From Myxococcota bacterium (GTDB lineage Bacteria > Myxococcota_A > Polyangia > Polyangiales > Sandaracinaceae): a stretch of 36,390 bases of DNA. The stretch is taken from assembly GCA_036149055.1 (NCBI GenBank), contig JAYZQJ010000208.1:1-36390 (forward strand), written 5' to 3'. Of the stretch, positions 1-36,390 are shown in pieces. Within the stretch, counting starts at the first letter, position 1, and the number at the start of each line of letters is the position of its first letter. The notes beneath the pieces were generated by a model that made no database searches, was not told the DNA's origin, and saw only the letters and a list, made by a program, of their open reading frames with translations. Made by a program: the position numbers and the translations under genes.

Positions 1-161
1 CCCCAGCGCGGGGCGCTGGGTCCCCTGCGGCTCGCGCTCGCGCTGCGCGCGAGCTGGCCGCCCGCTGCCGCGGGATCGAACACAGGTGGTAGTGCGTTCG
101 GCGACCTCGCTGCGCTCGTCGCCTGCCGTCGTCTCGGGTCGGTGTTTGCCGCCTCTCGAGC
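1..161 (-). repeat. Dispersed palindromic repeat element, copy 1 (truncated by window start, internal deletion)
   Basis: Reverse complement reads GCTCGAGAGGCGGCAAAC...GACGGCAGGCGACGAGCGCAGCGAGGT...TTCGATCCCGCGGC...CCCAGCGCCCCGCGCTGGGG, matching 22210-22408 and 36251-36390. Confidence 0.9.
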
Positions 162-178
162 GCGAGGCTCGTCGAGCT

Positions 179-1045
179 TCAGCGGCGCAGGTAGATCGCG
201 CCGCGGGGGTCGGCGACGCCCGTGAGGTGGTTCTGCGCGTTCTCCCCGCATGGGTCGTGCGTGGGCCAGTTCATGTCGGTGGTGCCGTCCCAGTAGTAGT
301 AGAGCCGGTCGTGCATCAGGGCCGGGCCGCGCTGGTTGAGGGCGAGCTGGTAGGGCAGCACGTCGAGGCAGCGGCCGGTGATGTCGCGCACCAGGCGGCA
401 GCTCATGTCGCCCGCGCGCCAGTCCACCAGGCTGCCGCCGTCCTCGTCGCAGGCGACCCAGTCGTTGATGGTCGAGGTGACCAGCAGCGAGCCGCCGAGC
501 TCCGCCCAGCGACCGAACTCGAGCGCGCCGAAGTCGCTCGGGTCGGTCGGCGCCGAGGTCGAGACCGGCGTGGTGGGGACGGCGGGGTTGAGCGTCCAGC
601 TCGGGATTGGCGTGACCGCGTTCTCGCCCCGGCTGAAGCTGCCGTAGTTCGTGAAGGTGTAGCTGTAGACCAGCGTCCAGCCGCCGCCGTCGGTGGTCAT
701 GTCGCACCACACGTCGAGCGCCGGCTCCCCCGCGCCCTCGCCGTCGGGGTCGATGGTGTAGGCGCCGTCGCCGGTCGACTCGCCCATCTCCAGGATCTCG
801 AGGCAGTCGCGCCGGATCGGCGGCGGCGGCCCCGCGTCGAAGCCGGAGTCCGGGACGCCGGTGTCCGCGACGGTGCCGTCCGGCGGCACGACCCCGCCGT
901 CGCGCGTCATCAGCCCCGCGTCCCGTCCCCTCGCCCCCGCGTCGGGCGCGGCCGCGTCCTCGCCCCCGGGCTCGATCAGCCCTCCCTTGTCGAGCGAGCA
1001 GCCGGCGGTCAGCAAGAGGAGGACACACGACGTCCGTGCGAGCAT
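179..1045 (-). CDS. Lipoprotein with fibrinogen-related (FReD/YCDxxxxGGGW-type) domain
   Basis: Lipobox LLTAGC, DAG-rich linker, RDCLEIL..GDGAYTIDPDG..VWCDMTTDGGGWTLV motif. Confidence 0.85.
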   Translation of the reverse strand: MLARTSCVLLLLTAGCSLDKGGLIEPGGEDAAAPDAGARGRDAGLMTRDGGVVPPDGTVADTGVPDSGFDAGPPPPIRRDCLEILEMGESTGDGAYTIDPDGEGAGEPALDVWCDMTTDGGGWTLVYSYTFTNYGSFSRGENAVTPIPSWTLNPAVPTTPVSTSAPTDPSDFGALEFGRWAELGGSLLVTSTINDWVACDEDGGSLVDWRAGDMSCRLVRDITGRCLDVLPYQLALNQRGPALMHDRLYYYWDGTTDMNWPTHDPCGENAQNHLTGVADPRGAIYLRR

Positions 1046-1073
1046 CCACTCAGACTACACGAATCCGACAGAA

Positions 1074-1541
1074 TCAGGGCCATTCGGGCTGTCCGCCGCC
1101 GACGTAGTCGCCCAGGTCGGGTGCGTCCGGGTCCATGACCGTGCAGATGAAGCCGGGCCTACGGCGATAGGCCTCCAGCGCCGCGATGACCTCCGGCGAG
1201 CGGAGCGCCTCCGCGCAGGCCGCGAAGATCTGCTCCTTGGCGATCTTCCTGTCCGCTTCGAGGAGCCACTGCTCGAGCTCGGCCCCGCGAGGCCACTGGC
1301 CGGTGTCGCCCTTGGCGAAGTTGTAGAGCCGCCACGCCGCGATCTCGGACGTTGGGTCCTCGTCGACGATGGGGTCTTCGTCGGCCGTCAGGAAGCTGAG
1401 CTCCAGGTATCCGTGCCAGGGCATGCAGCCGAGGTCGAAGCCGCGCATCTCCTCGTCTGCCAGGCGAGGATGAGCGGCGGCCAGCTCATCCGCCACGGCG
1501 GTCGCGAGCGCGTCCCGGAACTCGTCCAGCGTCATCTTCAC
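1074..1541 (-). CDS. Hypothetical protein
   Basis: Protein-like acidic 155-aa ORF; GTG start overlaps TGA of upstream gene (GTGA). Confidence 0.7.
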   Translation of the reverse strand: MKMTLDEFRDALATAVADELAAAHPRLADEEMRGFDLGCMPWHGYLELSFLTADEDPIVDEDPTSEIAAWRLYNFAKGDTGQWPRGAELEQWLLEADRKIAKEQIFAACAEALRSPEVIAALEAYRRRPGFICTVMDPDAPDLGDYVGGGQPEWP

Positions 1542-1915
1542 TCTCCGGGCGCCGGTCGGCCGTTGGGGGTGCCGTAGCCCAGGGTCCGGATGTCGACGAC
1601 CTGGCCGGACTCGAAGGTCACGACGCGCACGAAGCGCTGAGGGCCGAAGTCGTAGACCCAGTCCTCGAGCTCGACCGCGACGGTGATCGTGTCGCTGATC
1701 ACCGAGCCGTCGGGGAGCTGGCGGTGGATGGTGCGGCTGCGCTCGACCACGCGCACCCGGATCTCGGTCGGCTCACCGCAGACCTCGCGCACCCGCGGCG
1801 ACGCGTCGCCCTGACGCACGAGCCGGTTGCCGCACTGCATCGCGTGGGCGGTGGTCGCGTGAACGGTGGCGCCGCCGAAGAGGGCCAGCGCGAGGCAGAA
1901 CGAAGCAAGTCTCAT
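1538..1915 (-). CDS. Secreted DUF2845-like protein
   Basis: Signal peptide (..AHA), MQCGNRLVRQGD and EDWVYDFGPQRFVRVVTFESG motifs. Confidence 0.8.
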   Translation of the reverse strand: MRLASFCLALALFGGATVHATTAHAMQCGNRLVRQGDASPRVREVCGEPTEIRVRVVERSRTIHRQLPDGSVISDTITVAVELEDWVYDFGPQRFVRVVTFESGQVVDIRTLGYGTPNGRPAPGE

Positions 1916-1936
1916 GGGTCCCCCGTGTCGCCCTCG

Positions 1937-2185
1937 TCAGGGCGCGCTCATCCCGTGGGAGCGAGCGTCGATCAACGCGCACTCCGAACCGCGACATTCC
2001 CAGTCGGCCCGGAAGCCGCAGCCGGTGCTCTCCCAGCGCTCGCCGCGGTCGTGATCGACCCGTACGTTGCGCCAGTCGCACCGGAACTCGCTCCCGTGAT
2101 GCTGCTGCACCACCTGGACCTGACGGGCGCCGCAGCCCCCGAGCAGCAGGATGCAAGACAGCGAGACCCAACCGCGGAACGTCAC
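1937..2185 (-). CDS. Small Cys-rich lipoprotein
   Basis: GTG at 2185 preceded by TACCCT-N6; lipobox LLLGGC; four further Cys. An alternative in-frame ATG with GGAGG lies at 2305. Confidence 0.6.
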   Translation of the reverse strand: MTFRGWVSLSCILLLGGCGARQVQVVQQHHGSEFRCDWRNVRVDHDRGERWESTGCGFRADWECRGSECALIDARSHGMSAP

Positions 2186-2381
2186 GACCGCAGGGTAGCG
2201 CGCCCCGACTCGGGGTCGAGGGTCACCGACACACGAGGACGCTGAACTCGACGCGGCGGTTGGTGGCGCCAGGATCGAGGTGAGAGCGAGCGTGATGCGG
2301 GTCATGTCGGTTCCTCCAGTTCGAGAGTCGGGCCGGCTCATCGCCCCGCGCGCGCGCCGGTTGCGCGATAAAGTGAGATCC

Positions 2382-4205
2382 ATGCGCCCGGCGCTCCTGC
2401 TCCTCCTCCTGCTCGGCTGCGACGGCTCGCTCGACGCGCCGGACGCGAGCCCGGAGGCGGACGTGGGCCCGACCGAGCCGGGGTGCGCGGACCTCGAGAC
2501 CCGGGTGGTCTGCGAGGAGGGCTGCCGGCGCGAGGCCTGCCGCGGCGACGAGGTCTGCGAGGCGGCCGCCTGCGTGCCGTGGACGGAGGCGACGCTCTTC
2601 GCGGACTTCACGCTCGACGTCTCCGGGCTGCGAGCGAGCGTCGAGGTGCTCCCGGGGGGCTTCCCGCGGCGGCACCTCGAGGCGCTCCGCTTCGACTTCG
2701 GGGACGGGACGGCGGGGTGGGGCGAGCGGCTCCGTCACGCGTACGCGGCCCCGGGCGTCTATCCGGTCGAGCTCGAGGTGCGCCTGACCGACGGCCGCGT
2801 CCTGTCGGCGCGCAAGCTGGCCGCGCTCGGATCGCTCGACGAGCATCGCCCGCTGCGCCTGACGGTGAACGCGATCCCCGAGGCGCTGAACGGGAGCGCG
2901 CCGTACCCACGCGAGGTCGGCGCGCCGGTGCCCTTCCACCTGCGGGTGCCGCGGTCGGGCTTCACGGTGGACGTGACCCTGCTGCCCGCGCCCGGCGACG
3001 CGATCGATCCATCGGCGGTCACGCTCCGGAGCGAGCCGCCGTTCGGCGCGCCGACGCTCGCCTTCGACGCGGACGGCGTGCGCGGCGTCTGGGAGGTGGA
3101 CGCGGACGCGCCGGAGGGCCTGGTGACCTTCGTCGCCGAGGTGACCAGCGAGGGCGGCGCCCGGCACGAGGCCCGGCTCACCGTCGAGGCGGTCGCCTTC
3201 GGCCCGGAGCTCGACCCCTTCGACGCCCCGCTGACCTGGCTCTTCCGGCTCGACACCGACTTCTTCACCACCCGGCGGGCGGCAGGCGGAGGCCTCGAGA
3301 GCGCGCCGACGCCGAACGGCGAGCCCGACCTCCTCGAGGAGCTGCGCCTCCTCGGCGCGCAGGGCGGGGACGCGGCGCTCGACGCGGCCTTCCTGCGCTG
3401 GATCCTCGACGCCATCCGCGGGCAGACCCTGCGGGTCTACGAGGGCGAGATCCCCCTCGACGTGGTCTGGCAGGGCGACCCGGGCGCGCCGGACCCGGCC
3501 GCGTTCCGACCCGACGGCGCGTTCTCGATGATGCGCTTCGGCGGCGTCTTCGACGGCTTCGTGGGCTTCAGCGGCATCTCGCCGCACCACGCCGAGCGCA
3601 TGGACGACTCCACCGCCGACCGCGGCGTGGCCACCGCGAGCTTGTTCTCCATCTTGCTCACCACGCCGGTGGTCTCCTCCGCGCTCGCGCCGATCGATCC
3701 CGCGCGCGGTCAGCCGATCGGCGCGCACCCCGCCGACGCCGCGGTGCTCGACCCGGGCTTCGATCCCTGGGGCGACGTCGAGCCCGACGCGCTCGCCCGC
3801 TACGAGACGCTGCGCACGCTGGCCCGCTACCTCGCGCTCGTCGTCTCCTCGGTGACCGCGCACGAGATGGGCCACGCGATGGGCTTGATGCCGAACGGCG
3901 CGCCGCCGGCGGGCTTCTTCGGCGACACCCCCGAGCCGCTCTTCGTCGGCGACGAGCGCACCGACCCGTGGCACGCGGACCTGCCGGGCCTGAACCTCAT
4001 GCAGGCGGGCGGCGACTACCTCGGAGTGGTCGACGACGCCCTGGCCTCTCTCGAGCTCCCGCCGGGCGCGGACCTGCTGCGCATCGCCGAGATCCTCGCG
4101 CTCGAGAACCGCCCCTCCGCCTACGCCCGCGCCTACCTCGAGGGCCGCCTCACCTACGTGGACGGCGGCGCCGGGCGAGGCGGCGCCGTCGGCTGCCGTC
4201 GGTGA
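2382..4205 (+). CDS. Lipoprotein with PKD domain and C-terminal zinc metallopeptidase motif
   Basis: MRPALLLLLLLGC lipobox; FDFGDG..HAYAAPGVYPVELEV (PKD); TAHEMGHAMGL (HExxH). Confidence 0.8.
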   Translation: MRPALLLLLLLGCDGSLDAPDASPEADVGPTEPGCADLETRVVCEEGCRREACRGDEVCEAAACVPWTEATLFADFTLDVSGLRASVEVLPGGFPRRHLEALRFDFGDGTAGWGERLRHAYAAPGVYPVELEVRLTDGRVLSARKLAALGSLDEHRPLRLTVNAIPEALNGSAPYPREVGAPVPFHLRVPRSGFTVDVTLLPAPGDAIDPSAVTLRSEPPFGAPTLAFDADGVRGVWEVDADAPEGLVTFVAEVTSEGGARHEARLTVEAVAFGPELDPFDAPLTWLFRLDTDFFTTRRAAGGGLESAPTPNGEPDLLEELRLLGAQGGDAALDAAFLRWILDAIRGQTLRVYEGEIPLDVVWQGDPGAPDPAAFRPDGAFSMMRFGGVFDGFVGFSGISPHHAERMDDSTADRGVATASLFSILLTTPVVSSALAPIDPARGQPIGAHPADAAVLDPGFDPWGDVEPDALARYETLRTLARYLALVVSSVTAHEMGHAMGLMPNGAPPAGFFGDTPEPLFVGDERTDPWHADLPGLNLMQAGGDYLGVVDDALASLELPPGADLLRIAEILALENRPSAYARAYLEGRLTYVDGGAGRGGAVGCRR

Positions 4206-4220
4206 GGTAGGCTCGTCCCC

Positions 4221-4691
4221 ATGGCCCTCCCCGTCCGCTCGGCCGATCACCTCACGCGGTGCCTCTCGTGCCGCGTGCACATTCGCGCCGCAGCCCGCCC
4301 CAGCCTCACCGACTGTCCTTTCTGCGGCGCCAACCTTCACCGCGATCGTGGGCGATGGGTGAACACCGGGCGCAGCGGGCTGCTCGCCGGGGCGCTGCTC
4401 GCGTTCACGGCGTGCAGTGAGGAGCCGCCGCCGGAGCCGAGCCCGGCGCCTCCCTCCGCGCAGCTCGGGCAGACCGCGCCCTCCGACCCGGCGCTCTCCG
4501 ACCCCGCGTCCGAGATCGAGGCGACCCACGAGCCGACGGACCAGTTCGAGGCGGAGCCAGCGGATCGCCCGCCGTCGGCTCCGCGCTACGGGCTCGCCCC
4601 GAGTCCGCGCCCCCAGCGGTCGATCGTCAACCCGTTCGAGCCCGAGCCGAGTGCAGCCAGCGAGCCCTCGGTCCTCGATCCGTTCGAGTAG
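4221..4691 (+). CDS. Zinc-ribbon/lipobox YG-motif protein 1 (putative rSAM substrate)
   Basis: CLSC..CPFC, GRSGLLAGALLAFTAC, acidic/Pro-rich tail with PRYGLAP; paralogous to the next two genes. Confidence 0.8.
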   Translation: MALPVRSADHLTRCLSCRVHIRAAARPSLTDCPFCGANLHRDRGRWVNTGRSGLLAGALLAFTACSEEPPPEPSPAPPSAQLGQTAPSDPALSDPASEIEATHEPTDQFEAEPADRPPSAPRYGLAPSPRPQRSIVNPFEPEPSAASEPSVLDPFE

Positions 4692-4750
4692 ACCCGACGC
4701 GACAGTCGCACGTCGAACGGGGTATCTTCAGCCGAACCGGAGGTCTCGCC

Positions 4751-5185
4751 TTGAAGCCGATCAAGTCCCGCCATGGTCTGACCCGCTGCACCGCGTGCCG
4801 CTCGCACATCCGCGCCGCCGAGCGCCCGAGCGGGACGAGCTGCCCCTTCTGCGGGGCCAACCTCGTGACCGGGAGGCGGAGGATCACGGCCCCGACCGGG
4901 CGGAGCGGCCTGGTCGCCGGCGCCCTCCTCGCGTTCTCGGTGACCGCCTGCGGCGGCTCGAGCCCCGAGGCCGACGAGCCCACTCAGCAGGTCGCGGACG
5001 ACGACGCGCCGGTCACCAGCGAGGATCCGCCGCCGGCCGACGACCAGTACGCCGACGATCCCGCCGACGACAACGCCGCGGTGGCCGAGTACGGCATGGC
5101 GATGCCGGAGGACGAGTACGAGGACGAGCCGTCCGACAGCCCGCGCCCGTCGCCGCGCTACGGCCTCGCGCCGGGACCGCGCTGA
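4751..5185 (+). CDS. Zinc-ribbon/lipobox YG-motif protein 2 (putative rSAM substrate)
   Basis: GGAGG RBS before TTG; CTAC..CPFC, GRSGLVAGALLAFSVTAC, EYGMAM and PRYGLAP. Confidence 0.8.
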   Translation: MKPIKSRHGLTRCTACRSHIRAAERPSGTSCPFCGANLVTGRRRITAPTGRSGLVAGALLAFSVTACGGSSPEADEPTQQVADDDAPVTSEDPPPADDQYADDPADDNAAVAEYGMAMPEDEYEDEPSDSPRPSPRYGLAPGPR

Positions 5186-5571
5186 TGGCGACGCGCTCCC
5201 GGCCCGGGCTCACCGTCTGCCCGCGCTGCCGCGCGCACGTCCAGGCCGGGGAGAGGCCGTCGACCACCGTCTGCCCGTTCTGCGAGGCGCCCCGCGTCGG
5301 CGCCGTCGGGCGGAGCGGCGTGCTCGCGGGGGCCCTGCTCGCCTTCGCCTGCGCGGGCCCGGACGCCCCCAGCGCCGAGCCGGAGCCGAGGCCGGACGAG
5401 CCGGTGGACGTCTTCGAGCCGTCCGACGAGAACATCGAGGTCGAGGCCTACGGGGCCGCGCCCCTGCCGGAGGACGAGCTCCCGCCCGAGCCGGACACCG
5501 AAGACGACGACGGCTGGCGCCCGCCGCCCGATGATCCGCCGGACGAGCCCATGTACGGCATCGCGCCGTGA
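5185..5571 (+). CDS. Zinc-ribbon/lipobox YG-motif protein 3 (putative rSAM substrate)
   Basis: ATG overlaps previous stop (TGATG); C-terminal part of track ORF 4417..5571; CPRC..CPFC, GRSGVLAGALLAFAC, AYGAAP and terminal MYGIAP. Confidence 0.8.
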   Translation: MATRSRPGLTVCPRCRAHVQAGERPSTTVCPFCEAPRVGAVGRSGVLAGALLAFACAGPDAPSAEPEPRPDEPVDVFEPSDENIEVEAYGAAPLPEDELPPEPDTEDDDGWRPPPDDPPDEPMYGIAP

Positions 5572-6926
5572 GCGAGGCGGACGTGAGCCAGGCGCGCCCG
5601 AGGCCGCCGGTCGGCGCCACCCCCGAGGAGCGACCGCGGGATCTGATCCGCGGCGCGGCCACCGGTGACGAGGCGGCGATCAGCTACGTGGTCTGGGAGA
5701 TCACGCTCGCCTGCGATCTCGGCTGCCGGCACTGCGGCTCGCGCGCGGGCAAGGCGCGCTCGGACGAGCTGAGCACCGAGGAGTGCCTCGACGTCGTGCG
5801 CCAGCTCCAGGACCTCGGCGTGCGGGAGGTGACCCTCATCGGCGGCGAGGCCTACCTCCGGGAGGACTGGGACGTCATCGCCCGCGCGATCGTCGACGCG
5901 GGGATGCGCTGCGGGATCACCACCGGCGGCCGCAACCTGGACGCGGAGCGCGTGGCCCGGGCGGAGGCGGCGGGCATCTCGACCATCAGCGTCTCGATCG
6001 ACGGCCTGGAGCGCACCCACGATCTCCAGCGCGGGGCGCGGGGCTCCTTCCGCGCGGCGGTGGAGGCGGCGGAGCGGGTCTCGGCCAGCTCGATGCGGCT
6101 CGCGACCAACACCCAGATCAACCGGCTCTCCATGCCCGAGCTCGTGGCGATGGCCGATCTCCTGATCGCGCTCGGCTCCGAGGCCTGGCAGCTCCAGATC
6201 ACGGTGCCGATGGGCCGCGCCGCGGATCGGCCGGAGCTCCTGCTGCAGCCTCACGATCTGCTCGAGCTCTTCCCGCTGCTCGTCTGGATCAAGCAGAACA
6301 AGCTGCAGCCCAACGGGATCCGCGCCTTCCCCGGCAACAACATCGGCTACTTCTCGCACTTCGAGGAGCTGCTCCGCTACGGCGGCGCGGGCGGCACGCA
6401 CTGGGCGGGCTGCGGCGCGGGGACGAGCTGCCTCGGGGTCGAGGCCGACGGCAAGGTGAAGGGCTGCCCGAGCCTCCCCTCGAACGAGTGGACCGGCGGC
6501 CTGACCCGCGAGCGCTCGGTCCGCGAGATCGTCGAGCAGACCGACGAGCTGACCCACCTCGGCGCCCGCACCCGCGACGACCTCTGGGGCTTCTGCGGCA
6601 CCTGCTACTACGCCGACGTGTGCAAGGCCGGGTGCACCTGGACCTCCACCGTCCTGATGGGCCGCCCCGGGAACAACCCCTACTGCATCCACCGCGCCCT
6701 CGAGCACGAGAAGCAGGGCGTCCGGGAGCGCCTCGTCCGCGTCGAGGCCGCGCCCGGCGATCCCTTCGACCACGGCCGCTTCGAGACCCTCCTCGAGCCG
6801 CTGCCGACCGCGACCGAGGCGACCATCCTCGGGGTGCCGCTCGAGCGGGTCATGACGCTCGGCGTCGACAGCCCCGGCCTCATCGACGAGGCCGAGGGCA
6901 AGCGCCGCCTCCGCATCCTGCGCTGA
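5568..6926 (+). CDS. Radical SAM/SPASM peptide-modifying enzyme, splicease (PlpX)-like
   Basis: WEITLACDLGCRHCGSRAG (CxxxCxxC), IGGEAYL, GNNIGYF, SPASM cysteines CGAG..GCPSL..CGTCYYADVCKAGC..NNPYC; GTGA overlap with protein 3. Confidence 0.88.
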   Translation: MSEADVSQARPRPPVGATPEERPRDLIRGAATGDEAAISYVVWEITLACDLGCRHCGSRAGKARSDELSTEECLDVVRQLQDLGVREVTLIGGEAYLREDWDVIARAIVDAGMRCGITTGGRNLDAERVARAEAAGISTISVSIDGLERTHDLQRGARGSFRAAVEAAERVSASSMRLATNTQINRLSMPELVAMADLLIALGSEAWQLQITVPMGRAADRPELLLQPHDLLELFPLLVWIKQNKLQPNGIRAFPGNNIGYFSHFEELLRYGGAGGTHWAGCGAGTSCLGVEADGKVKGCPSLPSNEWTGGLTRERSVREIVEQTDELTHLGARTRDDLWGFCGTCYYADVCKAGCTWTSTVLMGRPGNNPYCIHRALEHEKQGVRERLVRVEAAPGDPFDHGRFETLLEPLPTATEATILGVPLERVMTLGVDSPGLIDEAEGKRRLRILR

Positions 6927-6954
6927 GCGGTGGGCCGAGCGGCAGGGCGATCGC

Positions 6955-8402
<1,448 letters not shown>

Positions 8403-8406
<4 letters not shown>

Positions 8407-9884
8407 GCCAAGGCTCCCGGCTCTGGGGCCCGGAGGCCGCCGCGTCCAGACGCGCAAGGCACGGTGAGCCGGAAGACGCTGCCTTCGTCCGAGCTCTCGA
8501 GGGTCAGCGTGCCGCCGTGCGCCTCCGCCACCTCCCGCGCCAGCGAGAGCCCGAGGCCCACGCCGACGCTCTTGGGCGACCTCGGGACCGAGCGGGTGAC
8601 GAACGGCTCGAAGATGGTCTCGGCGAGGTCGGCGGGGACCCCGGGGCCGGTGTCACGCACGTCGACGCTCACCCACCGGCGGTCGGCGGTCACCTGTCGC
8701 GCCACCGTGACCACGCTCCCTCGCGGCGACACCGCCACCGCGTTGCGTACGAGGTTGGCGAGCGCGTGCTCCACCAGCGCGTCGTCCAGGTCGCAGAGCG
8801 CCGGAGGGCCCTCGCGCTCGACCGCGAGCTCGACCCCCGAGGTCTTCGCGTCGCGCCCCTCCTGCTCGAGCGCGGCGTCGATGACTCCGTCGATCGGGGT
8901 GCCGTGCCGGACCCGCAGGGGAGAGCCGGCCCGGAGGCGGGACAGGTCGAGGATGGAGGTGACGGTGCGGATCTGGCGCTCGCAGGCGGTCCGCGCGATC
9001 GCCACCACCCGGAGCTGCCGGGCGTCGAGCGCGCCCACCGCTCCGTCGGCCAGGAGCGCGAGCGCCTCGCGCATCTTGGAGAGCGGCGTCCGCAGCTCGT
9101 GCGAGCAGGATGCGATGAACCCCTGCTTGAGCGCGTCGAGCTCGGCGAGGCGGCGCCGCATGCTCTCGAGCTCTCCTCCGAACTCGACCAGCTCGGCGGG
9201 CCCGCCGACGTCGCGCACCGGCGTCCCGAGCTCTCCTTCGCCGAGCTTGCGCGCGGTGCGGGTGAGGGCGACGAGGGGCGCGGTGACGCTGCGGGCGAGG
9301 GCGAGCGACACGAGCGAGCCGACCGCGAACGCGACGCCGAACAGGATCAGGCCGCCCCACACGCCCGCGTTCCCGAGGCTGCGCATCTCCTCCTCTCGCG
9401 CGATGATCGCGTCGTGGAGGCCGGCCATGCGGTCCACCCACACGTTCGTCAGCTCCTCGTCGAGGGCCGAGCGCCGCGCCTGGAAGGCGCCCGACGTCAC
9501 CCGACCGCAGGCCTCGAGCGTGTCCATCTGGAGCGCGAGCGTCACGTAGCGCTCGCTGACCTGCGTGAGGTTCGGGTGCGCGTTCGGGGTGCGGTCCAGC
9601 ATCTGGCGCAGCTCGTCGGCCGCGGTCAACACGTCGCTCCTGACCCGCGGTGACCACGAGGGGTCGCGCGCGCACCGCTCGGCGGCGTGGCGGAGGGCGA
9701 CGTCCAGGCGCCAGCCGGCGCTGTGCAGCTCGGCCTCGCTGTCGAGCGACGACAGCTCGCGGAGGCGGAGCTGGGCCAGCGCCGACGTCATCCGGTTCAT
9801 CGAGACGAGCACGAGGGTCATCGCCACCGCGACGATGGCGAGGGGGATCGAGACCGAGAGCAACAGCCGGGGAAACAGACGCAT
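8403..9884 (-). CDS. HAMP-domain sensor histidine kinase (GlrK-like)
   Basis: Two TM segments, HAMP, SHELRTPL H-box, NLVRNA N-box, DTGPGV, GVGLGL; start MRLFPRLL inside track ORF 8403..11420. Confidence 0.9.
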
Positions 9885-9946
9885 CGGTGCCGCGGACCAG
9901 AGCACGTTCCGTGACAGCGGGCGACGTGGCGGCCGCCGAGGAGGGC

Positions 9947-9997
9947 GTCGGTCCTCACCGACACTGTCGGTGTTCGGGGGCGTCGGTCCTGACCGAC
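9947..9997. promoter_or_regulatory. Two palindromic activator sites GTCGGT-N4-ACCGAC (9947-9962, 9982-9997)
   Basis: Near-identical direct repeats, each an inverted repeat, 38 bp upstream of a sigma54 promoter. Confidence 0.7.
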
Positions 9998-10035
9998 GGT
10001 GCGCCAGGATCGCGCGGGGAGGGCGCCGGCTCGCT

Positions 10036-10050
10036 TGGCACGAGGACTGC
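10036..10050 (+). promoter_or_regulatory. Sigma54 -24/-12 promoter of SulP operon
   Basis: TGGCACGAGGACTGC matches TGGCACG-N4-TTGC with GG-N10-GC. Confidence 0.8.
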
Positions 10051-10064
10051 CATGTCGCCCTCGC

Positions 10065-11639
10065 ATGAACCGCCACGCCGAGCACTGGGTCTGGGCCGCC
10101 TCCGAGACGACACGCGAGCTGCGGGACTCGTTCGCCCGGCGTGGCCTGGCCCGCAACGTCGCCGCCGGGATCTCGACCGCGCTCGTCGCGCTGCCGCTCA
10201 ACATCGCCCTCGCGCTCGCCTGCGATCTGCCCGCCAGCGTGGGCCTCTGGACCGGGGCGCTCGCGGGGATCGTCGGCGCGGTGCTCGGCGGCGCGCGCCT
10301 CCAGATCACCGGGCCGGAGGTGGCGCTCGCCCCGATGTCGTACGCGATCGTCAGCGAGCACGGGCTCGACGGTCTGCTCTGGTGCACGCTCCTCGCGGGC
10401 CTGCTGCAAGTCGTCTTCGGCGCGGCCCGGCTCGGGCGCTACGTGCGCGCCATCCCCGCCCCGGTGATCCTGGGGTTCATGATCGCGGTGGGCCTGATGG
10501 TCCTCGACGGTCAGCTCCCCCGGCTGCTGGGCATGCCCGACGAGACGCGCAGCCTGTTCGACGCGATCACGCTCGGCCGCGCGACCCTCGATCCCACGCC
10601 CACCCTGCTCGGGCTCGCGGGCTGCGCGCTCGTGGTCGGCCTGCCGCGGCTGCACCCGCGCATCCCCGCGCCGCTCGTCGCGGTCGCCGTCGTGATGTTC
10701 CTGGTGTGGGCGCTCGCGCTGCGCGTGCCTCACGTGCCCGACGTCGACAGCGTGCACCCCGCGTTCGGGCTGCGCGCGCTCTCGACCGGGGAGCTCGTCG
10801 CGCTCCTGCCGAGCGCGCTCGGCCTCGCGCTCCTGGCGTCGCTGGACTCGCTGCTGAGCGCGGTGAGCCTCGACGCGCGCATGGGCACGCGGCACCGGAG
10901 CGACCAGGAGCTCGTGGCGCAGGGCGTGGCCAACGCGCTCGCGGGGCTCTGCGGCGGCATGCCGGTGGCGGGCGCCATCGTGCGCTCGGCGGCGGCGGCG
11001 GACGCGGGGGGCGACAACCGGGCCGCGCCGCTCGTGCAGTCCCTCGTCCTCGGGACGCTGCTGCTGGCGATGGGGCATCACCTCGACGCCATCCCGCTCA
11101 CCGTGCTCGCGGGCATCCTCTGCGTCGTCGGCGCGAAGCTCGTGCAGCCGGATCGCCTGCTGGCGCTCTTCCGGCGCTCGCGCGTCGACGCGGTCATCGC
11201 GCTCGTGACGACCGTCTCGATCCTCGCGATCGACTTCGTGGCCGGGGTCGCGGTCGGGGTGGCCGTCTCGCTCGGTCGCTTCGCGCTGGGCCAGGCGCGG
11301 CTGCGGGTCGCGGTCGATCGCTCGCGCGCGGACGCTCGGGTGGCCGTCGTGCGCGTCGACGGCCCGCTGGTGTTCGCCACCGTCGCGGGGCTCGAGGAGA
11401 CGCTCCTGGGCATCGAGCACCCACGGCTCGAGCTCGATCTGGCGGGGGTCTGCTCGGTGGACGTCACCGCCGTCGACGGCGTGCGGCGCGCCTTCGCCCA
11501 GCTCTCCGAGCGCGGGGTGGAGGTCGAGGTCGTGAACGCGCGCCCCGCGGTCGCCCGCCAGGTGAGCCCCCGGGGAGGCGTCGAGCCAGCGACCGAGACC
11601 GACGCGAGCGCGCGAGCGCGCGAGCTCGCCCGTGGATGA
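10065..11639 (+). CDS. SulP family anion transporter with C-terminal STAS domain
   Basis: AGISTALVALPLNIALA, LGGARLQITGP, ELVAQGVANALAGLCGGMP, GPLVFA..LDLAGVCSVD. Confidence 0.92.
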   Translation: MNRHAEHWVWAASETTRELRDSFARRGLARNVAAGISTALVALPLNIALALACDLPASVGLWTGALAGIVGAVLGGARLQITGPEVALAPMSYAIVSEHGLDGLLWCTLLAGLLQVVFGAARLGRYVRAIPAPVILGFMIAVGLMVLDGQLPRLLGMPDETRSLFDAITLGRATLDPTPTLLGLAGCALVVGLPRLHPRIPAPLVAVAVVMFLVWALALRVPHVPDVDSVHPAFGLRALSTGELVALLPSALGLALLASLDSLLSAVSLDARMGTRHRSDQELVAQGVANALAGLCGGMPVAGAIVRSAAAADAGGDNRAAPLVQSLVLGTLLLAMGHHLDAIPLTVLAGILCVVGAKLVQPDRLLALFRRSRVDAVIALVTTVSILAIDFVAGVAVGVAVSLGRFALGQARLRVAVDRSRADARVAVVRVDGPLVFATVAGLEETLLGIEHPRLELDLAGVCSVDVTAVDGVRRAFAQLSERGVEVEVVNARPAVARQVSPRGGVEPATETDASARARELARG

Positions 11640-11650
11640 GAGGGACGACG

Positions 11651-11887
11651 ATGAGTGAGAGCCACGAGCCCGAAGAGCTTCGAGTCCGCGTGTTCGGCGC
11701 CTGCGCCTGCCTCGGCGGCGTCGTGTGCCTCGAGCGGAGCATCAACGGTGACCTGGTGCTGTTCGCGCTCGGGGCCACGCTGGTCGGCGTCGGCTACTGC
11801 GCGGCCCGGTTCCCCCGGCTGTTCTGGACCCCGCGCGCCCCCCGCTCGGAGCGCGCGAGTGAGGAGGAGCGAGACGTGACGGTGTGA
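11651..11887 (+). CDS. Small membrane protein
   Basis: GAGAGGGA RBS then ATG; two hydrophobic segments; fills the gap between SulP and the next gene. Confidence 0.55.
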   Translation: MSESHEPEELRVRVFGACACLGGVVCLERSINGDLVLFALGATLVGVGYCAARFPRLFWTPRAPRSERASEEERDVTV

Positions 11888-11928
11888 GCGTCTGGTCCCT
11901 GCGGGGCCCGCGCGCTAAGCGGCGTCTC

Positions 11929-12711
11929 ATGCCCAGAACGATGTCCTCGAGAAGCATGGCGACGCTCGCGCTCGTGCTCCTGGCCTGGAGCGCGACGCCG
12001 GCGCAGGCGCAGGACCGCGAGGAGTTCCAGATCTGGGCCGCGAACCTCGGGACGGCCTCGCTCTCGCGCGAGGCGCCCTCGTTCGTGTTCTGGTGGGACG
12101 TGCACGCCCGGCGCGGGGACGGCGGCACCACCGTGCTCGTGCGGCCCGGGCTCGGCGTGGACATCACCCCCTGGCTCTCGGTGCACGGCGGCTACGCGTG
12201 GATCCCGGTCCACACCGACTCCACCGGCGCCAGCACGAACGAGCACCGGATCTGGGAGCAGGTCGTGCTGTCGCACGGCTTCGACTTCGGCCTCTCGCTG
12301 CAGTCCCGGACCCGCTTCGAGCAGCGCTTCAGCGACCAGGGCGGCGACGTGCAGCTGCGGTTCCGGCAGTTCGTGCGCGCCAACTGGCAGCCGAGCCCCG
12401 ACGTGCCGCTCGGGATCGCCTTCTGGGACGAGCTCTTCGTCGGCCTCACCGACACCGACTGGGGCCCGGTCGCCGGCATGGACCAGAACCGCGCGTTCCT
12501 GGGGCCCTTCCTGAAGATGGCGCCCTGGGCGCGGCTCGAGGCCGGCTACCTCTTCGTCTACCTCGACCGCGGGACCGCGGACACGTACGCGCACGTGCTG
12601 GCGGTCAACCTCTTCGTCTCGTGGTCGCCGCCCGCGCCGGTCACGCCCGAGGGAGACGGATCTTCGGCTTCTCCGGGTGCCTTCGGTACAGGAGCGCGAT
12701 CCGCCCGGTGA
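11929..12711 (+). CDS. DUF2490-like outer-membrane beta-barrel protein
   Basis: Signal peptide (AQA), EHRIWEQ, RTRFEQRF, RFRQFVR, DELF, DQNRAFLG, LEAGY; exact start uncertain (11929/11941/11956). Confidence 0.8.
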   Translation: MPRTMSSRSMATLALVLLAWSATPAQAQDREEFQIWAANLGTASLSREAPSFVFWWDVHARRGDGGTTVLVRPGLGVDITPWLSVHGGYAWIPVHTDSTGASTNEHRIWEQVVLSHGFDFGLSLQSRTRFEQRFSDQGGDVQLRFRQFVRANWQPSPDVPLGIAFWDELFVGLTDTDWGPVAGMDQNRAFLGPFLKMAPWARLEAGYLFVYLDRGTADTYAHVLAVNLFVSWSPPAPVTPEGDGSSASPGAFGTGARSAR

Positions 12712-12955
12712 TCCCGGCGAGCTGGGCCTTGGTGGCCTCGCCCAGCTTCTCCGCCATCGCGTCGCGCTCGTCCTTCTCGACCTGCGGCAGGCGCACCTTG
12801 ATCAGCTCGTGATCGGTGAGCGCCTGGTCGGTCGCGGAGACGACGCCGGGCGAGATGCCCTCCTTGCCGACCTGGACGACGGGCTGGAGCGGGTGGGCGA
12901 GCGCGCGGAGGTGACGCTTCTGGACGCCGGCGAGGGCGGGGGGCGATGCGGGCAT
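12641..12955 (-). CDS. yhbY: Ribosome assembly RNA-binding protein (CRM domain)
   Basis: QKRHLRALAHPLQPVVQVGKEGI..ALTDHELIKVR..GRIALLYR. Confidence 0.92.
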   Translation of the reverse strand: MPASPPALAGVQKRHLRALAHPLQPVVQVGKEGISPGVVSATDQALTDHELIKVRLPQVEKDERDAMAEKLGEATKAQLAGITGRIALLYRRHPEKPKIRLPRA

Positions 12956-13122
12956 GGCCGCGTCGTGTAGCGCTCCCGCGGGACGTCGGCCAGCCGCCCT
13001 TGCCTCCCACCGACGCCGAACCCAGGACGGGGGCGCCGCGGCGTTCGGGTGGGGAGCGCGGCAGCGGGGCCGTCGTGTAGCGCGCACCGTGGTGGTGCGC
13101 GCGTCGGCCCTTGGAGGATTTC

Positions 13123-13695
13123 ATGACCATGCTCGACAACCTGAAGCGCCTCGCGATCGCGATGGCCCTGTGCCTTCCCCTCGCCGCGTGCGGCGGCTCC
13201 GACGACTCGGGCGACATGTCCGCGGACACCGAGTCCACGGCCGGCGACGAGATGATGGAGGAGGACACCGAAGAGACGGCCTCGGCCGACATCGTCGACA
13301 CGGCGGTCGCGGCCGGACAGTTCGAGACGCTGGTGGCCGCCGTGCAGGCCGCCGGGCTCGTCGAGACGCTGAAGGGCCCCGGCCCGTACACCGTCTTCGC
13401 GCCCACCGACGAGGCGTTCGCCGCGCTCCCCGAGGGCACGGTGGAGTCGCTCCTCCAGCCGGAGAACCGCGACCAGCTCGTGGCCATCCTCACCTACCAC
13501 GTGGTCAGCGGTGACGTCCGCGCGGCCGACGTGATGAGCATGTCCGAGGCCACCACCGTGCAGGGCGCCACGCTCCCGATCGACGCCTCGAGCGGCAGCG
13601 TCCGGGTCGGCAGCGCGACGGTCGTCCAGGCCGACGTCGCGGCGTCCAACGGCGTGATCCACGTCATCGACGCCGTGCTCATGCCGCCGGAGTGA
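13123..13695 (+). CDS. Fasciclin (FAS1) domain lipoprotein
   Basis: GGAGG RBS, lipobox [32 protein letters not shown]. Confidence 0.93.
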
Positions 13696-13742
13696 CGACC
13701 GCGATCTTGTGGCGGCGGGGCCGGTGAGAAACACTCCGGTCG

Positions 13743-15248
13743 GTGACCGACGGAGGATCCGCGAACACGATGCAGGCCATCGACGACCCCCTCCGGGGGA
13801 AGCTCGTCGATGGCCGCTATCGCATCGTGGAGCGGCTGGGCGAGGGGGGCATGGGCCTCGTGTACGAGGCGCGCCACGAGGTGCTCGGCACGCGGCTGGC
13901 GATGAAGGTGCTCCGGAGCGACGCGGCGAAGGACGCCGAGGCGCTCGAGCGGCTGAAGCGGGAGGCGATGAGCGCGTCGGCGATCGGCAGCCAGCACATC
14001 GTCGACGTGCGCGACTTCGGCCGGTTGCCCGACGGCTCGCCGTACGTCGTGATGGAGATGATCGACGGCGGCGACCTCTACCACGCCATCCGGAGGGGCC
14101 GCTTCGACTGGCCCCGCGCGAAGCACGTCGCGCGTCAGATCGCGGTCGGGCTCGGGGCCGCCCACGAGCAGGGCGTGGTGCACCGCGACCTGAAGCCCGA
14201 GAACATCCTGCTCACCACCCAGAACGGGCAGCCCGACTTCGTGAAGATCGTCGACTTCGGGATCGCCAAGATCGCGGGCACCGAGAAGATCACGCAGGCC
14301 GGTCGCGTGATGGGCACGCCCGAGTACATGGCGCCGGAGCAGTGCGCGGGGCACGCGGTCGATCACCGCGCGGACGTCTACGCGCTCGGCGTCCTGATCT
14401 TCGAGATGGTGAGCGGGCGGCTGCCCTTCCGCGACAAGGACATCATGTCCCTGCTGCGCAAGCAGATGCGGGATCGCCCGCCGGACGTGTCGTCGATGGC
14501 GCCCGACGCCGACCTGCCGGCGCGCCTCGACTGGCTGGTGCACCGCTGCCTCGCCAAGGACAAGTCGGAGCGCTTCCAGACGATGAAGGCGGTCGTCGAC
14601 GCGCTCGACGATCTGGAGAACGACGAGGCGCTCCTGGAGGCGGCGGAGCCCGGGGCTCACGCGCCGCTCCAGACGCCGCGGCAGGTGGACGCGCCGCCGC
14701 CGCGCCGGGCGCTCTACGCGCTCGCCGGGCTGTTCGCGGCGCTCGCGATGGTCGGCGGGGTGGGCTTCGGCCTCTGGATGCTGAAGGCGCCCGAGCCGGA
14801 GGAGGTCGCCGCGCTCGACCCGGAGCTGGCCGCGCCGCCGCCCGCGCCAGAGCCCGAGCCGCAGACTGAGACGGAGTCGGAGCCGGAGCCGGAGCCGGAG
14901 CCGGAGACGGGCACCGTCGGGGTCGAGGCGCCCCGCATCCTCACCCTGGAGTCGGACCCGCCCGGCGCGCGGGTCTACCGGGAGGGCGCGCTGATCGGAG
15001 AGACCCCCCTGCGCATCCTGCACCCGAGCGAAGGGGAGCGCGTGCCGCTGGTGCTGCGGGCGGACGGCTACCGCGACCTCGACGCCGTGCTGGCCGCGCA
15101 GACCGGAGACACCCTGCGCGTCGCCCTCGAGCCGGCCCCCCGCGTCCAGCGCGCGGATCGGCCCGAGCCGGAGACGCCGCCCTCGCCGCCCGCGACGAAG
15201 AACCGGCCCGATCGGGAGCGCCCGTTCTTCAATCCCTGGGATGAGTGA
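13743..15248 (+). CDS. Membrane Ser/Thr protein kinase with PEGA-like extracellular domain
   Basis: LGEGGMG, AMKVL, HRDLKPEN, DFG, GTPEYMAPE, TM helix, EP-rich linker, LESDPPGARVY; start may be ATG 13770. Confidence 0.93.
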   Translation: MTDGGSANTMQAIDDPLRGKLVDGRYRIVERLGEGGMGLVYEARHEVLGTRLAMKVLRSDAAKDAEALERLKREAMSASAIGSQHIVDVRDFGRLPDGSPYVVMEMIDGGDLYHAIRRGRFDWPRAKHVARQIAVGLGAAHEQGVVHRDLKPENILLTTQNGQPDFVKIVDFGIAKIAGTEKITQAGRVMGTPEYMAPEQCAGHAVDHRADVYALGVLIFEMVSGRLPFRDKDIMSLLRKQMRDRPPDVSSMAPDADLPARLDWLVHRCLAKDKSERFQTMKAVVDALDDLENDEALLEAAEPGAHAPLQTPRQVDAPPPRRALYALAGLFAALAMVGGVGFGLWMLKAPEPEEVAALDPELAAPPPAPEPEPQTETESEPEPEPEPETGTVGVEAPRILTLESDPPGARVYREGALIGETPLRILHPSEGERVPLVLRADGYRDLDAVLAAQTGDTLRVALEPAPRVQRADRPEPETPPSPPATKNRPDRERPFFNPWDE

Positions 15249-16242
15249 GCTCCAACGCATCCTCGCGGCCGCGATCGCCCGGCGCGCGGCGCTCTTCGAC
15301 GCGCTCGCCGCGGAGGGGACCGACTGCGTGCGGCTCCTGCACGGGGCGACCGAGGGCGCGCCCGGCCTCACCGTGGATCGCTACGGCTCGGTGCTCCTGA
15401 TCCAGACCGGGCGCGAGCGGCTCGAGGTCGCCCCGGAGGCGCTCGCCGAGGTCGTGCGCCGCGAGACCGGGTGGTCGCTGGATCCGGTCTGGAATCACCG
15501 CCCGGCGTTCCGGAGGGAGGGCTTCGACGCGCTCCACGCGGTGGACCTCGGCCCGCGGCGCGCCCGGGAGGGAGGCCTCGAGATCGCGGTCGATCCCCGG
15601 CACGGCGGGCTCGATCCGCTGCTCTTCCTCGACCTGCGCGCCGGCCGACGCGCCGTCCGGGCCCGCGCGGCCGGAGCCGAGGTGCTCAACCTCTTCGCCT
15701 ACACCTGCGGGGTGGGGCTGGCGGCGGCGGCGGGCGGGGCGCGGCGGGTGGACAACGTCGACTTCGCGCGGAGCGCGCTCACCGTCGGCGCGCAGAACGC
15801 GGCGCGGAACGGCCTCACCGGGCCCTGGCACCGCTTCGTGCACGAGGACTTCTTCCCGGTCGCCCGCCAGCTCGCCGGCCTCCCGGTCAAGGGCCGCCGG
15901 GCGCGGGCGCGCGCCTACCTGAAGCTCGCGCCCCGCCGCTTCGACGGGGTCGTGCTCGACCCTCCGCGCTGGGCCAAGACCCCGTTCGGCGCGGTCGACG
16001 TCGTGCGCGACTACCCCTCGCTGCTCAAGCCCGCGGTGCGCTGCGTGCGCGAGGGGGGCTTCGTGCTGGCGACGAACCACGTGCCCGCGGTGACGCTCGA
16101 GGACTTCCGCCAGGTGGTCCAGCGCACCTTCGAGAAGAACGAGCGCGAGGTCGCGTCGATCGAGGTGATCCCGCCCGACGACGACTTCCCGAGCCCCGAC
16201 GGGCGCCCGCCGCTCAAGATGCTGCTCGCGACGCTGCGTTGA
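15241..16242 (+). CDS. Class I SAM-dependent methyltransferase (RlmI/RlmK-like)
   Basis: GLTVDRYG, LFLDLR, VLNLFAYTCG, FDGVVLDPP. Confidence 0.85.
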   Translation: MSELQRILAAAIARRAALFDALAAEGTDCVRLLHGATEGAPGLTVDRYGSVLLIQTGRERLEVAPEALAEVVRRETGWSLDPVWNHRPAFRREGFDALHAVDLGPRRAREGGLEIAVDPRHGGLDPLLFLDLRAGRRAVRARAAGAEVLNLFAYTCGVGLAAAAGGARRVDNVDFARSALTVGAQNAARNGLTGPWHRFVHEDFFPVARQLAGLPVKGRRARARAYLKLAPRRFDGVVLDPPRWAKTPFGAVDVVRDYPSLLKPAVRCVREGGFVLATNHVPAVTLEDFRQVVQRTFEKNEREVASIEVIPPDDDFPSPDGRPPLKMLLATLR

Positions 16243-16274
16243 CCGGCGACCGGCGGGAGGCCTACCTTTTTCTC

Positions 16275-17195
16275 ATGGCTTGGCGTGTCTCTCCGGTGGC
16301 TCTCGCGGCGCTGCTCGCGCTGGGGTGCTCGACGATCATCAACCCCGACGACGGCCGCCTCGGCGGTGAGTCCAGCCTGGACTCGGGGCTCCGCGACGCC
16401 GGGACCGTGGAGCGGGACGCCGACGTGGACCCGCCCGACAGCGGCGTCGACTCCGGCCCGCCGGTCGAGTGCGGGGACACGCCGCGCTGCGAGGGCGACA
16501 ACCTCGTCTCGTGCATCGGCGGCATGGAGGTCCGGCAGGACTGCCGGGCGCGCGACGCCTACTGCGACTCCGGCGCGTGCGTGGACTGGGTCTGCGAGCC
16601 CGGGAGCCGCGCCTGCACCGACGACCTGACCGGCGTCGAGATCTGTGACGCCCGCGGCCGCATGACCGCGGTCACCCCGTGCACCGGCGGCGCCTGCGAC
16701 CCGGACACCGATCGATGCAGCGACGCGCCCTCGAGCTGCGAGGGCCTGCCCGAGCTCGAGGTGGGCGACACGGTCACCGTCGATCTCTGCGCCGAGTCCG
16801 ACGACGAGACCTTCCAGCCCATGGGCCCGAACTGCAGCTCCGACACCCCCGCGCGCACCGGCGACCGCGTCTTCGCGCTCCGGGTGGAGTCGACGCAGAA
16901 CCTCGTCATCCAGCTCCAGGACGACGACGCCCGCGCGGCGATCGACACCATCGTCTACGTGCGCTCGATCTGTGATCGCCCCGGCTCGCAGCTCGCGTGC
17001 GACGACGACGAGCCCTGCTCCGGGATCCCGTTCCCGGGCGCCTGCACCGACGGCGTCGCGCTCGGCCTCTCGCGCATCCGCGATCGCTTCGAGCCCGGCG
17101 TGTACTACGTCGTCGTCGACGCCTTCGAGTACACGCGCGGCGAGCGCCGCTACGGCTGCGGCGAGGTCGAGCTCACGGTGCGACGCGCCGGGTGA
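16275..17195 (+). CDS. Cys-rich myxobacterial-type lipoprotein
   Basis: Lipobox LALGC, Cys-rich repeats, DTIVYVRSIC..QLACDDD..PGVYYVVVDAF C-terminal domain. Confidence 0.75.
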   Translation: MAWRVSPVALAALLALGCSTIINPDDGRLGGESSLDSGLRDAGTVERDADVDPPDSGVDSGPPVECGDTPRCEGDNLVSCIGGMEVRQDCRARDAYCDSGACVDWVCEPGSRACTDDLTGVEICDARGRMTAVTPCTGGACDPDTDRCSDAPSSCEGLPELEVGDTVTVDLCAESDDETFQPMGPNCSSDTPARTGDRVFALRVESTQNLVIQLQDDDARAAIDTIVYVRSICDRPGSQLACDDDEPCSGIPFPGACTDGVALGLSRIRDRFEPGVYYVVVDAFEYTRGERRYGCGEVELTVRRAG

Positions 17196-17923
17196 ACCTC
17201 CTCCTGGTCGAGCCCGAGGAGGTCGACGCCCACGGCGAGGTGATCGTGCGTGGCCCGCGCGCGGCGCACCTCGTGAGCGTGCTGCGCGTCCGCGAGGGGC
17301 AGTCCGTCCGGGCCGGGGTGGTCGACGGCGCCATCGGGCACGCCGACGTCCGCTCGGTCGAGTCGGGGCGCGTGCGCCTCGCCCTCCGCCTCGGCGACGT
17401 GCCGCCGCGGCCGCCGATCGATCTCGTGCTCGCCGTGCCGCGGCCCAAGGTGCTCAAGCGGCTCTGGGCTCCGCTCGCGTCGCTCGGCGTGGGCCGGATC
17501 TGGCTCACCAACGCGGAGAAGGTGGAGCGCTTCTACTTCGACTCGCACGCCGTGCAGCCGGACACCTGGCGCCCGCGGCTCGTCGAGGGGCTCGCCCAGG
17601 CGAAGGACACCCGCCTTCCCGTGGTCGAGGTCCACAAGTCCCTCAAGATCCTCGTCGAGGATCACCTCGAGGCGGCCGACGCGCGCCGGATCCTCGCCGA
17701 CCCCGAGCTCGACCGTGGCGCCTACGAGACCCTCGCCGGCACCGCGCCGGGGCGCCGCGTGATCCTCGCGCTCGGGCCCGAGGGCGGCTGGACGCCGTAC
17801 GAGCGCGACCTGTTCCTGCGTCACGGCTTCGTCGGCGTCGGCCTCGGCCCGCGGATCCTCCGCCTCGACACCGCGGCGATCGCGCTCCTCGCGATGGCTC
17901 ACGAAGCCCTGGCGTCGCGGTAG
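17192..17923 (+). CDS. rsmE: 16S rRNA m3U1498 methyltransferase
   Basis: HLVSVLR, PRPKVL, LGPEGGW, LGPRILRLDTA (SPOUT); GTGA overlap. Confidence 0.9.
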   Translation: MNLLLVEPEEVDAHGEVIVRGPRAAHLVSVLRVREGQSVRAGVVDGAIGHADVRSVESGRVRLALRLGDVPPRPPIDLVLAVPRPKVLKRLWAPLASLGVGRIWLTNAEKVERFYFDSHAVQPDTWRPRLVEGLAQAKDTRLPVVEVHKSLKILVEDHLEAADARRILADPELDRGAYETLAGTAPGRRVILALGPEGGWTPYERDLFLRHGFVGVGLGPRILRLDTAAIALLAMAHEALASR

Positions 17924-18606
17924 CGGCGCATCAGCGCCTCCCGCGCGTCCTCGCCGAGCGGCTTCACCGCCTCCCGCATCGTGACGCCGGAGGCGCGGTG
18001 CGCGCGGGGCTCGAGCCACGCCTCCACCCGCTCGGGTCGCTTCTTGCCGGTCTCGCGGAGCACCCACCCGATCGCCTTGCGGATGAAGAACTCCTTCTCC
18101 TCGAGCATCGCGTCCGCGTACCTCCCGAAGCGCTCGAAGTCGCCGTCGCCGCGCCGCAGCGGGCGCAGGAGCGCGAGCATCGCCGCTCGTCGGATCCAGA
18201 AGTCGTCGTCCTCGGCCCAGCGATCGAGCGCGTCGCCGGCCCCGTGTCGCTCCACCACCCCGCCGACCAGCGCGATCGCGATCGGGTCGACCAGGGCCCA
18301 GGTCTTCGCCTCCCGCAGCCACCCCTCCAGGCGCGGCAGATCTTCGAGGGTGAGCGCGCGCCGATCGAGCAGCTCCACCGCGGTCGCGCGCAGCTCGTGC
18401 ACCGGCCGCGCCCAGAGCGCGTCGGCGAGCGCGCGGGCCTGCTCGAGCGAGCGCTCCTCGCCGTGGGCGCGGGCGACCTTTCGGATCTCCGGCACCGGCA
18501 CCCCGAGGTGCGCCAGCGCGCTCTTCAGGTAGGCCTTCTCCTTCTCGGCCCGTCCCGCCTTCGCCCTCGACCTGAGGTCGGCCTCGATCTCCGTCACCGC
18601 GTCCAT
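17899..18606 (-). CDS. DNA alkylation repair protein (AlkD-like HEAT-repeat glycosylase)
   Basis: GVPVPEIR, WALVD, DDFWIRRAA, EFFIRKAIGWVLRE. Confidence 0.88.
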   Translation of the reverse strand: MDAVTEIEADLRSRAKAGRAEKEKAYLKSALAHLGVPVPEIRKVARAHGEERSLEQARALADALWARPVHELRATAVELLDRRALTLEDLPRLEGWLREAKTWALVDPIAIALVGGVVERHGAGDALDRWAEDDDFWIRRAAMLALLRPLRRGDGDFERFGRYADAMLEEKEFFIRKAIGWVLRETGKKRPERVEAWLEPRAHRASGVTMREAVKPLGEDAREALMRRYRDARAS

Positions 18607-18680
18607 GGGCTGGGGATCGCAGACGCGCGCGGGCGGCGTCAACGCTGGACGCGCGGGCCTCCGGAGGTCACGGTTCGGGC

Positions 18681-19052
18681 GTGACCGAGGACGTCGATCC
18701 GCAGCTGGAGAAGGGCCGCCGCCTGGTGGTGGCGATCTCCGTGAGCCTCATCGGCTCGATCGTGCTCCTCGCGGCGCTCGGCATGTCCGAGCTCAACGCG
18801 GTGCCGATCCAGCTGGCCGTGACCGGGCTCCTGCTGTTCCAGATCTTCCGCGGGCGTGCCTGGGCGCGCTGGGTGCTCGTCGCCTTCACCGGGCTGGCGG
18901 CCGCCGGCACCCTCGGTCAGCTGGCCTCGGCCGGAGAGCTGCCGCCGGTCGCCATCGCGCTCGCCGTCGTCTACGCCGGCTGCGCGGCCGCGCTCGCGTT
19001 CAGCCCGGCGGTCGCCCGCTTCATGCAGGCTCGCCGCGACCAGGGCGCCTGA
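18681..19052 (+). CDS. Small integral membrane protein
   Basis: Four hydrophobic segments, GRAWARW, FSPAVARF. Confidence 0.7.
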   Translation: MTEDVDPQLEKGRRLVVAISVSLIGSIVLLAALGMSELNAVPIQLAVTGLLLFQIFRGRAWARWVLVAFTGLAAAGTLGQLASAGELPPVAIALAVVYAGCAAALAFSPAVARFMQARRDQGA

Positions 19053-19448
19053 TCACTTCTTCTTGGTCAGGTCGATCCCGAGGAGCTTCCAGGCGCGCGG
19101 ATCGTAGCCGTTGAGCGACTGGACCTCGCGCGCGACCTCGATCGCGTCCGGCGTCTTCGAGACCGGCGGCGCGAGCACCCCGTTCTTGCGGATGGAGGTG
19201 AGCGTCTCGCCGAGCGCGAGCAGCTCCGAGCCGTGGCTGACGATGTCGCTCGGCTGGAGCGGCTGCCCGCGCTTGCCCTGCTTGAGCTCCTTCAGCAGGC
19301 GACGGCGGCGCTTCTCGGTGCGCCCGTCGGTCACGCCGTGGGCCTTGCGCTCGAACAGCTGGTTGAGGGCGCGGGCGACGCGGCGCTTGGCGACCGCTTC
19401 CTTGCTTCCGCGACGATTCTCGGCCTTCTTCTTCCGGGGGCTCGCCAT
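19053..19448 (-). CDS. Basic hypothetical protein
   Basis: Lys/Arg-rich 131-aa ORF (DGRTEKRRRRLLKEL) filling the intergenic gap exactly. Confidence 0.7.
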   Translation of the reverse strand: MASPRKKKAENRRGSKEAVAKRRVARALNQLFERKAHGVTDGRTEKRRRRLLKELKQGKRGQPLQPSDIVSHGSELLALGETLTSIRKNGVLAPPVSKTPDAIEVAREVQSLNGYDPRAWKLLGIDLTKKK

Positions 19449-19477
19449 CGCGCTGACCCTTAGCTCATGCTCCCCAG

Positions 19478-20623
19478 GTGCGCACGCTCCGAACGGCAGA
19501 GGCGCGACGCTTTCTGTTGCGCCATCTCGGCCTCGACCGCTGGAGACGAGGCACGCGTGGGATCCGCGACACCCTCGAACGACTGGGCTGCATCCAGCTC
19601 GACCCGCTCGACGCGATCGGCACCAACGCGGATCTCGTGACGCTGGCCCGGGTGGAGGGCGTGAGGCGCGGCGACGTGGTCCGCGCGCTCCTCCCCGGGC
19701 ACGCGTTCGAGCACTTCGCCAAGGAGCGCTGCCTGCTGCCGGCGCGCGCCTTCCCGCAGTATCGAGAGCGCGCGATCGAGACGCCCTGGTGGCGGCTCAC
19801 CGAGCGCAGCCGTCGCGTGCGGGAGGGCGTGCTCGAGGCGGTGTTCGAGGAGGTCGCCGCCCGGGGCCCGAAGAGCGCCGCGGAGCTGACGGATCACGGC
19901 GCGGTCGAGGCGCTGGACTGGAGCGGCTGGAAGGGGACGTCGCGCATGACCACCATGGCGCTCGAGATCCTCTGGACGCGCTGCCGGGTGGTGGTCGCCG
20001 GGCGCGCCCCGGACGGCGCCAAGCGCTTCGACCTGCCTCGCCGCGCGCTGCCCGCGCATCACGATCGACCGGCGGCGCCCTTCGGGCCGTGGGCGCTGAA
20101 GGAGCGAGTCGCGTCCGCGGGGCTGCTCGCGCGGGCGGTGAGCCCGAGCTGGTCGATGCTGCGGGACGAGCGGGTGGCGCTGACCGAGCGCATGCTCGAC
20201 GAAGGTGAGGTGGAGGAGGTGCGCGTCGAGGGCTCGTCCCGCCCCTACCTCGCGCCCGCCGGCTTCACCGTGCCGCGCCGCCACCGCGACGACGGGCGCA
20301 TGCGCATCCTCGGGCCGCTCGACCCGCTGATCTGGGACCGCAAGCTGGTCCGGCAGATCTTCGGCTTCGACTACGTGTGGGAGGTCTACAAGCCCGCCTC
20401 CGATCGGCGATGGGGCTGGTATGTGTGCCCGCTGCTCCACCGTGGCGATCTGGTGGGGCGCGTCGAAGCGAAGGTGCAGAAGAACACCCTCGTGGTCCAC
20501 CGCCTGTGGCGCGAGGAGGGCGCCGACTTCGACGAGGACGCCTTCGACGCCGCGATCGAGCGCCACGCCGAGGCGTGCGGCGCCACCGCGGCCCGGCGGC
20601 TGCGCGGGGCTCGGCGCCGCTGA
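19478..20623 (+). CDS. YcaQ/AlkZ-family (HTH_42) DNA glycosylase
   Basis: CIQLDP (QxD), LGPLDPLIWDR, FGFDYVWEVYKPASDRRWGWYVCPLL. Confidence 0.88.
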   Translation: MRTLRTAEARRFLLRHLGLDRWRRGTRGIRDTLERLGCIQLDPLDAIGTNADLVTLARVEGVRRGDVVRALLPGHAFEHFAKERCLLPARAFPQYRERAIETPWWRLTERSRRVREGVLEAVFEEVAARGPKSAAELTDHGAVEALDWSGWKGTSRMTTMALEILWTRCRVVVAGRAPDGAKRFDLPRRALPAHHDRPAAPFGPWALKERVASAGLLARAVSPSWSMLRDERVALTERMLDEGEVEEVRVEGSSRPYLAPAGFTVPRRHRDDGRMRILGPLDPLIWDRKLVRQIFGFDYVWEVYKPASDRRWGWYVCPLLHRGDLVGRVEAKVQKNTLVVHRLWREEGADFDEDAFDAAIERHAEACGATAARRLRGARRR

Positions 20624-20685
20624 GCGTGGCTGGCCCGGCGCGTGCACTTCAGCTCGTCATGCGTATTACGAAGACGACGAGCACC

Positions 20686-20862
20686 ATGACCAGCCTCGTG
20701 AAGAACCTCGCCATCGTGGCCCTCGCGGTGGCCGCGGCCTGGTTCGTTCTGGGTCTCGTGGGCGTTCACTTCGCCCTCTGGACCTCGCTGGCCCTCTCCC
20801 TGGTCCTCACCGCGGTGCTGACGCTGGCGATGAGCGCCTTCCGCGGTCGCCGTCGCGTCTGA
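20686..20862 (+). CDS. Small two-TM membrane protein
   Basis: Two hydrophobic helices and a basic C-terminus; start may be ATG 20659. Confidence 0.6.
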   Translation: MTSLVKNLAIVALAVAAAWFVLGLVGVHFALWTSLALSLVLTAVLTLAMSAFRGRRRV

Positions 20863-21288
20863 TCAGGACGCGCGCTCGTCTCGCGCCGCCGGGGGCTCGA
20901 TCCCCGCGGCGCGTAGCTGCGCGAACGCCCACGCCTCCGCCTCCTCGTACGTCGCCACCACCGTGTGCGGCGTGTCGAGCGGAGAGACCCAGAAGATCGC
21001 GGTGAGCACGCCGCGCACGAGCCCGCTGTCGATCACGAACGCGGTGCCGAGCGAGTAGCGGCGGAGCGTCTCCGCGTGCTCCTCCAGCCAGCGCGACTGC
21101 AGCTTGCGCTGGCTCGCGGGGGTGCGCCCGGCCATCCGGCCGTCCATCACGACCACGGTCTTCTGCCGCTTCTCGAGCATCTCGCTCATGCGTGCGAGGT
21201 AGGCGGCGAACTCCTGATCGGTCGCCGCGCCTTCGAAGGACACGTGGATCAATGGTCGACGCGACTCGTCGATGCGGATGGTGCTCAT
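20863..21288 (-). CDS. STAS/SEC14-like small protein
   Basis: VVMDGR, GTAFVIDSGLVRGVLTAIFWVSP, EEAEAWA; start overlaps upstream stop. Confidence 0.7.
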   Translation of the reverse strand: MSTIRIDESRRPLIHVSFEGAATDQEFAAYLARMSEMLEKRQKTVVVMDGRMAGRTPASQRKLQSRWLEEHAETLRRYSLGTAFVIDSGLVRGVLTAIFWVSPLDTPHTVVATYEEAEAWAFAQLRAAGIEPPAARDERAS

Positions 21289-22172
21289 CAGGCGTCGAGG
21301 AAGTCTATCAGGGCCGTCACCAGGGCGGCGGTGCCGTGAACGACCGCCTCGCCGAGGGTCTCGGTCGACGCCGCGTGGGGCGTGATGACCTGCGAGGACG
21401 AGGAGGCCAGCGCCCGCTGGCGGCGCGCGGCGAGCTCCCGCTCGCGCTTCTCCTGGCCCGGCCGGTGACGCAGGCCCCCGCTGGCGACGAACTCGAGCAC
21501 GTGGGTGAGCTCGTCGGGGTCGAACCACGTGCCGTGGTGATGGCAGATGTCGACGATGACCCCGGAGCTGCGCCCGAAGTTCTTCCGGGACATCACCTTC
21601 TGGCAGATCGGGCAGGGCCGGTACTTCACCGCCTCCGCGACCCGCCCGCGCTGCGTCTTCACCGCCGACGCGGTCTCCGCCTCGCTCTCGACGTTCCGCT
21701 CGCGCACGAGGCGGGAGAGCGTCGTCTGGTCGACGAACACGCCGCCGCACGCCCCGCACTCCTCGATGCGGTGATCGCCGACGTCGATGAGGTGGAGCAC
21801 GTCTTCGTCGCAGCTCGGGCAGCGGTGCTCGGTGGGCCCCAGGTCGCCCTCGAGCCCCAGCGTCGCGCCGCACTGGCCGCACGCCTGAGTCCCGGCGAAC
21901 GAGAGGTCGAAGCAGCGCCAGCAGCGGACGCTCGCGAGCTCCACCGCGCAGTAGGTGCAGCGCCGGATGCCGGCGTCGAGGAAGCCGCCGCAGCTCGGGC
22001 ACTTCAGCGCCTTCGCCTCGCCGACCGTCCCCTTCTTCGCCGGCACGGTCGCGGAATCGAGCGGCGTCAGATCACAGAGGCAGGGAGGCAGGCTCGCCCC
22101 CGCCGCGGTGGCGCCGCCGCACTCGTCGCAGGTCTCGACCATCCCCTCCGACTCTACCAGCGGAGCCTCCAC
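21288..22172 (-). CDS. Multi zinc-ribbon protein (double zinc ribbon plus zf-TFIIB-like)
   Basis: Many CxxC pairs; IEECGACGGVFVD, CPICQKVM, IVDICHHHGTWFDPDEL; start may be ATG 22142. Confidence 0.82.
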   Translation of the reverse strand: MEAPLVESEGMVETCDECGGATAAGASLPPCLCDLTPLDSATVPAKKGTVGEAKALKCPSCGGFLDAGIRRCTYCAVELASVRCWRCFDLSFAGTQACGQCGATLGLEGDLGPTEHRCPSCDEDVLHLIDVGDHRIEECGACGGVFVDQTTLSRLVRERNVESEAETASAVKTQRGRVAEAVKYRPCPICQKVMSRKNFGRSSGVIVDICHHHGTWFDPDELTHVLEFVASGGLRHRPGQEKRERELAARRQRALASSSSQVITPHAASTETLGEAVVHGTAALVTALIDFLDA

Positions 22173-22209
22173 CTCGGCTCAACGTCCTACCGGCGGCGTC
22201 ATTCCTGGA

Positions 22210-22506
22210 AGCTCGAGAGGTGGCAAACGATGGCGCGGCGCCAGCCCGAGCCCGCCACCGCGGCGACTGACCCGAGAGGACGGCAGGCGACGAGCGCAGC
22301 GAGGTCGCCGCACGCGCCACTCGAGCCGTTCGATCCCGCGGCAACGGGCGGCCAGCTCGCGCGGAGCTCGAGCGCGAGCCGCAGGGGACCCAGCGCCCCG
22401 CGCTGGGGTCGCGGCGCGAGCGCGAAGCGCGAGCCGCCGACGGAGTCGGGAGGGGGGCCCCATTGGCGCTTTGCCCAATGGGGGGAGGGTTTGCACCAAA
22501 CCCTCC
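22210..22506 (+). repeat. Dispersed palindromic repeat element, copy 2 (most complete)
   Basis: Shares blocks with 1-161 and 36251-36390; hairpins CCCAGCGC/GCGCTGGG, CCCCATTGG/CCAATGGGG, GGAGGGTTT/AAACCCTCC; 3' boundary beyond 22408 is inferred. Confidence 0.85.
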
Positions 22507-22513
22507 AGAAGAC

Positions 22514-24808
22514 TCAGAGCGCCCAGTGGGAGCCGACGGCCCAGCCGAGCAGGCGCCGGCCGCCGCTCGGTGAGCGTCCCGCCGAATCGAAGCGGTGACC
22601 GTCGAGCACGTCGCGCAGGCCGAGGAGGGCGGGCTCGAGCTTCGCGCGCGCCTCCAGACCCGCGAGGCTCTCTTCGATCACGCCGAGCGCGTCCCGCTGG
22701 CGGGCCTCGGGCACGAAGGAGAGGAAGAACAGCGCCTGCCGCCACGCGTAGGCGGCGTTCTTGGTCGCGCGCAGGCGCGCGTGGACGTGCGGGGCGGGGC
22801 GCGCCTGGTGCTCGATCGCCCAGCGGAGGCTGCGCTCGGCCAGCTCGAAGCCTCGCTCGCGCATCGTCTCTTCGAGCTCGAGGCGCGCGACTAGGCTCGC
22901 GAGGCCGTGCGTCGTGAGGATCTGGGCTTGCTCGAGCGTGGCGCCGTTCTTCGCGACGAAGGAGCCGTCGCTGCCCGCCTCCTGGGCGCGCCCGGCGCAC
23001 AGGTGCCCGAAGGCCGCGTCCACCCGCCGGCCCCAGCGCTCCGCGTCGCCTCCGGTCACCCACGACGCGGGCAGGTCGTAGTACCGCGCGTAGAGGCTCC
23101 CCCGCAGCAGCTCGCACGCCACGCCGGCCGCGCGCCCCCACTTGGACGTGAAGTCGCCCATGAAGATGTCGGCGGCGACCTCCTCGACCAGCGGCAGATC
23201 CACGTCCGTCCGCTCGGCCAGCGCGCCGAGCTCCCGCACCAGCGGGTTGGGGAGGATCGTGTGCGGGAACGCGGTGAGCGCGAGCTGCGCCACGTCGCCC
23301 AGGGTCGCGCGCGCGGTCTCGGTGGCGTCCGCCGACGCTGAGCGGGCCACGTCGAGCGCGCTCACCCAGGGCAGCTCCTCGAACCGGACCTGGCGCTCGA
23401 GGTGGAGCAGCAGCACCGAGCGACGTCGCCGGAAGGCCGCGTACAGCGCCTCGTGGAGGGCGCGGGCCGCGGGGTCGGTGATCTGGGCCGCCGCGACCCG
23501 GGCGCCGATCTGCGGCAGCACCCCCGCCAGGACCTCGGACGATCCGATCACGCCGCGCTCGACGAGCTCGGCCGCGGGCGCCTCCAGGGCCCGGGCGATC
23601 CGCGCGACGTGCGCCTCCGGCACGGTCGATCCCTCGGGGATCTTCGCGCTCTCCTCGGCCTCGATGGGGCGGACGATCGACGCGAGGTCGCCGATCCCCT
23701 CGTCGGCCGGCAGCGCGCGCAGCCGCTCCGCGAGCGCGTGCGCGACGTGGGCGTGGAGCGGGCGCGCGCCGATCCGCGCTTGCTCGGCGCGGAGCGCGTC
23801 GTGGCCGGGGGCGCCGGGGAGCCCGTGACGATGCCCGACGTTGGCGAGCGCGCGCCGGAGCGCGCCGACGTCACGCGCCCGGAGCGCCTTCGACCCGTCT
23901 GCGCACCGCTCGAGCGCGTGCAGCAGGCGCTGGAAGTTGCTCTTCGGGTGAGCGTGCTTCCCGGTGAGCCCGTGCCGGTGCTCCGCCGCCGCGAAGTCTC
24001 GCAGCCACGCCTTTCGCCGCGCGCCCCAGTCGTCGGGCCAGCGTCGGCACGGCCAGCCGCCCTCGACCGCCCCGCCCTCGAGGCGGGGAGGCTCGCCCTC
24101 GACGGTCTCGAGCCAGAGCGCGACGAGCCGGTCGGCGAGCGGGTTCCAGATGCGGAGCGTGGCGTTCATCGCCGCGACCTGGGCCTGGGGCCGGGCCGCG
24201 CTCAGCCGGGTCGCCACCTCTCCCGCCGTCGCCACGTGCACGCTCGCCGAAGACGCGCGCGGCGGCGCGGGGCGAGGGTAGAAGCGCAGGCGCGCCATCC
24301 ACGGGCGGAGGAGCTCGACGAGCTCGAGCGCCGCCGCCGACTCTCCCCGCCCGAGCAGCCACGCGACCACGAGCAGCGCGCCCTCTTCGGGCACGTCCAC
24401 CCGGTACCCCCCGCTGCGCAGCAGCTCGTCGAGCTGGCCGAGCCCCGCGTCGCTCAGGAGCCAGAGGTTCAGCCGCTCCCGCGGCGTCTCGCCGGGCGCC
24501 TCGGCCGGGAGCGCGGCGAGCTGCGCCCGCTCGTGATCTCGCAGCGCACCCTCGGCGAGGAGCCGGCCCGTCGCGAAGCCGCCGTGGGCCACGTCGAGGG
24601 TGACCCAGGCCGGCGTGCCCTCCACCGGCGCGCGAGCGCCCACGCGCAGGGCGCCGCTCTGCATGCCGGCGAGCACGTCCCGCCAGCGCGCGACCTTCCC
24701 GGCCGCGCGCGCCCGCGTCTCGGCGTCCGGGTGACGCTCGAGCGTGTCCATCGCGGCGCGCAGGCGCCCGAGCGCGTAGCCCGGGTTCGCGTGGTGCGTG
24801 TCGTTCAT
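22514..24808 (-). CDS. Large hypothetical protein (764 aa)
   Basis: Protein-like C-terminal part of track ORF 22514..26056 from MNDTHHANPGY; motifs PAWVTLDVAHGGFATG, PLVEEVAADIFMGDF, AAYAWRQALFFLS. Confidence 0.8.
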   Translation of the reverse strand: MNDTHHANPGYALGRLRAAMDTLERHPDAETRARAAGKVARWRDVLAGMQSGALRVGARAPVEGTPAWVTLDVAHGGFATGRLLAEGALRDHERAQLAALPAEAPGETPRERLNLWLLSDAGLGQLDELLRSGGYRVDVPEEGALLVVAWLLGRGESAAALELVELLRPWMARLRFYPRPAPPRASSASVHVATAGEVATRLSAARPQAQVAAMNATLRIWNPLADRLVALWLETVEGEPPRLEGGAVEGGWPCRRWPDDWGARRKAWLRDFAAAEHRHGLTGKHAHPKSNFQRLLHALERCADGSKALRARDVGALRRALANVGHRHGLPGAPGHDALRAEQARIGARPLHAHVAHALAERLRALPADEGIGDLASIVRPIEAEESAKIPEGSTVPEAHVARIARALEAPAAELVERGVIGSSEVLAGVLPQIGARVAAAQITDPAARALHEALYAAFRRRRSVLLLHLERQVRFEELPWVSALDVARSASADATETARATLGDVAQLALTAFPHTILPNPLVRELGALAERTDVDLPLVEEVAADIFMGDFTSKWGRAAGVACELLRGSLYARYYDLPASWVTGGDAERWGRRVDAAFGHLCAGRAQEAGSDGSFVAKNGATLEQAQILTTHGLASLVARLELEETMRERGFELAERSLRWAIEHQARPAPHVHARLRATKNAAYAWRQALFFLSFVPEARQRDALGVIEESLAGLEARAKLEPALLGLRDVLDGHRFDSAGRSPSGGRRLLGWAVGSHWAL

Positions 24809-24812
24809 CGGA

Positions 24813-24883
24813 ACGTGGAGGCGGGATTCGAACCCGCGCCCTCCCGGGTTACAGCCGGGTGCTCTCCGCCGAGCTCCCCCACG
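24813..24883 (-). tRNA. Atypical tRNA-like element, anticodon GUA (Tyr); probably non-canonical
   Basis: CGTGGGG/CTCCACG acceptor stem, GCTC/GAGC D stem, CCCGG-CTGTAAC-CCGGG anticodon arm, GCGGG-TTCGAAT-CCCGC T arm; G8, short variable loop, no CCA. Confidence 0.75.
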
Positions 24884-24891
24884 GTGCGGGG

Positions 24892-24900
24892 AATCTATCA
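24892..24900 (-). promoter_or_regulatory. Putative extended -10 element (TGATAGATT) upstream of the tRNA-like element
   Basis: TG-n-TAGATT ends 8 nt before the first base of the cloverleaf. Confidence 0.45.
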
Positions 24901-26235
24901 TGGTTGTCGCGCCGCGCCTCCCGTCGCCACCCGCACGCGGTTTCGATAGGTCCCCGCCGCCAGGCCGACGGTGTCCCAGCCGCGGCCGACCCCGGTCGCG
25001 GCGAGCGCGAAGTGCACGATCACCGCGCCGTCCTCCGCGTTGGCCTCGCGCATCAGCTGGATCGCGTTCTGCGGCACGCCCCAACCCGCGGTGGGAGAGG
25101 GCTCGGTGGAGGCCTGGGCGGAGAAGTCGAGGAAGGTCACCGCGACCTCGCCTTCGCGATGCACGAAGAAGAGCGTGAGCGGCGCGCCTCGCGAGAGCGG
25201 GCCGGCGCAGAGCTCGCGGAACGGGCCCTTCTCGCCGCTGGTCGCCTCGGCGACGACGAAGCGGTCGTCGGCCGTGAGGTAGGCGAAGCGCGCCGGTCGG
25301 CCTTCCGGGTAGTCGGAAGGACGCACCTCGATCTCCGCGTCGCCGCAGGGGGAGAACCGCACCCGCGCCTCGCGGGCCGCGAAGCGCGCGCGGGCCCAGG
25401 TGGCGAGGTGGGCGTACACGGGGCCGTCGAGCCGGAAGCTCGCGTCGAGGGTCGGAGCGTCGCCATGGCGCCAGGCGACCGCCGCCGCGCCGTCGTCCGA
25501 GCCCCACCAGGTCCGGGTCGCGTCCGCCGAGGCCTCGCGCGCGAGGAGCTGCCAGGTGGTCGAGTGGCGGGTGTCGTCGGGCGCCAGCGCGGTCCAGAAG
25601 CGGTCGGGCGATCGCGACTCGACGGTGAAGAACGGGTCGAGCTCGAGCGACCACGCGGGCGCGGCGAGGTGGAGCAGACCCAGGGCGGCGCGGTCCGCCG
25701 GCTCGATCGCCGCGGGCGCCGCCGGGAGCACGTCGGGCCCCGCGGGGCGCGTCGACGGATCCGGCGCCCGCAGCGCCGCGGGGACGACGGCGCCGGCGAG
25801 TCCGCCCAGGGCGAGGGCGGCGATTCGCCCGGCGAGGCGGACCTCGGCGCGGCGGAGCGCGAGGGACGAGGCGAGGGTGACCACCCCCAACGCGCCGAGC
25901 GCCCAGGGGAAGACGGGCATGCTGCGCGGGAACGCGAGCGCCATCCCGGCGGCGGCGCTGACGGCGAGGGCGCCGAGTCCCTCCAGCGCAGCGCGGGTGA
26001 GGGGCGGGCGCACCAGACCCACCAGCGCCATGACGCCGACGCCGGCGATCGCCCACGGGAGCGCGTCGTGGAGGAGGAACCGGAGCGAGTTGAGCGCGAA
26101 TCCGTGAGGGAGCTTGGTGAGCGCGAGCGCGTCCGCGGCGAGCCAGCCGAGGAGCAAGAGCGCGGCCAGGGCTCGCGCGAGCCAGCCGGGGGGCTCAGGC
26201 GGGGATGCGGACGGTGGAGACGGGGCGGGCGTCAT
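24898..26235 (-). CDS. Membrane protein (N-terminal TM bundle plus soluble domain), unknown function
   Basis: About five hydrophobic helices, then DPFFTVESRSPDRFWT..SPTAGWGVPQNAIQ. Confidence 0.75.
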   Translation of the reverse strand: MTPAPSPPSASPPEPPGWLARALAALLLLGWLAADALALTKLPHGFALNSLRFLLHDALPWAIAGVGVMALVGLVRPPLTRAALEGLGALAVSAAAGMALAFPRSMPVFPWALGALGVVTLASSLALRRAEVRLAGRIAALALGGLAGAVVPAALRAPDPSTRPAGPDVLPAAPAAIEPADRAALGLLHLAAPAWSLELDPFFTVESRSPDRFWTALAPDDTRHSTTWQLLAREASADATRTWWGSDDGAAAVAWRHGDAPTLDASFRLDGPVYAHLATWARARFAAREARVRFSPCGDAEIEVRPSDYPEGRPARFAYLTADDRFVVAEATSGEKGPFRELCAGPLSRGAPLTLFFVHREGEVAVTFLDFSAQASTEPSPTAGWGVPQNAIQLMREANAEDGAVIVHFALAATGVGRGWDTVGLAAGTYRNRVRVATGGAARQP

Positions 26236-26623
26236 CGATGCGCTCGAGGGCCTCGGCGCAGACGAGCTTCGCCTCGTCGAGGCTGGCCACGTCGACGGTC
26301 ACGTCGTCGCCCTCCGAGTTCTGACGCGCGACCCGGCTCGCCTGCAAGCGCTGTACGGTCTCGTCCGAGATGTGGGCGCAGAGCACGACGCCGTGGGCGC
26401 GCGCGTAGCCGATGGCCGCGCCGAAGCGGTCGGCCACCTCCTTGCGCATCGTCTTGAGGCCCCGCATGTCCGCGAGCACCACGTGCATGCGGCCCCGGAA
26501 CCGGTCGGTCGCCGCCTCGTACTCCTTCGCCCACGCCTCGATGGAGGCTTCGTCGAAGAGACCGGAGAGGGTCGTGTGGATCCTGCGGCGGTGAACGTCG
26601 AGCTCGACAGCGAACGTGCTCAT
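26195..26623 (-). CDS. STAS/SEC14-like small protein
   Basis: MSTFAVELD..LSGLFD..VVLADMRGLK..SLDEAKL; TATTCT-N7-ATG. Confidence 0.7.
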   Translation of the reverse strand: MSTFAVELDVHRRRIHTTLSGLFDEASIEAWAKEYEAATDRFRGRMHVVLADMRGLKTMRKEVADRFGAAIGYARAHGVVLCAHISDETVQRLQASRVARQNSEGDDVTVDVASLDEAKLVCAEALERIDDARPVSTVRIPA

Positions 26624-26718
26624 CCCTGTGAGAATACCCAAAACGGGGGACACGGTCGTGGCAAAACGCCGCGGTCTCCGGGCCGTCGAGCTGGCTTGCG
26701 GGTCCGCACCAACGTGCC

Positions 26719-28062
26719 TCACACCAGGTACTTCAGGTCCGCATGGAAGGTCGGATACGCGTAGGTCCGGCCCCTCACGTCGGACGCCGTCCAGCCGTGC
26801 TCGATGGCGCTGGCGAAGGCGTGCACGGTCTCGGTCGCGCCGTGCCCCACGAGGTGCGCCCCGACGATGCGGTCGGTGCTGCGCTCGATGAGGACCTTCG
26901 CCCAGGCGGCCTCCTCCGCGTAGGTGCGCGCGGATCGCCAGGAGCGCATGTCCGACACCTTCGCGTCGATCTCGAGGCCTCGCTCGGCCGCCGTCGCCTC
27001 GGTCAGTCCCACCGACGCCAGGGCCGGCACGGTGTAGATGGCGGAAGGGACCGAGTCGTAGTCGAGCTCTGCGTCGGACCCTCGCACGATGCGTCGACCT
27101 GCTGCCCGGCCCTCGGCGGTCGCCAGCGGGGAGAGCTGGGGGCGCCCCGGGAGCGCGTCTCCGGCGAAGAACACGCGGGCATTCTCCGCGCTCTGGAACT
27201 CGCCGGTCAGCGCGACGCCGACGCCGTCCCAGTCGATCCCGGCCGCCTCGAGCCCGAGCCCCGAGAGGGCCGGCGCGCGTCCGGCGGTGTTGGCCACCAC
27301 CTCGACGCTCACGGGGGCGGCGTCGCCGGCGAGGTGGACGGCGAGCGCGCCGTGAGCCTCCCGCGCGATCGCCTCGACACGCACCCCGGTGCGAACCTCG
27401 ATGCCGATCGCTTCGCTGATCCGCACCAGCTCCGCCACCTGGTCCGGGTCGTGACGCGCGAGCGGCCGCTCGGCCGTCTCCAGCAGGGTCACCCGACTCC
27501 CGGCGCGCGCGAGCACGTGGGCCAGCTCGAAGCCGATGACCCCGGCGCCGATGAAGGCGATCGATCGGGGCAGCACCTCGCGGGAGAGCAGGTCGGCGCT
27601 GCTGAGCGCGTGCTCGAAGCCGGGGATGGCGAGGGCGCGCGGCGCCGAGCCCGTGGCCACCAGGATCTTGTCGGCGGTGAAGCGACGACCCTCGACCTCG
27701 ACGGCGTCCTCCGACACGAAGCGGGCGCGGCCCTCGACGAGCTCGATGCCGCGCCGCGTGAGGCTCTCGGCGATCTGGGCGGGCACCCCGTCGACGAAGG
27801 TGCGCTCGCGCTGGACGAGGGCGGCCCAGTCCAGCTTCGGCTCGCTCACCGTGATGCAGTGCGCCGACGCGCGTCGGATGACGTCCAGCGCCTCGGCGGC
27901 GGCCACGAGCACCTTCTTGGGCACACAGCCGCGCAAGGGGCACGTGCCTCCCACGTCCAGCGACTCCACCACGAGCACGGACCAACCGGCCTCGCGTGCG
28001 ACGGAGGCCGCGGCCAGACCGGCGTTGCCGGCACCGAGGACGATCAGATCATGAGTCTTCAT
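26719..28062 (-). CDS. Class I pyridine nucleotide-disulfide oxidoreductase (glutathione reductase/RclA-like family)
   Basis: GAGNAG, GGTCPLRGCVPKK redox disulfide, GAGVIGFE, FFAGD, C-terminal YPTFHAD; GGAG-rich RBS. Confidence 0.9.
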   Translation of the reverse strand: MKTHDLIVLGAGNAGLAAASVAREAGWSVLVVESLDVGGTCPLRGCVPKKVLVAAAEALDVIRRASAHCITVSEPKLDWAALVQRERTFVDGVPAQIAESLTRRGIELVEGRARFVSEDAVEVEGRRFTADKILVATGSAPRALAIPGFEHALSSADLLSREVLPRSIAFIGAGVIGFELAHVLARAGSRVTLLETAERPLARHDPDQVAELVRISEAIGIEVRTGVRVEAIAREAHGALAVHLAGDAAPVSVEVVANTAGRAPALSGLGLEAAGIDWDGVGVALTGEFQSAENARVFFAGDALPGRPQLSPLATAEGRAAGRRIVRGSDAELDYDSVPSAIYTVPALASVGLTEATAAERGLEIDAKVSDMRSWRSARTYAEEAAWAKVLIERSTDRIVGAHLVGHGATETVHAFASAIEHGWTASDVRGRTYAYPTFHADLKYLV

Positions 28063-28135
28063 TCTCGCTCTCCTCTCCAGAAACGAACGGCGCGACGCCG
28101 CGGACACATCGCCCGCGGCGTCGCGGAGGACCACC

Positions 28136-28573
28136 TCACGTCGCGGGCTGGGTCCGACGTCGCATCGCGCGCTGTCCGACGGGGTAGAGCCAGCCCAGCG
28201 CGAGGCCGAACACGATGTGCCGCGCCATCGAGACGAAGGGCACCGCGAGCCCCAAACCGAGGCCGGCGAAGCCCGCGCCGAGGAGCGGGAACATGAACAG
28301 GTAGACGCCCAGGATCGTCTCCGCCGTCACGAAGACCAGGGGGCGCGTCCACCGGTTGCCGGGTAGCGAGGGCGCCAGGGCCGCGTAGATGACGGTCAGG
28401 GTGAACCCGAGGCCGTAGTGGAGCGCCAGCCCCACGACGAACGGGGATTGAAGCTTGTCGGCGAGGAGGGTGGGGATGTCCCAGAACGTCCCCGTCAGCA
28501 CGAACCCGAGCGCGTCGAGGGCCAGGGTCCCGACCACAGCAGCGAGCGCTGCCTTCGCGAAATCGATCTTCAT
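28136..28573 (-). CDS. Small four-TM membrane protein with conserved His residues
   Basis: AAAGGAG RBS; LHYGLG, FMFPLLGAGFAG, RHIVFGLALG. Confidence 0.75.
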   Translation of the reverse strand: MKIDFAKAALAAVVGTLALDALGFVLTGTFWDIPTLLADKLQSPFVVGLALHYGLGFTLTVIYAALAPSLPGNRWTRPLVFVTAETILGVYLFMFPLLGAGFAGLGLGLAVPFVSMARHIVFGLALGWLYPVGQRAMRRRTQPAT

Positions 28574-28632
28574 CGTTCTCTCCTTTCGAGCGACGACCTG
28601 CCGCCCATCATTCGTGCGAGCGCGAGCGGCCC

Positions 28633-30312
28633 TCAGAGCCGCGGCGGAGCTGCGGTGCTCGGTCGCTCGACCCCGACCAGGCTGAACGCGGGCGTCGAGC
28701 CCGGCGGGTGCTCGTAGAGGTGGGCGCGCAGAGGCGCGGGGTGGTCGCGCCCTTCGGTGGAGGCCTCGACGTCGATCACCAGGTACGCGGACGTCCGAGG
28801 AGACCGCCGCGGGAGCGGCACACAGACCTCCGATCCCGTGACGCGCCAGCCCGCGCCGATCGAGAGCCGCCCCTCTGCACCGTGCGCCCTCGCGCGGTAG
28901 CGGCGGGCGTGCGCGCCGCGGATCCCGGACCGGACGGCGAGGTCGGTCGCGCAGAGTCGATCGCCCTGGAGCTCCACATCTGCGAGCGGCGACAGGCGCG
29001 TCAGCCACCGCTCGAGCAGGCGGGTCCGACGCCCCCAGAGCGTCCCGACGAGGATCGCCCCGTGCCGCGGCTCGGACCAGCGGCCGAGGGCGACGATGGC
29101 CTCCAGGTCATCGCGCTCGAAGCGGGAGACGATGCGGGCCATCCACGCCATGTCTCGCTCCGTGCGGCGCTCGAAGGCAGGGTTCGGATAGCCGTTGCGC
29201 CACTGATCGGGCACGTAGTCTTCGACGTTCGGGTAGTAGGCGAACACCTCGAACGCCTCCCCGCGCGCGGGCTCGGTCCACGGCCGGTTCGCGAGGCCGA
29301 GGGTGAGGAAGTCCTCGAGCGCGTGCTGCAGGTCGACGTAGTGGGAGTGACCGAGGCGCCGGACCAGCGCGTCTTCGTGCCATCCGATCCCGAACGAGTC
29401 GCCGGCGTCGAGGACGTAATGCCGTACGTACCCGAGACCGTCGCCGGTCTCCATCCACGTGCTCATGTTGTTTTCGGCGCGCGCGTCGACGTGGTTGAGC
29501 CACGAGGACGCGACGTACATCCCGCGCGTCTCGCGCCGGTGCTGGTGGTCGATGACGTCGTTGGGGTCGTCGGCGCGCCGGCCCTCGAAGCGCCAGCCGC
29601 CCAGCGGAGCGCCCTCGACGAAGAGGCTGAGGCTGGCCCGTCGCCGCCCGTCGGGGGCCCGTCCGCTCGCGGCCACCAACGCCTCGAGCTGCTCCGCGCC
29701 GTAGGGCGCTCCGCCCATGGTCGCGTCGGGGGTGACCTCGACGTCGCCGGGCTCGAAGAACACGACCTGATTGCAGGGGACGTAGTAGCCGATCGCGTGG
29801 AGGATGCGCGTCGCGATCACGTCCGCAGCGGTCGCGCGCTCCGGCTGACGAAAGTCGACCTTGAACACGTACCGGCGTCCGTCCGCCGCCTCGATCACCG
29901 CCCCCGGGCTCGATCCATCGTGCTTCCCGCGAAGCACTCGCCAGGGGAACGGGGGCTGCTCCAGGCTGCGACACGGGCCGAGCGCGAGCTCCTCGCGACT
30001 CATGGGGCGTCGGCCGATGCGGTTGGTGAACCAGCTCGAGTCAGGCACCTCGTCGGCCGCGTTGACGTTGAGCGCTTCGCGGTCGAGCTCGTAGGTGAAC
30101 AGCTCGGAGCTCCGACGGAAGAGCGTGTTGTCGACGGCGTCCCAGAGGTATGGGTTGAACGCGGTCCGCGGGCGCGGGCCGAACGGCTGCTGATCGTGGT
30201 CCCTCCACATCACCTCCCGTAGAGGGAAGCGGCGGGTCATCGCGGCGCCGCACCCGGAGGCGACGGCGAGGACCGCGAGGGCGAGGGCGAGCGACGAGGT
30301 TGTGCGAGACAT
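28633..30312 (-). CDS. Lipoprotein with possible atypical kinase-like fold
   Basis: GAAGGAG RBS, lipobox VASGC, DEVPDSSWFTNR, YVFKVD, WLNHVDARAENN, YVLDAGDSFG. Confidence 0.7.
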   Translation of the reverse strand: MSRTTSSLALALAVLAVASGCGAAMTRRFPLREVMWRDHDQQPFGPRPRTAFNPYLWDAVDNTLFRRSSELFTYELDREALNVNAADEVPDSSWFTNRIGRRPMSREELALGPCRSLEQPPFPWRVLRGKHDGSSPGAVIEAADGRRYVFKVDFRQPERATAADVIATRILHAIGYYVPCNQVVFFEPGDVEVTPDATMGGAPYGAEQLEALVAASGRAPDGRRRASLSLFVEGAPLGGWRFEGRRADDPNDVIDHQHRRETRGMYVASSWLNHVDARAENNMSTWMETGDGLGYVRHYVLDAGDSFGIGWHEDALVRRLGHSHYVDLQHALEDFLTLGLANRPWTEPARGEAFEVFAYYPNVEDYVPDQWRNGYPNPAFERRTERDMAWMARIVSRFERDDLEAIVALGRWSEPRHGAILVGTLWGRRTRLLERWLTRLSPLADVELQGDRLCATDLAVRSGIRGAHARRYRARAHGAEGRLSIGAGWRVTGSEVCVPLPRRSPRTSAYLVIDVEASTEGRDHPAPLRAHLYEHPPGSTPAFSLVGVERPSTAAPPRL

Positions 30313-30323
30313 GGCAGACTCCT

Positions 30324-31670
30324 TCAAAGCGAGTTGCGGGCACCCACGAGCACGCGAACCGACGTGATCTCGCCCCCGTTCGCGAACGTCTCGGACCCGA
30401 GCGCGACCTGCAGGACGAACGGGTGGTCCCCTGCGTCGCGAGCGTCGACACCGAGCCCGAACGAGTAGCGGAGGTCATCGACCACGAAGCCGTCGAACCG
30501 CGCGTCGAAGACGGAGCCCATCGAGAAGAAGAGGCTCCCGTCCAGGAACACCCAGATGGGCCAGCGGTAGCGAACCGTGAGAGCCGCCGCGCTCCGGCCG
30601 CGGAGCTGGCCGGGGAGGTAGGCGGGCAGGACGCCGTCCCGTCCGGGGTCGACCAGCTCCGTGAACGGCACACCGTCGGAGTCGAGGTCTTCGACGAGGT
30701 GGGTGTCGCCCTCGAGCGCGAGCACCCGCTCGGCCCCCAGCGCGTCGGTGGCGAGCATCAGGTGTCCGCCCCACGCCATCCATCGCCGCTGCGACGGATG
30801 ATCGACGTCGAAGCCGGGCGCCGCGTACATGCCGACCCGGACGCCGCCCGCGAGCGGCCGTGATGCGGGCCGTGTGTCCACCACCAGCTCCAGGCGGGAG
30901 CGGAAGGCCGAGTAGCCCTCCTCGAAGCCCTCCGGCAGCACGCCGCCCTCGAGCTGCTGCTGGCGGGCGGTCAGCGCCGGGTCGCCCAGCTCTCGGCCGT
31001 CTCCGAAGCCGCGGCTGTCGTAGCCGGCGGTGAGTCGCAGCCGCGAGCGCCGCCAGAAGCGCCAGTCCAGCCTCGCCTCCGTCTCCACGAGAGACTCGGA
31101 GTAGCGCGCCCGGTTCGCGACCGTGTTGTCGGCGCCGGGCCCGATCCCGCCGTAGACGTAGTCGTCCCGGCGGATCGCTCGGAGGCGCCCGCTGACGCTC
31201 ACGTCGCCCACGGTGACGGTGTCGACGAGCCGCGCGTCGAGCGTGTCCGTGCCGCCGAACCCCGCGCTCACGTCGAGCTGGTTCGCGTCGTGAAGCGCGT
31301 GCCTCCAGGTGGCGAAGACCCTCACGCTCGGCCTCATCCCCAGGTCGAGATAGGCGACGGGGAGGACCACGAAGTCCTGCTGCAGGTAGCGCTCGACGGC
31401 GGCGATCGCGCCCGAGGCCTCGAGCTCGGTGAGCAGCCAGCCGATGGGAGCTCGCACCAGGTACTCGCTGACGAGGTAGAGCGGGCCGGTCGCGATACGA
31501 GGGATCCACATCCACGGCTCTGCGGGGTCCTCCGGGGGTGCTCCGCGGCCGTCGTAGTCGGGGACCGCTCGCGGGGCGGGGCGCGCGGGCCCTGACTCGG
31601 CCTGCGCGCTCGCTCGCGCGGCGCCTGCGAGCGAGATCACGACGAACGTGAGAGCAATGATGCGTGCCAT
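30324..31670 (-). CDS. Omp85 (BamA/TamA-like) outer-membrane beta-barrel protein
   Basis: Signal peptide, amphipathic beta strands, LPAYLPGQLRGRSA (variant of RG[YF]..RF), YRWPI, YSFGLG. Confidence 0.72.
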   Translation of the reverse strand: MARIIALTFVVISLAGAARASAQAESGPARPAPRAVPDYDGRGAPPEDPAEPWMWIPRIATGPLYLVSEYLVRAPIGWLLTELEASGAIAAVERYLQQDFVVLPVAYLDLGMRPSVRVFATWRHALHDANQLDVSAGFGGTDTLDARLVDTVTVGDVSVSGRLRAIRRDDYVYGGIGPGADNTVANRARYSESLVETEARLDWRFWRRSRLRLTAGYDSRGFGDGRELGDPALTARQQQLEGGVLPEGFEEGYSAFRSRLELVVDTRPASRPLAGGVRVGMYAAPGFDVDHPSQRRWMAWGGHLMLATDALGAERVLALEGDTHLVEDLDSDGVPFTELVDPGRDGVLPAYLPGQLRGRSAAALTVRYRWPIWVFLDGSLFFSMGSVFDARFDGFVVDDLRYSFGLGVDARDAGDHPFVLQVALGSETFANGGEITSVRVLVGARNSL

Positions 31671-31717
31671 CGTTCCGGTCTCCGCGTCCGGGTGTCGGAC
31701 GTCGGATGGACCAGTTG

Positions 31718-31732
31718 GCAAGCGGTGTGCCG
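31718..31732 (-). promoter_or_regulatory. Sigma54 -24/-12 promoter for the Omp85 operon
   Basis: Minus strand CGGCACACCGCTTGC (GG-N10-GC, TTGC). Confidence 0.75.
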
Positions 31733-31773
31733 CACCTCCCCGCGCCCGAAACGCGGCCTCGAGGGCGGGAGGC

Positions 31774-31808
31774 CCGCGAGACCTCGTGGGAGCCCCGAGA
31801 TTTCGTGG
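31774..31808. promoter_or_regulatory. Tandem enhancer pair A
   Basis: CCGCGAGACCTCGTGG (31774-31789) and CCCCGAGATTTCGTGG (31793-31808). Confidence 0.75.
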
Positions 31809-31870
31809 TGCCGGCGCCGCCAGGATCGTCGTTGCGCGAGCTGCGGGGTTGGGGTTTAACGCGTCGCATC

Positions 31871-33316
31871 GTGGATCCAGAACGTGATGGGGGCGCCGGC
31901 GCGCTGGGGCGACGGGACGAGCTGATCCTTCGCTGTGCGGGCGAGGGTATCTACGGGGTGGACAGCGAGGGGGTCACCACCTTCGTCAACCCCGCGGGCG
32001 CGGCGATGGTCGGCTACCGACCGGAGGAGCTGATGGGGAAGCTCTCGCACGAGCTGATTCACCACTCCCACGCCGACGGCGCTCACTACGAGCACACTCG
32101 CTGCCCGATCTACGCCGCCTTCAAGGACGGGGCGGTCCACACCGTTCGTGACGAGGTCTTCTGGCGGAAGGACGGGACCTCGTTCCCGGTCGAGTATGTC
32201 AGCACTCCGATCCGTGGGGAGGACGACGAGCTGATCGGCGCGGTGATCACGTTCCGCGACGTCACCGAGCGCCACGAGCGCGAGGCGGCGTTGAGAGAGG
32301 CCCTGGCGGAGGTCGAGCGCCTCAAGGAGAAGCTCGAGGCGGAGAACGAGTATCTTCGCGACGAGATCTCCGGGCATGCGCTCGCCCAGATGATCGGAGA
32401 GAGCGCATCCCTCGCCCGCGCGAAGCGTCGCGTCGAGCAGGTCGCGCCGACCGACGCGACCGTCCTGATCCTCGGCGAGACCGGCGTGGGCAAGGAGCTG
32501 TTCGCGCGCGCCATTCACGACCTGAGCGGGCGGAGCGAGCACGCCCTCATCAAGCTCAACTGCGCCGCGCTCCCCTCGACCCTGATCGAGAGCGAGCTGT
32601 TCGGGCACGAGAAGGGCTCGTTCACGGGCGCGACTACGCGTCGCAAGGGCCGGTTCGAGCTGGCGGACGGCGGCACGATCTTTCTCGATGAGGTGGGGGA
32701 GCTGCCCCTCGAGCTGCAGGCGAAGCTGCTGCGTGTCTTGCAGGAGGGCGAGCTCGAGAGGCTCGGCGGCGCCGAGACCATCTCGGTCGACGTGCGCGTG
32801 GTCGCTGCGACGAACCGCGATCTCGCGGCCATGGTCCGCGCGGGGGAGTTCCGCGACGACCTCTACTATCGGCTGAACGTCTTCCCCATCGACGTGCCGC
32901 CCCTGCGCGAGCGCAAGGACGACATCCCCGCGCTCGCCGGGCACTTCGTGCAGCGACTCTCCACGAAGCTCGGGAAGACGCTCGGGGACGTGTCGCCGCC
33001 CTGCATGGACGCGCTCCTGGACTACCCGTGGCCCGGGAACATCCGCGAGCTCGAGAACGTGATCGAGCGCGCGGCCATCCTGGCCGTCGACGGAACCCTC
33101 CCGGTCGGGGAGGCCCTCGAAGCGCGGCCCGCGGACCGCGGCCGGGCGACCGAGACGGAGTCGCTCACCCTCGAAGAGGTCGAGCGCAGGCACATCGAGG
33201 GCGTGCTCGAACGGACGAGCTGGCGCATCGAGGGGGACAAGGGGGCCGCGAAGATCCTCGCGCTCCACCCCAACACGCTGCGCTCACGCATGAAGAAGCT
33301 CGGAATCCGGCGCTGA
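31871..33316 (+). CDS. PAS-domain sigma54-dependent transcriptional activator (FhlA/NifA-like EBP)
   Basis: PAS (EGIYGVD, FWRKDGTSFPVEY), coiled coil, GETGVGKE, GSFTGA, WPGNIREL, HTH HPNTLRSRMKKLGI; GTG start at 31871 inferred. Confidence 0.92.
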   Translation: MDPERDGGAGALGRRDELILRCAGEGIYGVDSEGVTTFVNPAGAAMVGYRPEELMGKLSHELIHHSHADGAHYEHTRCPIYAAFKDGAVHTVRDEVFWRKDGTSFPVEYVSTPIRGEDDELIGAVITFRDVTERHEREAALREALAEVERLKEKLEAENEYLRDEISGHALAQMIGESASLARAKRRVEQVAPTDATVLILGETGVGKELFARAIHDLSGRSEHALIKLNCAALPSTLIESELFGHEKGSFTGATTRRKGRFELADGGTIFLDEVGELPLELQAKLLRVLQEGELERLGGAETISVDVRVVAATNRDLAAMVRAGEFRDDLYYRLNVFPIDVPPLRERKDDIPALAGHFVQRLSTKLGKTLGDVSPPCMDALLDYPWPGNIRELENVIERAAILAVDGTLPVGEALEARPADRGRATETESLTLEEVERRHIEGVLERTSWRIEGDKGAAKILALHPNTLRSRMKKLGIRR

Positions 33317-33357
33317 CGCGACGGGCGAGCGGAGCGCTTCCGGGGAGCCGCGTGCCG

Positions 33358-33391
33358 CCCCGAGATTTCGTGACTCGACGACATCTCGTGG
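33358..33391. promoter_or_regulatory. Tandem enhancer pair B
   Basis: CCCCGAGATTTCGTGA (33358-33373) and CGACGACATCTCGTGG (33376-33391). Confidence 0.75.
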
Positions 33392-33433
33392 CGCTGACGC
33401 GCGGCGTGGCTGACCTCGCGGGCGGAGATGGGC

Positions 33434-33448
33434 TGGCACGCGCCATGC
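33434..33448 (+). promoter_or_regulatory. Sigma54 -24/-12 promoter for the glycosyltransferase
   Basis: TGGCACGCGCCATGC. Confidence 0.78.
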
Positions 33449-33556
33449 GGAGAGACGGCGCGGAGGCGCTCGGCGCCAGGCGGCGTCGCGCACGAGCCTC
33501 CGACGACGTCCACCTCAACTCGCGCGCAATCATGGTTGCGTGCTCGGGAGCCGCTG

Positions 33557-34798
33557 ATGATCGAGCTTCTCGCCCTCTCCGTGTCCGCTGGACTCTCACT
33601 CGCCGTGGCGGCCTTCGTCGCGAGCTGGCGCGCGGTGCGCGCGCGCGACGACTCAGGCGACCCGGAGCCGCGGGCTCTCCCTCCCCTCGTGGTGGTGCGC
33701 CCGATCCGAGGCCTGGACCCGGGCCTGTCAGGCAACCTCTGGGCGGCGCTCGAGCAGCACTATCCGGGCGAGATGGAGACCCTCTTCGTGCTCGACGACG
33801 TGCACGATCCTGCCTACCCCGTCGTCAGTCGCGCGGTGGAGACGCACCGGCAGCGGCGCTCGGGCGCAGCTCCCGCTCGCGTCGTCGTGGCCGGGCCCAG
33901 GCCCGCGCGCCGTACGGGGAAGCTCCACGCGATGATCGAGGGGCTGCGCGCGGCGCGTCTCGACGCGCCCCTGGTGGCGTTCGCCGACTCGGACACGCGA
34001 CCGCCGCCGACCCTGCTCGCGCAGCTCGCGGACGCGGTCGTTCGCGAGCCCGACGTCGGCTCGGCGTTCGCCCCCGCGGTGAGCGTCGCGCCGGCTCGGA
34101 CCGCGGGTGACGTCGGCTACGGGATGATGCTCGACGGCCTCTACGGTCCGCAGGCCGCGATCACCATGGCGCAGGAGGGCTCGCTCCCGTTCATCATGGG
34201 CCAGACGATGGTCTTGAGGCGCGAGGCGCTCGACGCCGCTGGCGGCCTGAGCGCCTCGACGGGGCAGCTCGTGGACGACATGCACATCGGCGCGGGGATC
34301 GCCGAGGCGGGCTATCGCAACGTGTTGATCCCGACCCGGCTCCCGATCTGGAGCGAGGGGGTGAGCTGGCGGGCCTTCCGCTCCCTCGCCCTCCGCTGGA
34401 TGATCTACGGGCGTACCGGTGTGCCGATGTGGCCCTTCAACGCCCCGACCATCGCCTACGTAGGCGCGTTCCACCTCGGCGCGGGGGCGGGGCTCGTCGC
34501 GCTGCTGACCGGAGCCCACGCGGCGGCGGCCTTCTTCGCAGCAGCGGCTCTCGCGGTCTCGGCGGCGGTCGGGCTCATCCGTCGCGCTCAGGGCGCCGCC
34601 CCCGTGCCCTGGCGGCTGGCGTGGGCGCTTCCGCTGACCCTCGCGTTGGCCCCGGTCGCGTTTCTGCGAGCGCAGCTGGCGAGGAGCGTGGAGTGGCGAG
34701 GCCGACGGTATCTGCTGAGCGCGGAGGGTCGGCTCGAGACGCGCGGCCCGCACGGACCGGCGAGCGCGAGCTTCCCGCTCCCGCTGCCTCCCGAGTGA
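33557..34798 (+). CDS. Membrane GT-A glycosyltransferase (HpnI/ceramide glucosyltransferase-like)
   Basis: N-terminal TM, VVRPIRGLD, GKLHAM, FADSD, MGQTMVLRREAL, LVDD, LRW, VEWRGRRY. Confidence 0.85.
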   Translation: MIELLALSVSAGLSLAVAAFVASWRAVRARDDSGDPEPRALPPLVVVRPIRGLDPGLSGNLWAALEQHYPGEMETLFVLDDVHDPAYPVVSRAVETHRQRRSGAAPARVVVAGPRPARRTGKLHAMIEGLRAARLDAPLVAFADSDTRPPPTLLAQLADAVVREPDVGSAFAPAVSVAPARTAGDVGYGMMLDGLYGPQAAITMAQEGSLPFIMGQTMVLRREALDAAGGLSASTGQLVDDMHIGAGIAEAGYRNVLIPTRLPIWSEGVSWRAFRSLALRWMIYGRTGVPMWPFNAPTIAYVGAFHLGAGAGLVALLTGAHAAAAFFAAAALAVSAAVGLIRRAQGAAPVPWRLAWALPLTLALAPVAFLRAQLARSVEWRGRRYLLSAEGRLETRGPHGPASASFPLPLPPE

Positions 34799-35005
34799 GC
34801 CGAAGTCGCAGACGCGACCCCAAGCGCGAGCCACGAGCCAGCCTCGTGGCGCGCGCGCTCGCGTCTGGCGCCCAACGCGCCGCAGTTAGCATTGCAGTCG
34901 TCGAAAGAGAGTCGTTCGGCGTTCGACGGTTCTCGTTCTCCGTGAGGGCCCGAGAGAGTGGGTGTCCGACGGCATCGTCGCCGCGGCACCACGAAAGGAA
35001 GACCC

Positions 35006-35554
35006 ATGTCTCGCATCCCGACCCCGAGCTCCATCGATGACGCGCCCGACGGCTCGCGAGAGCTGTTGAAGGGGGTCCAGCAGCAGCTGGGCAGTGTCCC
35101 CAACATGTTCCGGATCGTGTCCAACAGCCCGGCCGCGCTCGAGGGCTACCTCGGGCTGAACGGGGCGCTCTCCAAGGGGGCGCTCCCCGCCGCCACCCGC
35201 GAGCGGATCGCGCTCGCGGTCGCGGAGGTCAACGAGTGCGGCTACTGCCTCGCGGCCCACACCTACCTCGGGGAGCGCTTCGCCAAGCTGTCCTCGGAGG
35301 AGATCGAGACCAACCGTCGTGGCGCGTCGACCGACGCGAAGGCCGACGCGGCGGTGCGCCTCGCGGTCCAGATCGTCCAGCGTCGCGGCCACGTGGACAT
35401 CAGCGCCATCGAGCGGGCCCGGCAGGCGGGGTTCACCGACGCCGAGCTGGTCGAGATCATCGCGCACACCGCGCTCAACACGCTCACGAACTACGTGAAC
35501 GTCGTGCTCCGGACGGCGATCGACTTCCCGGCGGTCGACGAGCTCGCGGCCTGA
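35006..35554 (+). CDS. Carboxymuconolactone decarboxylase/AhpD-like peroxidase
   Basis: [40 protein letters not shown]. Confidence 0.9.
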
Positions 35555-35606
35555 CGGGGACCCGAGGCGGCGGCCGATGGGCCGTCGCCCGTCCTCCCGG
35601 CCTCCT

Positions 35607-35640
35607 CCACGACATCTCGTGGTTCCACGAGATGTCGTGG
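35607..35640. promoter_or_regulatory. Tandem enhancer pair C (perfect inverted repeat spanning 34 bp)
   Basis: CCACGACATCTCGTGG-TT-CCACGAGATGTCGTGG. Confidence 0.8.
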
Positions 35641-35680
35641 GGGAGCCCTGGTGGGACGCTCCTCTGGGGGCAAACCAAGT

Positions 35681-35695
35681 TGGCATGGGCCGTGC
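35681..35695 (+). promoter_or_regulatory. Sigma54 -24/-12 promoter for the DUF1348 gene
   Basis: TGGCATGGGCCGTGC. Confidence 0.72.
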
Positions 35696-35732
35696 GGTCC
35701 GTGATCGGGGAGGGAAACCGAAAGGACGATCG

Positions 35733-36158
35733 ATGACTCAAACACCGACCCAGAAGCTGGTGCCTCCGTTCACCCGAGAGACGGCGCTCGCCAAGGTGAA
35801 GGCGGCGCAGGACGCCTGGAACTCCATGGACCCGGTTCGGGTCGCGCGCGCGTATTCGAAGGACTCGGTCTGGCGGAACCGGGAGGAGTTCTTCGTGGGG
35901 CGCCCGGCGATCGAGGCGTTCCTGCGTCGCAAGTGGGAGAAGGAGACCGAGTACCGGCTGATGAAGGAGCTCTGGGCGTTCACGGACAACCGGATCTCGG
36001 TCCGGTTCGAGTACGAGTGGCGCAACCACGAGACCGGCCAGTGGTACCGGACGCACGGGAACGAGCACTGGGAGTTCGACGACGAGGGCCTCATGTCTCG
36101 CCGCGACATGAGCGCCAACGACGTGCCGATCGAGGAGTGGGAGCGACGCTATCGCTGA
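35733..36158 (+). CDS. DUF1348 / NTF2-like (SnoaL-fold) protein
   Basis: [54 protein letters not shown]. Confidence 0.92.
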
Positions 36159-36182
36159 GGCCACCCCTCACCGCGCCGAAGC

Positions 36183-36219
36183 AGACCGGCCCCCTCCGCT
36201 CGGCGGAGGGGGCCGGTCT
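36183..36219 (+). terminator. Strong hairpin after the DUF1348 gene (possible terminator; no U-tract)
   Basis: 17-bp perfect stem AGACCGGCCCCCTCCGC-TCG-GCGGAGGGGGCCGGTCT. Confidence 0.55.
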
Positions 36220-36250
36220 CGTCCGGTGGCGGACCCGCGCCTGCCCGGCG

Positions 36251-36390
36251 AGCTCGAGAGGTGGCAAACGATGGCGCGGGGGAAGCCCAAGCCCGCTACC
36301 GCGACGACTGACGCGAGACGACGGCAGGCGACGAGCGCAGCGAGGTTTCCGCACGGACCACCACCACCTACCTGTGTTCGATCCCGCGGC
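36251..36390 (+). repeat. Dispersed palindromic repeat element, copy 3 (truncated by window end)
   Basis: AGCTCGAGAGGTGGCAAACGATGGCGCGG..GACGGCAGGCGACGAGCGCAGCGAGGT..TTCGATCCCGCGGC. Confidence 0.9.

Follow-up and report, generated by a model that had tools for sequence, protein, structure and literature searches.

A four-gene myxobacterial unit joining a splicease-type radical SAM enzyme to zinc-ribbon proteins with lipoprotein-like leaders

The closest described systems are those of the type I spliceases, PlpX/PlpY/PlpA and PcpXYA of Pleurocapsa, whose enzyme family is NCBIfam TIGR04103 (IPR026482) (PMC11414181, PMC11002830). The PcpA peptide carries the site Q-P-M-Y-G, as given in supplementary material of PMC11414181. 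Binary type II systems have been described from Rheinheimera, namely RhaX/RhaA, RcsX/RcsA and RasX/RasA (PMC11414181, PMC11626197). The PMC11414181 supplement aligns Y proteins with leaders belonging to types II, III and V but gives no type IV alignment, which leaves room for a type whose leader does not resemble a Y protein.

The window analysed here, a stretch of 36,390 nucleotides from a Myxococcota bacterium, contains a unit of four genes in tandem on the plus strand, encoding three small zinc-ribbon proteins (P1-P3) and a radical SAM/SPASM enzyme (Table 1). A reading made from the sequence alone had described P1-P3 as tandem paralogues sharing CxxCxxH...CPFC and then GRSG..AGALLAF..AC, and all of these features were found at the places it gave. 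The TGATG overlap that it reported between P2 and P3 also stands. The GTGA overlap between P3 and the enzyme gene holds only if the start at 5568 is chosen, since the gene could equally well begin at another GTG, at 5583, which has GAGG 5 nt ahead of it, and the database version of the protein has 447 residues.

Table 1. Positions of the features of the four-gene unit, numbered along the window
Feature	Position	Strand	Details
P1, candidate substrate	4221..4691	+	156 aa; zinc ribbon 4260-4325; hydrophobic helix
P1 lipobox Cys65	4413	+	after hydrophobic helix
P1 single site A-P-R-Y-G	4587	+	
P2, candidate substrate	4751..5185	+	144 aa; TTG start, GGAGG 7 nt upstream; zinc ribbon 4787-4852
P2 Cys67	4949	+	
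P2 sites	A-E-Y-G at 5090; S-P-R-Y-G at 5159	+	
P3, candidate substrate	5185..5571	+	128 aa; zinc ribbon 5218-5283
P3 Cys56	5350	+	
P3 sites	E-A-Y-G at 5449; P-M-Y-G at 5554	+	
Splicease-type radical SAM/SPASM enzyme	5568..6926	+	452 aa (start 5568) or 447 aa (start 5583)
Enzyme CxxxCxxC	5712-5735	+	
Enzyme SPASM cysteines, seven	6411-6686	+	
Enzyme helix predicted to hold the substrate hydrophobic helix	6252..6299	+	residues 224-239 from 5583; model only
Enzyme C-terminal residues 410-424, joint predicted helix holder	6810-6854	+	model only
Enzyme predicted ribbon-binding surface	6351..6620	+	residues 257-275 and 342-346; model
Predicted ribbon-surface residues	His273 at 6399; Tyr342/Tyr343 at 6606-6611	+	model

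Positions 3600-7300 lie on a single contig in an independent public assembly, and the layout is therefore not an assembly artefact. P1 appears to be missing from part of the population, because a contig from one public run skips 4199-4688, the P1 region. No Nif11 leader was matched in P1-P3 and neither a Y protein nor a peptidase-transporter is encoded in the unit, which thus lacks the Nif11-leader precursor and separate Y protein of type I. P1-P3 reached no Pfam or NCBIfam family above its cut-off, and had no match to PF08898 (DUF1843), the substrate family of the TIGR03913 type; a protein atlas placed P2 only in unnamed Myxococcota clusters. The same genome encodes a second enzyme of this type and five further substrates, which the sequence-only reading did not include. 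Downstream of the enzyme gene lies a convergent gene for a sigma-54 regulator. The upstream PKD/HExxH lipoprotein gene (2382-4205) was considered as the pathway protease and rejected, having no match in the fetched loci and no genomic paralogue. The DNA repeats merely reflect the paralogy of P1-P3, and a promoter and terminator scan returned no promoter-like site and one terminator-like site, at chance level. Contigs from an RNA library span 4633-5860 and 5862-6930; they cover neighbouring genes as well, show neither strand nor level, and were set aside as evidence of expression.

The enzyme had been called splicease-like, and two splicease families are indeed its best matches, TIGR04103 at 485 bits and TIGR03913 at 437 (437.5), with the next family at 149. 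Both scores lie below the curated cut-offs for membership (725 bits, and 592 or more exactly 591.75), and the TIGR03913 match stops at profile position 395 of 477. True members of the two families cross-score at 414 and 439 bits, the same level as this enzyme. All ten iron-sulfur cysteines are present. Of 110 positions that hardly vary either among 121 type I enzymes or among nine of the GDL type (TIGR03913), 102 are kept and eight differ. With TIGR04103 members as stand-ins for PlpX, the protein can be regarded as a close PlpX homologue of the radical SAM/SPASM class. It groups with TIGR04103 and TIGR03913 members, not outside the splicease clade, in a tree made by quick search with long outgroup branches and without PlpX, PcpX or RhaX. 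The group with support 97 also took in the intended outgroup (L089), and the GDL-type clade adjoins the enzyme clade with support 81, a value left unstarred. Searching the PDB by sequence yielded no splicease structure, the best match being SkfB (E 2.5e-18). Judged by its sequence, the unit is a variant of the described splicease class, and a widespread one, for which we infer the chemistry.

This enzyme type was found in 90 of 301 sampled Myxococcota genomes; one cultured carrier of the system is Lujinxingia vulgaris (locus L041). A match to the leader occurred in 54 of the 301, all of them among the enzyme-positive 90, leaving 36 enzyme-positive genomes with no leader match. Homologues of the enzyme were expected to neighbour CPFC/YG proteins, and a separate zinc-ribbon protein was present at 63 of the 80 best related loci, with the ribbon fused to the enzyme at seven more; flanks of 4 kb were taken, many of them truncated where a contig ended. 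Around the ribbon loci there is no recurrent peptidase or transporter, whereas a peptidase-ABC exporter accompanies the two loci that lack a ribbon, the C39 domain having been checked for one of them (L052).

The ribbon profile gave 16-37 bits for 12 enzyme-fused ribbons and at most 9.5 for other ribbons of the genome. The same ribbon stands at the C-terminus of TIGR03913-type enzymes (9/9 in the clade) and at the N-terminus of two other enzymes, which keep ribbon and helix and lack the lipobox cysteine; a C-terminal ribbon was found in none of 120 type I proteins examined. A complex model of P3 residues 1-58 with the enzyme scored 0.63, compared with 0.01 for the best of three controls; the mark used, which 116 of 157 solved pairs and two of 215 mismatched ones attain, is only roughly valid with our own alignments. 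At least 84% of the contacts recur from run to run, the partner pLDDT is at least 70, and the ribbon as well as the signal helix (residues 42-55) is placed on the enzyme. Residues of the predicted ribbon surface track the presence of the ribbon across enzyme groups. Among groups of enzymes linked to a ribbon, His273 occurs in 59/64, 8/9 and 2/2, and among groups lacking one in 0/2 and 0/121. This co-variation depends on just two lineages without a ribbon, and Tyr343 also occurs in 45 of the 121 type I enzymes. Taken together, the fusions, the model and the co-variation give good reason to expect that ribbon and hydrophobic helix dock on the enzyme in the cytoplasm.

Five of the seven tail tyrosines of P1-P3 stand in YG, and at least five YG in these tails arose in none of 100,000 composition-keeping shuffles. 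Across 89 ribbon proteins, glycine follows 206 of 228 tail tyrosines (29 expected), a count biased by a ribbon profile seeded from 79 segments picked for downstream YG. Controls from the same genome gave 183 of 2167 tyrosines in YG among 937 crude lipoprotein candidates, and 21 of 239 tail tyrosines among 162 candidates of similar composition. A leader-only search returned 43 proteins, of which 36 were assigned to the substrate family by eye and 35 have YG. The motif is thus conserved in the neighbours of enzyme homologues, as the sequence-only reading required, and the precursors adjacent to the enzyme carry conserved XYG sites. The shared element had been given as YG(L/M/A/I)A; the site shared across the family is wider, [QV]-P-x-Y-G-x-P-P. 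Both P2 sites are retained in the matching gene of another locus (L040). The EYG site of P2 is doubtful because the DYG site of Rheinheimera RcsA is described in PMC11626197 as unmodified. One locus (L081) has a complete lipobox protein without YG. A strict genome-wide scan for ribbon-less substrates gave 11 additional PxYGx[PA][PA] matches, none an evident substrate.

Bacterial lipoproteins are made by the Lgt/LspA pathway, and both genes are present in this genome, being necessary for lipidation and not specific to it. The lipoprotein reading of P1-P3 is backed by sequence statistics: a hydrophobic stretch is followed by a cysteine in 85 of the 89 ribbon proteins, with Gly, Ala or Ser before it in 82 of these 85, and the +2 residue resembles that of ordinary lipoprotein candidates of the genome. 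A strict lipobox, [LVI][ASTVI][GAS]C, is found in only 27 of the 85 and a relaxed one in 56; P1 (FTA-C) fits the relaxed form only, P2 (VTA-C) the strict form, and P3 (AFA-C) neither, its cysteine still following alanine. The four exceptions include two proteins of one locus (L072) that have YG sites and no hydrophobic stretch, and one paralogue at L039 has the helix without the cysteine. A loose twin-arginine pattern occurs in only nine of the 85 leaders, mostly unconvincingly, and Tat export was rejected.

These observations suggest a two-component spliceotide system with pre-lipoprotein substrates, a scheme that we favour on balance when its four steps are taken together. The tandem unit encodes three candidate substrates and the enzyme, with no Y protein or peptidase-transporter. 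Ribbon and hydrophobic helix would dock in the cytoplasm, in the role of PlpY or of the RhaA leader helix. By homology, the enzyme very probably excises tyramine (C8H9NO, 135 Da) at P-x-Y-G, so that Arg, Ala, Met and possibly Glu would be turned into alpha-keto-beta-amino acids. The released helix would then act as the lipoprotein signal, with Lgt and LspA lipidating and cleaving at the cysteine, so that a floppy acidic keto-amide tail is kept in the envelope; such lipid anchoring is probable on the leader sequences. In a fifth and weakest step, the tails would form a tethered panel of serine and cysteine protease inhibitors with different P1 residues, a tentative idea that falls a little short of an even chance.

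A fuller version appears rather unlikely. It holds that many Myxococcota make lipid-anchored envelope proteins with several keto-amide warheads edited into the backbone, that the leader has a triple role, that signal peptidase II, a housekeeping enzyme, does the work normally left to a leader peptidase and an exporter, and that the architecture is unpublished. The mobile ribbon would dock, and the helix would activate the enzyme and stay hidden from export until editing is done. Paralogues in which Tyr follows Arg, Glu, Ala, Met, Leu, Val or Pro would make up a surface panel of inhibitors directed at different protease classes.

Splicing and lipoprotein export may both be real and the anchored protein a mere carrier, from which envelope proteases release short keto-amide peptides as the product. 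The last YG lies at most 11 residues from the C-terminus in 55 of 87 substrates, as would suit later clipping, at least two repeated sites occur in 64 of 89, the tails between sites are unconserved, and the final spliceotide natural products are said in PMC9811515 to remain elusive. However, no protease recurs near the loci, the site consensus has no obvious cleavage motif, and an AgmX/PglI C-terminal-like domain in five substrates (22-37 bits, cut-off 40) fits a retained envelope protein; we consider release improbable.

Less probable still is that the helix is only an enzyme activator or an uncleaved anchor, the cysteine staying unlipidated and the protein cytoplasmic or membrane-spanning. 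The modelled contact of residues 42-55 with the enzyme and the L039 paralogue would agree with this, as would a pre-cysteine region three times the usual length (cysteine at residue 44-94, median 64, and at 56-67 in P1-P3, against 18 in ordinary candidates). Yet the cysteine and its small neighbour are kept despite a variable helix sequence, the cysteine lies outside the confident model contacts, and the enzyme fusions lose it. Another radical chemistry at YG (a cross-link or plain backbone cleavage), or a keto group that forms a covalent tether with envelope amines instead of inhibiting proteases, is very unlikely: the sub-cut-off scores, the eight deviating positions and the want of a PDB splicease structure to define catalytic residues are its grounds, but the Nostoc type I precursor site A-L-Y-G-L-P-P matches the consensus found here and reviews put at 27 the pairs confirmed so far for PlpX-like enzymes that have YG-rich neighbours.

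If the pre-lipoprotein scheme is true, it would join radical backbone editing of ribosomal peptides with ordinary lipoprotein export, pathways usually apart, and would yield a protein that contains beta-amino acids and is tethered to the membrane. Tethering would explain the absence of free product in culture extracts and would tell where to seek a native spliceotide. Any function would be widespread, given the 90 enzyme-positive genomes of the phylum. The occurrence of the ribbon now on the substrate, now on the enzyme, suggests a docking module, and the natural ribbon-enzyme fusions are candidate tools for tagging proteins independently of a leader, in the manner of the engineered RhaX-leader fusion.

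Compared with known systems, the unit shares with type I (PlpX/PcpX) a radical SAM/SPASM enzyme, identical in its ten cysteines but only 47-50% identical overall to 121 relatives, and several XYG sites per substrate in similar context; the C-terminal E-P-M-Y-G of P3 resembles the PcpA site as printed in the PMC11414181 supplement. Type I differs in its Nif11 leader and Y gene, in place of which a zinc ribbon and a lipoprotein-type signal are found here. The RhaX/RhaA type, compared on its published description, also has two components, and its leader helix is predicted to activate the enzyme by binding to it; the predicted docking element of P1-P3 combines a zinc ribbon with a helix that also resembles a signal peptide. 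The GDL/DUF1843 type (TIGR03913, PF08898) uses the same zinc-ribbon family, fused there to the enzyme C-terminus and carried here by the substrate; its substrates are small and helical, with an N-terminal YG and no lipobox. With ordinary lipoproteins P1-P3 share a basic residue, an uncharged hydrophobic stretch, Gly/Ala-Cys and a small or acidic +2 residue, but the region ahead of the cysteine, 44-94 residues long in the family, holds a metal-binding ribbon, and most of the mature protein is an unstructured linker bearing the target sites.

The four-gene system noted in the sequence-only reading, in which a radical SAM/SPASM enzyme would splice three probable zinc-ribbon lipoprotein paralogues (P1, P2 and P3), is real and widespread and is best filed as a variant within the spliceotide class. 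All four genes were recovered with the overlaps and motifs described, and the whole four-gene stretch was also found on a single contig of a public assembly from a separate study. Five of the seven tail tyrosines of P1-P3 stand in Tyr-Gly (YG), where tyramine would be excised, and none of 100,000 shuffles reproduced this.

The enzyme had been called a splicease by motif similarity, and the NCBIfam models agree: the top two were TIGR04103 (type I, PlpX-like; presumably the same as IPR026482) at 485 bits and TIGR03913 (GDL-type, with DUF1843 substrates) at 437 bits, both below cut-off, and the next family scored 149. Cross-scoring gave 414 bits for a Nostoc TIGR04103 member on the TIGR03913 model and 439 for an Azospirillum TIGR03913 member on TIGR04103, so the window enzyme is as near to each family as these are to one another, and judged by these scores it is outside both. 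All ten cluster-binding cysteines are retained (three radical SAM, seven SPASM), as are 102 of the 110 near-invariant positions common to 121 type I and nine GDL-type enzymes. A review (PMC11002830) assigns PlpX to IPR026482. A quick 91-row tree of uncharacterised enzymes included five other radical SAM proteins of the same genome. In it the window enzyme fell within a clade of 58 rows (support 99), most of them ribbon-linked enzymes, which adjoins the GDL clade with weak support (81). Both clades grouped with the Nostoc enzyme (support 97) and the five other proteins fell outside; the group also absorbed L089, the locus intended as outgroup. The nearest neighbours come from records named Sandaracinaceae, Polyangiales and Myxococcota, with one labelled Proteobacteria, which makes a Sandaracinaceae-like myxobacterial host probable.

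Among the loci of the best 80 of at least 563 confirmed relatives, a separate ribbon protein was found at 63, an enzyme-fused ribbon at seven and neither, by profile, at ten. Of these ten, L015 and L063 have a divergent substrate visible by eye, L029, L049, L055 and L056 are interrupted by contig ends, L052 and L057 have a precursor of another type, and at L038 and L068 no substrate was seen by profile or inspection of the locus. The ribbon profile gave 91 non-enzyme matches, or 89 after two spurious ones were removed, including seven from this genome. YG proved conserved: 206 of 228 tail tyrosines in the 89 substrates precede glycine (29 expected), a figure biased by a profile seed selected for YG, and the site consensus is [QV]-P-x-Y-G-x-P-P, with Leu, Val, Glu, Ala, Pro, Arg or Met before Tyr. 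The controls gave 183/2167 for ordinary lipoprotein candidates of this genome and 21/239 for composition-matched tails. A leader-only database search, partly overlapping the substrates from the fetched loci, returned 43 proteins; seven were unrelated ribbon proteins and 35 of the remaining 36 carry YG. Across 301 genomes of the phylum, a leader match occurred in 54, all within the 90 with the enzyme, leaving 36 enzyme-positive genomes without one; 19 candidates were scored per genome and related genomes are not independent.

In 85 of the 89 substrates a cysteine follows the hydrophobic stretch, preceded by Gly, Ala or Ser in 82 of the 85 and followed by Gly, Ser, Asp, Glu or Ala in 75 (770/937 for ordinary lipoprotein candidates). 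Against a lipoprotein reading stand the very long region before this cysteine, a strict lipobox in only 27/85, and exceptions in L039, L072 and L081. L072 (Planctomycetota MAG) has three ribbon substrates downstream; in two of them both the signal helix and the lipobox Cys are missing, and one of this pair has a hydrophobic segment at its C-terminus. An AgmX/PglI-like domain, below cut-off in five substrates, hints at a tie with envelope or gliding complexes. No recurring peptidase or exporter was found near ribbon loci among those fetched. A peptidase-ABC exporter is present at L052 and L057, where related enzymes from Proteobacteria records accompany PF14407-like leader precursors with no ribbon. 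Lipoprotein-processing genes are expanded in this genome.

P3 residues 1-58, modelled in complex with the window enzyme, scored 0.63 (best of three controls 0.01), with at least 84% of contacts common to the runs and partner pLDDT of at least 70, which supports predicted binding of the P3 leader. Of 157 solved complexes 116 reach the score mark, as do 2 of 215 mismatched pairs; with the alignments used here these counts are only approximately valid. That the score reflects memory of a solved complex is less likely, because a sequence search found no splicease among solved structures. Predicted contacts of the ribbon are with enzyme residues 257-275 and 342-346 (numbered from the start at 5583), and those of the hydrophobic helix (42-55) with 224-239 and 410-424. 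His273 is present in 69/75 ribbon-linked and 0/123 ribbon-less enzymes, the latter from two lineages only; Tyr342 occurs in 71/75, against Glu/Lys in 119/121 of the type I set, the two remaining ribbon-less enzymes having Pro or Glu there, and Tyr343 separates the two sets more weakly. Model and co-variation, with the enzyme fusions described below, suggest that the zinc ribbon acts as a docking module on the splicease. The enzymes of L052 and L057 differ from ribbon-linked ones at all three residues.

Because a radical SAM enzyme requires iron-sulfur clusters and S-adenosylmethionine, and the window enzyme has no export signal, editing would have to occur first, in the cytoplasm, and export second; an enzyme holding the signal helix would impose this order at no extra cost. 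After splicing, the residue before Tyr would become the keto-bearing inhibitor position P1 and the conserved Pro position P2. Proline at P2 is frequent in serine-protease inhibitors, and the cyclotheonamide warhead is Pro-keto-arginine. PMC9811515 lists cyclotheonamides among ketoamide protease inhibitors, and in PMC11626197 spliced Rheinheimera peptides inhibited proteases whereas unspliced forms did not. The substrates as a protease-inhibitor panel is nevertheless the weakest step, since the conserved Pro may serve enzyme recognition instead.

The genome (9.9 Mb, 73% G+C) encodes eight substrates: three in the window, two after a second enzyme and three alone. Public runs best matching the window are mostly marine. 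One contig of one public DNA run skips the P1 region (4199-4688) at depth 32, compared with 51 for the form containing it, and this paralogue seems to be present in some strains and absent in others. The probable lipoprotein ending 15 nt upstream of P1 had no homologue among the fetched loci.

Features of the window, the genome and the fetched loci
Feature	Location	Strand	Remark
Lipoprotein-like protein	window 179-1045	-	fibrinogen C-terminal domain
Probable lipoprotein	window 2382-4205	+	PKD domain, HEMGHAMGL zinc-protease-like motif
Fasciclin protein	window 13111-13695	+	
Multi-zinc-ribbon protein	window 21288-22172	-	ribbons unrelated to substrate ribbon
Second splicease, two downstream substrates	G000:C227:60463-62521		enzyme 57% identical, other clade
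Lone substrate	G000 C4 near 17670	-	
Lone substrate	G000 C128 near 142940	-	
Lone substrate	G000 C199 near 16600	-	
Two tandem LspA, seven Lgt-family matches	G000:C206:28682-30855 and five other contigs		six places
TIGR03913-type enzymes, C-terminal ribbon and helix	L013, L016, L017, L031, L037, L054, L086-L088		same family as substrate leader
Splicease-type enzymes, N-terminal ribbon and helix	L085:2725-4344; L050		Tropicibacter oceani plasmid; Arenibaculum MAG
Substrates, AgmX/PglI-like (TonB-C-like) domain	L075, L077, L078, L082, L049		

The same ribbon was found in three placements: on the substrate, at the enzyme C-terminus and at the enzyme N-terminus. Enzyme-fused ribbons scored 16-37 bits on the profile, which was seeded with substrates only, and among 548 CxxC..CxxC segments of the genome only the eight substrates exceeded 9.5 bits. 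The C-terminal form occurs in 9/9 GDL-clade enzymes of the tree, which come from Acidobacteriota, Eremiobacterota, Azospirillum and Aureibacter and have DUF1843-like substrates. Two alphaproteobacterial enzymes have the N-terminal form, followed by a GRSG-type helix without the lipobox Cys, and from their sequences they are candidates for natural leader-independent spliceases; no small YG precursor was found near them. Besides the fused enzyme, their common operon encodes an M23 peptidase, another radical SAM protein and a trypsin-like protein, which has D-Y-G-A-I-L-L in both loci.

The literature searched, in which supplements were partly covered, yielded no account of spliceotide precursors that are lipoproteins or carry a zinc ribbon. 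The Scott 2022 spliceotide survey reportedly includes myxobacterial types and may well list this type already; papers citing it give 189 genera and 939 predicted systems, proteins included. The natural ribbon-enzyme fusions have a counterpart in engineered ones: Richter et al. (PMC11414181) showed that each enzyme is activated by its partner, PlpY or the RhaA leader, and that the partner can also be joined to the C-terminus of its enzyme.

Follow-up and report, generated by a model that had tools for sequence, protein, structure and literature searches.

Spliceotide systems of type I (PlpAXY/PcpAXY; TIGR04103) combine a PlpX-type radical SAM enzyme with precursors that carry an XYG target motif (PMC11414181, PMC11002830). 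Their leaders are of the Nif11/NHLP kind, and the Y/RRE protein is separate. Binary spliceotide systems (types II–V), such as the type II system RhaX/RhaA of Rheinheimera, place a radical SAM/SPASM enzyme of the same type beside YG precursors (PMC11414181, PMC11626197). A separate Y or RRE protein is absent, and a role of the leader helix in binding and activating the enzyme has been proposed (PMC11414181). As reported there, all non-cyanobacterial spliceases lack Y, with the leader helix replacing it (PMC11414181, Richter et al.). For RhaA, prediction places a helix of the leader at the Y site; fusion of the leader to RhaX led to efficient leader-independent splicing (PMC11414181). Native RhaX and PlpXY also modify leaderless cores (PMC11414181). 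In DAG-RiPPs (DybA/DybH), a precursor that bears a signal for signal peptidase II is modified in the cytoplasm, and the lipidated product has been shown in E. coli; this provides a published precedent for signal peptidase II as a RiPP leader peptidase (PMC12636315). The MNIO enzyme DybH recognises the C-terminal core only, and the signal is of the ordinary short kind (PMC12636315). According to a 2022 review, isolation of a native spliceotide product was still outstanding (PMC9811515).

The window, that is, the whole stretch of 36,390 nucleotides analysed here, corresponds to contig C208; the myxococcotal host genome comprises 9.9 Mb at 73% GC. It contains three precursor genes, A1–A3, followed by a radical SAM gene, all on the forward strand. 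A1 (4221–4691) encodes 156 residues and A3 (5185–5571) 128 residues, both with an ATG start. A2 (4751–5185, 144 residues) starts with TTG downstream of a GGAGG, at the start position found in its relatives. The gene for the PlpX-type radical SAM/SPASM enzyme (5568–6926, 452 residues) adjoins A3 downstream, and stop and start codons overlap both at A2/A3 and at A3 and the enzyme gene. The GC content at third codon positions of the precursor frames is 0.88–0.98. RNA-library contigs from four runs cover the cluster, one spanning 4633–5860; they are uninformative on transcription, strand, and level. An upstream gene on the same strand (2382–4205) has a lipoprotein-like start, a PKD domain, and a zincin-like HEMGH motif. 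Directly downstream of the enzyme gene, the minus strand (6955–9900) carries convergent genes resembling a sigma-54 response regulator and a sensor kinase.

The three precursors share a four-cysteine ribbon of the format CxxC-(14)-CPFC that starts with CxxC-x-x-H. The ribbon is followed by a linker, an arginine, an uncharged stretch of 12–15 residues, and Ala-Cys. The mature parts are acidic, Pro-rich tails with five YG sites in total. In A1, the ribbon spans C14–C35 (4260–4325) and includes the conserved His20; the predicted docking helix, or h-region, runs to the lipobox-type Cys65 (4368–4415, the cysteine at 4413–4415), and the single candidate Tyr-Gly splice site lies at 4587–4592. In A2, the ribbon spans C13–C34 (4787–4852), with L10, R12, C16–H19, and P32 as predicted enzyme contacts. 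The helix G50–S63, also a predicted enzyme contact, leads to the lipobox-type Cys67 (4898–4951, the cysteine at 4949–4951), and YG sites are at 5090–5095 and 5159–5164. The corresponding parts of A3 are the ribbon (5218–5283), the h-region (from 5308), Cys56 (5350–5352), and YG sites at 5449–5454 and 5554–5559; position 5352, where the sequence-only reading had set the end of its region, is this lipobox cysteine. The pattern of a ribbon, a hydrophobic stretch, and [AGS]C occurs in six reading frames of the genome, all of them family members, and in none of three shuffled versions (0, 0, 0). These counts rule out a chance origin of the anatomy.

By sequence, the enzyme belongs to the PlpX clade of radical SAM-SPASM proteins. 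It scores 485 bits against TIGR04103 (E 1e-145), below the equivalog cut-off of 725, and 437 bits against TIGR03913 (E 5e-131), below the cut-off of 592. The next-best family, TIGR04133, reaches 149 bits, far under its cut-off of 425. TIGR04133/TIGR04134 describe a Bacteroidetes system in which a radical SAM/SPASM protein is paired with putative lipoproteins, a likeness to the present system; we know of no ribbon in that family, and TIGR04134 has no match in the precursors of the window. A Pfam domain search reveals no RRE/PqqD domain in the enzyme, and a signal peptide is likewise absent. The fold model has a pLDDT of 93.8. The closest named relatives are from Sandaracinaceae and other Myxococcota, and the identity to a cyanobacterial relative (locus L074) is 48%. 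A search of solved structures returned no close splicease, the best match being SkfB (E 2.5e-18) over the radical SAM core only. A confidently folded C-terminal extension of 40 residues (6800–6926) marks the clade of the enzyme, including most related enzymes, and an RRLxVL-like motif recurs at the N- or C-termini of many myxobacterial spliceases. The extension is not taken as a built-in PlpY, because the cyanobacterial enzyme at L074 has one of similar length together with a Y-type gene.

With a PlpX-clade enzyme and adjacent XYG precursors, the locus appears to be a member of the spliceotides. It does not belong to type I, as the Y protein and Nif11 leaders, both seen at L074, are both absent here. 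The precursors have no Nif11 match, no Y-type protein was found in the host genome (best E 2.06 with a cyanobacterial query), and the leader shares no sequence likeness with the Y-type protein of L074. The sequence-only reading had noted that no PqqD/RRE gene is visible in the window, and this holds. The genome search it proposed for a stand-alone RRE gives a single PF05402 match, on contig C7, beside a different radical SAM gene. An RRE acting in trans was rejected as a candidate, as this only PqqD belongs to another radical SAM cluster, whose radical SAM protein is not PqqE by cut-off. There (C7:121400–128000), the PqqD gene lies between a kinase-like gene and a radical SAM/SPASM gene, followed by a giant lipoprotein-like ORF. 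The same reading took the missing PlpY as an argument for leader docking. That argument is invalid: the absence is uninformative because the published binary spliceases all lack Y (PMC11414181). By analogy, the findings on RhaA/RhaX would make a binding and activating leader the expected design.

The host genome contains eight family members at E ≤ 6e-9 in a profile search, the next match being at E 0.07. It encodes two enzymes of the PlpX type, and three of the eight members lie away from both. The second splicease cluster (L001:8300–10522, contig C227) has two precursors with a different leader subtype, which is also carried by the stand-alone precursors L002:7240–7683, L003:6496–6954, and L004:6233–6646. 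With a first small profile, a leader match was found at 68 of the 80 best related enzyme loci. Altogether 126 precursors were collected, two rows being left out by the parser. A cysteine follows the hydrophobic stretch in 122 collected precursors, and every one of these 122 contains YG. In the mature parts of the 122 members, 260 of 317 tyrosines are followed by glycine, compared with a glycine frequency of 12%. Proline is present at position −2 of 157 and at position +3 of 192 of the 260 YG sites.

A profile of the leader alone retrieved 3411 matches at E ≤ 0.001 from 1.84 billion proteins, and the best 150 were examined. After 25 unrelated multi-ribbon proteins were dropped before counting, the remaining 125 single-domain matches all have the cysteine (125/125) and 119 have YG; several of the six YG-less matches look truncated. 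YG is also present in 20 of 20 further family members that were fetched. Some top profile matches (P0005, P0006, P0009, P0015, and others) are large proteins with many zinc-ribbon repeats in acidic linkers and are apparently unrelated. An ESM Atlas search gave matches only in Myxococcota clusters.

Among Myxococcota genomes, a leader match at E ≤ 1e-6 occurs in 46, and every one of these also encodes an enzyme that matches at E ≤ 1e-60, compared with a background of 106/301; at a loose leader cut-off, the enzyme is found in 77 of 101 genomes. This co-occurrence is read as a pattern rather than a p-value, because kin genomes are not independent. Eleven genomes combine a strong enzyme match with no leader match. 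On reading, seven of these loci hold clear divergent ribbon precursors, two hold weak ones, one holds a degenerate one, and one is cut by a contig end. The profile counts, the genome co-occurrence, and the reading of the 11 loci thus indicate that leader, YG core, and enzyme travel together.

Two groups of family members have unusual mature parts. In 11 of the 122 precursors, the cysteine is directly followed by Tyr-Gly (for example L040:1010–1273 and L085:4576–4866, and also L087, L088, L100, L101, L103, L114, L116, and L124). In these, the lipidated cysteine would be the X of the splice site, and the ketoamide would lie beside the lipid anchor. Larger YG-bearing partners with folded-looking domains are found at L075:3–689 (the same as L086), L099:4401–5285, L037:1968–3902, and L091:2155–3138, suggesting that true proteins may be substrates.

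None of the four cysteines is replaced in any of the 84 aligned leaders. The segment GR[SG]G-L-[VL]-A-G-x-L at the start of the hydrophobic stretch is also conserved. The conserved part had been placed in the CxxC..CPFC ribbon ahead of the lipobox cysteine; the ribbon stands, and the start of the hydrophobic stretch has to be added to it. The ribbon is modelled with a pLDDT of 76–81 over residues 11–40. No zinc-ribbon family exceeds its cut-off for the leader, and a fold search yields no match at E ≤ 0.001; the weak family and fold matches are zinc ribbons, none of them significant. The distance from ribbon to cysteine varies between 12 and 53 residues, and the median leader length is 62 residues.

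The iron-binding alternative bears on this element. CxxC...CxxC knuckles are able to bind Fe or Zn, and the zinc in our complex model is a supplied input. The four cysteines might bind iron as in rubredoxin, the leader being an electron or iron donor instead of a recognition handle. We consider this hardly credible, as rubredoxin-type potentials are too high for reduction of the radical SAM cluster and the weak matches, though not significant, are to zinc ribbons.

The precursors show the anatomy of lipoproteins in their sequences, with a positive n-region, an h-region, and a lipobox cysteine, and their signals look like signal peptidase II substrates. Among 246 members, 98% have A, G, or S at −1, compared with 91% of 809 ordinary lipoprotein-like signals of the host, and positions −5, −3, and +2 are alike in the two sets. 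At other positions of the h-region, the frequency of A, G, or S is 30–68%. Positive charge prevails in the n-region of 93% of members, and negative charge in the mature part of 95%. The host encodes two LspA matches and several Lgt matches. The family h-regions are rich in Ala and Gly, and their median hydrophobicity is 2.14, against 2.53 for the ordinary host signals; those of the three precursors in the window (2.26, 2.30, and 2.52) are only slightly below the host median. Tat export was rejected, a twin-arginine motif being present in 2 of 246 members with a strict pattern and in 6 of 122 with a looser one; the Tat check suggested by the sequence-only reading is thus negative. Its placement of the ribbon on the N-terminal side of the lipobox cysteine, in the part that signal peptidase II would remove, is borne out by the lipobox-type profile and the host LspA and Lgt matches.

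Alternatively, the precursors might not be lipoproteins, the hydrophobic stretch serving as an enzyme-binding helix or an uncleaved anchor and the cysteine having another role. A strict lipobox [LVI][ASTVI][GAS]C is found in only 41 of 122 precursors (a relaxed one in 104 of 122), the n-region is unusually long, and Cys-less variants exist. One ribbon precursor (L051:2146) has an anchor without the cysteine, one (L091) lacks the cysteine and has a signal peptidase I-like site, and the gene at L036 encodes a ribbon and YG without a hydrophobic stretch. We nevertheless regard this alternative as very improbable. The preference for A, G, or S at −1 stands out within the h-region and matches the host signals, the charge distribution is that of the lipoprotein type, the processing enzymes are encoded, and the cysteine is lost exactly in the leader–enzyme fusion described below, where export is unneeded. 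Signal peptidase II remains the candidate leader peptidase in the reading we prefer.

A complex was modelled from the enzyme (71-row alignment), residues 1–69 of the A2 leader (84 rows), a supplied zinc ion, and three 4Fe-4S clusters. The prediction, which the sequence-only reading had suggested as a check, supports docking, with an ipSAE of 0.74 (0.74, 0.82, and 0.74 in the runs) and 0.01 for the best of three controls. This mark is reached by 116 of 157 solved pairs and 2 of 215 mismatched pairs, a calibration that is rough here since our own alignments and ligands were used, unlike in the calibration. In the best run, ribbon residues 6–19 and 32 contact F262, H278, E266, and Y347–Y348 of the enzyme, with the lowest error at His19. 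Signal residues 50–63 pack against the enzyme helix 229–244 (6252–6299) and the C-terminal extension, of which residues 416–429 (6813–6854) lie beside the signal helix. The predicted ribbon-binding patch extends over 6351–6611 (F262, 6351–6353; H278, 6399–6401; Y347–Y348, 6606–6611; residues 243, 259, and 328–329 in the numbering of the model). Agreement of contacts between runs is only 28% at worst, and the pLDDT of the partner is 58–76. The pose rests on one run, because the other two give 24 confident contacts and partner pLDDT values of 58–59. Ribbon and helix were folded together, and stickiness of the hydrophobic helix could raise the score of the model. Since the predicted contacts involve the N-terminal half of the helix as well as the ribbon, the leader appears to be composed of two parts.

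Conservation at the predicted interface is consistent with this arrangement. Leader interface positions are more conserved than others (0.51 vs 0.34), in a model built from the same alignment. Position 262 is Phe wherever a parsed locus has a clear ribbon precursor (83 of 83); among 120 cyanobacterial enzymes, 98% have Tyr there. At the 16 loci without a clear ribbon match, it is Phe in seven, Tyr in five, His in two (one genome twice), and unparsed in two. One locus (L092) has a divergent ribbon precursor without the His, yet Tyr at the position of Phe262. In one clade, anecdotally, H278 is replaced by V or I together with an altered ribbon. Across the patch, 4 of 13 positions contrast between Myxococcota and Cyanobacteria, compared with 32 of 373 overall (Fisher p 0.018). 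Kinship explains part of this difference, because the contrast is mostly one between these two groups. The Phe262 pattern thus gives moderate support to docking, confounded by kinship.

A natural fusion of leader and enzyme provides the strongest model-independent evidence for docking. In an alphaproteobacterial Arenibaculum metagenome-assembled genome (L078:3671–5317; G303 C266; proteins P0275–P0278), the ribbon and the helix are in frame with the enzyme through a Pro-rich linker. The enzyme at this locus had kept the patch although the first precursor search had no match there; the genome search then showed the fused leader. Three further database proteins, 82–96% identical, have the same fusion. 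The fused piece corresponds to leader positions 1–63, with its end directly ahead of the lipobox (hhalign 98.7%, E 4e-16). All four fusions keep the four cysteines and have no fifth cysteine and no YG core, one copy containing a YG inside the start of the leader. The retained part appears to be the stretch that is modelled on the enzyme, and the lost part what export needs. Across the four, invariance reaches 75% for the ribbon, 87% for the helix, and 86% for the core, but only 41% for the linker. The ribbon has Tyr or Phe in place of the His, and the fusion is confined to one lineage. A frameshift artefact was ruled out, as the other frames contain no lipobox or YG core and the fusion occurs in three independent database proteins. 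No YG precursor was seen near the fused enzyme in 34 kb around L078. The cluster also holds other radical SAM genes, Ala/Val-rich precursor-like genes, a protease gene, and an M23-like gene. In a quick tree, from which no donor or order is inferred, the enzyme groups among those of Myxococcota. A search for other long proteins with the leader gave three matches (177–202 residues) among 7996 scored and no additional fusion, which is weak evidence against others. The sequence variants at L036, L051, and L091, one case each, would point the same way as the fusion.

The signal helix alone might be the activator, as the counterpart of the helix in PlpY and RhaA, with the ribbon as a passenger or a metal or redox sensor that gates the helix. 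The published activator is a helix (PMC11414181), no part of the fusions is better kept than the helix, and at one locus (L093) the ribbon is degenerate while the signal and the YG sites are intact. Phe262 is, however, lost in the enzyme of that very locus. The lowest-error contacts of the model lie in the ribbon (H19, S18, L10), the four cysteines are invariant in the fusions as well (4/4), and the leader bears no sequence likeness to a Y-type protein. Activation by the helix alone is accordingly judged improbable.

It is also conceivable, although unlikely, that the enzyme reads the PxYGxP core alone, as in DybH and PlpXY, and that the ribbon serves only export timing or stability, slowing translocation from its place in the n-region. 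Leader-independent splicing has been published for PlpXY and partly for RhaX (PMC11414181), and DAG-RiPP enzymes read a C-terminal motif (PMC12636315). The proline context of the YG sites is strongly conserved, hydrophobicity is lower in the family h-regions than in ordinary signals, and the ribbon-to-Cys spacing is variable. This explanation leaves unexplained the ribbon and helix on a cytoplasmic fusion that has neither lipobox nor core, the passing complex model, and the ribbon-bearing YG gene without a hydrophobic stretch at L036. On the basis of the complex model, the natural fusion, and the co-occurrence, the ribbon-bearing signal region is likely to dock the radical SAM enzyme. The original proposal that the zinc-ribbon signal region docks the enzyme is thus retained in its main part and amended in that the helix makes contacts beside the ribbon.

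We propose that the N-terminal 55–66 residues of each precursor constitute a dual-purpose leader. Through the predicted zinc ribbon and the front half of its hydrophobic helix, this leader would dock onto the radical SAM enzyme encoded next to it, in the cytoplasm. If PlpY and the RhaA leader are a guide, docking would activate the enzyme and not merely tether the core. The enzyme would splice tyramine out of the Tyr-Gly sites (−C8H9NO), leaving an α-keto-β-amide. The same stretch would afterwards act as a lipoprotein signal, with lipidation by Lgt and cleavage by LspA, and the product would be an acidic envelope peptide that bears ketoamides and is held by a lipid anchor. Gene linkage, precursor anatomy, YG sites, lipobox-type profile, and leader–enzyme fusion can be read directly from the sequences, and we consider the explanation as a whole probable. 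A more speculative step is that export would be held off until release, because the bound enzyme would cover half of the h-region (residues 50–63); such masking is plausible, and we put it forward tentatively. The same caution applies to the wider idea that a folded zinc-ribbon signal leader switches on the splicease and is masked from export when bound, coupling O2-sensitive splicing to lipidation, with the natural fusion as an always-on splicease; we would sooner doubt than assert it.

The system would thus join the spliceotides with DAG-RiPP lipoproteins while working like a binary spliceotide system. Compared with RhaX/RhaA, the leader consists of a four-Cys ribbon and a lipoprotein signal helix, the cores are acidic and of low complexity, and signal peptidase II would take off the leader. 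The leader–enzyme fusion, engineered and C-terminal for RhaX (PMC11414181), is natural and N-terminal here. Compared with type I, the predicted ribbon patch differs in the 120 cyanobacterial enzymes. Contrary to our reading, the authors of the DAG-RiPP report anticipate no leader dependence in lipidated RiPPs, and the words "splice" and "radical SAM" are absent from its main text (PMC12636315). No description of ribbon-bearing splicease precursors was found in the literature, and the survey defining types I–V (Scott 2022) may list them; the phrase "zinc ribbon" does not occur in the papers listed for zinc ribbons together with RiPP terms.

If true, the explanation would extend the known types of RiPP leader by a folded one that binds metal and would provide a leader-dependent lipidated RiPP, which the DAG-RiPP report deems unlikely (PMC12636315). 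It would also give a concrete answer to how cytoplasmic modification finishes before export. The natural fusion, which mirrors the engineered RhaX–leader fusion, is a candidate one-component tool for protein splicing. A lipid-anchored spliceotide would have to be looked for in membranes and vesicles. An enzyme match is present in about a third of the sampled genomes of the phylum (106/301), and these bacteria may then carry lipid-anchored ketoamide peptides in their envelopes.
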